From an uncultured delta proteobacterium (GTDB lineage: Bacteria; Desulfobacterota; Binatia; JACPRU01), in NCBI GenBank assembly GCA_963745025.1, contig CAVUWD010000016.1, forward strand, positions 544,001 to 608,000: a stretch of DNA of 64,000 nt, written 5' to 3'. Made by a program: the position numbers and the translations under genes. The notes under the pieces are model-generated. The model had not been told where the DNA came from. It did no database searches and saw only the letters and a program-made list of their open reading frames with translations. Below are positions 1-64,000 of the stretch, piece by piece; position 1 is the stretch's first letter; each line of letters opens with the position of its first letter.

Positions 1-1718
1 GTTTTAGCGGATGAATTTCGTAGATCCTTGACGACCAACTGGAGCCGGTCGTAGCCGTCCCAGCGGCTGATCTCCGGGCTAAAGACGAGGTCGATGGACG
101 TGCCGGCCGCCGGCTGTTGGTCCGCTCTGCCGAATGCGATCGCGTCGAGAGTTCTCCGGGCTCCACCGCCTCGCAAGCCGAGCTTGAGGTGGCGCTCGCC
201 GACGATTCGGCTCGTGACGACCTCCAGCCCCTCAGCGAGAAACAACGGACGCGGGTTCGCTTGCCCGCAGGGCTCGAGCTTTTCGAGGTCTTCCATCGTC
301 TCCGGGCCCAAATCCTCGGGGTCGAGTCGCGCGTCGACGAGAAGCTCGGGAACGAATCCCGCCTCCGGTGTCGTCGTCGCGATGGCGTCCTCGAATCGAT
401 CGGCAAACTCCTTCAGGCGCTCGGTGCGGATCGTCATGCCGGCCGCCATGCGATGACCGCCGTAGCGCTCGAGCATATCCCCGCAGCGGCGGAGCGCCTC
501 GAAGAGATGGACCGACGGGATTCCTCGTGCCGAGCCCCGCGCCACGTGGCCTTCGATGGCGAGTAGCACCACGGGTCGGAAATGACGCTCGACCACGCGA
601 GAAGCGACGATCCCGACGACGCCCGCGTGCCACCCCTCGGAGGCGAGCACGAAGCTTCGGCGCCGGTCGCGGTCCTCCATCGCGGCAATCATCCGCTCGG
701 CTTCCTCGACGATCGCTCCCTCGATGCCGCGTCGCTCGCGGTTCTGAGCGTCGAGCTCGCTCGCCAGTGGGCGGGCGACCGTCAGGTCGCGGCTGGTGAG
801 CAATTCCACCGCCCGGGTAGCATCTGCCAGCCGCCCGCTTGCGTTCAGGCGCGGCCCGAGGCGGAAGCCGAGGGTGTCGATCGTCACCTCCTCGACGCCG
901 CTCACCTCGAGGAGCGCCTGCAGTCCCGGCCGTTGGTTTCGGGCGATCTCTCGCAAGCCGTATTTCACCAGGACGCGATTCTCCTCGAGCAGGGGAACGA
1001 GATCGGCCACCGTACCGAGGGCAACCAGATCGAGATACCGCCTGAGGTCCGGTACGGCACCGCCCGTCTCGCGGAGCAGCATTCTCGTACCCATCAGCAG
1101 GTAGAAGACGACTCCCGCAGCGCTGAGGCCGGTGAACGGGAAGCCGGCGTCGGCGACGACTGGGTTGAGGACCGCCAGGGCGGGAGGCCGCACGGCCGGG
1201 TTCTGATGATGGTCGCAAACGATCAGCTCGAGACCGAGACGCCCCGCTTCGGCGATCTCCGGATGCGCCGCGGCGCCGCAGTCGGCGGTGATGACCAGCC
1301 GAGCCCCGCGTTCGCCGAGCTCGCGAAGCGCCGGCACCTTGAGCCCGTAGCCGTCGCGCATGCGGTGGGGAATGTGCAGCATCGGTTCGCACCCGAGCTC
1401 GCGCAGGAACAGCACGAGCTGCGTGCTCGCCGTGATTCCATCCACGTCGTAGTCGCCGTAAATCGCGATCCGCTCCCGGCGCCGTACGGCTTCGAGAATC
1501 CGACGCGCCGCCGTCTGCATGTCCCCGAAGAGCATCGGCGAGCGGAGACTTCGCGACAACGAGGCATCGAGGAAGTCCGCGGCGATCGCCGGCCCACGCA
1601 GACCGCGGTTCACGAGCAGCCGCGCCAGCAGAGGCCGGACGCCGAGCTCGCGCTCGAGCGCTCCCTCTGCGCCGGCGTCGGGCTCGATCAGCGACCAGCG
1701 GTTCGCCGTTCGCGCCAT
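1..1718 (-). CDS. recJ: Single-stranded-DNA-specific exonuclease RecJ (last codons run off the window start)
   Basis: Not in the ORF track because it has no stop in the window. Manual translation from ATG at 1718 gives MARTANRW...IAIYGDYDVDG...ITADCG...IVCDHH...LQLVVKDLR, which are DHH-family RecJ motifs. Lies next to secF. Confidence 0.95.
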   Translation of the reverse strand, partial: MARTANRWSLIEPDAGAEGALERELGVRPLLARLLVNRGLRGPAIAADFLDASLSRSLRSPMLFGDMQTAARRILEAVRRRERIAIYGDYDVDGITASTQLVLFLRELGCEPMLHIPHRMRDGYGLKVPALRELGERGARLVITADCGAAAHPEIAEAGRLGLELIVCDHHQNPAVRPPALAVLNPVVADAGFPFTGLSAAGVVFYLLMGTRMLLRETGGAVPDLRRYLDLVALGTVADLVPLLEENRVLVKYGLREIARNQRPGLQALLEVSGVEEVTIDTLGFRLGPRLNASGRLADATRAVELLTSRDLTVARPLASELDAQNRERRGIEGAIVEEAERMIAAMEDRDRRRSFVLASEGWHAGVVGIVASRVVERHFRPVVLLAIEGHVARGSARGIPSVHLFEALRRCGDMLERYGGHRMAAGMTIRTERLKEFADRFEDAIATTTPEAGFVPELLVDARLDPEDLGPETMEDLEKLEPCGQANPRPLFLAEGLEVVTSRIVGERHLKLGLRGGGARRTLDAIAFGRADQQPAAGTSIDLVFSPEISRWDGYDRLQLVVKDLRNSSAK

Positions 1719-1734
1719 CGAGCCTGTACGACGC

Positions 1735-2661
1735 CTACGCTGCGGCCTTGGCCCGCGGGCGCGGCTTGAAGTCCATGTAGAGCACGATCGGGCTCGCGAC
1801 GTAGATCGAGGAGTAGGTGCCCACGATGACGCCGACGAGAAGCGTAAAGGCGAAGCCGTGGATGATCTCGCCACCGAGGAAAAAGAGCGCGAGGACCACG
1901 AGCAGCACGGTGCCGCCCGTGAGGATCGTTCGGCTGAGTGTTTCGTTGATACTGCGGTTCATGACCGAGGCCAGCGGCTCGCGACGATTTTTCCGCATGT
2001 TCTCGCGGATTCGGTCGGACACGATCACGGTATCGTTCACGGAATAGCCGACGATCGTCAGCAGTGCCGCCACCGTGGTCAGGTCGAACTCCATCCGCAT
2101 GAACGAGAGCGCGCCGACCGCTACCATGACATCGTGTAGGAGGGCGACCGCGGCACCGATCCCGAATCGCGGCTCGAAACGCACGGCGATGTAGACTCCC
2201 ATCACCATCGTGGCGGCCAGAACGGCGAGCACCGCCCGCTGCCGGAGATCTTTCCCGACACGCGGGCCGACGCTTTCTACCCGCAGCACCTCGAAGTCGC
2301 TCTTCCCCTTGAAGCGCTCGCCGAGGGCGTTGCCGACCTGCTGCGGCAGCCCCCGCTTGAGCTCCGGATCGGATTCGAGCATCCGGACGATGAACTCGTT
2401 CGACCGTCCGCCGCCGAAGTCCTGCACGGTCACGTCCTTGGCGGAGATGCTCTCCACGGCGGAGCGGATGTCGGTGATCGAGACCGACTGCTGGAACTTC
2501 ACCTGCACCAGCGTGCCGCCCGCAAAGTCGATACCGTAGTTCACCCCGCGAAGAAACAGGGAGACGACGCCGAGCAAGATGACCACGATCGACGCGGTGA
2601 CGGCGTAGAAGCGGTAGCCGACGAAGTCGATGTTGGTTCCCGGTTTGATGAGCTCGAACAT
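1735..2661 (-). CDS. secF: Protein translocase subunit SecF
   Basis: GIDFAGG, VESVGPRVG, GYSVNDTVIVSDRIREN and SINETLSRT motifs; secD-secF synteny. Confidence 0.97.
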   Translation of the reverse strand: MFELIKPGTNIDFVGYRFYAVTASIVVILLGVVSLFLRGVNYGIDFAGGTLVQVKFQQSVSITDIRSAVESISAKDVTVQDFGGGRSNEFIVRMLESDPELKRGLPQQVGNALGERFKGKSDFEVLRVESVGPRVGKDLRQRAVLAVLAATMVMGVYIAVRFEPRFGIGAAVALLHDVMVAVGALSFMRMEFDLTTVAALLTIVGYSVNDTVIVSDRIRENMRKNRREPLASVMNRSINETLSRTILTGGTVLLVVLALFFLGGEIIHGFAFTLLVGVIVGTYSSIYVASPIVLYMDFKPRPRAKAAA

Positions 2662-2672
2662 GCGGCGTGCCC

Positions 2673-4331
2673 TTAGATGGAGACAGTACGGATCTTGTAA
2701 ACTTGAACGCGAATGTCGTGCCAGACCCGTGTGCAGAAATACGCCGTGAAGATCGTAGTCACGAGCCCGATGCAGAGCATGACCGCGAAACCCTTCACCG
2801 GTCCGGAGCCGAACTGGAACAGGATCAATCCCGACAGAAACGTCGTCACGTGGGTGTCGACGATCGCCGGGAACGCACGCTCGTAGCCCGCCTCGACTGC
2901 GCCGCGGACCGTCTTGCCCGCGCGGAGCTCCTCGCGGATCCGTTCGTTGATCAGCACGTTCGCATCCACGGCCATGCCCATGGTGAGCACGATGCCGGCG
3001 ATGCCCGGCAACGTGAGCGTCGCGCCGAACGCCGCGAGCCCGGCGAGCATGTAGGCGACGTTGATCAGCATCGCGGCGTCCGCGAGCAGTCCGGCCCCTC
3101 GATAGTAGATCGCCATGAACACGACGACCAATCCGCCTCCGACCGCGAAAGAAAGCATCCCCTGATGGATCGAGTCACGGCCGAGGGATGGGCCCACGGT
3201 ACGCTCTTCGGCGATGGTCACCGGAGCCGGTAACGCCCCGGCCCGGAGCACGATCGTGAGATCGCGCGCTTCGCGAATGTCGAAGCTGCCAGTGATGATC
3301 GCGCGACCTCCGCCGATCCGTTCCTGGATGCGCGGCGCGGAGTACACCGTGTTGTCGAGCACGATCGCCATCCGGCGGCCCACGTTCTTCGAGGTGATGT
3401 CCTCGAAGAGATTCGCTCCGCGCGCATTGAACGTGAGCTCGACGAGGTAGTTGCCCGGCACGTTCGTGTCGGGCCGCGGCCGAGCGTCGGCGATCACCTC
3501 GCCGGTCATCAACGTCTTCTTCTCGACCAGATAGGCGATCGGCCGACTGTGCCCCGACAGCGGCTCGGTCTCCATGCCGCAGAGCACCTCCAGCCCGCCG
3601 CCCGCTCGGCTGCTCGCACGCGCGAGCGCTTGGCCGCGTTCCGGATCACGCAGCCGGCAAGGATCTTCACCGCCGAGCACGCTCTCCACGGTCTTGCTCT
3701 CGGCGAGGATCTTGAATTCGAGGATCGCCGTCTTGCCGATGATCCCCTTGGCGCGCTCGGGATCGGTCTCTCCCGGCAGCTGGACGAGAATCGAATCCGT
3801 TCCACTGCGCTGGATGATCGGCTCGGAGAGACCGAGCTGGTCGATGCGGTTGCGCACGGTCTCGAGCGATTGCTCGACCGCGAACTCCTGGATGCGCTCG
3901 ATCTCCTTCGACGTCAACGTGTACTTGAGTTGCCCTGCGGGTACGTCGGCGGTGACCCGCTGATAGGTGGGAAAGCGATCCTTCATGATCCCGGCGACCT
4001 GGTCGGCTTTCCCGTCCTCGGCGAGCTGGACGTCGATCGCCCGGCTTTGGTCACGGGCAATTCCCGCAACCGGCACGTGCGCGCTCTGAAGCTCGCGTTT
4101 GAGATCTTCGACGGTGCGCTCGACGCTGAACTCGAGCGCTTTCTCGGTCTGCACCTCGAGCACTAGATGCATGCCGCCCTGCAGATCGAGACCGAGGCGG
4201 ATCGCTTGATCCGGCAGGACGGACTTCCACCACGATGGCAGCGCGCTCACCAGCGACGGGAGGAGATAGATCGCGGCGGCAAAGGTCACCGCGGCCACGA
4301 TCAGCGTCCGATAGAGGAGGTTGCGGTTCAT
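2673..4331 (-). CDS. secD: Protein translocase subunit SecD
   Basis: LGLDLQGG, LRAGALPAP, RTVGPSLG and GMAVDANVLINERIREE motifs. Confidence 0.97.
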   Translation of the reverse strand: MNRNLLYRTLIVAAVTFAAAIYLLPSLVSALPSWWKSVLPDQAIRLGLDLQGGMHLVLEVQTEKALEFSVERTVEDLKRELQSAHVPVAGIARDQSRAIDVQLAEDGKADQVAGIMKDRFPTYQRVTADVPAGQLKYTLTSKEIERIQEFAVEQSLETVRNRIDQLGLSEPIIQRSGTDSILVQLPGETDPERAKGIIGKTAILEFKILAESKTVESVLGGEDPCRLRDPERGQALARASSRAGGGLEVLCGMETEPLSGHSRPIAYLVEKKTLMTGEVIADARPRPDTNVPGNYLVELTFNARGANLFEDITSKNVGRRMAIVLDNTVYSAPRIQERIGGGRAIITGSFDIREARDLTIVLRAGALPAPVTIAEERTVGPSLGRDSIHQGMLSFAVGGGLVVVFMAIYYRGAGLLADAAMLINVAYMLAGLAAFGATLTLPGIAGIVLTMGMAVDANVLINERIREELRAGKTVRGAVEAGYERAFPAIVDTHVTTFLSGLILFQFGSGPVKGFAVMLCIGLVTTIFTAYFCTRVWHDIRVQVYKIRTVSI

Positions 4332-4666
4332 GATCCGCTGCTTTCCTTTTCCTCCGCCTTGGCAGGTCGCGCGGCCAACGGCTCGATGCTCTTGCGGTCC
4401 ACACGCACGCGGACGTTCGGAGCGATCTCGACCGAGATCACCGCTCCCTTGATGTCGACGACGCGCCCGTAGAGTCCGCCCGCCGCGAGCACCTCCTCGC
4501 CCTTCTTCAGCTTGCTGCGGAAATCATCCTTCTGGCGCTCTTTCGTCTGCTGCGGGCGGATCACCAGGAAGTAGAAGATGGCGAAGATCGCCGTCATCAT
4601 CACCGCCGGCCCGAAGGCCGAGGGTCCATCCCCACCCCCCAACTGGGCGAGTACCAGCTGATTCAT
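4328..4666 (-). CDS. yajC: Preprotein translocase subunit YajC
   Basis: IFYFLVIRPQQ...LKKGEEVLAAGGLYGRV; located between tgt and secD. Confidence 0.95.
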   Translation of the reverse strand: MNQLVLAQLGGGDGPSAFGPAVMMTAIFAIFYFLVIRPQQTKERQKDDFRSKLKKGEEVLAAGGLYGRVVDIKGAVISVEIAPNVRVRVDRKSIEPLAARPAKAEEKESSGS

Positions 4667-5796
4667 TCTCCCTCCTCACCCTCCCCCGACAGGTCGACGA
4701 GTATCCGCGATGTGTATTCCGGAAACCGCTCCTGCTCAAGTGCTCGGCGCATGTCGCCGAGCAGCTTCAGATAGAAGGCGAGATTATGAACCGTGTTGAG
4801 CACGGCCGAGAGGATTTCTCCGGCGACGGCCAAATGACGCAGATAGGCGCGGCTGAAGCGCCGGCAAACGGGACAGTCGCAGCGTGAATCGATGGGTGCG
4901 GGGTCGCGTGCGAAACGGGCGTTGCGGATGTTCAATCGGCCGATCGACGTGAAGAGCGTCCCGTTCCTCGCGTTGCGAGTCGGCAGCACGCAATCGAAGA
5001 GATCGTAACCCATCGACACCAGCCGGACGAGATCCTCGGGGGTCCCGGCTCCCATCAGATAGCGCGGCCGCTCGAACGGCAGGCGATCGATGGTCGTCGA
5101 AGCGACTTCGTAGAAGAGCGGGCGCGGCTCGCCGACCGACAAGCCGCCGACGGCGTAGCCGGGCAGATCGAGGCCAACCGCGAGCTCCGCGCTCCGTGCC
5201 CGAAGATTCTCGAACACGCCGCCTTGGACGATGCCGAAGAGCGCCCCCTCGCTCGTCCAAGCGGCTCGAGAGCGACCGAGCCAGCGGGCGGTGCGCGAAA
5301 CGGATTCCTCGACGCGACCCTGCTCGGAGGGATACGGCGGGCAGTCATCGAGCGGCATCAAGATGTCGACGCCGAGCGCCTCCTCGATCTCGACTACCCG
5401 AGCCGGGGTCAAGTCGTGGATCGAGCCATCGAGATGAGAGCGGATGCGCACGCCTTCGTCGCCGAGCCGCACGAGCCCTGCGAGGCTGAAGATCTGGAAT
5501 CCACCGCTGTCCGTGAGCACCGGCCCGTCCCAACCCATGAACTTGGAGAGGCCCCCGAGCTCTCGGATCACGTCCGCACCAGGCCGAAGAAACAGGTGAT
5601 ATGCGTTGGCGAGCACGATCTCGGCACCGAGGCGGCGCAGCTCGTCCGGCGTGATCCCCTTCACCGCCCCGACCGTCGCGACCGGCATGAACGCGGGCGT
5701 CTGCACGGTGCCTCGTGCGGTCACGATGCGGCCACTCCGCGCTCGGCTTTCCACGTCCCGCCGAAGCATCTCGAAACGAAACGGCCGCTCGGTCAT
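4663..5796 (-). CDS. tgt: tRNA-guanine transglycosylase
   Basis: TPAFMPV, LTDSGGFQ, FDCVLPTRNARNG and Zn site CDCPVC. Confidence 0.97.
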   Translation of the reverse strand: MTERPFRFEMLRRDVESRARSGRIVTARGTVQTPAFMPVATVGAVKGITPDELRRLGAEIVLANAYHLFLRPGADVIRELGGLSKFMGWDGPVLTDSGGFQIFSLAGLVRLGDEGVRIRSHLDGSIHDLTPARVVEIEEALGVDILMPLDDCPPYPSEQGRVEESVSRTARWLGRSRAAWTSEGALFGIVQGGVFENLRARSAELAVGLDLPGYAVGGLSVGEPRPLFYEVASTTIDRLPFERPRYLMGAGTPEDLVRLVSMGYDLFDCVLPTRNARNGTLFTSIGRLNIRNARFARDPAPIDSRCDCPVCRRFSRAYLRHLAVAGEILSAVLNTVHNLAFYLKLLGDMRRALEQERFPEYTSRILVDLSGEGEEGE

Positions 5797-6830
5797 ACGA
5801 TCAGCATGGCGTCGCCGTAGCTGTAGAAACGATAGCGCTCGGCGACTGCTTCGCGGTAGGCATCGAGCACGAGCTCCTTGCCCGCGAACGCCGCCACGAG
5901 CATGAGCAGCGTCGAGCGCGGCAGATGGAAGTTCGTGATCAGCGCATCCACCACGTGGAAGCGAAAGCCCGGTACGATGAAAGCGTCGACTTCCGTCGAG
6001 CGCGCCCGAGGCGCGAGATCACCGAGTGCCCCCTCGAGAGCACGTACGGTCGTCGTACCCACGGCAATCACGCGGCGACCCTCTCGCTTGGCGGCTGCCA
6101 CTGCCTGCGCGGCTTGCACGGGGATCTCCACGCGCTCCGCCGCCATCCGATGCTCCTCGATCCGCTGGCCGCGGATCGGCAAGAACGTTCCCGGCCCGAC
6201 GTGAAGCGTCAGACTGACGACCTCGATACCATCGCGACCGAGCCCGTCGAGCATCGCCTCGGTGAAATGCAGTCCCGCGGTAGGGGCGGCCACCGCACCG
6301 AGCGCGCGGGCGTAGACCGTCTGATACGCGACGACGTCCTCTTCTCGCGGCGCTCGCCGAATGTAAGGCGGTAGCGGCACTTCGCCGATCTCTTCGAGCA
6401 ACGTGGCGATGGCGCGCGGCGCATCGAGACGGACGCGCCGGACGCCGTCGTCATCACCGTCGTCGAGCCAGGTCGCGACGATTCCGCCCTGGAGCTTCGC
6501 CGAGCTTCCGCGGCGCAGCCGACGTCCCGGCCGGGCGAGACAACACCATACTTCTCCGCCTTCGGCCTCACCCTCCGAACAAAGCAGCAGCAGCTCGACG
6601 TCGCCACCGCCTTCGCGCTTCCCCCGCAGACGCGCACGCATCACCCGCGTGTCGTTCCGAACGACAAGATCCCCCGCGGTGAGCCACTGCGGAAGCAGGC
6701 GAAACTCGGAATGCGTCCAGGTCCCGCGCGTGCGATCGAGGACCATCAGCCGCGACGCGCCACGTTCTCGGGGAGGAAACTGCGCGATCCGATCAACGGG
6801 CAGGTCGTAGTCGAACTCCTCGACGCGCAT
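5793..6830 (-). CDS. queA: SAM:tRNA ribosyltransferase-isomerase QueA
   Basis: FDYDLP..IAQ, PLPPYI, AAPTAGLHF, TNFHLPRSTL and YRFYSYGDAM. Confidence 0.97.
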   Translation of the reverse strand: MRVEEFDYDLPVDRIAQFPPRERGASRLMVLDRTRGTWTHSEFRLLPQWLTAGDLVVRNDTRVMRARLRGKREGGGDVELLLLCSEGEAEGGEVWCCLARPGRRLRRGSSAKLQGGIVATWLDDGDDDGVRRVRLDAPRAIATLLEEIGEVPLPPYIRRAPREEDVVAYQTVYARALGAVAAPTAGLHFTEAMLDGLGRDGIEVVSLTLHVGPGTFLPIRGQRIEEHRMAAERVEIPVQAAQAVAAAKREGRRVIAVGTTTVRALEGALGDLAPRARSTEVDAFIVPGFRFHVVDALITNFHLPRSTLLMLVAAFAGKELVLDAYREAVAERYRFYSYGDAMLIV

Positions 6831-6849
6831 GAAACCGACGAAGCCGCCC

Positions 6850-7602
6850 TCAGTCCCTGGCCTTCGGACTGCTCTTCGGCAGCGGTAGGCCGAGCTCCTG
6901 CATGACGGCCTGTATGTCCTCCCAGACGAGCTTCTTGTCGGCTGGATTGCGCAGCAGGTACGAGGGATGAAACGTGGGCATCAGGCGTCGGCCCCGAAAC
7001 GAAAACCAGCGGCCGCGTAGCTTGCTGATGGGGGTAGCGGTTTCGAGCAGCATCTGCGCGGCGAACTTGCCGAGCGCGACGACCACCTTGGGATCGACCG
7101 TGTCGATCTGCGCGAGCAGGAACGGCTGGCAGGCCGCGATCTCATCGGGCTCGGGATTGCGGTTCCCCGGCGGTCGGCATTTGACGACGTTGGCGATGTA
7201 GACGTCGCTGCGGCGAAGTCCCATACCCTTGGTGATGATCTCCGTCAGCAGCTGGCCGGCCCGGCCGACGAACGGCTCGCCCTGGCGGTCCTCCTCCTCT
7301 CCCGGTCCTTCGCCGATGAACATGAGCGCGGCGCCCGGGTTCCCCACGCCGAACACGATCTGCGTCCGCCGCTCGCAGAGCTTGCAGCGGCGGCAGTCGC
7401 CGAGCTGCTCGCGCACCGCGGCGAGCGCGGTGCCACCCGTGGCCGCGGCGGGCGCTTGCGGCGAGACTTCGATAGACGTTGGCCGCACGAAGCGCTGCCC
7501 CCGAGGAAAGCCGTCGACAAACGCGTCGCGTGCGTCCTCCACCCAGGCGCGGAAGCCGCCGATCACTGCGCGTAGTCTCTCTTGTCGGGTGATGTCCGCC
7601 AA
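6850..7602 (-). CDS. Uracil-DNA glycosylase family 4 (Fe-S)
   Basis: [30 protein letters not shown] and TFHPSYLLR. Start uncertain (TTG 7602 or GTG 7566); the track start at 7713 overlaps the divergent gene. Confidence 0.9.
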
Positions 7603-7620
7603 TATAGCTTCGGATCCAGG

Positions 7621-8514
7621 ATGCCTTGGCTTGCGCTCGTCGGCGCTGCCGTGATCCTTCTCGCTCTTCCGGACTCCGCTTGGGCGTGGGGTCCCGTCAC
7701 GCACCTCTATCACGGCGCCGAGGCGTTGCGGGACCTTACCAACCTCCCGGCAACGCTACAACGACTGCTCGGCGAGTACCGTTGGGAATACCTCTACGGT
7801 ACGATCGCCGCCGACATCGTCCAAGTGAAGCGCTACACGCGGTCGATGTACACCCACTGTCATAGCTGGCGCGTGGGTTGGAAGATGCTCGGTGCGGCGA
7901 CCGCACCTCCGGAGAGAGCGTTCGCCTACGGGTACCTGTCGCACCTCTGCTCGGATACGTATTCGCACAACTATTTCGTTCCGACCCAGCTGGTAACGAG
8001 CTTCCCGAGCGCCGCCCGGCGTCACGTCTACTGGGAGGCGCGCTTCGACGCGCAGCTAGAGGACGCGCACCGCGACCTGCTTCGCGGCGTCTCCAACCGC
8101 GACTTTTCCGAATGCGACGCGCTGGTCGAGCGCGTGGTGGGAAAGACCCTCTTCTCGTTTCGCACGAACAAGCGGATCTTCGAGTCGATGGTGACGCTCC
8201 AGCATCTCCGCCGCTGGCAGGCGACGCTGCGCCGGATCACCGCACGCTCTCGCTTCTCGCTGGCGGATAGCGAGATGAATCGTTACAACAGCCTGTGTAT
8301 CGTCGCGATCCGGGATCTGCTGAAGCACGGCGAGCAGGCGACGGTGTTGCGCTACGATCCGAACGGCCACGAGAGCCTGCGGCGCGCCAAGGAGATCCGT
8401 CGCAAGCTCCGCGAGCTGCGTCGTCGCCGCGTACCGATCGAAGACATCCGGCGGCGCTTTCTCGAAGCGTTCGACGAGGCGCGCCGCGAAGGTTGCGTGC
8501 CGGAGCGCGGCTAG
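7621..8514 (+). CDS. Zinc-dependent phospholipase C / S1-P1-like family protein with signal peptide
   Basis: Hydrophobic signal ending AWA, then mature W-G-P-V-T-H (N-terminal Trp/His Zn ligands), [13 protein letters not shown] and HVYWE. Confidence 0.8.
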
Positions 8515-8535
8515 TGTCCTGAGTCCGGACACTAG
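8511..8535. terminator. 9-bp hairpin between convergent genes, possible bidirectional terminator
   Basis: CTAGTGTCC-tgagtcc-GGACACTAG; each arm contains the TAG of one convergent gene; no U-tract. Confidence 0.4.
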
Positions 8536-9791
8536 GACTCCAGCCGTTCCCCCCGCGCTCGTCCTTCGGCTTTGCCGTTTCCACGGGGCCGTGCCTTGCG
8601 CACGGCGGCAACCCGGTCCATCAGCCGTTCGGCGACCTCTTCCTTGTCCAGCAGCGGCCAGCCTTCCGCCTCGCCCTCCGCGCCGATGAGCCATACGCGA
8701 TTGGTGTCGACGTCGAAGCCGGCATCGGCCTGGCTCACGTCGTTCAGCACGATCAGGTCGAGCCGCTTTTCGCGCAGTTTCCGTCGCGCGTGCTCGATGC
8801 CGTGCTCGGTCTCGGCAGCGAAACCGACGAGCAGGCGATCGGCCCGACGTCGCGCGCCGACCTCGGAGAGGATGTCGCTCGTTTGCTCGAGGGTCAGCGG
8901 CAGCACGCCGGTCGCCTTCTTGATCTTCTGACGAGCTGGGTTGGCTACGCGGTAGTCGGCGACCGCGGCCGTCATCACGATGACCGTGGCCCACGACTCG
9001 CGCCCGAGAACTGAGTCACGCATTTCGGCGGCCGTGGTCACCGGAACGCACTCGACTCCGGGCGGCGCATCGAGGCTCGTCGGCCCGGTCACGAGCACGA
9101 CCGAAGCGCCGCGACGCCATGCCGACGCTGCCACGGCGAAGCCCATCTTCCCCGAAGAGCGATTGGAGACGAAGCGCACCGGGTCGATCGCCTCGCGAGT
9201 CGGACCTGCGGTCACCAACACCCGCTCGCCCGCGAGCGTCTGGGGCGTGAGCGCGGCTTTAAGGCCTTCGACCAGCGCTGCCGCGGAGGCGAGGCGACCC
9301 GGCCCCTCGTATCCACAGGCGAGGAAACCTTCGTCTGGGTCGACGATCCGCATGCCGCGTTCGCGCAGTTGCGCCAGATTCGCCTGTACGGCGGGATTGC
9401 GGAGCATGTTCACGTTCATGGCCGGCGCGACGACGATCGGTGCACGCGTCGCAAGCGCGACCGTGCTGAGCAGATCGTCGGCGATTCCGTGAGCGAGCTT
9501 GCCGATCACGTTGGCGGTGGCGGGAGCGATCACCAGCACGTCGGCCGAATCGGCGAGCCGGATGTGGCCGATCTCGGACTCCTGCGTGAGGTCGAACGCG
9601 TCGGTGGCGACCGGGTGTCCGGAGAGGGTCTGCAAGGTGAGCGGCGTGATGAACTCCTGCGCGGCTCGGGTCATGATCACGCGAACTCGGACATTCTCCT
9701 TGACGAGGGTACGTACGAGCTCCGCGCCCTTGTAACAGGCGATGCCTCCGGAGAGTCCGATGACCACCGTCTTTTCGCTGAGTGTCGGCAT
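8532..9791 (-). CDS. coaBC: Phosphopantothenoylcysteine decarboxylase/ligase CoaBC
   Basis: GGIACYK, IAPATAN, APAMN, VTAGPTREAIDPVRFVSNRSSGKMG and LVGFAAET. Confidence 0.97.
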   Translation of the reverse strand: MPTLSEKTVVIGLSGGIACYKGAELVRTLVKENVRVRVIMTRAAQEFITPLTLQTLSGHPVATDAFDLTQESEIGHIRLADSADVLVIAPATANVIGKLAHGIADDLLSTVALATRAPIVVAPAMNVNMLRNPAVQANLAQLRERGMRIVDPDEGFLACGYEGPGRLASAAALVEGLKAALTPQTLAGERVLVTAGPTREAIDPVRFVSNRSSGKMGFAVAASAWRRGASVVLVTGPTSLDAPPGVECVPVTTAAEMRDSVLGRESWATVIVMTAAVADYRVANPARQKIKKATGVLPLTLEQTSDILSEVGARRRADRLLVGFAAETEHGIEHARRKLREKRLDLIVLNDVSQADAGFDVDTNRVWLIGAEGEAEGWPLLDKEEVAERLMDRVAAVRKARPRGNGKAEGRARGERLES

Positions 9792-10805
9792 CTACGGCCC
9801 ATCCGTGGACTCCGCGCCGGAGGCAGCGGAGGCCTCGGCGCGGATTTCCTTCAGGCTCAGATTCTCCCTGAGAAAGAAGTATAGACCAGGCAGAACGCTG
9901 CTGGCGAACTGCACGACGTGCTCGAGCACCGAATAACTGAAGGCGAGGCTCTTGGCGATCCCGTATACTCCGAGCGCCACCTCGCAGCCCACCTGGAACA
10001 TGCCGATGAATCCCGGTCCGCCCGGGACCGAGACCGCGATGGCGACGATCGCCGTCAGTGACAGTGCGCCGCGGACCCACGGCACCGGCAGATCGAAGGC
10101 CACGATCCCCAGGCCGAAGGCCCCCGCCACCCCAAGCCAGACCGCGAGCGAGTAGATCACGGCGAGCCCGATCGCCGCGGCGCTCTTCAGGCTGGCGAGT
10201 CCATCGGCGAACTGGTGGGCTGCTCGCAGCAACGGGGCGGAGATCTGCACCGGGAACGGCTGCAGGACCAGCTCGAGCACGGCGACGGTTCGGGAAGGAA
10301 GCCGCTGTAGCGCCACCAACAGGGCGAGAAATACGGCGAAGGTGGCGAGAAAGAACCAGCCGTATCGCTTCCACTCCGGTGGCAGCGGCAGCGTGAGCGT
10401 CGCCACACCGAAGAAGAGGAGCAGCACCGCCATGTCGAAGAGTCGCTCGACCGCCACCGTCGCCATCGTCGGCGCGAGCGGCAAATTCTCCTTCCGCGCG
10501 AGGAGCCAGGGGCGGAGCACTTCGCCCGCGCGGAGCGGGAGCAGCATGTTGGCGGCGAATCCCATCGCGGTCGCGGAGAACAGGGATTGCGGACTCACCT
10601 TGGCCATCGGTCGGAGCAGCACGCCCCAGCGCAGCGCCCGGAAATAGAGCGACACGACCCCGACGACGAAGATCAACGGCACGTATGCGACGTGCGCCGC
10701 GCCGAGCGCCGCCGCGGTCTCCTGCCACGAAACCCCGCGGACCGCGATCCACAGGAAGACGCCGGAGAGCCCGAGGCTCAGGGCGATGCGCAGGAAGTGT
10801 TTCAC
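9792..10805 (-). CDS. LPG-synthase-TM / UPF0104 flippase-like membrane protein
   Basis: GTG start VKHFLRIALS; RALRW, GFAANMLLPLRAGEVLR, VERLFD and PGGPGFIG; multiple TM helices. The 5' extension in the track overlaps ino1 and is spurious. Confidence 0.85.
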   Translation of the reverse strand: MKHFLRIALSLGLSGVFLWIAVRGVSWQETAAALGAAHVAYVPLIFVVGVVSLYFRALRWGVLLRPMAKVSPQSLFSATAMGFAANMLLPLRAGEVLRPWLLARKENLPLAPTMATVAVERLFDMAVLLLFFGVATLTLPLPPEWKRYGWFFLATFAVFLALLVALQRLPSRTVAVLELVLQPFPVQISAPLLRAAHQFADGLASLKSAAAIGLAVIYSLAVWLGVAGAFGLGIVAFDLPVPWVRGALSLTAIVAIAVSVPGGPGFIGMFQVGCEVALGVYGIAKSLAFSYSVLEHVVQFASSVLPGLYFFLRENLSLKEIRAEASAASGAESTDGP

Positions 10806-10828
10806 GCCCAAGGAAATCGGGGCGTCGC

Positions 10829-11929
10829 CTAGGAGCCCTCGCCGCGGATGAAGCGCTCTACCTCTTCGCGGGCGACGTCGTCCGAGACCTGTCGCGGTGG
10901 GTGCTTCATGAAATAGGAGGAGACTCCGAGCAGCGGCCCACCGATGCCGCGGTCGCGCGCGAGCTTGCAGCAGCGGATCGCATCGATTGCCACGCCCGCC
11001 GAGTTCGGACTGTCCTCGACGGACAGCCGCGCCTCGAGCTCGATCTTCGCGCCGCCGAATCCCTTGCCTTCGATGCGCAGAAAGCACACCTTGTTGTCCT
11101 TCTGCCACGGCACGTAATCGCTCGGGCCGATGTGGACGTTTTGGCTGTCCATGCGCTCCGGGAGGTTCGACTGTACGGCCTCCGTCTTGGAAATCTTCTT
11201 GAAGTCGAGACGCTCGCGGTTGAGCATGTTGAGGAAGTCGGTATTCCCGCCGGTATTCAGTTGATACATGCGCTCGAGCTGAATGCCGCGATCGGCGAAG
11301 AGTTTGGCGAGCGAACGGTGGACGATGGTCGCGCCGAGCTGCGATTTGATGTCGTCGCCGACCACGGGGATCTTCTTGCGCGCGAATTCCTCGCCCCACT
11401 GAGGGTCGGAGACGATGAACGTCGGCATGCAGTTGATGAAGCTCACCCCTTCGTCCAGACACGCCCGCGCGTAGTGCTCGGCCGCCTTCTGACTGCCCAC
11501 CGGAAGGTAGCTGACGACCACATCCGGTTTCGTGGCCCTCAAGACTTGTGCGACGTCCACCGCCGGTGCCGAAGACGGGACGAATCGCTGCTCGGGCGGA
11601 TACTGCAGCATGTGGTCGGAAAACCCGTCGAGAATCGGACCCATCTCGACGCGAATCTTGTAATTGGGGAGCTTGGGGAAGAGCTGTTGGGTGCAATTGG
11701 GGGGCGCCAGGGCCGCCACCTCCAGGGGCTTGCCGACCTTCCGCTCGTCGATGTCGAAGGCGCACGCTACCTGAATGTCGCCCGGCCGATACCCGCCTAG
11801 ATCGAGGTGCATCAGCCCACCCGTCGTACCTTGCTTGGGCCCCTCGCCGTCCCGGTAATACTCGATCCCTTGGAGCAAGCTCGAGGCGCAGTTTCCCACC
11901 CCCACGATTCCGAGACGAACTCTAGGCAT
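10829..11929 (-). CDS. ino1: Inositol-3-phosphate synthase
   Basis: GIVGVGNCASS, YLPVGS, GDDIKSQLGAT, QLNTGGNTDFLNM and EDSPNSAG. Confidence 0.95.
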   Translation of the reverse strand: MPRVRLGIVGVGNCASSLLQGIEYYRDGEGPKQGTTGGLMHLDLGGYRPGDIQVACAFDIDERKVGKPLEVAALAPPNCTQQLFPKLPNYKIRVEMGPILDGFSDHMLQYPPEQRFVPSSAPAVDVAQVLRATKPDVVVSYLPVGSQKAAEHYARACLDEGVSFINCMPTFIVSDPQWGEEFARKKIPVVGDDIKSQLGATIVHRSLAKLFADRGIQLERMYQLNTGGNTDFLNMLNRERLDFKKISKTEAVQSNLPERMDSQNVHIGPSDYVPWQKDNKVCFLRIEGKGFGGAKIELEARLSVEDSPNSAGVAIDAIRCCKLARDRGIGGPLLGVSSYFMKHPPRQVSDDVAREEVERFIRGEGS

Positions 11930-11976
11930 ATGCCGATCTCACCCCCGAGTTGGACAAAACGTAGTTAAAGTCAAAA

Positions 11977-12005
11977 TTTATAGGGAACGCCGCTGCCGTT
12001 GTAAA
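11977..12005 (-). promoter_or_regulatory. Putative sigma70 promoter for ino1-flippase-coaBC
   Basis: Minus strand TTTACA-17 nt-TATAAA in an AT-rich patch about 50 nt upstream of ino1. Confidence 0.55.
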
Positions 12006-12061
12006 GCGACCGGGGAAGCTCGATTCGACCGGGCGTTCAGCCCACGCTAGCTCCGTAGGCT

Positions 12062-12116
12062 GCCTGGGCCGGAGCCGGTTCGCGACCAACGGGAGCGATC
12101 TGTGACGCAACCTCCT
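12062..12116 (-). repeat. REP-like repeat family A (core GATCGCTCCCGTTGGTCGCG)
   Basis: Reverse complement aligns over ~55 nt with 55453-55512; the core is also at 25044, 25097, 53896 and 61555. Confidence 0.8.
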
Positions 12117-13194
12117 AGCGCACCATCGCGAGCGCCTGATCGACCGAGCGGGCAAGCATCACAAACTGCTTGCTGACCGGGTGGTCGGGGTGAGTCACGG
12201 TGATCGGCCGGCCTACGTCCCCCCCCTCGCGCACGTCCGGCACAAGCGGAAGCTCAGCGAGCAGTGCGACTCCGAAGCGCCGGGCCAGGGCATCACCACC
12301 GCCCGATCCGAAGATTTCGTCTCGCTCGCCGCAGTCCGGACAAACGTAGTCGCTCATGTTTTCTACGATCCCGAGCAGCGGCACCTGCAGTTGGCGAAAC
12401 ATACCGATGCCGCGTTCGACGTCGGCGAGCGCGACCCCCTGGGGGGTGGTGACGATCACGGCCCCGGAGAGTGGCACCTGCTGCGCGAGCGTGAGCGCGG
12501 CATCGCCCGTGCCGGGCGGCATGTCGACGATCAGATAGTCCTGCTCGCCCCAGTCCACGTCGCGTAAGAATTGACGCACGAGCCCCATCACCATCGGACC
12601 GCGCCAGATCACCGGCGAGCTGTCGTCGAGAAAGAATCCCATCGACATGATGTCCACGCCGTAGCGCTCGATCGGCGCGATCTTGTTGCCGACCGAGTGC
12701 GGCCGGGCCTCCACACCCATCATGAGCGGCACGGACGGGCCATAGACGTCGCAATCCATCAGCGCGACCTTGGCGCCGGCTTGCTGGAGCGCGATGGCGA
12801 GATTCACCGCGACGGTCGACTTGCCCACCCCTCCCTTGGCGCTCGATACGGCTACGACGTGGCGCACCCCGGGAATTGCGATCTGGCTCTCCGCCGCCCG
12901 GGCGTGCGCGTGGAGGTTCTGGCCGCTGGTTTGCGCGGGAGCCGCAGTCGCAATCTCGACCGAGCGCACCCCGGGAAGCGTCGACAGGGCCTCGCGAATA
13001 CGCTCGGCGATCTCTTGCGCGACTTCGCGTCGCGTACTGACAGGCCGCAGCGTCACGGTGATGTCACCGCCCTCGGCGCGCGCGCCCTCGACGAGACCGT
13101 AACGGACGATGCTGTGCCGAAAGCCGGGAAACGCGACACGGTCGAGGCGCGAATCAATCTCTTCTTGGAGTGACACGGAGATGAGGGACAGCAC
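12115..13194 (-). CDS. mrp: Mrp/NBP35 (ApbC) Fe-S cluster carrier ATPase
   Basis: SAKGGVGKST, DCDVYGPS, WRGPM, DMPPGTGD and ENMS..CPDC; start may be GTG 13176. Confidence 0.93.
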   Translation of the reverse strand: MLSLISVSLQEEIDSRLDRVAFPGFRHSIVRYGLVEGARAEGGDITVTLRPVSTRREVAQEIAERIREALSTLPGVRSVEIATAAPAQTSGQNLHAHARAAESQIAIPGVRHVVAVSSAKGGVGKSTVAVNLAIALQQAGAKVALMDCDVYGPSVPLMMGVEARPHSVGNKIAPIERYGVDIMSMGFFLDDSSPVIWRGPMVMGLVRQFLRDVDWGEQDYLIVDMPPGTGDAALTLAQQVPLSGAVIVTTPQGVALADVERGIGMFRQLQVPLLGIVENMSDYVCPDCGERDEIFGSGGGDALARRFGVALLAELPLVPDVREGGDVGRPITVTHPDHPVSKQFVMLARSVDQALAMVR

Positions 13195-13308
13195 TAGCCC
13201 GCGCTCGGCGAAAACTCAATCGGTGTCGCGGAAGATCGTTCGCGTCTTTCCCTTCGTTGACATTGACCACCCATTGGCCGATATCTCACGTCCTTCACGG
13301 ACCCTCCG

Positions 13309-14295
13309 GTGACGAGCGCGCCGAAATCCTCCCTCGCGGAAAGCCACGCCGCAGACGACCTACTCGCTGCGGACATGGCTTGCGTGGAGCGGAAGATCCA
13401 CGAGACGATCCGCTCCCGCGAGCCGCGCCTGATCGAGATCGCGCTCCATCTGATCGGTGCCGGCGGCAAGCGGATCCGCCCGCTCGTGGCGATGTCGGCG
13501 TTCCGGGCTTGCGGCGGCGAGGACCCGCGGGACATGATCGACCTCGGCGCCGCGCTCGAGCTGATCCACTCGGCCACGCTCCTTCACGACGACATCATCG
13601 ATGCCGCAGAAGTGCGCCGTGGGCGTGCCTCCGCCTATCTTCAGTTCGGCGCCGCCGACACCCTCGTGACCGGGGACTTCCTCTTCTCGAAAGCCTTCGA
13701 GATCTGCGGGCGCTTCGAGGAGACCATCGTGCGCTGGGCATCCGACGCGTGCATCGCGCTGACCGAGGGCGAGATCATGCAGGCGCGGCTTCGCCGCAAC
13801 CCCGCGGTCTCGGTCGCCGACTATCACGAGATCATCCGGCGCAAGACCGCATCTCTGTTCCAGGCCGGCGCGCGCATCGCCGCCCGCGTCGCCGGAGCCG
13901 AGCGCGGACTCGTCGAGGAACTCGCACGCTGCGGCAGCTCGATCGGCATGGCATTTCAAGTCATCGACGACCTTCTCGACGTGATCGGCGACCCGGTGCA
14001 GACGGGAAAGCCCGTTGGCATCGACCTCCGCGACGGCAATCCATCGCTGCCGATCGTGCTCGCCCTGCCACGGAGCCCGTCGCTCGCGCGCGTCTGGCGG
14101 CAGCTCGATGCGGACGACGACGACATCCAGGAGGGTCTCGGCGAAATCGGCCAAAGCGGAGTTCTCGAGCGTGTCCGACTCGAAGCGATCACCTACACGC
14201 GCAACGCCGCGGCCTCTCTTGCTTCACTTCCCGACACGCCGTACCGTGACTTTCTGGACGCCCTGATCCGCGAGCTGCGCGCCCGGGTGTTCTGA
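13309..14295 (+). CDS. Polyprenyl diphosphate synthase
   Basis: GGKRIRP, HDDIID..RRG, KTASLF and FQVIDDLLD. Confidence 0.93.
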   Translation: MTSAPKSSLAESHAADDLLAADMACVERKIHETIRSREPRLIEIALHLIGAGGKRIRPLVAMSAFRACGGEDPRDMIDLGAALELIHSATLLHDDIIDAAEVRRGRASAYLQFGAADTLVTGDFLFSKAFEICGRFEETIVRWASDACIALTEGEIMQARLRRNPAVSVADYHEIIRRKTASLFQAGARIAARVAGAERGLVEELARCGSSIGMAFQVIDDLLDVIGDPVQTGKPVGIDLRDGNPSLPIVLALPRSPSLARVWRQLDADDDDIQEGLGEIGQSGVLERVRLEAITYTRNAAASLASLPDTPYRDFLDALIRELRARVF

Positions 14296-14312
14296 GCGAA
14301 GGAACGGAGCCT

Positions 14313-15302
14313 ATGCCCACCGACCGCTTCGGACGCGAGATCGATTACCTGCGGATCTCCCTGATCGATCACTGCAATCTGCGCTGTGTGTACTGCATGC
14401 CGCTCACGGGGCTCTCGTTCGCGCCACCCGCAGAATTGCTGAGCGCGGCCGAGATCGAGACCGTCGGGCGCGCAGCCGTCGCCGCCGGCTTCCGGCGCGT
14501 GCGGCTAACGGGCGGCGAGCCGACCTTACGCTCCGATCTCGTCGAGATCGTCACCCGCCTCGCCTCCATCGTCGGCATGGGCGAGATCGCGATGACGACG
14601 AACGGTATCCTGTTGCCGAAGCTCGCCGAGCGTCTGAAGAGGGCTGGCCTCCGACGGGTCAACATCCACATCGACACGTTGAACGAAGAGCGAATTCGCC
14701 AGATCATGCGCTGGGGGGATTTGGCAAGGATCTGGCGGGGAATCGAGGCCGCGGAGAGCGCAGGACTCACGCCGCTCAAGTTGAATACCGTGGTGGCGCG
14801 CGACTACAACGACCGCGACGTCGTAGAGCTCGCGGCCCTCACCCGGACACGCGATTGGCACGTGCGCTTCATCGAGCTCATGCCACTCGGCCGCGACGAG
14901 ACCGCCGCGGTTGCGCGCAGCCAGTTCGTCTCGAATCATGATACGCGCCGCCGGATCGAAGACGCGCTCGGCCTGCTCGTACCGTTCCCGTCGCAGAACC
15001 CTACCGACGAGTCGAAGAACTTCTACCTCCCCGAGGCGCGCGGGATCATCGGCTTCATCAGCCCCGTCAGCGAACCGTATTGCGGCACTTGTAACCGCAT
15101 GCGCCTGACCGCCGACGGCAAGTTCCATCTCTGCTTGCTGAACGACGACGAGCTCGACGTGAAGCGCGCGATCCGGTCGGGCGGCGGCGTCGAAGCCGTG
15201 CGTGCGATCCTGCTACGCGCGGTCGCTGCCAAGCCGACCGGACACGCTCTCGATCGCGGCCGCTCCACCGAAAACCACGACATGTATCAGCTCGGCGGCT
15301 AG
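14313..15302 (+). CDS. moaA: GTP 3',8-cyclase MoaA
   Basis: YLRISL..CNLRCVYCMP, LTGGEP, CGTCNRMRLTADG..CL and C-terminal GG. Confidence 0.95.
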   Translation: MPTDRFGREIDYLRISLIDHCNLRCVYCMPLTGLSFAPPAELLSAAEIETVGRAAVAAGFRRVRLTGGEPTLRSDLVEIVTRLASIVGMGEIAMTTNGILLPKLAERLKRAGLRRVNIHIDTLNEERIRQIMRWGDLARIWRGIEAAESAGLTPLKLNTVVARDYNDRDVVELAALTRTRDWHVRFIELMPLGRDETAAVARSQFVSNHDTRRRIEDALGLLVPFPSQNPTDESKNFYLPEARGIIGFISPVSEPYCGTCNRMRLTADGKFHLCLLNDDELDVKRAIRSGGGVEAVRAILLRAVAAKPTGHALDRGRSTENHDMYQLGG

Positions 15303-15694
15303 GAAGTCTCGAAGAGCGCGCGCACGTCGCTCGGCAAGCGCACGACCTTGCCGCGGCGATCGACGCACGCGTGCAGGGTGTGGCCGTCGGCAATCGGCAC
15401 CTCGGCAGAGGTCACCCGGTAGTCGAAGCGAAGGCTCGCGCCGCGCACTTCGACTCGATCGATCGCGACGTTCAGCAACATGTCGAAGCGCGCCAGGCCG
15501 CGGTAGCGGCAGGCGGCCTCCCGAACCGGGAAGAAGATGCCCGCACTCTCGAGCTCCTGGTAGGGGCGACCGAGCGCCCGCAGCAGCTCGGTCCGCGCCT
15601 CCTCGAACCAGAGATACACGCGCGAGTGATGCGCGGCCTGGAATTGGTCGGTATCGAAATACCGAACGCGGCGCTGGTATTCGAAGATCGCCAT
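15299..15694 (-). CDS. Acyl-CoA thioesterase (YbgC/4HBT hotdog fold)
   Basis: RVRYFDTD...HHSRVYLWFEEARTE. Confidence 0.85.
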   Translation of the reverse strand: MAIFEYQRRVRYFDTDQFQAAHHSRVYLWFEEARTELLRALGRPYQELESAGIFFPVREAACRYRGLARFDMLLNVAIDRVEVRGASLRFDYRVTSAEVPIADGHTLHACVDRRGKVVRLPSDVRALFETS

Positions 15695-15732
15695 CGCAGC
15701 CGTTCCTAACCGACCGGTTGCCGCTTGGCAAC

Positions 15733-15764
15733 GTGGCGATCTCGGTTGTGGCGATCTCGGTTGT
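15733..15764. repeat. Perfect 15-bp tandem duplication in a divergent intergenic region
   Basis: GTGGCGATCTCGGTT x2 plus GT. Confidence 0.85.
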
Positions 15765-15798
15765 CTGGATTCGGAGGATTCTTTAGGATGCGCTCCTC

Positions 15799-16473
15799 AT
15801 GGAGCACGCGCTCATCCCCGACGCACGGCGCGTCTTCGCTGGCGACTTCCTCGGCTGGAACGAAGTATCGCCGCTCGTCGGTGGAGACCCGCTGCCGGCG
15901 ATGTCGACCGCGAAGCGCGCCGCCCTCGAGCGATTGCCGTTCCGGCGTGATCAGCTGATGCGCGCCGCCGACGACGGGATGATGCTCGTTCTGCGCGTGG
16001 CGCGCACCGCCGCGGGCAAGCCGCTGACGATTGCCGAACTCGGAGCGCGCTTTCCCGGCCACGCCACCCCCCCGAAGTCTTCGTCGGACCCCTGGTACGC
16101 GCGCGAATCGTTCGCGACCGAGGAGACGTGCCGGCCGGGCTGGGCGCTCGTCGACAAGGGTCTGTTTTCGCGAAGCCGCAACCTGTCCTATCTCGAGCAA
16201 GACGAGGAGCTGCGAAACCGCAGTGACCTCCTCGGTTTATCGTTGCGGCGACGAACCGCGGTCGAGATCGTCTACGATACGTTTCTCTATGCTGCGGTTC
16301 GCGGCGAGCGGCTTCTCGCGACAGACTGGGACTGGTCGTCGAGCGCGACGAGCGACGGAGGATTCGTCACGGCCGGACAATTCGACGAACGGGGATTGCG
16401 CCTCCTCGGATACTCGCAGGCAGTGCGCTTCGACTCGCTCGGGGTGTGCGCCACGGCCGATGGAGAGATTTGA
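15799..16473 (+). CDS. Hypothetical protein with a C-terminus resembling CLec/FGE-fold DGR-target-like proteins
   Basis: 224-aa ORF ending RTAVEIVY...GERLL..DWDWSSS..SDGGFVTAGQFDERGLRL....RFDSLGVC. Confidence 0.65.
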   Translation: MEHALIPDARRVFAGDFLGWNEVSPLVGGDPLPAMSTAKRAALERLPFRRDQLMRAADDGMMLVLRVARTAAGKPLTIAELGARFPGHATPPKSSSDPWYARESFATEETCRPGWALVDKGLFSRSRNLSYLEQDEELRNRSDLLGLSLRRRTAVEIVYDTFLYAAVRGERLLATDWDWSSSATSDGGFVTAGQFDERGLRLLGYSQAVRFDSLGVCATADGEI

Positions 16474-16483
16474 GGAGACACCC

Positions 16484-16744
16484 ATGTACTTCGTCACCAC
16501 CAAGCGAGCGGGCTATGTCTTGTTCTCGACGACACCTAGCGGCCGGGTCGCCGTCGGTTTGACCGAGGATCAAAAGCGATTGCATCTTCTGTTCAAGGAA
16601 ACCGAGGACTGGACGCTCGTCCGCGAATGGCCGGTCGAGGAGTATTCGCACACCGACCTCATGCTGGCGCTCGGCAAGGTCGGCGAGCCCGCGAACCCGA
16701 AGGAAGTTCTAAAGTTGGTTCCCTCGCCGCGGGGCCTTCACTGA
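16484..16744 (+). CDS. Small hypothetical protein (86 aa)
   Basis: GAGGAG RBS then ATG 16484 (MYFVTTKRAGYVLF...); the track ORF from 16031 is an overextension. Confidence 0.75.
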   Translation: MYFVTTKRAGYVLFSTTPSGRVAVGLTEDQKRLHLLFKETEDWTLVREWPVEEYSHTDLMLALGKVGEPANPKEVLKLVPSPRGLH

Positions 16745-16802
16745 GCACACGGCGCGACGGCCCCGTTTGGCGCGGGGTCGCGTGTGTGTTAAGGGGCGCG
16801 CG

Positions 16803-17987
16803 ATGAGCACTGGAGCCCTCTCGCATCTCCGCGTCGTCGAGGTGGGGTCCGGCGTTACCGCCGCGTATACCGCGAAGCTCCTCGGCGATCTTGGCGCCGA
16901 CGTCGTCAAGGTGGAACCTCCCCAAGGCGATCTCGCGCGTGAGGTCGGCCCGTTTCCCGGCGGCCGGGTCGACCGCGAAGCGAGCGGCCTTTTTCTGTAT
17001 CTCAACACCAACAAGCGCGGCATCGTTCTCGACCTCGATTCACCGGCGGATCGCGCCACCCTCGCCAAGCTCCTCGATCGTGCCGACCTGCTGATTCACG
17101 ACGTCGCGCCGGCGAAGCTCCCCGGCTACGGCCTTTCGCCCGACGTGGTGCTCCACGATCGTCGGCGACTCGTCGCCACGTCGATCACCCCGTTTGGGCT
17201 CTCCGGGCCTCATCGCGACTACAGCGCTTACGATCTGAACCTTTGGAACGCCGGCGGCCTCGCGTGCCTGAACGGAGGCGGGCCGGGAACCGATGACCTG
17301 CCGCCGCTTCGCACGTTTGGCCACCAGGCCGCATTCCAGGCGGGACTGAACGCGGCGATCGCATCGCTCGGCGCGATCTTCGCGCGCGAGTCGACGGGAA
17401 GGGGTCAGCACGTCGAGGTCTCCACGCAAGAGTGCCTGGTGACGATCCTCGAACTCACCTACCCCTTCTGGCCCTATTGCCAGCTCACGGCTTCCCGCCT
17501 CGGCAACAGGCCGATCCAGCCGCTCGACTTCTTCGAATGCAAAGACGGCTGGGTCTTCCTCTGCGCCGTCGAAGAGCGCCAATGGCAGACATTCGTCGAG
17601 GTCATGGGGAGTCCCGAGTGGGCGGCGCTCGACATCTTTTCCGATCGGCTGCAGCGTGGAGCCAACTGGGACGCATTGAAGCCGATGATCGCCGAGTGGA
17701 TGGCCGGGCAAACCGTCAAAGAGATCTACCACTATTTGCAGAGCCGCCGCGTGCCGATCGCTCCGGTGTCGACGATGGGGAGTCTGCTCTCCTCGAAGCA
17801 CTTGAACGCGCGCGGGTTCTTCGTTTCGTTCACCCTGCCCGGTGGCGCTCCGCTGCGCGGGCCCGGTGCGCCCTACCTGTTCTCGCGAACACCCTGGGAG
17901 CTTCGCCGCCCCGCCCCTCGGCTGGGCGAGCACACGGAAGAGGTCATGGCCGAGGTCGGTGGCGCAGCGCGAGGCGCAGAGCGATGA
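16803..17987 (+). CDS. Class III (CaiB/BaiF) CoA-transferase, subunit 1
   Basis: LSHLRVVE, LGADVVKVEPPQGD, LNTNKRGIVLDL and APRLGEHT. Confidence 0.9.
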   Translation: MSTGALSHLRVVEVGSGVTAAYTAKLLGDLGADVVKVEPPQGDLAREVGPFPGGRVDREASGLFLYLNTNKRGIVLDLDSPADRATLAKLLDRADLLIHDVAPAKLPGYGLSPDVVLHDRRRLVATSITPFGLSGPHRDYSAYDLNLWNAGGLACLNGGGPGTDDLPPLRTFGHQAAFQAGLNAAIASLGAIFARESTGRGQHVEVSTQECLVTILELTYPFWPYCQLTASRLGNRPIQPLDFFECKDGWVFLCAVEERQWQTFVEVMGSPEWAALDIFSDRLQRGANWDALKPMIAEWMAGQTVKEIYHYLQSRRVPIAPVSTMGSLLSSKHLNARGFFVSFTLPGGAPLRGPGAPYLFSRTPWELRRPAPRLGEHTEEVMAEVGGAARGAER

Positions 17988-19198
17988 GCGGCAAACCACT
18001 ATCGGGAATTCGTGTCGCGGACTTCACGTGGGTTTGGGCGGGGCCTTTCTGCACTCTGCAGCTTGCCCACCTCGGCGCCGAAGTGATCCGCGTCGAGACG
18101 CGCGAGCGGCCCTGCGTGACCCGGCTTCTGCCCCCCTTCGCCGACCTTCAGCCGGGCCTGAACCGCAGCGGGTACTTCAACCAGTACAATCAAGGAAAGC
18201 GCTCGCTGACGCTCAATCTCAAGCATCCCCGCGGCCTCGAAGTCGCGCGCCGCCTGGTCTCCACGAGCGACGTCGTCGCCGAGAACTTCGCCAACGGCGT
18301 CATCGATCGGATGGGTCTCGGCTACCCGGAGGTGCGGCGGCTCAAGCCCGACGCCATCATGGTGTCGATCTCCGGGTACGGCCGCTCGGGCCCCGATCAG
18401 GACTTCGTTTCGTACGGACCGGCGACGGTGCCGCTGGCGGGCTTCTCGTCCGTGACGGGGTACAAGGGCGGGCCGCCGATGCACGTCGGCGTCTCCTACG
18501 GAGACCCGACCGCAGGCCTTCACGCCGCGTTGGCGGTGCTCGCGGCCCTGTGCCACCGACAACGGACCGGAGAAGGCCAATTCATCGACGTCTCCCTCTG
18601 GGAGGCGTCCGCGAGTCTGCTTCCCGACGCGATCTTCGAATACCAGATGAATGGGGCGCCACCACCGCGCGACGGGAATCGCCACCCGCAGATGGCGCCC
18701 CATGGGGTGTTCCGCTCGGCTGGACAGGATCGCTGGGTGTCGATTGCCGTCGGCACCGACGCGGAATGGCTCGCGCTGTGCTCGGTGATGAGAGCCGCCG
18801 ACCTCGCGGCTGACCCGCGGTTCGCCACCCCCGCCGAGCGCAAGCGGAACGAAGATGCGCTCGATGAACGGGTCACGCGCTGGACGACGACCCTTTCCGC
18901 CGAGGAGGCGACGGAGCGTCTGCAGACGGCGGGCGTGGCGGCGTTTCCGACGATGACGAATCAGGATCTCGCCGAGGATCCCCACCTGAACGCGCGCGGC
19001 TTCTTCGTCGATCTGCCACATCCGGAGGTAGGCGCTCGCCATCACGCCGGAATTCCGTGGACGCTTTCCGCCAATCCCTGCGCGGTCGCGGCACCGGCGC
19101 CGTGTCTCGGCGAGCACAACCGGCAGGTGCTCGGCGAGATCCTCGGCTACTCGGAAGCGGAGATCGAGGCTCTCTCCTCCGAAGGCGCGCTCGGCTGA
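17984..19198 (+). CDS. Class III (CaiB/BaiF) CoA-transferase, subunit 2
   Basis: ATGA overlap; PLSGIRVADF..AGP, NQGKRSLTLNL, ISGYG, SYGDPTAG and APCLGEHN. Confidence 0.92.
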   Translation: MSGKPLSGIRVADFTWVWAGPFCTLQLAHLGAEVIRVETRERPCVTRLLPPFADLQPGLNRSGYFNQYNQGKRSLTLNLKHPRGLEVARRLVSTSDVVAENFANGVIDRMGLGYPEVRRLKPDAIMVSISGYGRSGPDQDFVSYGPATVPLAGFSSVTGYKGGPPMHVGVSYGDPTAGLHAALAVLAALCHRQRTGEGQFIDVSLWEASASLLPDAIFEYQMNGAPPPRDGNRHPQMAPHGVFRSAGQDRWVSIAVGTDAEWLALCSVMRAADLAADPRFATPAERKRNEDALDERVTRWTTTLSAEEATERLQTAGVAAFPTMTNQDLAEDPHLNARGFFVDLPHPEVGARHHAGIPWTLSANPCAVAAPAPCLGEHNRQVLGEILGYSEAEIEALSSEGALG

Positions 19199-19207
19199 GC
19201 GCCGGGG

Positions 19208-20395
19208 TTACTCGCGGCGGCCGAAGATGAACGCCGGCAGCTCGCGGAACGCGCGTCGCTTCTCCGCTCCGCCGGCGGCGACGATGACGACGGTCATCAG
19301 CAGATAGAGTCCCGACAGGGCGTAGCGCGCGGCGGCATCCGTGAAGAGCAGCTGGCACGCGAACAGCGCGAGCAGCATCATCGCCTCGCGAATGCTGAAG
19401 CGAAGATCCGCGATGATCGACACCGCGTAGATCGACTGCGCGGTGGTGAGCAGCATCTCTTCGATCTGTCGCTCGTCGAGCGGCATCGCCAGCGGCGCGC
19501 CGGCCGAAACGCTGTAGACGATCGGCAGCATGCCGATCAAAAGCGTCCACTGATTGACGGCCGACGACACGAGCGCGCTGATACCGGCGTTCGATTTTCC
19601 CCCCCACGCGAAGAGGATGCAGACGATGAACTCCGGAGACTCGGAGGCGAGCGGCGCCAGCCACTGGACGAGCAGGAACTCTTCGATCCCGAACGCTCGT
19701 CCCGTCGCCACCAGCCCCTCGGCGAACGGTTCGGCCGCGAGCAAGATGGCGGTTGCCGAGTAGACGAACAGGAAGACGACCGCCAGGCGTCTCCTCCCGG
19801 TCGAAAGGGCGGCGATCGATTCGGCGGGGCCGCCGAGCTCCGGCTCCTGGTGTTCCGTGCGGCCCGCCAGCACCATGTAGGCGGCGAAGAGCCCGACAAG
19901 GATCAGCGAGTCCCAGAGGCTGATCGTCTGCTTCCAGGGAATCACGAAGGAGTAGAGCGTGGCGACGAGCAGAAAGAAGACTTCGACCGATTGCGATCGA
20001 TCGAGCACAAACGCGCGCGATCGCGTACGCAGCCACCCCGTCGCCACCACGGTCGCCCAGCCGAGCCCGATCAGCAGGCGGTTGGCACCCGTCATGTTGG
20101 CGGTGGCGAAGGCCGTATAGCCTTCGCGATGGGGTGCCTGCCACGCGAAATACATGTCGACCGCATACTCCGGCAGCACGGCAATGAGCGCCAGGAACGC
20201 CATCGCCAGCGCCCGTGGAATGTCGACCTGCGCGGCCTCCGCCGCCCACGAGAGCAGAAAGGCGGACCCGAAAATGGCGGCGCCCGCGGCGATGCTCTCG
20301 ACGAGGGGGTCGCCGTTCCCGAGGTGCAGAGCTCGCACGATGACCCACTGGAGGGCGAGCCCCGATGCAACCAGAATGTAGAGGAGATTACGCAA
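19208..20395 (-). CDS. Sodium:calcium antiporter (CaCA) family protein
   Basis: Two alpha-repeats (LIAVLPEYAVD...ANMTGAN; LASESPEF...SSAVNQWT) and about 10 TM helices. Confidence 0.85.
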   Translation of the reverse strand: MRNLLYILVASGLALQWVIVRALHLGNGDPLVESIAAGAAIFGSAFLLSWAAEAAQVDIPRALAMAFLALIAVLPEYAVDMYFAWQAPHREGYTAFATANMTGANRLLIGLGWATVVATGWLRTRSRAFVLDRSQSVEVFFLLVATLYSFVIPWKQTISLWDSLILVGLFAAYMVLAGRTEHQEPELGGPAESIAALSTGRRRLAVVFLFVYSATAILLAAEPFAEGLVATGRAFGIEEFLLVQWLAPLASESPEFIVCILFAWGGKSNAGISALVSSAVNQWTLLIGMLPIVYSVSAGAPLAMPLDERQIEEMLLTTAQSIYAVSIIADLRFSIREAMMLLALFACQLLFTDAAARYALSGLYLLMTVVIVAAGGAEKRRAFRELPAFIFGRRE

Positions 20396-20552
20396 CGAGC
20401 TGCGGCCTCACACGGGTACGGGCCGGCAGCGGTCGGGCGCGGGCCGGGTCCAGCGCTCACGTCGGCCCGTTCCGCTCTGCCCGGCAGGCTCCGCCGGACA
20501 GTCGACAGGCCCAGCCGAGCGCGTGCTCCCGGCCAGCCTCGCGAAGAAGGAG

Positions 20553-20837
20553 CTACTTCTTCGCGCCGAGTACGGCTTCCTTGAAGCTCTTCGCGACGCT
20601 GAAGCGGACTTTCACGCGCGCGGGGATCTTGATCGGCTCGCCGGTTTGCGGGTTGCGCCCCATCCGGGCGCTCGTCTTCCGCTTCTTCCACCCGCCGAGG
20701 TTCGGGATCTTGACCACATCCCCTTTCTTCACGGCACCGATGATCATGTTGACCATCTCAGTCAGAACGGTGTCCGCCTGCTTCTTCGACAATCCCGACT
20801 GCTCCGCCAGCTTTGCCACGAATTGCGACTTGGTCAT
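20553..20837 (-). CDS. hup: HU family DNA-binding protein
   Basis: MTKSQFVAKLAE...ARMGRNPQTGEPIKIPA..VRF; GGAGG upstream. Confidence 0.93.
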   Translation of the reverse strand: MTKSQFVAKLAEQSGLSKKQADTVLTEMVNMIIGAVKKGDVVKIPNLGGWKKRKTSARMGRNPQTGEPIKIPARVKVRFSVAKSFKEAVLGAKK

Positions 20838-20866
20838 GCCCCACCCTCCGTCCAAAAAGTTGCGCG

Positions 20867-20895
20867 ACATTAGGTAGCGGTAAAATCTTTGTCAA
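20867..20895 (-). promoter_or_regulatory. sigma70 promoter of the HU gene
   Basis: Minus strand TTGACA-17 nt-TAATGT, 30 nt upstream of the ATG. Confidence 0.7.
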
Positions 20896-20972
20896 GGAGT
20901 TTCTTTCCCTCGTCCTTGTCCCATGCGGCTCAGCGCAGCAGCGAAGCCTTGACTTCCGACCCGCTTTCAGGG

Positions 20973-21926
20973 TCACGCGCTGGCGCGCGGCGTCTGACGG
21001 TAGCCGAGATACACGGCCCCACCTGCGACGCCCGCGAGCATCACGACGGCGAACCAGGTGAGCGCGAACGCGATCGCCGACTCCCGGGAGATGCCGATGT
21101 GCGCGAGGAAGAATACGTATCCACCTTCGCGAACGCCGAGGCCGTTCATGCTCACGGGGATCGCCGCCATGATGTTCACCAACGGCCCGAGAATGAAACA
21201 GTAGGACCACGGCACGGCGAGTCCGAGCGCCCGCGTGAGGATCATCAAGACGCCGATCTGCGACAGGTGAAACATGAAGGACAACGCGCCGATGTCGATC
21301 AAGAGCCGACGGTCATTCCAGTACGGGTGAAGGTCCTGCTCGACGAGCCGACGCAGGCGGTTCTCTCGGGGCAACACCGCCGGCAGCACCCGCGGCAGCA
21401 GCCGCCAGCCGCCGAGCAGCGTGGAGGCCAGAACGATCACCCCCCAGTAAATCCAGGCCGGCAGGTCGTAGTGGTGAAACAGCACGAGCGCTCCGAGCGC
21501 GATTGCGAGCAGCACCGCGAGACCGCTCACGCGGTCCGCCACGACGGTATTGAGGGCGAGCCCGCGCCGACCGTCCTGGCCCGCGAGATAGAGGGCGCGC
21601 ACCACGTCCCCCCCCACCGTGCCGAAGCCGAACGCGTTGAAGAACATGCCGATGAAGTAATACGCGATGAAGCGCGGCAGACTCGCGCGGAAGCCGACCG
21701 CGGAAGCGAGCCGGCGCCACTTGATCGCCGAAAGCAACTGCCCGGCGAGGTAGAGCGCCAGCGCGGCGCAGAGCAGCGCGCCGTCGGCGTGAGCCAGGAA
21801 GCGGCCGATCTCCGCGAAGTCCACACGGCGAGAGAGATACACGAGCAGACCGGCGCTGACGGCGATCTTGATCCCGAGCTTCCAGGAAGTCGCCGCCGCG
21901 CGCGCCCCGAATTCTTGCGCAGGCAC
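20973..21926 (-). CDS. LPG-synthase-TM / UPF0104 flippase-like membrane protein
   Basis: SAIKW, YFIGMFFN..GTVGGDVVRA, DRVSGL and IPVSMNGLGVREG. Confidence 0.85.
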   Translation of the reverse strand: MPAQEFGARAAATSWKLGIKIAVSAGLLVYLSRRVDFAEIGRFLAHADGALLCAALALYLAGQLLSAIKWRRLASAVGFRASLPRFIAYYFIGMFFNAFGFGTVGGDVVRALYLAGQDGRRGLALNTVVADRVSGLAVLLAIALGALVLFHHYDLPAWIYWGVIVLASTLLGGWRLLPRVLPAVLPRENRLRRLVEQDLHPYWNDRRLLIDIGALSFMFHLSQIGVLMILTRALGLAVPWSYCFILGPLVNIMAAIPVSMNGLGVREGGYVFFLAHIGISRESAIAFALTWFAVVMLAGVAGGAVYLGYRQTPRASA

Positions 21927-22034
21927 ACGCGGCTTCTATCGGGAACGCCGCGAAATGAAAACGTGCACTCCGCGTAAGGCCAGTGTAAGGCTTCAGTTTT
22001 TGCAAGAACTCACCAAGGCCGTCGCACAACGATC

Positions 22035-22202
22035 AGCGCGCGTGTTTGTGTTCGAGCCGTACTCGGATCGAACACAAACACGCGCCACCGCGCGAAGCGC
22101 GGAACGGTTCGAGCCGCGCCTTGGGTATCGCGTTCCGCGCTTCGCGCCGCGGCGTGGGTTGGCGGTCGACCCGAATACGGCTCGACCGCCAACCCACGCG
22201 CT
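22035..22202. other. Structured intergenic element with three long perfect hairpins
   Basis: Stems 22038-55/22068-85 (18 bp), 22090-106/22131-147 (17 bp) and 22152-69/22182-99 (18 bp), each checked base by base. Confidence 0.85.
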
Positions 22203-22313
22203 CTTCCTTGTTCCGCACAGTGCGGTAGCCGTCCTCCGGCAGAAGCTGAGGCCCTACCACCCCGGCTCGCGCCGCGGCTTGGCAGTGCCCGCGAGTTGGC
22301 CTATAGCTCGCGC

Positions 22314-23810
22314 ATGAGCATGGGCCGGACGCTCCGGCGAATCGCGCTGGTCGAGCCTCCGTACGTCTTCTGGGATCGGAGAATGGATCGGCTGCGCCAG
22401 ACCGAGGAATCGATTCCGGGAATCGGCATGCTGGTGTTGGCGGCCGTCGCGCGGCGCAACGGATACGACGTCGCGATCTTCGACGCCAAGGGCAGCGGCG
22501 AGACGCCGGGCGGCGTCGCGGATCGCATTCTCGCGTTTCGACCGGACGTCGTCGGCTTCTCGGCGACCACGATCTCCATCACCAACGCGGCGCGGATCGC
22601 CGGGCTTCTCAAGCGCTCCGTACCCGAGCTCGTCACGGTCGTCGGCGGGCCGCACGTGAGCGCAGTTCCCGAACGCACGCTCGCCGCCTTCCCGAATCTC
22701 GACTATGCCATCATCGGCGAAGGCGAGATCTCCTTCTTCGAGCTTCTCGAACGTCTGCGCTGCGGGCGTGCGATCGAGGGGTGCCCAGGCCTCGTCCATC
22801 GAACGCCTGCGGGTGAGATCGTCGCCAATCCGCGGTCCCCCTACCTCACCGATCTCGACGCCTTGCCGCTCCCGGCCTGGGATCTCGTCCGCGGATTTCC
22901 GCACGGCTTCCATCCGTCGCTCTTCAGCTACCGGAGGTCGCCGGTCGCCACGCTGGTCACGAGCCGCGGTTGTCCCTTCTCGTGCTCGTTCTGCGACCGC
23001 TCCACGTCGGGCAAGCTCGGCCGTTACCACACCACGGAGTCGGTGCTCCGCCACTGCCAGCACCTCGTCGACTTCGGCGTGCGGCACATCATCTTCTACG
23101 ACGACCTCTTCACCGTGAAGAAGAAGCGCGTCGTCGAGCTCTGCGAGGCATTTCTCGCGTGTGGTTTCGATTTCACTTGGAGCTGCAACAGCCACCCGAA
23201 CCTTCTCGACCCGGACACGCTGCGGCTGATGAAGCGGGCGGGTTGCTGGCAGATCGCCTACGGAATCGAGTCCGGTTCACAGCGGATCCTCGACGTGGTC
23301 AAGCGCGAGGTGAGTTTGCCCCGAATGCGCGAGACGCTGCGCATGACCCGTGCCGCCGGCATTCGCGCCAAGGGCTACGTGATGATCGGTCACCCGACGG
23401 AGACGTTACAGACGCTCGAGGAGACCGCGGAGTTTCTCAAGATCGTCGAGCTCGACCTCTGCCAGGTGACGAAATTCACCCCGTACCCGGGCACTCCCGC
23501 CTACTCGACGATTCGCGAGTTCGGCCGCTTCGACGAAGATTGGGAGCGGATGAACGCCATGAACTTCGTGTTCATCCCGAGCGGTCTGAACGAGGAAATC
23601 CTCGAAACCTACTTCCATCGTCTCTATTCGATCTTCTACTGCCGGACCGACGTTCTGCGCGGCATCGCGCGACTGGTCGCGGAGGAGCCGCGCTTCCTCC
23701 GCCAGCTCGGCTCTTCGGCCTGGGTCTACTTGAAATCGCAGTTGCCGGATCGACGCTTCCGCCGCGCGATCTTCGGCAAGCGCGTCGCCCCCGAATCACT
23801 TGCCTCCTGA
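22314..23810 (+). CDS. B12-binding domain radical SAM protein
   Basis: N-terminal cobalamin-binding domain (DVVGFS, VVGGPHVS, GEGE), SRGCPFSCSFC, YDDLF, GIESGS and PYPGT. Confidence 0.9.
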   Translation: MSMGRTLRRIALVEPPYVFWDRRMDRLRQTEESIPGIGMLVLAAVARRNGYDVAIFDAKGSGETPGGVADRILAFRPDVVGFSATTISITNAARIAGLLKRSVPELVTVVGGPHVSAVPERTLAAFPNLDYAIIGEGEISFFELLERLRCGRAIEGCPGLVHRTPAGEIVANPRSPYLTDLDALPLPAWDLVRGFPHGFHPSLFSYRRSPVATLVTSRGCPFSCSFCDRSTSGKLGRYHTTESVLRHCQHLVDFGVRHIIFYDDLFTVKKKRVVELCEAFLACGFDFTWSCNSHPNLLDPDTLRLMKRAGCWQIAYGIESGSQRILDVVKREVSLPRMRETLRMTRAAGIRAKGYVMIGHPTETLQTLEETAEFLKIVELDLCQVTKFTPYPGTPAYSTIREFGRFDEDWERMNAMNFVFIPSGLNEEILETYFHRLYSIFYCRTDVLRGIARLVAEEPRFLRQLGSSAWVYLKSQLPDRRFRRAIFGKRVAPESLAS

Positions 23811-23817
23811 TCGGACC

Positions 23818-24540
23818 GTGCGCCGCAAGCGAATCGCGATCTGGGTCCTCGGCGCGGGCGCGATGCTCGCCGCGCTCATGGTGGCGAGGGCCGCCGAATC
23901 GGACGCCGATCGCCGATCCGAGCGCGCCGCGATGGTGGAGCAACAGATCGTCGAGCGCGGCATCACCGAGCCCCGCTTGCTCGCGGCGCTGCTCGCGGTT
24001 CCCCGTCACCGCTTCATCCCGGACGCATGGCAGGCGCAGGCCTATGCGGATGGCCCGCTGCCGATCGGCGAAGGTCAAACGATCTCGCAGCCCTATATCG
24101 TCGCCAAGATGACCGAGCTGCTCGCGCTACGCCCCACGGACCGCGTGTTCGAGCTCGGCACCGGCTCGGGATATCAGGCCGCCGTCGCCTCGCGCCTCTG
24201 TGCGCACGTCTTCTCCGTCGAGATCCAGCCGCCACTCGCCGCGCGCGCCGCGCGCCTGCTTCGAGAGCTCGGTTACGACAACGTGAGCGTGCGCAGCGGC
24301 GACGGCTTTCGCGGCTGGCCCGAGGCCGCGCCGTTCGATGCGATGGTGATCACCGCCGCCGTCCCCGAAATCCCTGACGAGCTCTTGAAGCAGCTCAAGG
24401 CCGGCGGACGCGCGGTCCTGCCCGTCGGGCCGCCGCTCGGCATCCAGGACCTCGTGCTCGTCGAGAAAGGCGCCGGAGGCGAGGCGGTCACCCGGACGAT
24501 CTTCCCGGTGCGCTTCGTCCCGGCGACCGGAAGGCAATGA
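23818..24540 (+). CDS. pcm: Protein-L-isoaspartate O-methyltransferase with an N-terminal signal-like segment
   Basis: VPRHRF, GQTISQP, ELGTGSGYQAA, GDGFRGWPEAAPFD and VRFVP. Confidence 0.93.
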   Translation: MRRKRIAIWVLGAGAMLAALMVARAAESDADRRSERAAMVEQQIVERGITEPRLLAALLAVPRHRFIPDAWQAQAYADGPLPIGEGQTISQPYIVAKMTELLALRPTDRVFELGTGSGYQAAVASRLCAHVFSVEIQPPLAARAARLLRELGYDNVSVRSGDGFRGWPEAAPFDAMVITAAVPEIPDELLKQLKAGGRAVLPVGPPLGIQDLVLVEKGAGGEAVTRTIFPVRFVPATGRQ

Positions 24541-24549
24541 TTCGCGGCT

Positions 24550-25002
24550 CTACGGCGCGCGGACGATCTCCACTTCCGCCCGTACGGCGCACGCCACCGA
24601 ATTGGCAATGAAGCAGCCGTCGTGGGCCGCCTCGACGAGCGAGCGCGCCTTCGCTTCATCGGCCGATCCCGAAATCGTGATGCGGGGATGAAGGACCACC
24701 TCGGTGACGCGCATCTTTCGATCGGCGATCGCGAGCGTCGCGTCCGCGCCGTCCTCGTAGGCGACGACCTCGATCCCGGCGCGCGAGGCGAGGGCGAGAT
24801 AGGTGAGCATCTGACAGGAAACCAACGAGGCCAAGAACAGCTCCTCGGGATTCAACTTGCTCGGATCCCCTCGGTACTGCGGCGCCGCGGACACTTCCAC
24901 CGCCGGTCGTCCCGCGAACTCGACCCGGTGATTCCCGGTCGCAACCCCCTCGCCGCCCTTCTTCCAGGTCAGATGCGCATGGAATGCATGCTGGATCGCC
25001 AT
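24550..25002 (-). CDS. OsmC/Ohr family protein
   Basis: GGAGG RBS; NPEELFLASLVSC...AHDGCFIANSV. Confidence 0.88.
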   Translation of the reverse strand: MAIQHAFHAHLTWKKGGEGVATGNHRVEFAGRPAVEVSAAPQYRGDPSKLNPEELFLASLVSCQMLTYLALASRAGIEVVAYEDGADATLAIADRKMRVTEVVLHPRITISGSADEAKARSLVEAAHDGCFIANSVACAVRAEVEIVRAP

Positions 25003-25040
25003 CGGCACCTCCCGTTGCGAGCAGCCTAGCGCCTGTCCTA

Positions 25041-25117
25041 CCTCGCTCCCGTTGGTCGCGAGGCTGCTCCGGTAGAATGTTCGGCCGGAGCTGACCTCGC
25101 GAGCAACGGGAGCAAGG
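25041..25117. repeat. Inverted pair of family A repeats forming a long hairpin
   Basis: GCTCCCGTTGGTCGCGAGG..GCTCCGG-loop-CCGGAGC..CCTCGCGAGCAACGGGAGC. Confidence 0.8.
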
Positions 25118-25238
25118 CCCAACAATCGCTAAGCTTCGACCACTCAGCCTGGCACACTAGCATGTCCCGCGCTACGTCTCGACCAGCAGGCTCCGACGAC
25201 CTGTTGGCAAGCCGCAACACGCGAGATAGATCGAGCGC

Positions 25239-26342
25239 ATGAGCCTCGAGGTCTTCAAGAAGCTTCCGCTCGGCGGTCTCGACCGGCGCGCGCTCGCCAC
25301 TTCGCTCGCCGCGCAGGGCAAGACGATGGCAACCCAGCTCCTCGCCGAGCACCGTGCGACCGTTCGTCCCCAGGGCACGACGATCCGCCCGGACGCTGCC
25401 GTGCTGATTCTCGGCGGATCGAACGGAATCACGCGCGCGCTCGCCATTCAGCTGCTGTTCGGCGAGAAGGCGCCCGTCTACGGTGTTCACTACGACAGCG
25501 AGAAGCTGCAGATCGGCTTCTTCCACGTCCAGGCGCTCTGTCAAGCCGCGGCCGCGGCGGGTCTGACGGCTCGATTCTGGAACGACGACGCGACCCGGCC
25601 CGCGACCGTCGAGGCGGTCGTCGCCGAGCTTCGCCAACGTCACAAGGTCGTCCATCTCATCAATGGCATCGCCGCGGGCGCCACCAAGCGCTACGCGCAG
25701 CACGGACCCACTCGGGTGAAGGATCTCGACGTCGCGTTTCACCCCGTCCTGCAGGTGCCGGACTTCTCCCGCCCGGAGAACGTTCGCAGGCTCGGGCTCG
25801 TCGACGTGGAAGTCGCGACCGACGCCGACATCGAGCGCACCAATCGGTTCATGGGCACCTCGTCGCTGCTGTGGGCCGAGGCGTTGGCCGGCGCGGGGCT
25901 CCTGGCCGCGAATGAAAGCGTCGTGGCGTTCTGCGACTACGATTATCCGCCCGACGATCCCGTGTACGCGATGGGCCCGCTTGCGGGGGCCAAGAACCTC
26001 CAGCGCGAGACGATGGGCGAGATCGGCCGCCGCTTCGGAGCGCGCGCGGCGCGCCTGTGCTATCCGGCGATGGCGACGACCGCGCTCGGTGCGATCCCCG
26101 GCGGCCTCCTCATGTATGCGCTCACCGCCGAGCTTCTCAAGGAGCGTGGACAGTACAAGGACCTGCCCGAGCTCGCGGCCGAGTCGATGGAAATCTTCCG
26201 CGGCTCCTGGGACGGTCGAGAGCTCCGGCTCGATCGCGCCTACCAGGAGTGCTTGCCGGAATTCTTCGCGCGCAGCCGAGCGCTCGAGCCGGGCGATCTG
26301 CCGCAAGCGCTCCATCTGCTGCTCTCTCCTTCGCCGAAATAG
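25239..26342 (+). CDS. Divergent FabV / trans-2-enoyl-CoA reductase-like protein
   Basis: VLILGGSNG Rossmann motif; VEVATDADIERT..FMG...WAEALAGAGLLA block; Y-X8-K (YAMGPLAGAK). Confidence 0.65.
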   Translation: MSLEVFKKLPLGGLDRRALATSLAAQGKTMATQLLAEHRATVRPQGTTIRPDAAVLILGGSNGITRALAIQLLFGEKAPVYGVHYDSEKLQIGFFHVQALCQAAAAAGLTARFWNDDATRPATVEAVVAELRQRHKVVHLINGIAAGATKRYAQHGPTRVKDLDVAFHPVLQVPDFSRPENVRRLGLVDVEVATDADIERTNRFMGTSSLLWAEALAGAGLLAANESVVAFCDYDYPPDDPVYAMGPLAGAKNLQRETMGEIGRRFGARAARLCYPAMATTALGAIPGGLLMYALTAELLKERGQYKDLPELAAESMEIFRGSWDGRELRLDRAYQECLPEFFARSRALEPGDLPQALHLLLSPSPK

Positions 26343-26408
26343 CGGAGCTGCGAGCCGCTCCGCAGCAGACTCGCTTGACTCGGCGCATCTGCGGAGGAAG
26401 TTTGGTCC

Positions 26409-29400
26409 ATGCGTTGCCTCACCTGCGGCACCGAGCTGATCGCCGGCGCGAAGTTCTGTCATGCCTGCGGCGCTGGCACGGCCCAGACGTGCCCGAGCTG
26501 CGGCTCGCCGATCCGCCCGGAATTTCGTTTCTGTCCGCAATGCGGCTTCGCCTTGGCGGCGACCACCGGCGGCCCCGCCACCGAGACTCCCGCGTCGACT
26601 TCCTCGCCGGCTCCCTCCGAGGACCGTTTGGGGCGCCTCGCGCGCCACATCCCGGAGGACCTGGCGCAAAAGATCCGCGGCATCCAGGGCACGATCGCGG
26701 GGGAGCGAAAGCTCGTCTCGGTGCTGTTCTGCGATCTCGTTGGCTCGACCGCGCTCGCGGAGCGCATGGATCCCGAGGAATACCGCGATCTGCTCGACCA
26801 GTACCTCGAGCTCGCGTTCCAGCAGATCTATCGCTTCGAGGGCATCGTCAACCAGCTCGCGGGCGACGGTCTGATGGCGCTGTTCGGAGCGCCCGTCGCG
26901 CACGAGGACGCGCCCTACCGCGCGGTGCGGGCCGCCTGCGAGATCCAGCTGGCGCTGACCGAGTTCAATCGAGCGCTTCCCGCCCGGCGCGGCTTCGAGC
27001 TGATGGCACGGATCGGGATCAACACCGGGCCTGTCGTCGTCGGCACGGTCGGGAACGATCTCAAGATGGACTACACGGCGATCGGCGACACCACGAATCT
27101 CGCGGCTCGCCTGCAGTCGCTCGCGGCTCCCGGATCGATCCTGGCAAGCGAATCCACCTATCGTCTGGTCCGCGGCTTCTTCCAGGTCCAGGCGACCGGT
27201 CCGTTCGCGATCCGCGGCAAGGCCGAGCCGGTCAACGCCTACGAGATTCTCGGCCGTAGCGAGATCACGACGTCGCTCGGCGCCGCGGAAGCCCGCGGCC
27301 TGACGCCGCTCGTCGGTCGCGACGAGGAGCTGTCGCAGCTCGCCGACTGCTTCGCGCGCGTGCACGGCAGCTTGCCGCAGGTCGTGACCGTCGTCGGCGA
27401 TGCGGGAAGCGGAAAGTCGCGTCTCCTCTTCGAGTTCCGGCAGAGTCTCGCCGTCGCGCCTGTCGTGTTCTTCGAGGGACGCTGCTCGGCCCTGAAGCAA
27501 AAGATCCCCTACGCGCCGTTTCTGCTCATGCTGAAGCAGTTCTTCGCCATCCGCGCTGCCGATTCGCCGACCCGCACCTGCGAGATGATTGCCGAACGGG
27601 TGCGCGACTTCGATCCGCGCCTCGACGAGATTTATCCCTTTCTCTGCCGGATGCTCTCCGTGAACACGGACGACCACACGGTCGCTCAGCGGCCGGCCGA
27701 TCTGCCCCCCGACGAGATCAAGCGCGAGACCTTTCAAGCGCTCGCCGACCTGGTGGTTCGCGTCAGCGAGCGCACTCCGGTCGTGCTCGTGATCGAGGAT
27801 CTCCACTGGATCGACGAAGCATCCCTCGAGCTTCTCGAGCTCGCCGTGGCGCAGCTCTCCCGCTCCCGCGTGATGATGATCTTCACGCATCGCCCGGACT
27901 TCCACACCACGTGGCGCTCGCAAGTATCGTTCACCCGCCTGTCGCTGCGCGCGCTCTCCGACGACGAGACGCTGGCGATCGTTCGGGCCGTCGCCGCCGG
28001 GCCTCTGCCGCCCGATCTGGAGGTTCGGATTCTCGCCAAAGCGGAAGGCAGTCCGTTCTTCGCCGAGGAGATCACGCGGGCGCTTTTCGAAGAGGGATAC
28101 GTCACGGTCGAGGGCGGACGGGCCCGACTCACGCGGCCAATCGAGGAGGTATCGCATCCCGGGAACCGTGCAGGAGGTGATCGCGGCGCGCCTCGACCGG
28201 CTCGGCGCGCAGGCCAAGCGCGTCGTCCAGGTCGCCTCGGTGCTCGGCCGCCAGTTTCACCGCCATCAGCTCGTGCGTTTGCTCGAGCGAGGGCGTCGAC
28301 GTGGCGACGATCCTCGCCTAGCTCGAGAGCCGTGGAATCCTGCATCGCAAGAACGTGCTCTCCAACGACGAGTTCCGGTTCGGCGAGAGCCTCACGCAGG
28401 AGGTGGCCTACGATGGTTTGCTGCTGAAGCGAGCGCCGGCAGATCCACGAGCGGATCGGTTTGCTTGCTCGAGGCCGATCCGAACGACGGGAACGCGGAG
28501 CGCGTCGCGCTGCTCGCGCATCATTTCTCGCGTAGCGACAATCGCCGAAAGGCGCTCGGCGCGCTGCTCGCGGCGGCGCGCGATGCCGAGCGTTTGCCGT
28601 CCTATCCCAGCGCGACCGACTTCTATCGTCAGGCCTGGCAACTCGGTTACGCGTCGCTCGCCGAGGGAGCCGACGTCGACGATGACTTTCGGCGCCTGAC
28701 GTTGAGCGCGGCGCTCGATCTGTGCCGCATGGCCGTCGTGTACGGCGCGACCCCCCAGTCCGTCGACGTCGAGAACGCGGCGCGGGTCGGGCGCGATCTC
28801 GCCGAGGCCCTCGGCGACACCGAGGCCGCTGCGGGCTTTCGCGCCTACCACGGCATGATCGCCATGAGCGGCAGCCGCGAGCGCTTCGCGGAGGGGCTCG
28901 CGCTGGTCGAGAGCGGATACACCCTCGCGCAAGACGGCGGCCTGCCTGGCGCCTCGCTGATCGCCCGGGCTCTCGGCTTGAGCTACCTGTACGACGGGCA
29001 GATCGAGCGCGCCCGGCGGGTCAGCGAGTGCGTGCTCCGCCGGCTCGACGAGACCGGGCACCGCGAGCGCCTCAGCGACCTCTACTTCTCCGCGCTGTGG
29101 ATGCAGAACGCCATGCTCGTGTACGGCGGCGACGACGTCGCCGCCGCCATCGCCGACGCGCAGGCCGGCTACGATCTGGCGGTGCGAGCCAATAACCGCA
29201 CCTTTCGCGGCGGCATGGCCTCGGTACTCGCCCAGCAGCATTTCATGCGGGGCGACTACGCCGAGGCGAAGCGATGCGCCGATCAGAGCCTCGAGATCGC
29301 CGAGGTGATCGGCAACGTGACGGCGATCCGCGCGTCGGCGGCGGTGGCGCTCGGTGCGCGGCGCGAACTGGGCGAGAGCGTGACCCCCGAGCGCTACCTC

Positions 29401-29862
29401 CGTCCGCTTGAAGACGGCTTCGCGATGGCGAGCAATCTCTCGCTCCAAGTCCGGCTGATCGTCGACGTGCTGCTCAGCGTCGGCGAGTTGGCACTCGCCG
29501 AGCGGGCCGCCCGCCTCGCGTACGAGCGGGCTGGCGGCCGCCTGCGCGACATGCTGGCGCGCCAGGCGCTCGGCGAGGTGCTCACGCACCTCGGCACGGC
29601 ACACCACGCCGAGGCGGCCGCTTGCTTCGAGCAGGTCGGAGAGGTGGCCGCCGAGATCGGCCTGCGGGCGATAGCCGCGCATGCGAAGCTCGGCCTCGGA
29701 CGCCTGGCACAGCTCGGCGGCGACCGCGCGGGCCGCGACCGTCACCTTCTCGATGCGCGGGCGACGTTCGCGGACCTGGGCCTGCGGCGCTACGCCGAGC
29801 GTGCCGAGCGCTGGCTCGCCGACCTCGAGCCGGTCGTCGGCGCGCTAGCCGAATCCGCCTGA
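26409..29862 (+). CDS. Double zinc ribbon + class III adenylate/guanylate cyclase + AAA ATPase + TPR-like protein (frameshifts around 28150-28470)
   Basis: Four CxxC, FCDLVGST, AGDGLMALFG, GDTTNLAARLQ, LVGRDEE, GDAGSGKS and EDLHWID; continues as VQEVIAARLDRL in another frame. Confidence 0.88.
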
Positions 29863-30002
29863 GCCTGAGACCGACGCCGCCGCGCGTAAGTCCCGGCGTG
29901 GATGTCGTCCTTCGCCTTGGCACCGTTGGTACGTGCCTTTTTCGCCGGGTTCGCCACGTGGGGAGTCCATGCCATGGATGGGGATGGACATGGCACGGGC
30001 TT

Positions 30003-31892
30003 CTACTCCTCGATCGTGCTCACGTCGCCCGGATCGAGGCCGAGCTCTTGTGCCTTCAGGACGCGGCGCATGATCTTTCCGGAGCGTGTCTTCGGCAGCT
30101 TCGCTGCGAACTCGAGCTCCGCGGGGGTCGCAATCGGACCGAGCACTCGTCGAACGTGCTCGACGAGCTCCGCGCGCAACGCATCGCTCGGCTGCGAGCC
30201 GCTGCGCAGCAGCACGAAGGCCTTGATGGCCTCCCCTTTGATCGGATCCGGCTTGCCGATCACCGCGGCCTCGCCGACGGCGGGATGGCTGATCAGCGCC
30301 GACTCGACGTCCGCCGTGCCGATGCGGTGACCCGCCACGTTCAGCACGTCGTCGGCGCGGCCGAGCACGGAGACGTATCCGTCTTCGTCGACCGTGGCCA
30401 CGTCGCCCGCCACGTACACGTCGGGGATCTGCAGGAAGTATTCTTCGTAGCGGTCGTGCGCGCCCCACACCGTGCGAAACATCTGCGGCGAGGCGCCGCG
30501 GATGCACAAGAGGCCACCCGTGTTCGGCGGCACCGGCTTGCCTTCGCGGCTCAGCACCTCGACCCGGTATCCCGGAAACGGCTTTCCGACTTTGCCCGCC
30601 TTGGCGGTCATCGCCGGCCAGGTGCCGAGCACCGGAGCAGCCGTTTCGGTCTGCCACCAGTTGTCGAGCACCGGGCCGCGGCCCCTCATGACGTGCTCGT
30701 GCGCCCACCGAAGCGCCTCCGGATTCAGCGGCTCGCCGGCGCAGGCCAGGAGCTTCAAACTGGAGAGATCGTACTTGGCCGGCCATTCGGCGCCGAGGCG
30801 CATGAACATGCGCAGCGCCGTCGGCGCGGTGAACATCTTGGTGACGCCGTAGCGCTCGACGATCTCCCAGACGATCCCGGGGTGCGGATGATCCGGTGCT
30901 CCCTCGCGGACGACGATCGTGGATCCGTTGCACCACGGTCCGTACACCATCACCGAGTGGCCGACGATCCAGCCGATGTCGGAAGTGCACCAGTAGACGT
31001 CATCATCGCGGACGTCGCAGAGGAGCTTCCAGAGATGGGTCGCCCCGACCATGTAGCCGCCGTGAACGTACGCGCAGCCCTTCGGCTTGCCGGTCGACCC
31101 CGAGGTATAGAGGATGAACAGCCAGTCCTCGCTGTCCATCGATTCGGGCGGGCACTTGGCCGACCCGCCCTCGAGCAGCTCGTCGAAGTCCATCTCCCGC
31201 GCGCCGAGCGCGATTTTCGGTGCGGCTCTGCGTTGGACGATCACACGCTCGACCGATGGGATGTCCGTGAGCGCCTCGTCCAGGATCGACTTCAAAGCGA
31301 CGGTCTTGCCACGGCGGTAGCCGACGTCGCTCGCGATCACGAGCTTGGCGCCGACGTCGACGATGCGATCACGGATCGCGCCGGAGCCGAGCCCGGCGTA
31401 GATCACGCTGTGCACGGCGCCGATCCGCGCGCAGGCGAGCATCGCGATGATGCCTTCGGGAGTGAGCGGCATGTAGATCGCAACCCGGTCGCCCTTGCGA
31501 ACGCCGATCCCACGCAGCGCCGAGCCGAGCTTCGACACCCGGCGGTGAAGCGCGCCGAAGGTGAGGATCCGCTCCTCGCCGTTCTCGCCGAGCCAGAGGA
31601 GCGCAACCTTGTTCTTTCGTTCGCCTGCGACGTGGCGGTCGAGACAGTTATGGGTGATGTTGCAGCGCGCGCCCGTAAACCACTTGGCATTCGGGTAGCT
31701 CCCGTCGAGCACCCTCTTCCACGGCGCGAACCATTCGAAATCTCGGGCCACGTTCGCCCAGTAGGCCTCGACGTCGGCAATGCTCGTTCGATAGTGGCCG
31801 TCGAAATCCCGCACCGACGTGTCGGCGAGGAACTCCGCCGACGGCTCGAACCGACGCTCTTCCCGTAGCAGCGCGTCGATGCGTTCGGTCAT
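30003..31892 (-). CDS. acs: Acetate--CoA ligase
   Basis: GGAGG RBS then MTERIDALL; LYTSGSTGKPKG, DNWWQTET, GRADDVLNVAGHRIGT and LPKTRSGKIMRR. Confidence 0.95.
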   Translation of the reverse strand: MTERIDALLREERRFEPSAEFLADTSVRDFDGHYRTSIADVEAYWANVARDFEWFAPWKRVLDGSYPNAKWFTGARCNITHNCLDRHVAGERKNKVALLWLGENGEERILTFGALHRRVSKLGSALRGIGVRKGDRVAIYMPLTPEGIIAMLACARIGAVHSVIYAGLGSGAIRDRIVDVGAKLVIASDVGYRRGKTVALKSILDEALTDIPSVERVIVQRRAAPKIALGAREMDFDELLEGGSAKCPPESMDSEDWLFILYTSGSTGKPKGCAYVHGGYMVGATHLWKLLCDVRDDDVYWCTSDIGWIVGHSVMVYGPWCNGSTIVVREGAPDHPHPGIVWEIVERYGVTKMFTAPTALRMFMRLGAEWPAKYDLSSLKLLACAGEPLNPEALRWAHEHVMRGRGPVLDNWWQTETAAPVLGTWPAMTAKAGKVGKPFPGYRVEVLSREGKPVPPNTGGLLCIRGASPQMFRTVWGAHDRYEEYFLQIPDVYVAGDVATVDEDGYVSVLGRADDVLNVAGHRIGTADVESALISHPAVGEAAVIGKPDPIKGEAIKAFVLLRSGSQPSDALRAELVEHVRRVLGPIATPAELEFAAKLPKTRSGKIMRRVLKAQELGLDPGDVSTIEE

Positions 31893-32063
31893 TGTCCTCC
31901 GTTCCCGCTTTCGGCCTGGCCGCCGATAAACGCTTAGCGCGCAAGGAGCGTGGATTCTAGTGTTTCGCGTGCTTCGTGGGCTCGGCTTGGTCAGAGCGCG
32001 AGCCACGGAACGCAAGGGTCCGAGCCGGATCGAATCGTTCGCGCCGCTCGAGCGGCCCGTCGT

Positions 32064-32603
32064 TCAGCGAATCGGCAGCGGAGAGCCCGCGGGCTTCCCT
32101 TCCCACTTTCCGCCGAACACATGGATCAAGCGCCCGAAGCCGATGAACGCCGCGGCGGCCCAGCCGATCTCCAGGATCTGCTCCTCGCTGAAGTGACGCT
32201 GGAGCTCGCCGAGCACGCCGTCGTCGATCGCCTGGTGATTCAACGCGAGAAGCTCCGCGAAGCGCACCGCCGCCTTTTCTGCATCCGTCAGCCGCTCCGA
32301 CGACTCGGCCTCGCGAATCGTACAGATCGTGTCCTCCTCCAGGCCTTGCTCCCGCGCCGCGGGAGTGCGGTAGTTCATTCAAACGCTGCAGCCGTTGAGC
32401 CCGGCGATCCGCAGGCGGACGATCTCCTTCAGCTTCATCGACACCGCCCCGTCCTTCATCACCTCGCCATAAAACCCCCCCCAGGCCCGCCACATTCCCG
32501 GATGATGCCCGAAGATCCGCGCCACGCTGGCCACGGGCGTTGTCGTCCATTCCCGCAGATCCTGCGGTAGCTCCGCGTCGGCGAGCTGCCTCAATCCTGT
32601 CAT
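32064..32603 (-). CDS. AhpD/carboxymuconolactone decarboxylase family protein, predicted selenoprotein (TGA 32379-32381 = Sec)
   Basis: Track ORFs 32379..32603 and 32064..32378 are in frame and abut: LKEIVRLRIAGLNGC-S-V-[TGA]-MNYR...LTDAEKAAVRFAE...HFSEEQILEI. Confidence 0.82.
32349..32365 (-). promoter_or_regulatory. Candidate bacterial SECIS hairpin
   Basis: mRNA +14..+30 after UGA: CUCCCGC-GGC-GCGGGAG, a 7-bp stem with a G-initial loop at +21. Confidence 0.6.
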
Positions 32604-32616
32604 GGCGCCTCCCCTG

Positions 32617-32770
32617 TCAGCCGAGAAACTTCGTCACCGCCTGATGGAACTCTACTGGCTTCTCGAGCGGAATCAAATGGCCGCACTCCGGGATGATCTC
32701 TAGCGTTGCTCCCGGAATCAGCCGCGGCCCTCGCCGCGCCCCTCGTGGCGCGGGACGAGGCCACTCGCTT
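32617..32770 (-). pseudogene. C-terminal relic of an alpha/beta hydrolase
   Basis: RLIPGATLEIIPECGHLIPLEKPVEFHQAVTKFLG* with no room for the rest of the gene after nth. Confidence 0.65.
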
Positions 32771-32805
32771 GCCCCGTGCTCGCGCGGCGGGAGAAGTCTT
32801 CGAGG

Positions 32806-33456
32806 TCAGCGAGAGCGCGTGACGCCGACGCGCCCGCACAGTCCCTCGAGCGGGCAGCTGCTGCACCACGGCGAGGTCGGCTGACAGAGGTTCTGGCCGA
32901 ACGCGACCAGCAGATCGTTGTAGGTTCGCCAGTGCTTGCGGGGAAGCCGCTCGCGGAGCCGCATCTCGGTTTCATGCGCGGACTTCGTCCGTACGTAACC
33001 CCAGCGGTTGCTGATGCGATGCACGTGCGTGTCGACGCAGATGCCGTACTTGCGAAACGCCAGCGTGACCACCAGGTTCGCCGTCTTGCGCCCGACTCCT
33101 TTGAGCTCGAGGAGCGCCTCGATGTCGCCCGGCACGCGTCCACCGTGCCGCTCCACGAGGGCCCGCGAAACCGCGAGAATCGTGCGTGCTTTGGTACGAT
33201 AGAAGCCTACGGGGTAGATCGCCCGCTCGATCCGGCGCGGCGACAAGCGAAGCATCGCGCGCGGGGTGCGTACGAGCCGAAAGAGCCGAGCAGAAGCGGC
33301 GGCGGTGGTCGCATCCTTGGTGCGAAGGCTGAGCAAACAGGAGATCAGCGTCTCGAAGGGATCGTGGCGATACTGACCGACGATCGGCACGCGCCACGGA
33401 CGTACCGCACGTTTGAGGATCGCGACCGCCTCGTCGATGTTCGTGGCGTCGACCAT
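32806..33456 (-). CDS. nth: Endonuclease III
   Basis: PFETLISCLLS, HhH LKGVGRKTAN, VDTHVHRI and C-x6-C-x2-C-x5-C Fe-S motif. Confidence 0.93.
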   Translation of the reverse strand: MVDATNIDEAVAILKRAVRPWRVPIVGQYRHDPFETLISCLLSLRTKDATTAAASARLFRLVRTPRAMLRLSPRRIERAIYPVGFYRTKARTILAVSRALVERHGGRVPGDIEALLELKGVGRKTANLVVTLAFRKYGICVDTHVHRISNRWGYVRTKSAHETEMRLRERLPRKHWRTYNDLLVAFGQNLCQPTSPWCSSCPLEGLCGRVGVTRSR

Positions 33457-33461
33457 GAGCC

Positions 33462-33529
33462 GCTACCAGCTACCGGCTTCCGGTAAGGAACCCGCGATGC
33501 CTTTGCGGTAGCGGGTAGTCGGAAGCCGG
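33462..33529. repeat. Heptamer palindromic element, family B copy 1
   Basis: Degenerate (GCTACCG)x3 - spacer - (CGGTAGC)x3. Confidence 0.8.
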
Positions 33530-33536
33530 CCGCCTC

Positions 33537-34283
33537 TCAGGTGTGCATCCCCCCGTTGGGGGAGAGAACCTGACCCGTCAGGAAGCTCGCCTCCTCCGAC
33601 ACGATGTATGCGCAACAGGCGGCGATGTCGTCGGGCACGCCGATGCGGCCGACCGGCGTCTGGCCCACGACCGCGGCGATGGTTTCGTCGCGTATCGAGG
33701 ACGCCTCCAGGATCGGCGTGTCGATCAGACCCGGAGCGATCGCGTTCACTGTGATGCCGGAAGAGCCGAGCTCGAGCGCCAGCGCCTTTGAGAACCCGAC
33801 GATCCCGGCCTTGGCGGCCGAATAGTGGACGAACCCCCCCGCGCCCTTGAGCCCCGCCACCGAGGAAATGCCTACCACTCGCCCCCAGTGTGCGTCGATC
33901 ATGTCCAAAATCACCGCGCGGGTGCAGTTGAAGGTGCCCTTGAGATGCACCGCGATCATCCTGTCCCACTGGGCCTCGGTCATCTGCACGAGCGGCGTGA
34001 TTTCCCCATGACCTGCGTTGTTGACGAGGATCGCGACCTTGCCGAGCTCGCGCCGCACACGGTCCGCGGCCGTTTCGGCGTCACCGAAACTCGCCACGTC
34101 GACTTCGACGGCGAGCACGCGCCGTCCGAGCTCGGCGATCTCGGCGGCGACCCTGCGTGCTGCGGAAATGTCGCGGTCCAAGATCGCCACGTTGCAGCCT
34201 TCCCGCGCGAGGCGAAGGCCAATCGCTCGGCCGATTCCCGACGCGCCACCGGTGACGATCGCATTTCTGCCCTTCAAGGCCAC
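33537..34283 (-). CDS. SDR family oxidoreductase (FabG-like)
   Basis: TGGASGIG, NNAG, YSAAK and VNAIAPGLIDT. Confidence 0.92.
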   Translation of the reverse strand: MALKGRNAIVTGGASGIGRAIGLRLAREGCNVAILDRDISAARRVAAEIAELGRRVLAVEVDVASFGDAETAADRVRRELGKVAILVNNAGHGEITPLVQMTEAQWDRMIAVHLKGTFNCTRAVILDMIDAHWGRVVGISSVAGLKGAGGFVHYSAAKAGIVGFSKALALELGSSGITVNAIAPGLIDTPILEASSIRDETIAAVVGQTPVGRIGVPDDIAACCAYIVSEEASFLTGQVLSPNGGMHT

Positions 34284-34335
34284 GAGCCCCCCTTTGGCGT
34301 GCTACGATGCCCCCTTAGCACACCCCGAAAGCGCC

Positions 34336-36021
34336 TCAGCCACCCCGCAGTTCTCGCCTGCGGAAGAGCCACAGGCCCAGAGCGAGGTACAGCGACCCGT
34401 ATCCGTAGAGGACCGCGGTCGGCCACAGGGCGGCCCTTAGGCTCTGACGGCGGATCATCAGGTCATTGTAAGCAGCCATCGCCCACGTCGTCGGGAACGC
34501 CAACGCGACCGAACGCATCCAGCGGGGCTCGAGATCGATCGGCCACCAGCATCCGCCGACCGCGGCCATCGTGACGATGACGATCGAGCCGAGGGGCAGC
34601 ACCGCTTCGCGGGTCGTGGCGGATGCGGCGACCACGAGCCCGAACGCCGTGCCCGCGAAGACGATCCCCGTGGTCGGCAGCAGGAGCGCCCACGGCTCCG
34701 GGCCGAGCGAGATGCCGAACGTCGCGCGGCCCACGGCGAAGAGCAGAACCATCTGGGTCACCCCGACGAGCACTCGCGAGAGAAGCTTCGCGACGAGGAC
34801 CGTCGAAAACGGTGCCGGCATCGAGCGCAGGCGCTCGAACGTGCCCCAGTCACGCTCGTCCAGCAACGCCAGCGACACACCGAGCAGCATGCCGAGAAGC
34901 AGAAAGGTCACGCTGAAGCCGGGCACGTTCTGATCGAACGTGTTGAGTCGTCGCGGCGCGCCGGTCGCGCTCGACTCCTCGATCTCGATCGTGCCGGGCA
35001 AGGCGACGGCCGGCACCTCGGGAAGCGGCGGCAACTCCACACGCGGCGTCTGCGGCACCGCCGGAAGATCGATCTCCGGGAACGGAGGCAGCTCGATCGG
35101 CGGCCCGGCCGGCCCCGCGAGTCGGTCGATCAGCGCCTCGGGCCCATCCGCGGCGAGTCTCCGAAGCTCGAGCGGTAGCTCGGGCGGGGCAGGCGGAGCC
35201 GGCATTCGGTCGGCGAGCGTGCCGGCCTGAACCCGGACCCGGTGGAGCCAGTCCTCGAAGGCGCGCTGCCGCTCGCTGAGAGCCGCGAGAAAGTCTCGTA
35301 CCGGCGCCAGCTCCGCCGAAACCCGTTCGGCGATCTCGCGCCTCCGCTCGGCGCTCGCCCGCGCCAGCCCGTCGCGAAGCTGGCGCTCCGCCCGTTCGCG
35401 GGCCGCCCGGCCCCGCTCCTCTGTCGCGGTTCGGAGCTGCTTGAGGGCAGCTCCGAACGCGTCGATTGCACGTTGCGCCTCTCTCGCCGCCCGAGCGAAT
35501 TCCTTGCGCGTTCGTTCCGCCGCGTCCCTGCCCTCTTCCAGGCGAGCAGCGGCGCGACGGCGAGCTTCTTCCTCGATCGCGTGACGGAGCTCCTGAACGA
35601 GGCCTCGCAGGTTGGCGATCTCGAGGTACTTAACGGGATCGGTGAGCAGCAGGAGAGTCGAGCCCCTGCCCTCTTCCTGTGCGCGGCTCGTCCCGGCGGG
35701 GATGACCAGCGCGGCGCCCGCCTCGCGTCGCTCGAGGAGCGCGAGCGCCTCGGCGCGGCTCGGCGTCAGTCGCAGCGTAATCGCGCTCTCGTGCTCGAGC
35801 CGCTCGCGGATCGCAGCCCCGATGGGCCCGCCGTCCTCGTCGACCAGCGGAAGCACGTATGCCGTAACGCCGCGTGGATCGGCGCCGTACAGGCTGGCGA
35901 GGGACACTCCGGCGACGCTGATGACGATCATCGGCGCCACGGTGAGGAACACGAGCCCGATCCGATCGCGCAGCAGCAGACGCAGATCCTTGGCCAGCGC
36001 CGCACCCAGCGCTCCGAGCAT
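34336..36021 (-). CDS. ABC-2 type exporter permease with a large coiled-coil/Pro-rich extracytoplasmic insert
   Basis: ATG 36021 overlaps the ATPase stop (TGATG); KDLRLLLRD, NVPGFSV, ERDWGTFERL and GGCWWP. Confidence 0.85.
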   Translation of the reverse strand: MLGALGAALAKDLRLLLRDRIGLVFLTVAPMIVISVAGVSLASLYGADPRGVTAYVLPLVDEDGGPIGAAIRERLEHESAITLRLTPSRAEALALLERREAGAALVIPAGTSRAQEEGRGSTLLLLTDPVKYLEIANLRGLVQELRHAIEEEARRRAAARLEEGRDAAERTRKEFARAAREAQRAIDAFGAALKQLRTATEERGRAARERAERQLRDGLARASAERRREIAERVSAELAPVRDFLAALSERQRAFEDWLHRVRVQAGTLADRMPAPPAPPELPLELRRLAADGPEALIDRLAGPAGPPIELPPFPEIDLPAVPQTPRVELPPLPEVPAVALPGTIEIEESSATGAPRRLNTFDQNVPGFSVTFLLLGMLLGVSLALLDERDWGTFERLRSMPAPFSTVLVAKLLSRVLVGVTQMVLLFAVGRATFGISLGPEPWALLLPTTGIVFAGTAFGLVVAASATTREAVLPLGSIVIVTMAAVGGCWWPIDLEPRWMRSVALAFPTTWAMAAYNDLMIRRQSLRAALWPTAVLYGYGSLYLALGLWLFRRRELRGG

Positions 36022-36974
36022 CAGCGCGACTCCGCTTCGGAGCGCTCGTCGCGAAGCGCACGGCCCGTCAGTGTGAAGAACACGTCGGCGAGGTTCGGGC
36101 GATGAAGCCGCATGTCGAGAATCTCGCCGCCTGCTTGGACCACCGCAAGCAGCACGGCCGGGACGTCCGCCAGACCGGCCACCTCGATCTCGAGGTCGCC
36201 TGCGCCGTGCCGCACGACCCGCGCGGCCTCGACCTTCGATAGCCACTGCGCGGGCAACGGCCGTGCGGTCGTCAAGCGGATCAACGGACGACTGTGGATC
36301 CCCGCCACCAGCTCCTCCACCGTCCCGGCGGCGACGATCCTCCCCTCGTCGAGCAGCACGACACGCGAGCACAGTCGCTCCACCTCTTCCATGTAGTGGG
36401 TGCTGTAAAGGATCGCGGCGCCCTCGCCCGCGAGGCCCGCGACGGCCTCGAAGATCCGCTCGCGCGACTGCGGATCGACGCCGACGGTGGGTTCGTCGAG
36501 TAGCAGCACGCGAGGCCGGTGGATCATGCCGCAGGCGAGATTGAGGCGCCGACGCATGCCGAGGGAGAAGCCCGCTACGGGCTCATCGGCGCGACCGTCG
36601 AGCGCCACGATCTCCAACACTCGGGCCGACGCCGAGCGCGAGGTCGCGGGATCGAGCTCCGCCATTCGGGCGAAGAACCGCAGGTTCTCCCTGGCCGTCA
36701 ACGGCGGATAGAGCGCTTCGCGCTGCGGGACGTAGCCGATCGTCCGACGCGCCGCACGGGCTTCCGCCGGTAGCCGGTGGCCGCCCACGCGGACCGTGCC
36801 GGCGTCCGCCGACAGGATCGTCGCGAGGATCGATAGCGTCGTCGATTTCCCCGCGCCGTTCGGACCCAGAAGAGCGACGATCTCACCGCGAGCGACCGAG
36901 AAGCTCACGCCGCCGAGCGCTTGGCGGGCGCCGTAACGCTTTTCGAGCGCGTCGACCTCGATCGCCGCATCCAC
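36021..36974 (-). CDS. ABC exporter ATP-binding protein
   Basis: [29 protein letters not shown] and THYMEE; start approximate. Confidence 0.9.
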
Positions 36975-37072
36975 GGCGGCGTATACTGACACACGGGGCG
37001 CAGCGATCCAGCCGTCTCGCCCCACTCATTGCACGCCGACGCGCGCGTAGCGTCGTCCGAAAGGAGCTGACC

Positions 37073-37693
37073 ATGCCGACAAGCCGCCTTCGTGAGATCC
37101 TGCCCGACGTCTTCACCTGGCCTTGGTTCTCGGAACGCCACGGATACGACTTCAACGGTTATCTCTTTCGTCACTCGTCGGGGAATCTCGCCGTCGATCC
37201 GGTGGAGATGCCAGACAGCGTACTCGGCGAGCTCGCGACGATCGGAGTCGCGACGATCCTCATCACCAACCGCAACCATACACGCGCGAGCCGCCGGCTC
37301 AGCGAGGCGACCGGCGCGCGGGTGGCGATCCACCCGGCGGACGCCGCTCACGCCATCGCGCAGGGCACGGCGATCGACGGCGCGCTACACGTCGGCGAAC
37401 GGATCGGGCCATTCACGGTCCTCTCCGTAGCGGGCAAGTCCCCCGGCGAGGTGGCGCTCCACTGGCCGGAGCGCAAGATACTCGTCGTCGGTGATGCCTG
37501 CGTCGGCAAACCGCCGGGCGAGTGTGCGCTTCTCCCCGAGAGCGTCATGGACGATGCCGCCGCGCTTCGAGGAAGCCTCGTACGTCTCGCGCGCACGACG
37601 GATTTCGACGTGCTGCTCTTGGGGGACGGGGCACCGATTCTTCGCGGCGGGCATGCCGCTCTCGAGCGCCTCGTGGCGAGCTTCGGCGACTGA
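37073..37693 (+). CDS. MBL-fold hydrolase-like protein with degenerate metal motifs
   Basis: AAGGAG RBS; LAVDP, ITNRNH, GKSPGE, VVGDA and LLLGDG. Confidence 0.75.
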   Translation: MPTSRLREILPDVFTWPWFSERHGYDFNGYLFRHSSGNLAVDPVEMPDSVLGELATIGVATILITNRNHTRASRRLSEATGARVAIHPADAAHAIAQGTAIDGALHVGERIGPFTVLSVAGKSPGEVALHWPERKILVVGDACVGKPPGECALLPESVMDDAAALRGSLVRLARTTDFDVLLLGDGAPILRGGHAALERLVASFGD

Positions 37694-37799
37694 GCGAGAG
37701 TTCAGGCGAGGTCGAGACGCGGGAAGGAGACGGCCCGACCCAATCGAATCGTGAAGAGACGAGCATGGCCGCGCTGCTGCGCTGAGTCGATGGACGATC

Positions 37800-37930
37800 G
37801 ATGAACGGAGCAACGCGAAGCTTCCACCGCAGCCACCACCCGCTGCCGCGTGGCGCGCAAGCCCTTCTCCGCCAGCTCGCGCGCCCTCAGGTGATCGGTC
37901 CTCGACTCTCGCACGGACGCTTGGGGTCAT
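37800..37930 (-). pseudogene. Possible N-terminal relic of a Fur-family regulator
   Basis: RELAEKGLRATRQRVV resembles Fur helix 1-2 (GLRxTxQR), then similarity is lost. Confidence 0.35.
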
Positions 37931-38015
37931 CTCACCATCCACCCACCCCACCGCGATGCATCCGACTTGATCCGCCGCGGGGTTCCCTCCACGATCGAGC
38001 CCGGGAGACGCCACG

Positions 38016-38594
38016 ATGGAGAAGCTGTGGAGCGATCTGTTCATTCTCAATCTGCCCGTGGCCGAGAAGATTCTTCGGCCGGTGCTGATTTACTTCTTTT
38101 TGGTGCTCGGCCTGCGGTTCGCCGGAAAGCGCGAGCTCGCGCAGTTGAATCCGTTCGACCTGGTGGTTCTGTTGACGCTCGCGAACACCGTGCAGAACGG
38201 CATCATCGGCGACGACAATTCGGTGACCGGCGCCGTCCTCGGAGCGGGCTCGCTGCTCGTCGTCAACTACGTCGTCGCTCGACTGCTCTTCGGACACCAG
38301 CGGTTGGAGGAGCGGATCGAAGGCGCTCCCGACGTGCTCGTCGACGGGGGCCGAATCCTCCACGATCGCTTGAGGAGCGAGCTCGTCACGCTCCCCGAGC
38401 TCGTGTCGGCGGCTCACAAGCAGGGCTTCGGCAGCCTCGAAGAAGTCGAGCGCGCCGTGCTCGAGCCGGGGGGGACGATCTCGTTCATCGGCAAGAAACC
38501 CGACGTCGCGACGTTGCAATTCCAGGAGGTAACGTCGCGCCTCGACCAGATCGCCCGGCAGGTGGCCGAGCTTGCCGGGCGGCCACCGGCTTGA
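38016..38594 (+). CDS. DUF421 / YetF family membrane protein
   Basis: LRFAGKRELAQLNPFDLVVLL, IEGAP..LV.GG and AVLEPGGTIS. Confidence 0.88.
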   Translation: MEKLWSDLFILNLPVAEKILRPVLIYFFLVLGLRFAGKRELAQLNPFDLVVLLTLANTVQNGIIGDDNSVTGAVLGAGSLLVVNYVVARLLFGHQRLEERIEGAPDVLVDGGRILHDRLRSELVTLPELVSAAHKQGFGSLEEVERAVLEPGGTISFIGKKPDVATLQFQEVTSRLDQIARQVAELAGRPPA

Positions 38595-38627
38595 ACCGCC
38601 GCCGCGCGGCAGCTACTCCTCTGCGCC

Positions 38628-39514
<887 letters not shown>

Positions 39515-39522
39515 TGGAGAAT

Positions 39523-39586
39523 CGGCTACCGGCTACCGACTACCGGCTACCGAAAGACTCCGCGGATCCTTCCGGTAGCCGGTAGC
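39523..39586. repeat. Heptamer palindromic element, family B copy 2
   Basis: GCTACCG GCTACCG ACTACCG GCTACCG AAAG...CTTC CGGTAGC CGGTAGC. Confidence 0.85.
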
Positions 39587-39607
39587 GAACCGGTACGGCC
39601 CGATCCC

Positions 39608-40810
39608 ATGTTCCTCGATCTCTTCTACGGACTGCGCGACGAGGGCGTCCCGGTCGCGATCCAGGAGTGGCAGGACGCTGCCTCGACGCCGCTCGAGCAG
39701 GGCCTGCACGGCTCGAGCCTGCTGCGCTTCTACCACCTCGGCGCGCGCCTGCCTGGTGAAGAGCGAGACCTACTTCGACGCCTACGACCGCGTGTTCGCG
39801 CGCGTCTTCCAGCGGCGTCGAGGGCGCGCTCGGCGACGAGGTCACGGCCGAGCTCCTCGAGTGGCTGCGCGATCCGAAGAACTTCCCGAGCTCTCGCCCG
39901 AGCAGCTCGCCGAGCTCGAGCGGCTCTCCTCGCGACGAGCTGATGCGCCGCTTCCTCGAGACGCTCGCAGAAGCAGACCGAGCGCCACGACGGCGGCGAC
40001 CGCTGGGTCGGCACCGGCGGCCAGTCGCCGTTCGGCCACGGCGGCCAGCATCCGACCGGGATCCGCGTCGGCGGGCCCGGCGAGAGCCGCTCGGCGATGA
40101 AGGTCGCCGAGGAGCGTCGCTTCCGCGACTACCGCACCGACGCGACCCTCGACGTGCGCCAGATGCAAGGTCGCGCTCCGCCGCCTGCGCCAGCTCACGC
40201 GCATCGGCGAGGCGACCGAGCTCGACCTCGACGAGACGATCGACGAGACCTGCCGCAACGCCGGCGAGATCGAGCTCGTCTTCCGCGCCGCCGCGGCGCA
40301 ACGACGTGCGCCTGCTGCTGCTGATGGACGTCGGCGGCACGATGGACCCGTACTTACGAGCCGGTGAGCCAGCTGCTCACCGCGCTGCACGAGGAGCGCG
40401 GCCTGCGCGACTTCCAGCCCTACTACTTCCACAACTGCATCTACGATCACGTCTACACGAGCGCCCGCATGGCTCGCGCCGACGCGGTGCCGACCGGCGA
40501 CGTGCTGCGCCGCCTCGACAGCCGCTGGAAGGTGGTCATCGTCGGCGACGCGCGCGATGCACCCCGCCGAGCTGCTCGACGCCTACGGCAACATCGATCC
40601 GCGGCGTGACGACCGCAGACGCCGGGGATCGTCTGGCTGCAGCGCATCGCCGACCACTTCGAGCGCGCGGTCTGGATCAACCCGGAACCGGCGACTGCCT
40701 GGGATCGCTGGCAGACGACGCGCCTCGTGCGGCGCCTGTTTCCGATGTTTCCGCTCACCACGGACGGTGTCACCGACGCGATGCGCGCGCTGGTCGGATC
40801 GCGGGTCTAG
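39608..40810 (+). CDS. VWA-domain partner of MoxR (multiple frameshifts)
   Basis: [54 protein letters not shown] and WINPEP across frames. Confidence 0.85.
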
Positions 40811-41058
40811 AGTGGGTGGAATCGGAGAGCTGTCCGTTTCGACTGTCGGCGCTCGGCCAAGGCCCCGTTGTTGCGATCGCCGAAGACCGATAGCCGAGTG
40901 CCGTCTTCAATAGCGCGACCGCATTGCCCGTTCTTTGCGTCTTGTGGGCGACGACGATCGCTCGCGGACTTGCACGACAGATCTTCGATTCCATATGGCC
41001 AGACGGCTCGTAAACCGTTCGATCCCCTGGAACGTCTGAAGGGTTGGGAGTCGCTCGC

Positions 41059-41232
41059 GTGACTGACTGGTCAGTAGAGATGCTCCTCGGCATCGTGCGC
41101 GGGGTGCGCGCGGCCCCGCGGCACGGCGCGTCGGCGAATCAGCTCGCCGGGGGCGCGATCGACCTCTTGCTCCGCGGCTTGGCGGCGGACCCGCGGCGGC
41201 GCTCGCGACGGCCGCCCAGGCGCGTGCGATGA
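41059..41232 (+). pseudogene. Internally deleted TetR-like regulator (57 aa)
   Basis: GGGAG RBS, GTG-TDWSV joined to EMLLGIVRG...AIDLLLRGL; stop overlaps the TolC ATG (ATGA). Confidence 0.5.
41062..41075. promoter_or_regulatory. TetR-type operator palindrome
   Basis: ACTGAC-TG-GTCAGT. Confidence 0.6.
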
Positions 41233-42530
41233 GAACGACCGCTCTTGCGCTCGGCGCTTTGTTGCTGGCGAGCCGGATGGCGGCGCCGGCGCTTGCCGAG
41301 GACGAGCCGAAGAAGACGCTTGCGGAGTGCCTGGCCATCGCCATCGAGCAACACCCCGACCTCAAGGCGGCCCAGGCGGCCGCGCAGGTCGGTCACGAGC
41401 AGACGTGGGAGGTCATTTCCACGGCGCTCCCCCAGATCAATGCCAGCTATGGCGCGCAGCGCCGTCATACCAGCGCGGCGGCGAGCACCGCGGCGCAGAT
41501 CGGCGGCTCCCCGAGCACCTTCGCCTTCTACTCGACGGGCATCACGTTCTCCCAGATCCTCTTCGACTTCGGCCAGAGCCTCGCTGGGATCAAGGCAGCT
41601 CAGGCGACCGAGCGCTCCTTGCAGGCAAACACCGACACGGCGCGGGAGACGGTCCTGTTCAACGTAAAGCAGGGCTACTTCAACCTCCTCCAGGCGAGCC
41701 GTCTGCTCGCCGTGGCCGACGAGAACGTGCGCGCCGATCAGAAGCACCTCGACCTCGCCAATGGGCGATTCGACGTGGGAGTCGCCACGCGCTTCGACAT
41801 TACCCAGGCCGAGGTTCAGCTGATCAACGCGCAACTCGCGCAGCTGAACGCTCGAAACAACGTGGCGCTGGCGCGAGAGACGTTCCGCAACGCCCTCGGG
41901 ATCGACGGGCCTCTCGACTTCGGAATCGCCGACACGCTCGACGTGCACGACGTTCACGTCGAGCCGGACAGAGCGGTCGATCTCGCCTACGATCATCGGC
42001 CCGAGCTGGCGAGCGTGCGGCTCCAAGAAGAATCGGTGAACAACCAGATCACCGCACTCGAACGGAGCTATTTGCCGACCATCAACGGAAACGCCAATTA
42101 CAGCTACACCGGGTCCTCTTATCCGCTGGAGAATTCATGGAACTTCGGGGCCACGGTCAATCTCTCCGTATTCAACGGCGGATTGACGACCGCGCAAGTC
42201 GGGGCGGCCAAGGCCAACCTTGCCCAGCTCAAAGCTCAGGAGCAGAGCCTTCGTCACCAGGTCGCCCTTGAGGTTCGGCAGTCGGTGCTGAACCTCGCTC
42301 AGGCGAGCGAGAGCATCCAGGTTTCGGAAAAGGGGCTGCAGTCGGCCCGGGAGAACCTGGCGATCGCCGAGGGACAATACAGCGCGGGCGTCGGCAACAT
42401 CATCGCCCTCACCGACGCGCAAGCGTTGCTGACCACCGCGAAAGGAAACAACGTGCAAGCTCTTGCAGGATACCACACGGCGGTGGCCGCGCTCGAGCAG
42501 GCGACCGCGCAGAGCTTCGGCGGAGAGTGA
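41229..42530 (+). CDS. TolC family outer membrane efflux protein
   Basis: Signal peptide; two OEP repeats (ALPQINAS..FDFG; YLPTING..FNGG; RFDVGV, QYSAGV). Confidence 0.9.
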   Translation: MRTTALALGALLLASRMAAPALAEDEPKKTLAECLAIAIEQHPDLKAAQAAAQVGHEQTWEVISTALPQINASYGAQRRHTSAAASTAAQIGGSPSTFAFYSTGITFSQILFDFGQSLAGIKAAQATERSLQANTDTARETVLFNVKQGYFNLLQASRLLAVADENVRADQKHLDLANGRFDVGVATRFDITQAEVQLINAQLAQLNARNNVALARETFRNALGIDGPLDFGIADTLDVHDVHVEPDRAVDLAYDHRPELASVRLQEESVNNQITALERSYLPTINGNANYSYTGSSYPLENSWNFGATVNLSVFNGGLTTAQVGAAKANLAQLKAQEQSLRHQVALEVRQSVLNLAQASESIQVSEKGLQSARENLAIAEGQYSAGVGNIIALTDAQALLTTAKGNNVQALAGYHTAVAALEQATAQSFGGE

Positions 42531-42536
42531 CCTGTC

Positions 42537-43763
42537 ATGCACGTCTCCCTTCGTCACGTCGTGGGTGCGGCCATGGTGCTGCTCGTCGCCGCCACGGCCT
42601 ACGCGTACTGGCGGCATCAGCAAGGCATCGGCGGGGAGGGGTACGTCACCGAGATCGTGCAGCGCGGCTCGGTGGCATCGACCGTGACCGCGAACGGCAC
42701 CGTCAATCCGGTGACGACGGTCCAGGTCGGCACTTACGTCTCGGGCCCCATCAAGGCAATCTATGCGGACTTCAACTCGCGAGTGTCCAAGGGACAGATC
42801 GTCGCCAAGATCGATCCCGCCCCGTTCCAGGTGAAGGTGCAATCGGGCGAGGCCGCGGTCGCCAATGCGCGTGCGCAGGTCGGAAAGGACCGGGCCGATC
42901 TCGCTCTCAAGAAGCTCACGCTCGAGCGCAACCGCCAGCTCCTCGGCAAGAACTTGATCTCGCAGAACGACGTGGACACCGCCAAGAGCAACTACGATCA
43001 GGCCGTCGCCCAGCGCGAGCTCGACGAGGCCCGAGTCGAGCAAGCGTTGGCCGATCTCGAAGCGGCCCGCATCAACCTCGCCTACACGGACATCCGGTCG
43101 CCGGTCGACGGAGTCGTGGTCTCGCGCAACGTCGACGTCGGCCAGACCGTGGCCGCGAGCTTCCAGACGCCCACGCTCTTCCTCATCGCCCAGGATCTCA
43201 CCAAGATGCAGGTCGACACCAACGTCAGTGAATCCGACATCGGCGGCGTCGCCACCGGGCAGTCGGTGGTCTTTCACGTCGACGCCTATCCGGGAAAGGA
43301 TTTCCGCGGCAAGGTCGTGCAAGTGCGAAACGCACCGACGACCGTACAGAACGTGGTCACCTACGACGTGGTGATCGGAGTCGACAATCCCGACCTCGAG
43401 CTCCGTCCCGGCATGACGGCGACGGTCACGATCACGACCGCGCGGCGCGACGACGTGCTGAAGGTGCCGCTGCGGGCTCTGCGCTTTCGACCGAGCCGCG
43501 GCGAGGGCGACCGGCGCTCCGACACGGCCGAGGAGAGCATGGCCAAGGGCACGCGGCCGGACTCGGTATTCGTCGTCCAGCCCGATGGGAGGTTGAGCCG
43601 GGTCAAAGTCGCGACCGGCGTCCGCGACGACCGCTACGCGGAGCTCGTCTCCGGCGAGCTCAAGGACAAGGACGTCGTCGCCGTCGCCTACGAGCGTGCC
43701 GAGACTTCGAGCGCGCCGCCACAGCGGCCTCCTTCCTTTGCCGGCGGCGGGCGACGGTTCTGA
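42537..43763 (+). CDS. Periplasmic adaptor (MacA-like)
   Basis: VQVGTYVSG, IRSPVDGVV, VGQTVAASFQTPTLF and LRPGMTA. Confidence 0.92.
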   Translation: MHVSLRHVVGAAMVLLVAATAYAYWRHQQGIGGEGYVTEIVQRGSVASTVTANGTVNPVTTVQVGTYVSGPIKAIYADFNSRVSKGQIVAKIDPAPFQVKVQSGEAAVANARAQVGKDRADLALKKLTLERNRQLLGKNLISQNDVDTAKSNYDQAVAQRELDEARVEQALADLEAARINLAYTDIRSPVDGVVVSRNVDVGQTVAASFQTPTLFLIAQDLTKMQVDTNVSESDIGGVATGQSVVFHVDAYPGKDFRGKVVQVRNAPTTVQNVVTYDVVIGVDNPDLELRPGMTATVTITTARRDDVLKVPLRALRFRPSRGEGDRRSDTAEESMAKGTRPDSVFVVQPDGRLSRVKVATGVRDDRYAELVSGELKDKDVVAVAYERAETSSAPPQRPPSFAGGGRRF

Positions 43764-43766
43764 GCC

Positions 43767-44504
43767 ATGGCGCAGGCGCTGATCGAGATCCGAGACCTCT
43801 GGAAAATCTACGAGCTCGGCGACGTGTCGGTGACGGCGCTCGCGAGCGTCTCGCTCGACGTCCGCTACGGGGAGTTCGTGGCCATCATGGGGTCCTCGGG
43901 CTCGGGCAAATCCACGTTGATGAACATCATCGGCTGCCTCGATCGGCCGACCCGCGGTGCCTACCGTCTCGACGGCGCAGACGTCTCGACGCTCTCCCCC
44001 GATGATCGGGCTGAGATTCGCAACACGAAGATCGGCTTCGTTTTCCAGAACTTCAATCTCGTCCCGCGCACGACGGCCGTGGAGAACGTCGAGCTGCCGC
44101 TCTTCTACGGCGATCTTCCCCTCACCGCCCAGCATGAGCGAGCGCGAGCGGCGTTGGCCTCGGTCGGCCTGATCGGCCGGGAACACCACCTGCCGAATCA
44201 GCTCTCGGGGGGTGAGCAGCAGCGAGTCGCGATCGCCCGCGCCCTGGTCAATCGGCCGCCCCTGCTTCTCGCCGACGAGCCGACGGGCAACCTCGATACC
44301 CGCACGTCGATCGAGATTGTCGGAATCTTCCAGGAGCTCAATCGTTCGCAGGGCATCACCGTCATGGTCGTGACGCACGAGACCGACATCGCGCAGTACG
44401 CCGGCCGAGTCGTCACCTTTCGCGACGGCCGCATCGTCTCGGACGTCGCTCAATCCGCGCAGCGCGCCCGGGCCGATTCCGTCGCCGGGGTGGAGGCATC
44501 GTGA
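43767..44504 (+). CDS. ABC ATP-binding protein (MacB/LolD-like)
   Basis: GSSGSGKST, LSGGEQQRVAIARAL and ADEPTGNLD. Confidence 0.93.
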   Translation: MAQALIEIRDLWKIYELGDVSVTALASVSLDVRYGEFVAIMGSSGSGKSTLMNIIGCLDRPTRGAYRLDGADVSTLSPDDRAEIRNTKIGFVFQNFNLVPRTTAVENVELPLFYGDLPLTAQHERARAALASVGLIGREHHLPNQLSGGEQQRVAIARALVNRPPLLLADEPTGNLDTRTSIEIVGIFQELNRSQGITVMVVTHETDIAQYAGRVVTFRDGRIVSDVAQSAQRARADSVAGVEAS

Positions 44505-45733
44505 AGCTCCTGCGCATGACGCTTCGCGCGGCGCTCGGCGCGCTGCGGCGAAACAAGATGCGCTCCGCCCTGACCATGCTCGGCATCATCATCGGCGTGG
44601 CTGCGGTGATCACCATGGTGAGCGTCGGTCAGGGCGCAAACGAGGCGGTGCAGAGGGAGATCGAGAGCCTCGGCACGAACCTGTTGATGGTCGTTCCCGG
44701 CGCGACCACTGCGGGCGGCGCTCGCTCGGGCTGGGGCGGCGTGTCGACACTCACGCGGAACGACGCGGAGTCGATCCGGCGCGACTGCCCTTCGGTCGGC
44801 GAGGTCACCTACTTCCGCCGCCAAATCGTGCAAGCGATCTACGGCAATCAAAACTGGTCGACGGTCGCTCAAGGCACCACGCCTTCCTATCCGCGAGTCC
44901 GAGATTGGAACGTGTCCGCGGGAAGCTTCTTTTCCCAGCGTGATGACGACGCCGCCAACCGCGTCGCCGTACTCGGCCAGACCGTGGTCAATCAGCTTTT
45001 CGGGCCCGGAGAGGATCCCGTTGGCGCGATGATTCGCATCAAAGAGGTCCCCTTCACGGTGATCGGCGTGCTCGAATCCAAGGGGCAGTCGAGCTACGGC
45101 CAGGATCAAGACGACGTGGTACTCATGCCATTCAATACCGCCATCCGCCGCGTGGTCGGCACGCAATTCGTCGGCACCGTCGACATGATCTTCGTCTCTG
45201 CCGCATCGAATGGCGAGATCGAGCAGGCGCAGGCGGAGATCCACGATCTCTTGCTGGAGCGCCACCACATCCAGAAAGGACAGGACGACGACTTCACGGT
45301 GCGCAACCTGAACGAGATCGCCAAGGCGCGCGAGAGCGCGAGTCAGGTGATGACAACGCTCCTCCTGTCGGTCGCCTCGATCTCGCTGCTCGTCGGCGGG
45401 ATCGGCATCATGAACATCCTGCTGGTCTCCGTGACCGAGCGTACGCGCGAGATCGGTATCCGCATGGCGATCGGCGCCAAGGCACGGCACATCCTGCTTC
45501 AGTTCCTGGTCGAGGCGATCACCTTGAGCACCGTCGGAGGGCTCGCCGGAGCGTTGCTCGGCATCGCCGGCGCCGAGGCGATCTCCTTTTTCGCGAGCTG
45601 GCCGACCGTGGTGTCACCGACCGCGATCCTCGGCTCGGTCGTCTTCTCGGGCGCGGTCGGTGTCTTCTTCGGTTTCTACCCCGCCCGCAAGGCCTCGCGG
45701 CTCGACCCGATCCTGGCGTTGCGTTACGAGTGA
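44501..45733 (+). CDS. ABC permease (MacB-like)
   Basis: RSALTMLGIIIG, GGIGIMNILLVSVTERTREIGIR and DPILALRYE. Confidence 0.93.
   Translation: MKLLRMTLRAALGALRRNKMRSALTMLGIIIGVAAVITMVSVGQGANEAVQREIESLGTNLLMVVPGATTAGGARSGWGGVSTLTRNDAESIRRDCPSVGEVTYFRRQIVQAIYGNQNWSTVAQGTTPSYPRVRDWNVSAGSFFSQRDDDAANRVAVLGQTVVNQLFGPGEDPVGAMIRIKEVPFTVIGVLESKGQSSYGQDQDDVVLMPFNTAIRRVVGTQFVGTVDMIFVSAASNGEIEQAQAEIHDLLLERHHIQKGQDDDFTVRNLNEIAKARESASQVMTTLLLSVASISLLVGGIGIMNILLVSVTERTREIGIRMAIGAKARHILLQFLVEAITLSTVGGLAGALLGIAGAEAISFFASWPTVVSPTAILGSVVFSGAVGVFFGFYPARKASRLDPILALRYE
45694..45733 (+). repeat. 40-bp direct repeat, left copy (3' end of the permease gene)
   Basis: CTCGCGGCTCGACCCGATCCTGGCGTTGCGTTACGAGTGA; 39/40 identical to 53959-53998. 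Confidence 0.92.
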
Positions 45734-45895
45734 CCCGCAGCCGAGCCGCACACCGTTTGCTTGCGTGGTGTCGCTCGGGTTCGTCGCGGCGCGGTGGCGC
45801 CGCCGCGAGAGCCGGCGCCCTTCGCCAGTCGCCCCCTCCGGGGTGCCGACCACGCGCACCCGAGCTCGGCGCGTTGATTGAACGACCGACACGGG

Positions 45896-45913
45896 ATATG
45901 TGAATGTACATAT
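45896..45913. promoter_or_regulatory. MarR-type operator palindrome overlapping the marR start
   Basis: ATATGT-GAATGT-ACATAT, AT-rich in a GC-rich context. Confidence 0.6.
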
Positions 45914-46406
45914 GTTGCTTAAGCAAGCAATTGCGTCGAACGAGCACATCGGCTTCCTGATCGCCGCGGCGCGACGCCGCATCAATCAGGCGCTCGGCGG
46001 GCGCCTGCGACGCTATCGGCTCACGCCGCGGCAGTTCTGGATCCTGATCGCGGTCCACGAACATCCCGGTTTTTCGCTGACGGAGATCGTGGCTCATCTA
46101 CGAATGGACTATCCCACGGCGTCGCGGGTGGTCTTCGCGCTGCGGCGTCGAAGGCTCGTCGCCGTCCGAGAGGACCCGAAGGATAGGCGCCGTTCGCGCT
46201 TGTATCTCGGGCCGGTCGGCGCGACTCTGGCCGCCGAGCTGCATGAGATCGCCGTGTCGATCCGCGGCGCGGTAACGCAAGGACTGAGCGGGTCCGAGCG
46301 CGAGGCGCTGCGCGCCTTGCTCGGCACGATCATCGCCAACATGGATCGATTCCATGACGGTCGACGCACGCACCCGCCGAACCCGGTGAAGAGGGCGACA
46401 CGGTGA
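45912..46406 (+). CDS. MarR family transcriptional regulator
   Basis: [23 protein letters not shown] and [12 protein letters not shown]. Confidence 0.9.
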
Positions 46407-47644
46407 GCCTACCAAAGCCCTTCGACCGCGGATCGCCCGGCCCGTCCCAAGCGGTGCGCGACCCCGAGGCGCCGTCGCGCCCCGGAGCCCGGGTGCGGCT
46501 CTTGGCGGTCGCCGTGTTACTCGTCGCGGGCATCGGATACGCGTTTTACCGAGCGTCGGCGGAGCGTGCGGCCGCCGGCGCGGCCGCGCGCTCCGCCGCC
46601 CGAAGCGTACCCGTCGTCGCGGTCCCGGCACGCCGCGGAGACATACCGATCGCGCTCTCCGGTCTCGGCACGGTGACGGCGTTCAACACGGTCACGGTGC
46701 GAAGCCGGGTCGACGGGCAGCTCGTCAAGGTGGCCTTTCAGGAAGGACAATTCGTCAAGCAAGGCGAGCTGCTCGCGGAGATCGATCCACGCCCCTTCCA
46801 GGCGCAGCTCACGCAGACCGAAGGCCAGCACGCGCGCGACCTCGCCCAGCTGAAGGACGCACGCATCAACCTCGAGCGGTATCGGCAGCTTCTCGAGAAG
46901 CAGTTCATCTCGAAGCAGCAGTACGACGACCAAGCGGCCAGTGTCGGCCAGTTCGAGGGGGCGGTGAAGGCAGACGAGGGAGCGATCGCCAACGCCGAGC
47001 TGCAGCTCGTCTACTCCAAGATCACCGCGCCGATCGGCGGCCGCATCGGCCTGCGGTTGGTCGACGTCGGCAACATGGTCCACGCCGCCGACCCGACCGG
47101 CCTCGTCGTCATCACCCAGGTCCAGCCGATCGCCGCCGTGTTCACGATCCCGGAGGACGATCTGCCGTCGCTCCTGTCGCGACTGCGCGCCGGAGAGCGT
47201 CTCCCGGTCGAAGCGTACGATCGCTCGGGCAACACGAAAATCGCGACGGGCGAGCTGCTCACCGCCGACAACCAGATCGATCCAACCACCGGCACCGTGA
47301 AGCTCAAGGCGGTCTTCGCCAACGAGGATCACGCGCTGTTTCCGAACCAGTTCGTCAACGTGCGCTTGCTGCTCGACGTTCGGAAGGACGCAACGATCAT
47401 CCCGGCGGCGGCGATCCAGCGCGGGCCGCGGGGAACCTTCGTCTACGTGGTCAGGCCCGACCAGACGGCCGAGGTGCGCGCGATCCGCGTCGGGATCATG
47501 GAAGGGGCCGAGGTGTCCGTCGACTCCGGCCTCTCCGTGGACGAACTCACGGTCGTCGACGGAGCCGACAAGCTCAAAGCGGGCAGCAGCGTCCAGCTTC
47601 AGAAGCCCGAAGCGAGCGGCGCGAGCGCGAAGTCGAGCCGGTGA
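46403..47644 (+). CDS. mdtA: RND periplasmic adaptor, MdtA-like
   Basis: [45 protein letters not shown] and LFPNQFVN. Confidence 0.85.
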
Positions 47645-50600
47645 ACCCGTCGCGCTTGTTCATCCTGCGGCCGGTCGCCACCTCGCTCCTGATGGCGGCG
47701 ATCCTGCTCGCGGGCCTGGTCGCGTACCGTGAGCTTCCGGTCTCGGCGCTCCCGCAGGTCGACTATCCGACCATTCAGGTGCTGACCTTCTACCCCGGGG
47801 CGAGCCCCGACGTCATGGCGTCTTCCGTGACGGCGCCGCTCGAGCGGCAGTTCGGCCAGGTGCCGGGTCTCAATCAGATGACATCGACGAGCTCGCTCGG
47901 CAGCTCGGTCGTCACGCTGCAGTTCGCCCTCGATCTCTCGATCGACGTCGCCGAGCAGGAGGTTCAGGCCGCGATCAACGCGGCTGGCACGTTCTTGCCG
48001 CGCGACCTGCCGAATCCGCCGATCTACAGCAAGGTGAATCCGGCGGACACGCCGATCCTGACGCTGGCGCTCACCTCGCGGACGCTGCCGCTTCCCAAGG
48101 TGCAGGACCTCGCCGACACACGGCTTGCGCAGAAGATCTCGCAGCTCCCGGGCGTGGGCTTCGTCTCGATCAGCGGCGGCCAGAAACCCGCGGTGCGCGT
48201 GCGCGCCAACCCGAGCGCGCTCGCCTCCTATGGCCTCGGCCTCGAAGACGTGCGCGCCGCGCTGGCACAGGCGAACGTCAACCAAGCGAAGGGAAGCTTC
48301 GACGGCGAGCGGCAGGCCTACACGATCGGCGCGAACGATCAGATCTCGGCGAGCGCGGACTACAAGCCCCTCGTGATCGCGTATCGCAACGGCGCCCCGG
48401 TGCGGCTCTCGGACGTGGCCGACGTCGTCGACGACGCCGAGAACGTCGAGCAAGCGGCGTGGAGCGGCACCACCCCCGCCGTCATCGTCAACATCCAGCG
48501 GCAGCCCGGCGCCAACATCATCAGCGTCGTCGACCGCGTGCAGGCGGCTCTTGCCGCAGCTCACGGCGTCGCTGCCCTCGTCGATCGACGTCTCCGTCTT
48601 GACCGACCGCACGACCACCATCCGCGCGTCGGTTCGCGACGTCGAGTTCGAGCTCTCGTTGACCGTCGTGCTCGTCGTGCTCGTCATCTTCCTATTCCTG
48701 CGCAACGTCTCGGCGACCATCATTCCGAGCGTCGCCGTGCCGCTGTCGCTCGTCGGCACCTTCGGCGTCATGTACCTGCTCGGCTACAGCCTCGACAATC
48801 TCTCGCTGATGGCGCTGACGATCTCGACCGGCTTCGTCGTCGACGACGCGATCGTGATGATCGAGAACATCGCGCGCTTCATCGAGGAGGGTGACCGGCC
48901 GCTCGAGGCGGCGCTCAAGGGCTCGCAGCAGATCGGCTTCACGATCGTTTCGCTCACCGTCTCGCTGATCGCCGTGCTGATTCCGCTGCTCTTCATGGGC
49001 GACATCGTCGGCCGCCTCTTCCGCGAGTTCGCCGTCACGCTGAGCGTGACGATCCTGGTGTCCGCGGTCGTGTCGCTGACGCTCACGCCGATGATGTCGG
49101 CGAGGCTGCTGCGCCCGCCCTCCGAGCAGGGGCGATTCTATGCGCGCTTCGGAACGGTTCTTTCGCGCGATGATCGACGGCTACGCGCCAGTCCCTCCGC
49201 TGGGTGCTCGGTCACCAGACGCTCACGCTGTGGGTCGCCGCCGCGACGCTGGTCGCGACACTGCTCCTCTACGTGGTCGTTCCGAAGGGCTTCTTCCCGG
49301 TGCAGGACACCGGCGTGATACTCGGCGTCTCCGAGGCGCCGCAGACCATCTCGTTCGCGGCGATGGCCGAGCGGCAGCAGCAGCTCGCCGAAGTCGTGCT
49401 GCGGGATCCGGCGGTCGAGAGCCTCTCTTCGTTCATCGGCGTCGACGGCACGAACACGACCCTGAACAGCGGCCGGATGCAGATCAACTTGAAGCCGCTC
49501 GAGGAGCGACGCACGAGCGCCGTCGACGTCATCCGCCGCCTGCAGCCGGAGCTCGCCCTCGTGAAGGGCATCACGCTCTTCCTCCAGCCGGTCCAGGACC
49601 TGACGATCGAAGACCGCGTGAGCCGCACGCAGTTCCAGTTGAGCCTCGAGTCTGCCGACGCGGCCGACCTCGCGGTTTGGGTCCCCGGCTCGTCGACAAG
49701 CTCGCGGCGCTCGCCGAGCTCCGCGACGTGGCGAGCGATCAGCAGAACGGCGGCTTGGAGGCGTCGCTGGTGATCGATCGTGACACGGCCTCGCGGCTCG
49801 GGGTCACGCCCCAGATGATCGACGACACGCTCTACACGGCGTTCGGCCAGCGCCAGGTCTCGACGATCTTCACCCAGCTGAACCAGTACCACGTGGTGCT
49901 GAGGTCGCCCCGCGCTTCGCGCAAAACCCCGACTCCCTGAAGGACATCTACGTCGGCACGGCGAGCGGCGCACAGGTGCCGCTATCGGTCTTCACTCACT
50001 TCGAGGCCAAGAGCGCCCCGCTCGCTGATCAACCACCAGGGCCAATTTCCGGCCGTCACCGTGTCCTTCAATCTCGCCCCCGGGGCTTCGCTTGGCCAGG
50101 CGGTCGACGCGATCGCCGCCGCCGAGCGCGCGATCGGCCTCCCCGCGTCGATCCACCCGAGCTTCCAGGGAACCGCGCAGGCGTTCCAGGCCTCGCTCAC
50201 GAACGAGCCGTTGCTGATCCTGGCTGCCTTGGTGACCGTCTACATCGTGCTCGGCGTCCTCTACGAGAGCTACATCCATCCGATCACGATCCTCTCGACG
50301 CTGCCCTCGGCCGGAGTCGGCGCGATCCTCGCGCTGCTCGCCTGCCGCAACGATCTCGGCGTCATCGCGCTGATCGGCATCATCCTGTTGATCGGGATCG
50401 TCAAGAAGAACGCCATCATGATGATCGACTTCGCGCTCGAGGCCGAGCGCAAGGACGGCAAGCGCGCCGAAGACGCGATCTACGAAGCATGCCTGCTGCG
50501 TTTCCGCCCGATCATGATGACCACCATGGCGGCCCTGCTCGGCGCGCTGCCGCTCGCGACCGGCACCGGAACGGGCTCCGAGCTTCGCCATCCTCTGGGG

Positions 50601-50753
50601 ATCACGATCGTCGGCGGGCTTCTGGTTTCCCAGCTCCTCACGCTCTACACCACGCCCGTCGTCTACCTGGCGTTCGACCGCTTGGCGAAGCGGTTCGCCG
50701 GACGGCGGGTCGACAGCTTCCTCCGGGAAGAAGCGGAGCCGGACGGCGCGTGA
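47641..50753 (+). CDS. mdtB: RND efflux subunit, MdtB-like (several frameshifts)
   Basis: [41 protein letters not shown] and [14 protein letters not shown] across frames. Confidence 0.85.
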
Positions 50754-53700
50754 GCATCTCCGAGCCATTCATCCGCCGACCGGTGGCGACGTCGCTGTTG
50801 ACGATCGCGTTGGCGCTCGGCGGCATCGTCGGCTTCCGTCTGCTCCCGGTCGCACCGCTTCCCCAAGTGGAGTTCCCGACGATCTCGGTCTCCGCGAACC
50901 TGCCGGGGCGAGCCCCGAGACGATGGCCTCGCGGTGGCCATGCCGCTCGAGCGGCAGTTCGGGCGGATCGCCGGCGTCACCGAGATGACCTCGACGAGCT
51001 ACCTCGGCTCGACGTCGGTCACCCTGCAGTTCGATCTCGGCCGCTCGATCGACGCCGCGGCGCGCGACGTGCAGGCGGCGATCAACGCGGCTCGAGGCCA
51101 GCTGCCGACGAACCTTCCGAACAACCCGACCTACCGCAAGATGAATCCCGCCGAGCGCGCCGATCCTGATCTTCGCGCTCACTTCCGACGACGTGGACAC
51201 CGCCCGGATGTACGACGCGGCCTCGTCGATCCTGCAGCAGAAGCTCTCGCAGGTGGAGGGGGTGGGCCAGGTGATCGTCGGCGGCAGCTCGCTCCCGGCG
51301 GTGCGTGTCGAGCTGAACCTGCCCGCCCTCAACCGTTACGGAATCAGCCTCGACCAGGTCGCGGCGGCGCTCGGAGCGGCGAACGCCAACCGCCCAAAGG
51401 GCGCGCTGGCCGACGGCACCACGCGCTGGCAGATCACCACGACGGATCAGCTGCTGCGCGCGGAGCAATACCGGCCGCTCATCGTCGCCGTTCGAAACGG
51501 CGCCGCCGGTGCGCCTGTCGGACGTCGGAGAGGTCGACGACTCGGTCGAGAACCTGCGCAACGCCGGCCTCTCCAACGGCAAGCCCGCCGTCTTGCTGAT
51601 CCTCTTCGCCCAGCCCGGCGCCAACATCATCGACACCGTCGAGCGCGTGCTCGGCCTCATGCCGCAGCTCGAAGCTTCGATCCCCGCGGCCATCCGCCTC
51701 TCGGTCGTCATGGATCGGACGACGACGATTCGGGCGTCGATCCGCGACGTCGAGTTCGCGCTCACCGTGTCGATCGCTCTCGTGGTGCTCGTCGTGTTCG
51801 TCTTCCTGCGCGACCTGCGGGCGACGCTCATTCCGTCGATCGTCGTGCCGCTGTCGCTGGTCGGCACGTTCGGGGCGATGTACCTGCTCGGCTACAGCCT
51901 CGACAATCTCTCGCTGATGGCGCTGACGATCTCGACGGGCTTCGTCGTCGACGACGCGATCGTGGTGATCGAGAACATCACCCGCTACCTGGAGAAGGGA
52001 CTGTCTCCCGTCGAGGCGGCGCTGCGCGGCTCGCGCGAGATCGGCATTCACGGTCTTGTCGATGAGCGCGTCGCTGGTCGCGGTCTTCATCCCGATCCTG
52101 CTGATGGGCGGGATCGTCGGTCGCTCTTCCGCGAATTCGCGGTGACGCTGTCGGTCGCGATCGTCGTCTCGCTCGTCGTCTCGCTCACCACGACCCCGAT
52201 GATGTGCGCCAAGCTGCTGCGCCCGGAGCGGGAGCGACGGCATGGGCGCCTCTACCGAGTCTTCGAGCGGGCCTTCGAGCGGGTCGTCGAGCGATACGCG
52301 GCGGGTCTCCGCCGGGTGCTCCGCCATCCTCGGCTCACGCTCGCCGTCACCGTGCTGACGGTTTGCGTGAACGTCTATCTCTACGCAGTCGTGCCCAAGG
52401 GGTTCTTCCCCGATCAGGACACGGGCCGCCTGATGGGCGGGATCCAGGGTGCGCAGGATGTTTCGTTCCAGGCGCTCGAAAAGAAGCTCGCGCAGTTCGT
52501 GGACATCGTCATGTCGGATCCAGCCGTTGACACACTGGTCGGATTTACCGGCGGACAGGGCGGGACGACCAACACCGGGCGGATGTTCGTCGCTCTGAAA
52601 CCGATCGAAGAGCGGAAGCTTTCGGCCGCGGAGGTAATCGGGCGACTCCGCGGCAAGCTCGCGCGGGTACCCGGAGCAACTCTCTTCCTGCAATCGGTGC
52701 AGGACATCCGCGCGGGCGGCCGCCTGGGCAATGCCGCGTACCAGTACACCCTGCGAGGTGACGACCTGAACGAACTGAACGACTGGTCCCAGCGCATGCT
52801 CGAGGAGCTTCGCAGATTGCCGCTGCTGGCCGACGTGAGCACCGATCAGCAAAACGGCGGATTGGAGGCGGGGCTGGTCATCGACCGCGACACGGCGTCA
52901 CGGCTGGGCATCACGCCGGCGATGATTGACAGCGCGCTCTACGACGCCTTCGGCCAGCGCCAGGTTTCCACGATGTACACGCCGCTCAACCAGTACCACG
53001 TCGTGATGGAGGCGGCGCCGCGCTTCTTGCAGAGGCCCGACTCGCTGAAGGACATCTACGTCGCCTCGCGGAGCGGCGCGGCGGTGCCGCTCGTCAGCGT
53101 TCACGCACTACGCGCCGCGAAGCGCCGCGCTGGCGGTGAATCACCAGGGCCAGTTTCCCGCCGTCACGCTCTCTTTCAATCTGGCGCCCGGAATCGCGCT
53201 CGGTCAGGCTGTGGACGCAATCGACGCGGTCGCGCGCCGCATGGGCTTGCCGGCGAGCATCCATCCGAGCTTTCAGGGCACCGCGCAGGCGTTTCAGTCC
53301 TCGCTCGCCAACGAGCCGCTGCTGATTCTCGCGGCGCTGGTCGCGGTCTACATCGTGCTCGGCGTGCTCTACGAAAGCTACGATCCATCCGATCACGATC
53401 CTCTCGACGCTGCCGTCGGCCGGCGTCGGCGCCCTCGTCGCGCTGCTGCTTTGCCGCACCGATCTCAGCGTGATCGCGCTGATCGGAATCATCTTGCTGA
53501 TCGGCATCGTCAAGAAGAACGCGATCATGATGATCGACTTCGCGCTCGAGGCGGAGCGGAGGAAGGCAAGCCTCCCGAAGAGGCGATCTACGAGGCGTGC
53601 CTCCTGCGCTTCCGGCCGATCCTGATGACGACGATGGCGGCTCTGTTCGGCGGCTTGCCGCTGGCGCTCGGTACCGGTACCGGATCCGAGTTCCGCCGCC

Positions 53701-53860
53701 CGCTCGGTATCACCATCGTCGGGGGCCTCGTACTTTCAGCCAGCTCCTCACCCTCTACACGACCCCGGTGATCTACCTCTATCTCGATCGTCTGCGCCTG
53801 TGGCTCGGCCGCCCGCATCGCTCGCGCAGGTCGCAAGCATGGCTCCGCTCGCACGCGTGA
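50750..53860 (+). CDS. mdtC: RND efflux subunit, MdtC-like (several frameshifts)
   Basis: GTGA overlap; [39 protein letters not shown] and RFRPILMTT. Confidence 0.85.
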
Positions 53861-53892
53861 AACAGTGCCCGCCGGGCTGGAAGGTAGGTCAC

Positions 53893-53938
53893 GAATCGCT
53901 CCCGTTGGTCGCGGACCGTCTCCGGCCGACGCAGCCTG
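53893..53938 (+). repeat. Family A repeat copy
   Basis: ATCGCTCCCGTTGGTCGCGGACCGTCTCCGGCCG matches the 55470 and 12062-12116 copies. Confidence 0.8.
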
Positions 53939-53958
53939 TCGAGCGGGCTTCGAACTGG

Positions 53959-53998
53959 CTCGCGGCTCGACCCGATCCTGGCGTTGCGCTACGAGTGA
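53959..53998 (+). repeat. 40-bp direct repeat, right (orphan) copy
   Basis: CTCGCGGCTCGACCCGATCCTGGCGTTGCGCTACGAGTGA. Confidence 0.92.
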
Positions 53999-54040
53999 GC
54001 CGTCGCTCCCCGGAGCGAGCCCATCGAGGGGGGGTCAAAC

Positions 54041-55121
54041 ATGGAGTTCGGAGTCTTCGTCGCCACCAAGATCGACGACTGGCAGCTCATCCAACACGCC
54101 GAGAATCTCGGCTACGACCGCGCCTGGATCCCCGACTCGCAAATGATCTGGTCGGATTGCTACGCCACGCTCGCGCTTGCCGCGCACAATACCAAGCGCA
54201 TCAAGCTCGGCACCGGCGTCGCCATCCCCGGCACGCGCATCGCTCCGGTGACCGCGCACTCGATCGCCTCGATCAACCGAATCGCCCCGGGCCGCGTCTT
54301 TCTCGGCATCGGCACCGGCCACACGGCGATGCGCGTCATGGGCATGGATCCGATGAAGATCCGCGAGTTCCGCGAATACCTCCGCGTCGTCCGCACGCTG
54401 CTGCGCGGCGAGGAGGTCGACGTACACGCTGAACGGCGTGACCCGAGCGATCCGCTTCCTCCATCAGGATCTCGGCTTCCTCGATCTCACCCATCCGATC
54501 CCGATCTACGTGGCGGCCAACGGGCCCATGGCACTGCGTGCCGTCGGCGAGTTCGGCGACGGACTGGTGTCCGTCGGGAACGAGATCCCGCAGGTGCTGG
54601 CATCCCACATGGCCGGGATCAGCGAAGGAGCGAAGCGCGTCGACCGCGCGCTGCCGAAGGACTTTCACACGGCCACGCTGACCTCCGCGGTCGTGCTGCG
54701 TCCCGGCGAAAAGGCCGGCTCGGACCGCGTGGTCGAGCAATGCGGCTCGCAAGTCGCCGCCGTGCTCCACTTCGCTTACGAGATCGTCAAGCTCACCAAG
54801 AACGAGGCGGCGATCCCGCAGGGCTTCGAGGACGTCTGGCAAGAATACTGCGATCACGTCGAGAAAATGGAGACGCCGAAAGAGAAGCGCTACCTGCAGC
54901 TGCACAACGGCCACTGCACGTTCCTCATGCCCGAGGAGCGCCGCTTCGTGACCGAGAAGACGATCCGCGCCTCCATGCTCGTGGGTGAGCCGGACGAGCT
55001 CGTCGCCCGCATCCGCGAAGCCGAGAAGAGCGGCCTCAAGGAGGTCGGCCTACTGCCCCCGATGGCCGCGGCACGCACGGTCTTCAAGGAGTTCGCCGAG
55101 CAGGTGATTCGTCGCTATTGA
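54041..55121 (+). CDS. LLM-class flavin-dependent oxidoreductase (frameshift near 54420)
   Basis: AENLGYDRAWIPDSQ, RIKLGTGV, APGRVFLGIGTG and IPIYVAANGP. Confidence 0.88.
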
Positions 55122-55127
55122 CCGTCG

Positions 55128-55367
55128 ATGAGCGCCGAACCGCAAGCCGAGATCGCCTGGTATCACCGGCCCGTCGCCATCGTGCTCCTCGCCGTGTTCG
55201 TGCTCGGGCCGCTGGCCCTCCCGCTCGTATGGCGGACTCCAGCCTGGGGGCCGCGAGGACGCTGGATCGCGACCGCGCTGATCCTCGTCTTCACGGTCCT
55301 ACTCTGCTGGCAAGTCTGGGTCGCCGTCCGGATGGCGCTCGAGGAGATGCAGGGGCTCAAACAATGA
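55128..55367 (+). CDS. Small membrane protein (79 aa)
   Basis: Two hydrophobic segments; WYHRP..VLGPLALPLVWRTP. Confidence 0.7.
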   Translation: MSAEPQAEIAWYHRPVAIVLLAVFVLGPLALPLVWRTPAWGPRGRWIATALILVFTVLLCWQVWVAVRMALEEMQGLKQ

Positions 55368-55371
55368 GACG

Positions 55372-55446
55372 ACCGGCTACCGGCTGCCGGCTACCGCAAG
55401 AGACTTCTCGATTTTCGTTGCCGGTAGCCGGAGGCCGATAGCCGGT
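55372..55446. repeat. Heptamer palindromic element, family B copy 3
   Basis: GCTACCG GCTGCCG GCTACCG CAAG...TTGC CGGTAGC CGGAGGC CGATAGC. Confidence 0.85.
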
Positions 55447-55452
55447 GAAGCC

Positions 55453-55512
55453 GTAGAAGTTGCGCCGCAGATCGCTCCCGTTGGTCGCGAACCGTCTCCG
55501 ACCGAACATCCT
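55453..55512 (+). repeat. Family A repeat copy
   Basis: GTTGCGCCGCAGATCGCTCCCGTTGGTCGCGAACCGTCTCCG. Confidence 0.8.
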
Positions 55513-55523
55513 GCCAAGCGAGC

Positions 55524-56339
55524 CTACTTCTTCCGAAACGAGCTGTCTCGCTCGTCGAGCGCCTGCTTGAGGCCTCGCTCGCGCATCTTCCGCATCTCGG
55601 CCTTGGCGGTCGCGGTCTGATGGGCAATCGCATCGAACTCGGAGGCCGACTGCTCGGCGGCATACACCCCCATGAGCTCGAAAAAGCGGTTCGTGGCCGC
55701 CTTGTGGAGCGTCAGCATGTCCACGGGCACCATGGCGACCCGGCGCGCGTAGGCGAGTGTCTCCTCGTCGAGCCGCTCACGCGGATAGACGCGGTTCACC
55801 AGGCCGTACTCGAGCGCCTGTGCGGCGGTCATCGAGTCGCCGGTGAATAGGAATTCCTTGGTGCGGCGCATGCCGATTAGGTAGGGCCACATCGAGAGCG
55901 TCGGAATCACGCCGAGCGTCCGACCGGCCGGATGTCCGAACTCGGCGTCCTCGGCGGCGAAGACGATGTCACAATGGCCGGCGAGCTCGGTCGCCCCAGC
56001 CAGGCAGTAGCCATGCACCTGCGCGATCGTCGGCTTCGGCAGGTTCCACAAGCGCTGCCAGCGCTCGACGAGCGTTCGCATCGCCCAGCGGTCTTCGGTG
56101 ATCGTGAACCGCCCGCCGCCCTCCCCGCTCGGCGTAAGATCGTATCCCGCCGAGAACGCGCGGCCGGCACCCCGGAGGACGAGCACGCTCGCGTCGGGAT
56201 CGCGCTCGAACGCGGTGAGGGCTGCGTCGAGCTCGCCGAGGAGCCGTGGGCTCATCGCATTGAGCTTCTCGGGACGGTTCAGCGTAATGCGAATGATCCT
56301 CTCTTCGAGCTGCTCGTAGACGATCGTGTCGTACGACAT
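55524..56339 (-). CDS. Enoyl-CoA hydratase/isomerase family protein
   Basis: ITLNRPEKLNA, AFSAGYDL, PKPTIAQVHGYCLAGA and GLVNRV. Confidence 0.92.
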   Translation of the reverse strand: MSYDTIVYEQLEERIIRITLNRPEKLNAMSPRLLGELDAALTAFERDPDASVLVLRGAGRAFSAGYDLTPSGEGGGRFTITEDRWAMRTLVERWQRLWNLPKPTIAQVHGYCLAGATELAGHCDIVFAAEDAEFGHPAGRTLGVIPTLSMWPYLIGMRRTKEFLFTGDSMTAAQALEYGLVNRVYPRERLDEETLAYARRVAMVPVDMLTLHKAATNRFFELMGVYAAEQSASEFDAIAHQTATAKAEMRKMRERGLKQALDERDSSFRKK

Positions 56340-56457
56340 GCCGTGTCAGTCCTCCGCGGCATCCCTCTTAGCCGTCGTGCGGCTAGGATTCCACGCCCGA
56401 CTCACCCGCTACTGCCCTTTCCCGCGCCTCGTGCCGGGACTAGAATCGTGGTCCGTC

Positions 56458-58032
56458 GTGAGCCTCCTGCCGATTCTCCTCGCCGCTTCGATGCTCGACC
56501 CGGCTGGCGCCAGTGCGCGCGAGGAGGCTTCGGGACCCGCGACGGGGGAGCCGGTGAGCGAGCTCCGCCAGCTCACCAGCGACCCCGGCATCGACGCCAT
56601 GCCATCCTGGGCTCCCGATGGCCGGCGGATCGTCTTTCATGCCCGCCGTCCTCCCGAAAAAGCGAGCGTGCTGCCCACACGAAAGATCTGGATCATGGAC
56701 CGCGCTGGCAAAAACGCCCGCAAGCTTTCGGAAGGCGCTGCGGACGAGTATCATCCGGTGTTCTCGCCCGACGGCACGAAGATCGCGTTTGTCTCGGAGG
56801 CAAACGGCTCGCGCGACATCTGGATCATGGATGCAGACGGCAAGAATCCTCTCCCGCTCACCGACGATCCCGGGCTCGAAGAGCACCCCTCTTGGTCTCC
56901 GGACGGCCGGCAGATCGCCTACGTGGCGCTCCCCAAGGACGGCGGAAACTTCGATGTCTGGATCATGAACGCGGACGGCAGCGGTAAGCGGAAGCTCACG
57001 TTCAGTGCCGCCAACGAGGTGTTCCCCGCGTGGCACCCGCAGGGCCACACGATCGCCTTCGCCACCGACCTGAACGGCAACTTCGACATTTACGGCATTT
57101 CGCTTCCCGAAGAGAAGACCTTTCCGATCGTCACCGGACCGGCGAACGAAACGCGTCCTGCCTGGTCGCCCGACGGGACGAAGATCGCGTTCACGCGCTG
57201 GCCCGCCGAGGGGCGCAGCACCGACGCTACGCTGTGGGTGGCCAACGCCGACGGCAGCGTTCCCACGGAGCTCGCGATCGCGCCGCCGGCGGTGCATCCC
57301 GCGTGGTCGCCCGATGGCATGACGCTCGCGTTCCAGCGCTCGGCCGACGGCAACTGGAACATCTGGAGCGCACGGCTCTCGAGCGCGTTGGTCAAGGAAG
57401 GGCGCTTGCGCTTGGCGCGCCAGGGGCGCGGCGGCGGCGAGGACGTCGTCAAGATTCGGAGCGCACGCACGCTCTCCGGCTCGATCTCGACGCCCAAGTT
57501 CCGGTTACGTGCTCCCTACGGGCTGGTCGAGCTGCCACGTCGGGCGCTCGCCTCCATCCAGTTCGCCAACATCGAGAAGGGCACCGCGACGTTGGTTCTC
57601 ACCAACGGGGACAGCCTGAGCGGGCTCTTGCTCGACGACGAGATCGAGCTCACCACCCCCCATGGGAAGGAAACCCTCCGCAAGGAGAAGCTCGAGGCGA
57701 TCGGCTTCCGCGTCGAGGCTGGAGAAGCCGCTGCACGCTCCGGCTCGGCGCGCCTGTCGATGCGTAACGGGGATTCCTTCACCGCCGACCTCCGTACCTC
57801 CTCGCTTCGCCTGCAGGTCGGTAGCCAGACACTGGACCTGCCGCTCACCGACGTCGCTCGTGTGGATTTCGGCGAAGAAGGAAAGAAGACTTCGGTGCTG
57901 ACCCGTAAGGGCGACACGCTCGCCGGCACTCTAGAAACGCCGCTCCTCGAGGTGAGCCTGCCGGCGGGCGCCTATCTTGGCCTCTATCCCGCGTACATCC
58001 GAACCCTCACACTGACGGAGGTTTCGCCATGA
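56458..58032 (+). CDS. TolB-like PD40 beta-propeller protein with an extra C-terminal repeated beta domain
   Basis: Six P-x-W/F-x-P-x-G repeats; signal-like N-terminus; TAGAAT at 56441; start approximate. Confidence 0.85.
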   Translation: MSLLPILLAASMLDPAGASAREEASGPATGEPVSELRQLTSDPGIDAMPSWAPDGRRIVFHARRPPEKASVLPTRKIWIMDRAGKNARKLSEGAADEYHPVFSPDGTKIAFVSEANGSRDIWIMDADGKNPLPLTDDPGLEEHPSWSPDGRQIAYVALPKDGGNFDVWIMNADGSGKRKLTFSAANEVFPAWHPQGHTIAFATDLNGNFDIYGISLPEEKTFPIVTGPANETRPAWSPDGTKIAFTRWPAEGRSTDATLWVANADGSVPTELAIAPPAVHPAWSPDGMTLAFQRSADGNWNIWSARLSSALVKEGRLRLARQGRGGGEDVVKIRSARTLSGSISTPKFRLRAPYGLVELPRRALASIQFANIEKGTATLVLTNGDSLSGLLLDDEIELTTPHGKETLRKEKLEAIGFRVEAGEAAARSGSARLSMRNGDSFTADLRTSSLRLQVGSQTLDLPLTDVARVDFGEEGKKTSVLTRKGDTLAGTLETPLLEVSLPAGAYLGLYPAYIRTLTLTEVSP

Positions 58033-58838
58033 AGCGTATCGCCACCATTACGCTCGCGCTCTTCGCGACCGGCTGTTTTCGGACCACCGGCCTGAATCGC
58101 TTCCAGCCCGACATGTACTCGGTCGACCAAGAGGTCGGCATGGGTCACGAGATGTCGAAGGAGGTGGAGAAGGAGACGACGCTCGTCCGCCATCACGCGC
58201 TCACGCAGGTGGTCCAGGGAATCGGCCAGCGACTGCTCGAGCACTCGAACCGGCCCGAGTTCCGGCTCTATCCCTACACGTTCAAGGTCGTCGACAGCGA
58301 CGAGGTCAACGCGTTTTCGCTCCCGGGAGGGCCGATCTACGTGAACATGGGGCTCGTCGAGCTCGCCGAGAACGAAGACGAGCTGGCGGCGGTGATCGCG
58401 CACGAGATGGGGCACGTGGCCGCGCGCCACGCGACCGAGCAGATGACCACGCTTCAGCTGTCGCAGCTCGCGATGTTCGTCACGCTGTCGGTAGTCCCCG
58501 CACTGCCGCCGGTCGCGATGGAAGGAACGCGGCTCGGCTACATCCTCGGCGTCCTGCGCTACAACCGCAGCATGGAGGGCGAGGCCGACGAACTCGGCCT
58601 CGAGCTCATGGAATCGGCCGGATTCGATCCCCGGGGGATGACGACGATGCTGAGGCACCTCGAGGAGGAGCGGCGCGAAGAGCCGGTCATGCTCGAGCGT
58701 CTGATGTCGAGCCACCCGCTTCCCGACGACCGCATTCAAGCCGTGGAGACCGTGCTGGCGAAGGAACCCGAAGATCGGAGGTCACGGGGCTCATCGGCGA
58801 GCTTCGAGCGAATCAAGGTCCTTTTCGTCAAGGACTGA
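58029..58838 (+). CDS. M48 family metalloprotease lipoprotein
   Basis: Lipobox FATGC; VNAFSLPGG, HEMGH, EGEAD and SSHP. Confidence 0.9.
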   Translation: MKRIATITLALFATGCFRTTGLNRFQPDMYSVDQEVGMGHEMSKEVEKETTLVRHHALTQVVQGIGQRLLEHSNRPEFRLYPYTFKVVDSDEVNAFSLPGGPIYVNMGLVELAENEDELAAVIAHEMGHVAARHATEQMTTLQLSQLAMFVTLSVVPALPPVAMEGTRLGYILGVLRYNRSMEGEADELGLELMESAGFDPRGMTTMLRHLEEERREEPVMLERLMSSHPLPDDRIQAVETVLAKEPEDRRSRGSSASFERIKVLFVKD

Positions 58839-58844
58839 GCCCTC

Positions 58845-59408
58845 TTGGTCTACATCGTCCTGTTCCTTCTCCTCGCCTCCTCCTGCAGGCCGTCGGTGGG
58901 CCCCGAGCGGCCCGAGGTTTCCCACCGTCAACAGAAGCTGGTTCGCGCCAGCTTCGGGGAGGTGTGGCGTGCCACGCACGGCGCCATCGAGGATACGCAC
59001 CTGCGCGTCACCGAGAACGACGAAGCCGGAGGAACGATCCACCTCTCGGTGCGAAAGACGGCGAGGAGCCGGCCCGAGGAGCTCGAGCGGGAGCTCGCGC
59101 GGATCGCGGAGATCGACAAGGCGCGCCAGCAGGGTCTCCAGCAGCTGAGCGAGTACCTGCTCGACTACACCGTCGCCGTCGCGCGACTCGGCGAGCAGGA
59201 GACGCGGCTCGAAGTCTCCACGCGGATCACCGCGGTCGATCGCAGTGAGGTCATGATGATCGTTCCCGGCATTGCGCAGGTCATCCCTCGGACTTTCGAA
59301 GTGCCCTCGAAGGGGATCCTGGAGCGCAACCTCGTCGCGCAGATCGCCGAGCGCTTGTTCCTGAGCGAGGAGATGCTCTATTCCCTCGGCGTGCTCGGCC
59401 GGGAATAG
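58845..59408 (+). CDS. Hypothetical lipoprotein
   Basis: TTG start, lipobox LASSC; same operon as the M48 gene. Confidence 0.7.
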   Translation: MVYIVLFLLLASSCRPSVGPERPEVSHRQQKLVRASFGEVWRATHGAIEDTHLRVTENDEAGGTIHLSVRKTARSRPEELERELARIAEIDKARQQGLQQLSEYLLDYTVAVARLGEQETRLEVSTRITAVDRSEVMMIVPGIAQVIPRTFEVPSKGILERNLVAQIAERLFLSEEMLYSLGVLGRE

Positions 59409-59502
59409 AGGTCGTCGTCAGTCCGTTCGTGGCGAATTCCGTTGGAGCCAATCGGTCGGTCCCACGTTGCATCGCGCCTCTCGATCGTGCATCCACCGAT
59501 GC

Positions 59503-60183
59503 ATGCCCCGTGCCCGGACGAGCGTGCTCGGCGTGGCGATCCTTCTCGTGATGTGCGCCGTCGGATCCGCGCAGTACGGGGTCTCGCCGTATCACACGGG
59601 ACAGCCCGACCTTCGCAGTCCCTACGCAAAGTCGCGTGACGGCTCGACGGTCGAGCAGTACGCGCGGCTTCTCGACTCGCCGGAAGCGAAGCAACGCCTG
59701 TTGGCGGTCGAAGACCTCGGTCAATCGGAGGACCCGCACGCCGTCAACTACCTGCTGAAGGCGATCGACGACGTCGATCTTCGCGTACAGGCGCGCGCCA
59801 TCGATTATCTCGGCACCCGGCGCTCCGCCGACGCCACTCCGCTGCTCGCGCAGAAGCTGTTCTTCACGGGCGCCCCCGGAGCGCTCCGCCAGCGCATCCT
59901 CTCCGCGCTCGGCAAGATCGGCGATCCGAGCGCCAGCCGGGCGATCCTCGATTTCATCGCGCAGGAGCGCAATCCGGACGTGCGCGGCACCGGCTTCTAC
60001 ACGCTCGGCGAGATCGGCGACGTGACGATCCGCGACGATCTGCGGAAGCTCGGGGAGCAGGAGAGCGACCCCCGTCTGAAGCAGCTCGTCGACGAGGCGC
60101 TCGTCAAGATGACCACGATGCGGCGGCCGAAGAAGCAGGACTTCGTACCGCCTTCAGCGGGCGTGGTGCCGCCACTGAGATGA
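59503..60183 (+). CDS. Secreted HEAT-repeat protein
   Basis: Signal peptide; repeated R..A...LG HEAT/PBS units. Confidence 0.8.
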   Translation: MPRARTSVLGVAILLVMCAVGSAQYGVSPYHTGQPDLRSPYAKSRDGSTVEQYARLLDSPEAKQRLLAVEDLGQSEDPHAVNYLLKAIDDVDLRVQARAIDYLGTRRSADATPLLAQKLFFTGAPGALRQRILSALGKIGDPSASRAILDFIAQERNPDVRGTGFYTLGEIGDVTIRDDLRKLGEQESDPRLKQLVDEALVKMTTMRRPKKQDFVPPSAGVVPPLR

Positions 60184-60187
60184 AGGC

Positions 60188-60257
60188 CTTCCGGCTACTG
60201 GCTACCGGCAAAGACTTCACTGCGGCCCTCTTGCGGTAGCCGGTAGTCGGTAGCCGG
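60188..60257. repeat. Heptamer palindromic element, family B copy 4
   Basis: GCTACTG GCTACCG GCAAAG...CTTG CGGTAGC CGGTAGT CGGTAGC. Confidence 0.85.
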
Positions 60258-60291
60258 TTCTATCCTCTACGCCGCTCGAGCGCGGCGTGCT

Positions 60292-61473
60292 TCACGTGAC
60301 CTCCTTCAAGAGCTCCTCGGCGATGATCATCTTGCGCACTTCGGTGGTGCCGGCACCGATCTCCAAGAGCTTGATCGTGCGGTAGAGACGGTTGATCTCG
60401 GATTCCCAAATGTAGCCCATTCCCCCGTGAATTTGCACTGCATGGTCGAGCACCGCATTCAAGGAATCGGCCGTGTACATCACCGTCGCGGCGGTCAGCT
60501 TATGGATCGCGCCGCGCCCGCCGCCGCCGGGCTCGAGGTCGTTGCAGGCGGCCAAGCATCGGTGGTTCAGCGTACGCATCGCTTCGAGCCGCGTGTACAT
60601 GTCGGCGAGGCGCGACTGCACCATCTGGAAGCTGCCGATCGGTTTGCCGAATTGCTCGCGGGTCTTGGCGTGCTCCACGGCGAGCGCGAGTGCTCGCTCG
60701 GCGATTCCCACGGCGAGGGGCGCGACCAACGCCCGCTCGAGGTCGAGACCGCTCATCACCACGCGCTTCCCTTCGTTCTCCTCGCCGACGAGGCATTCCG
60801 CCGGAACCCGGCAGTCGTCGAAGACGAGCTCCGCGGTCTGGCTGCCGCGAAATCCCATCTTCTCGAGCTTCTGCGCCACGTTGAATCCCGGCGTGTCGGT
60901 CTCGACCAGGAACGCCGAGATCCCGTGCGCGCCGCGCGCGGGATCGGTTTTGGCATAGACCAGCGCCACGTCCGCTACCGGACCGTTGGTGATGTAGAGC
61001 TTGCGCCCGTTCAGAACGTAGTGGTCTCCCTCGCGCCGCGCCGTCATGCGCATCGAGCCGAGCGCGTCGGAGCCCGCGCCCGGCTCGGTGAGCGCCAAAC
61101 AGCCGATGCGCGAGCCGTCGCAGAGCCCGGGTACCCATCGGCGCCGCTGCTCGTCACTGCCGTTGCGGAGGAGGTTGTTCAAGCAGAGGTTTTCGTGGGC
61201 CACCCAGGAGAGCGCGAGCGCCGGGTTCCAGCGCGCGAATGCCTCGGCGACGAGCCCGCTGGCGAAGAGGTCCAGGCCCGCCCCGCCGAGGTCCGCCGGC
61301 GCGGTGATCCCGAGATATCCGTTCCGCCCGAGAGCTCGGAACTCCTCGTCTGGCCACCACTCCTCTTCGTCCATCCGCGCCGCGAGCGGATAGAGGCGGT
61401 CGCGTCCGTAGCGATCCGCGGCATCGAGGATTCCCTGCCGTTCGCCGTCGAGCTCGAAGCAAATCTGGTTCAC
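60292..61473 (-). CDS. Acyl-CoA dehydrogenase (isovaleryl-CoA DH-like)
   Basis: LALTEPGAGSD, LNGRKLYITNG, REQFGKPIGSFQ, QIHGGMGY and EIGAGTTE. Confidence 0.92.
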   Translation of the reverse strand: MNQICFELDGERQGILDAADRYGRDRLYPLAARMDEEEWWPDEEFRALGRNGYLGITAPADLGGAGLDLFASGLVAEAFARWNPALALSWVAHENLCLNNLLRNGSDEQRRRWVPGLCDGSRIGCLALTEPGAGSDALGSMRMTARREGDHYVLNGRKLYITNGPVADVALVYAKTDPARGAHGISAFLVETDTPGFNVAQKLEKMGFRGSQTAELVFDDCRVPAECLVGEENEGKRVVMSGLDLERALVAPLAVGIAERALALAVEHAKTREQFGKPIGSFQMVQSRLADMYTRLEAMRTLNHRCLAACNDLEPGGGGRGAIHKLTAATVMYTADSLNAVLDHAVQIHGGMGYIWESEINRLYRTIKLLEIGAGTTEVRKMIIAEELLKEVT

Positions 61474-61554
61474 TTGAACCCCCGTCGACGAGCCGTCGAG
61501 GTGCGAGAGCTTGCCTGATCGCACTTCGAAAGGCTACATCGGCCGACGACGCAA

Positions 61555-61581
61555 CGCGAAGCAACGGGAGCGATCTGTGAC
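61555..61581 (-). repeat. Family A repeat copy (variant)
   Basis: CGCGAAGCAACGGGAGCGATCTGTGAC versus CGCGACCAACGGGAGCGATCTGTGAC at 12081. Confidence 0.75.
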
Positions 61582-61614
61582 GGACAGCTCTCGGCTCTGC
61601 GCGCCGCAATCCGC

Positions 61615-63077
61615 ATGAAGAAGCTCCTGATCGCCAACCGGGGTGAGATCGCGGTGCGGATCATCCGCACGCTGCGCGCACTCGGTGTATCGAGCGTCGT
61701 CGTCCACCACGCAGCGGACGCCGAAAGCCTTGCCGTGCGCGAGGCCGACGAGGCCGTCGAGATTGCCGCGACGACGCCGGTCGCCGCCTACCTCGACATC
61801 GAGGCGATCGTCGCCGCCGCCCGAGCGACCGGCGCCGAAGCGATCCATCCCGGATACGGGTTTCTCGCCGAAAATGCCGATTTCGCCGCCGCGGTCGAGG
61901 GCGCAGGGCTTCGTTTCGTCGGTCCGCCCGCCGACGTCGTCCGCCTGCTTGGCGACAAGATCCGCGCGCGCGAGCTCGTCGCGCGCGCGGGATTTCCGGT
62001 CACCCCGTCGGCGGCCGAAGGTCTCGACTCCGGCAAATTTCTCGCCGAGGCCCGCGCCGCTCGGCTTTCCGCTGCTGATCAAGGCGGCCGCCGGCGGCGG
62101 CGGCCGCGGCATGCGCATCGTGCGCGCCTCCGAGGGCCTCGAAGGGGAGATCGAATCGGCGCGCCGGGAAGCCGAGCGCAGCTTCAAGGACGGGCGTGTA
62201 TACGCCGAGCGCTACGTCGAGCGGCCCCGGCACATCGAGGTGCAGATCCTCTCCGATCGACACGGCACGCACCTTCATCTCGGCGAGCGGGAATGCTCCG
62301 TACAGCGCCGCTTCCAGAAGCTGATCGAGGAGACACCCTCGGCGGCGTTGAATCCCGAGCAGCGTCGCCGCCTCTGCGAGAGCGCGGTCGGCATCGCCCG
62401 CACCGTCGGCTACCGAAACGCGGGGACCGTCGAGTTCCTCCTCGCGCCGTCCGGCGAGTTCTATTTCCTCGAGGTCAACACCCGCCTGCAGGTCGAGCAT
62501 CCGGTGACCGAGATGGTCACGGGTTTGGACCTCGTGGCGGAACAGCTGCGAGTCGCCGCGGGCGAGCGGATCTCCTTCCGCCAGGAGGACGTCCGCTCGC
62601 ACGGCCACGCAATCGAGTGCCGAATCTGCGCCGAGGATCCCGCCCGCGGCCACACGCCGACGGCCGGGGAGGTGGCGCTGCTTCGCGCCCCCACCGGCCC
62701 CGGCGTCCGGTTCGACAGCGGCCTCTGCGAGGGGCAGGCGATCACCACCGCCTTCGACTCGATGCTCGCCAAGGTGATCGTCCACGGCTCCGATCGCGCC
62801 CAGGCGATCGCCCGCATGCGACAAGGCGCTGCGCGATCTCGTGCTGCTCGGAGTCGTGCACAACGCGGCCTACCTCGAGCGGGTGCTCGCGCACCCCGCG
62901 TTCGCACGGGGCGAGCTTCACACCCATTTTCTCGAGCAGCACCACCCCGATCTCCTGCCTCCTCCGCCTGCCGGCGCCGAGCTGGCGGCGCTGCTCGCGG
63001 GGGCCACGCTCGTCGACAAGGGCGCCGGCGGCGAGATCCCCGAGCTCTACGCGGCGATCGGCGAGTGGAGAAACTGA
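61615..63077 (+). CDS. Acyl-CoA carboxylase biotin carboxylase subunit (frameshifts near 62050 and 62820)
   Basis: KLLIANRGEIA, HPGYGFLAEN, IKAAAGGGGRGM, ERECSVQRR and EVNTRLQVEH. Confidence 0.9.
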
Positions 63078-63078
63078 C

Positions 63079-63579
63079 GTGAAGCGCATCTTCCGGATCG
63101 GCGAAGACCGTCACGAGCTCCTCGTGCTGCCTCACCGAGGCGGGAAGAGGCTCAGGATCGAGGGTAACGAGCACCTGGCGCGCTTGGCGTCGCTCGGAGC
63201 GTGCGAGTACCGGGTAGAGCTCGATGGAGTCGCCCATCGCGCTTGGATCGTCGTGCGCGGCGACGCGATCCACGTTCATCTCGGTGGCCGCTCGTGGACG
63301 CTCGAGACGATCGATGAGCTCGCCGAGACCTCCGCCCATGGCGGCGGCGCGAGCGACACCGCGGAAGCCCCGATGCCCGGCACGGTGGTCCGTGTCCAGG
63401 TCGGCGTCGGAGACGCGGTGAAGCGCGGCCAGACGCTCGTCGTGATCGAGAGCATGAAAATGGAGACCGCGATCGTCGCCTGGCGCGACGGCATCGTGGC
63501 CGCCGTTCACCGGCCGCTCGGCGCGACCTTCGACCGAAAGGCCCCGCTGGTCTCCCTGGAGCCCGAACCCGCCGCCTAA
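63079..63579 (+). CDS. Biotin carboxyl carrier (BT-BCCP) subunit
   Basis: APMPGTV...ESMKME biotinylation motif. Confidence 0.85.
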   Translation: MKRIFRIGEDRHELLVLPHRGGKRLRIEGNEHLARLASLGACEYRVELDGVAHRAWIVVRGDAIHVHLGGRSWTLETIDELAETSAHGGGASDTAEAPMPGTVVRVQVGVGDAVKRGQTLVVIESMKMETAIVAWRDGIVAAVHRPLGATFDRKAPLVSLEPEPAA

Positions 63580-63603
63580 GCCGAGCGAAGACCCGAGGCA
63601 ATC

Positions 63604-64000
63604 ATGCGCCGCATCCAATCGAACGTCGACGTCCGCTCCGACACGTTCCGCGCCAACCGCGATCAGAACCGGGCGCTCATCGCCACGCTTCGTCGCCGGC
63701 AGGAGGAGGTCCGCGCCCGCCGCCCGGAGCGCGACCTCGAGCGCCTCGCCCGCCAGGGAAAGCTCTTCGTCCGCGATCGGCTCGCGTTGCTGCTCGATCC
63801 CGGCACGCCGTTCCTCGAGCTCTCGACGCTCGCCGCCAACATGGCCTACGACGGCGAGGTGCCGGGCGCCGGGCAAGTGACGGGCATCGGCATCGTCAGC
63901 GGGCGCGAGGTGATCATGCATGCCGACGACGCTTCGGTGAAGGGCGGCGCGTGGTATCCGCTGTCGGTCAAGAAGATCGTGCGCACGCTCGACATCGCCA
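63604..64000 (+). CDS. Acyl-CoA carboxylase carboxyltransferase (MCC-beta-like), truncated by the window end
   Basis: Manual translation: GKLFVRDRLALLLDPGTPFLELS...GQVTGIG..DASVKGGA. Confidence 0.88.
   Translation, partial: MRRIQSNVDVRSDTFRANRDQNRALIATLRRRQEEVRARRPERDLERLARQGKLFVRDRLALLLDPGTPFLELSTLAANMAYDGEVPGAGQVTGIGIVSGREVIMHADDASVKGGAWYPLSVKKIVRTLDIA

Follow-up and report, generated by a model that had tools for sequence, protein, structure and literature searches.

Three hairpins between divergent genes of an uncultured Binatia bacterium are very probably the core of a dispersed MITE with IS66-type ends

Nezha and Chunjie are bacterial MITEs with an identifiable parent IS (Delihas 2011, PMC3184786). 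They are small and non-coding, with terminal repeats that resemble those of a co-resident IS, flanking direct repeats and a very stable predicted fold; close relatives differ in whether a given site is filled or empty, and the families are confined to narrow lineages. The same text describes bcr1, found between genes in the Bacillus cereus group. This mobile repeat is ~155 bp long, is flanked by 5-bp direct repeats and has a cruciform-like fold, whose independent stem-loops are kept by compensatory base changes, with stability lost in some copies; bcr1 is reported to be transcribed and has been assigned no parent IS (PMC3184786). REPs and REPINs (PMC2817692, PMC8266576) are GC-rich intergenic hairpins that form inverted pairs, reach high copy number and show compensated stem variation, and the RAYT gene is flanked by REPs. 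For the IS66 family and its ISBst12 group, two papers give tips of GTAA or GTGA followed by ...CTCAG, together with an 8-bp duplication (PMC12898284, PMC3281130). Within this group, ISDge4 carries just one transposase gene, its tips read GTGACTACTCAGCA and GTAACTGCTCAGCA, and its repeat is 8 bp long (PMC12898284); an 8-bp direct repeat is tabulated for two Paracoccus IS66 elements (PMC3281130).

We analysed a window of 64,000 nucleotides (the whole stretch of DNA examined) from the genome of an uncultured Binatia bacterium, in which three hairpins, H1, H2 and H3, lie between two divergent genes. These hairpins are very probably the middle of one copy of a dispersed, non-coding MITE with IS66-type ends. 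By every sequence criterion tested the element classifies as a MITE, being short and free of a transposase gene, with terminal inverted repeats, an 8-bp duplication, many copies and IS-like tips, although the duplication at the window site is imperfect (6/8), the left tip there carries an 11-nt duplication, and only 23 of the 95 copies allowed both tips to be placed. It resembles Nezha and Chunjie in all the traits listed above for them. It differs from them in its IS66-type ends and 8-bp duplication, in having three separate hairpins instead of one long stem, and in that the two outer hairpins have diverged from each other with compensation. Independent stem-loops with compensatory changes are shared with bcr1; unlike bcr1, the present element has 8-bp repeats and IS66-type tips and showed no transcript cover in the one RNA run compared, and at the level of an Rfam comparison the two have no sequence relation. 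A full-text literature search, with ISfinder outside its scope, found no paper on an IS66-derived MITE.

The coordinates of the features are collected in Table 1. An earlier note on this DNA had described three perfect stems of 18, 17 and 18 bp between divergent genes, with H3 an inverted homolog of H1, and all of this was confirmed: between the 5' arms of H1 and H3 there are 5 differences in 18 positions, each of them compensated so that both stems are perfect, and the 12-nt loop of H1 matches the reverse complement of the H3 loop at 10 of 12 positions. H1 is one of 112 family hairpins bearing a CCG-N4-CGG apex. The arms of H2 lie at 22090-22106 (5', GCGCGAAGCGCGGAACG) and 22131-22147 (3'), and homologous central hairpins are present in 38 full-length copies of the family. 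The heptamer GCGAAGC, to which the note had drawn attention, is indeed found within the H2 stem at 22092-22098, but it is not a conserved feature, occurring in 30 of 95 family loci with either strand counted. The note had also weakly favoured an RNA from the + strand, and here the folding energies point the other way. The 196 nt from 22020 to 22215 fold at -133.1 kcal/mol on the + strand and more stably, at -142.1 kcal/mol, on the - strand; dinucleotide shuffles gave -81.7 and -87.3 kcal/mol, respectively (z = -11.5 and -11.6), and none of the 200 folded as stably as the real sequence. A terminator and promoter scan returned four terminator-like matches, none of which is H1, H2 or H3; these are stems of 5-6 bp at 21977-21993 and 22078-22094, and the combination of a GC-rich hairpin with a T run that marks an intrinsic terminator was absent from H1-H3.

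Within the window copy, 10-nt direct repeats (GTTCGAGCCG) bound a 57-nt stretch at 22050-22106. One of the metagenome contigs that cross the junctions of this copy, 6,948 nt long and from run X3, carries the window copy minus exactly these 57 nt between the repeats, so that H1 lacks its 3' arm and H2 its 5' arm. This deletion could be a genuine slippage variant or an assembly collapse.

Table 1. Positions of the hairpins, ends and neighbours of the window copy, and of IS and Y1_Tnp features discussed in the text
Feature	Position	Strand	Basis or remark
Hairpin H1	22038-22055 / 22068-22085	.	perfect 18-bp stem, 12-nt loop GCCGTACTCGGA, apex CCG-TACT-CGG
Central hairpin H2	22090-22147	.	dyad centre of foldback element; perfect 17-bp stem, 24-nt loop
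Hairpin H3, inverted counterpart of H1	22152-22169 / 22182-22199	.	perfect 18-bp stem, loop CCCGAATACGGC, apex CCG-AATA-CGG
Left target-site duplication copy, 8 bp, CACTCCGC	21966..21973	.	6/8 match to right copy CACCCCGG
Right target-site duplication copy, 8 bp, CACCCCGG	22258..22265	.	sequence and congener alignment
11-nt duplicated element tip GTAAGGCCAGT, outside canonical left tip	21974..21984	+	read from sequence
Left terminal inverted repeat GTAAGGCTTCAGTTTTTGC	21985..22003	+	aligned with tips of 9 sister copies
Left linker, terminal repeat to H1	22004..22037	+	conserved in 10 subfamily copies
Right linker, H3 to terminal repeat	22200..22238	+	conserved in subfamily copies
Right terminal inverted repeat, reverse complement GTAGGGCCTCAGCTTCTGC	22239..22257	-	sister-copy alignment
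Neighbour gene, outside element: LPG_synthase_TM family membrane protein	20973..21926	-	Pfam PF03706, E = 7.8e-42
Neighbour gene, outside element: B12-binding radical SAM protein	22296..23810	+	Pfam PF02310 and PF04055
1,885-bp IS, three 100% identical copies	C19:80227-82111; C6:484411-486295; C6:486304-488185		DNA comparison
Y1_Tnp (IS200-like/RAYT-like) proteins, 337 and 362 aa	L001:850-1863 (G000 C13); L002:868-1956 (G000 C11)		
G026 IS-end matches	contigs C45, C15, C70, C26, C37, C31, C10		three at contig ends

The hairpins at 22035-22202 are only the core of a larger unit that spans 21974-22257, and this core consists of hairpins throughout. The ten closest copies align across 21985-22257 (273 nt) and are abruptly unrelated beyond, giving a window copy of 273-284 bp with no coding content. 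Its terminal inverted repeats are 19 nt long and start GTAAGGC.TCAG. The 11-nt tip duplication outside the left repeat is missing from the other nine copies of the subfamily, which begin at the equivalent of 21985, and it falls within the stretch that is missing in the congener.

The congener (G001, 82% complete) is the one congeneric genome compared, and at the orthologous site its flanks are collinear with the window at 86-87% identity. Both flanking genes are kept and the element is absent: ~296 nt (window 21971-22266) are replaced by 2 nt in the BLAST join, and the site carries a single target copy, TACTCGG(T), where the window has the left duplication copy, the element and the right duplication copy in turn. 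The window element inserted at an 8-bp target, duplicating that target. Contigs of three independent metagenome runs span the junctions between the element and its flanks at this locus. One RNA run (X15) gave a single contig, at 22338-22590 within the radical SAM gene, which leaves the element uncovered and bears neither way on its transcription.

Homologs of the unit, for which the earlier note had proposed a search, are abundant in the window's own genome (G000; 5.65 Mb in 20 contigs). BLAST found 89 loci, and three rounds of nhmmer gave 194 strand-hits that merged to 95 loci, amounting to 0.26% of the genome; in a genome-wide scan for long hairpins the family predominates. Most loci (57) measure 150-200 nt and have three hairpins, with 16 at 100-149 nt, 16 below 100 nt and six above 200 nt. 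A crude GC3-based gene caller placed no ORF call over 73 of the 95. Under a strict ungapped test both tips were placed in 23 copies, and the octamers flanking these are identical at 8/8 positions in seven, at 7/8 in three and at 6/8 in four (14/23 at 6/8 or better), compared with 1 match of at least 6/8 in 506 control pairings of flanks from different copies. Copies with both tips are mostly 250-274 bp long, with short deletion forms of 142-200 bp, and all subfamilies share the inverted-repeat-tip architecture.

Read from the tip inward, a half-unit comprises a terminal repeat of ~19 nt (consensus GTAATGCCTCAGTCTTCGC), a linker of ~30 nt, a hairpin of ~48 nt with the apex CCG-TACT-CGG, and an inner arm. 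Two half-units face each other, so that the inner arms pair as H2 and the outer hairpins are H1 and H3. In this reading direction the loop of either half is nearly always TACT-like and the mismatch at pair 5 is G.T; because the halves read alike from the tip, the element is a head-to-head dimer of one half-unit, with H2 at the dyad centre. Among copies, identity to the nearest neighbour is 89.1% at the median and reaches 98.4% (54/61 full-length copies), and this high identity, together with the insertions in the congener described below, indicates recent activity.

Several variant copies were seen. Short loci with one or two hairpins, such as C11:460384-460446, retain both terminal repeats, and C11:460346-460508 has a single hairpin, a hybrid of H1 and H3, between both terminal repeats; short forms of this kind look like internal deletions by recombination between homologous hairpins. 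Two copies of the youngest subfamily, C16:85448-85660 and C5:173272-173480, have a common insertion of ~31 nt in the H2 loop that folds as an extra small hairpin (GGTGCTGTCC...GGACAGCACC).

Outside its own genome the family is narrowly distributed. A BLAST comparison of 41 relatives recovered it in two only, G000 and G001, which are two of the eight genomes of the order. An exact scan with two motifs over 185,579 species genomes, which may omit records of the window's own genome, gave 79 loci, of which 10 match the family HMM, all in the contigs of one MAG, while the other 69 are chance matches in GC-rich genomes. The same two-motif pattern in metagenome contigs gave at least 120 loci, at least 64 of them family members, and many of these 64 or more are orthologous to copies in G000, with flanks 92-96% identical. 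The congener has five further insertions (L004/L015, L006/L012, L027, L037 and L084) where the syntenic DNA of G000 has no family locus; for L006, compared with C9 of G000, the MITE is absent but the surrounding intergenic DNA has diverged, so this is not a clean empty site. A further insertion, L008/L044, is ambiguous in this respect. Two more of its copies, L010 and L028, sit where G000 also has one, and in these same-site pairs (L010 with C11:119159, L028 with C7:20183) the partners belong to different subfamilies or are truncated.

The genome of the window has four DDE_Tnp_IS66 matches, three of which belong to a single 1,885-bp IS. The IS encodes a 468-aa protein with zf-IS66 and DDE_Tnp_IS66 domains and no IS66 TnpB, and this layout with a single transposase gene is that of the ISBst12 group. 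Its tips are GTAAGGCCTCAGTCTCCGT, with flanking 8-bp duplications AACGATCG and CTTCTGGA. The MITE tip consensus, built from 62 half-elements, has 16 of its 19 positions in common with the IS tip, and the left and right tips of the window copy each match it at 14/19. GTAA tips with 8-bp duplications were seen in two IS66-family ISs, this one and a different IS of 2.4 kb in the congener (L108 on C27 and L109 on C13), which has perfect 8-bp duplications (GAATGAAA, GCAGAGAT) and tips GTAACCGTTCAC as read for one G001 element only. The tip style and the 8-bp duplication of the MITE and the IS agree with published IS66-family traits (PMC12898284, PMC3281130).

Beyond the ~19-nt tip the similarity between MITE and IS stops: none of the IS interior is shared, and the hairpin apex motif is missing from the IS, where its best match has 7 mismatches of 20. 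Judged by this DNA comparison, the MITE shares its ends with the IS yet is no deletion derivative of it. Tip similarity, equal duplication length and co-residence nevertheless point to a link between the two, in which an IS66-family (ISBst12-group) DDE transposase would move the MITE in trans, with the 1,885-bp IS and its three copies as the candidate source. The IS copies are mutually identical, whereas most MITE copies are 70-90% alike, which makes the IS copies recent and most MITE copies older; the historical mobiliser may be another IS66 relative. A DNA search of the congener (82% complete) did not find the 1,885-bp IS, though that genome carries the MITE.

The IS itself shows some further features. 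On C6:484411-488185 two identical copies lie head to tail, 8 bp apart (CTTCTGGA), and the same 8 bp follow the second copy; this repetition implies either that the second IS went in right beside the end of the first or that the two form a tandem IS dimer. A 105-aa ORF (L019:684-1001, G000 C19, within the IS) lies upstream of the transposase gene, with a DUF6788 score of 27.0 bits against a cut-off of 27.2, and could encode an accessory IS protein. In a genome from another family of the same class (G026), the final ~138 nt of the IS, and no more of it, are matched seven times at 90% identity. This points to a related IS, or to a short derivative that breaks that assembly, and also to horizontal spread of the IS.

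For the covariation analysis we extracted 114 outer hairpins, 112 of them with the CCG-N4-CGG apex, and numbered the pairs from the loop; the counts come from custom scripts. Pairs 6-22 are Watson-Crick in 88-99% of the outer hairpins. Across 94 distinct hairpins 95.1% of cells are Watson-Crick, compared with 64.8% in 500 column shuffles (maximum 67.2%) and 17-28% when the partners are slid. At 11 of the 17 stem positions there are at least two pair types, each seen in five hairpins or more, and several positions have three or four, as at pair 17 (C-G 44, A-T 40, T-A 18, G-C 7). Pair 5 is mostly mismatched (n=112; G.T 38, A.C 32, A-T 35). The covariation is real at the family level.

A stable and covarying structure upstream of two genes could be read quite differently, and the earlier note had raised an undescribed structured ncRNA or leader (cloverleaf, rod or kissing loops). 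Taken as specific to this locus, it would serve one of the flanking genes. The very stable fold on both strands, the family-wide covariation and the position in a divergent promoter region all fit such an RNA, but we consider it highly improbable, since there are 95 dispersed copies and they occupy all intergenic contexts (tandem 57, convergent 23 and divergent 15, against a background of 2698, 785 and 784), and the congener keeps both genes around the same intergenic region with no element in it. Nor is there a strand signal: among stem mismatches G.T is not favoured over A.C (27 against 37), and relative to flanking co-directional genes 13 copies have the same orientation and 8 the opposite (p = 0.38), with 36/57 ambiguous as the element is nearly symmetric. 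The 11 matches that an Rfam scan at permissive thresholds returned (E of 10 or less) stayed well under the gathering score; the best, VA RNA and BTH_s1, reached 25.2 and 22 bits where the thresholds are 62 and 74, and no known RNA family was assigned. Stems of orthologous copies change at 4.3% of positions compared with 6.2% elsewhere, which is not a significant difference. The many copies, the empty site and the absence of a strand signal led us to reject the ncRNA reading, while the note's view that structure rather than sequence is maintained holds true across the family, given the excess of pairing over shuffled columns. Its other suggestion, a REPIN- or MITE-like element, was right as to the MITE kind and wrong as to an ssDNA-hairpin RAYT/HUH mechanism, the type being DDE/IS66 instead. 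That the hairpins are of REP/REPIN type, recognised as ssDNA and spread by a RAYT (HUH/Y1) transposase, is very unlikely, even though HUH-like and YxxxNP-like motifs are found in two Y1_Tnp proteins of this genome, and the outer hairpins combine a conserved apex with variable, compensated stems in inverted pairs as REPINs do. Where the tips are readable, the hairpins sit inside a unit with terminal inverted repeats and 8-bp duplications, which are hallmarks of DDE and not of Y1 transposition; REPs are not known to have terminal inverted repeats or target duplications. A search for copies near a RAYT/HUH transposase found the family loci nearest to the two Y1_Tnp genes 4.7 kb and 26.8 kb away, so that these genes are not flanked by the repeat, in contrast to RAYT genes, which REPs flank; 82 occurrences of the apex motif fall within family loci, and the 20 elsewhere have no hairpin context. 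At its C-terminus the shorter of the Y1_Tnp proteins (337 aa) weakly matches the DnaA helix-turn-helix. There remains an inverted duplication made by the assembler, an artefact that the note had listed among the findings that would remove biological significance; only the palindromic look of the region speaks for this, and its probability is practically nil in the face of 95 diverged copies in the genome, further copies in another genome and in the metagenome loci, and contigs of three independent runs that cover both junctions of the window copy. On the diverged copies, the metagenome family members and these junction-spanning contigs, the artefact was refuted.

With the MITE reading retained, the cause of the covariation is a separate matter, with selection on propagating lineages and templated correction between arms as the two candidates. 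The compensated differences would arise along lineages of element copies, most likely because hairpin-bearing copies propagate better, for example if extruded hairpins flex the short element so that its ends pair; arm-to-arm templated correction within each palindrome may also contribute. A purely mutational account, in which one arm templates the repair or replication of the other and stems are kept with no selection at all, is possible though on the unlikely side, and several observations suit it. Template switching corrects quasi-palindromes. Paralogous copies often differ by compensated doubles: the 82 stem states, joined in a minimum spanning tree, are separated by 66 of them against 78 single-sided changes (24 against 54 on singleton leaves). 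Copy C2:28832 has mirrored 1-bp deletions on both arms, and the lack of a strand or orientation signal for a functional RNA also counts for templated correction. The youngest subfamily, nine copies that are 97-98% alike, has mismatches in both outer hairpins; at one pair three copies have T-A, five C.A and one C-G, and mismatches inherited from the source in the other hairpin have become pairs in single copies. This subfamily thus spread with mismatches, so perfect pairing was not required for spread and pairs were regained afterwards. Ten orthologous pairs at nine loci (G000 against metagenome contigs) contain two compensated doubles where 0.16 would be expected by chance (P = 0.011). These same orthologues also tell against the mutational account, with 18 single-sided changes to those two, although the changes are unpolarised and may restore or break pairs; their pattern differs from that among paralogues (Fisher p = 0.003). 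Stems differ at 22/510 positions in these pairs and the rest at 242/3934 (p = 0.11), and a comparison of stem and linker rates among paralogous halves, ungapped and gapped, gave no consistent difference, the linker window including some flank. Blanket homogenisation should moreover erase the apex-adjacent mismatch at pair 5, which persists in about two thirds of hairpins, and the pair restored in C16:85448, A.C to C-G, requires a new mutation besides copying.

The role of the hairpins is putative. A stronger form of the selective account, which we hold to be doubtful, is that the hairpins are active, their integrity raising the rate of copying by a DDE (IS66-family) transposase, either as hinges that would let a ~250-bp element bring its ends together or as a recognised structure, in which case the covariation would reflect selection for transposition competence. 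If true, this would be a structure-dependent MITE, a DDE-mobilised analogue of the hairpin-dependent HUH elements, and its roughly 100 copies would be a natural data set in which compensatory evolution of DNA hairpins could be measured.

The removal of a false lead, in which a structured 'ncRNA candidate' with covariation is a transposon copy, has a practical side: copies of one mobile element, being paralogous, can imitate the covariation signal on which RNA discovery relies, so repeat status should be checked first. At the window locus the element would most likely be a passenger in the divergent promoter region, which the insertion lengthens for both genes by roughly 290 bp relative to the congener, and this may matter for their expression. 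The finding adds a MITE family with IS66/ISBst12-type ends, from an uncultured lineage, and the family provides material for asking whether DNA hairpins in transposons are kept by selection or by templated repair.
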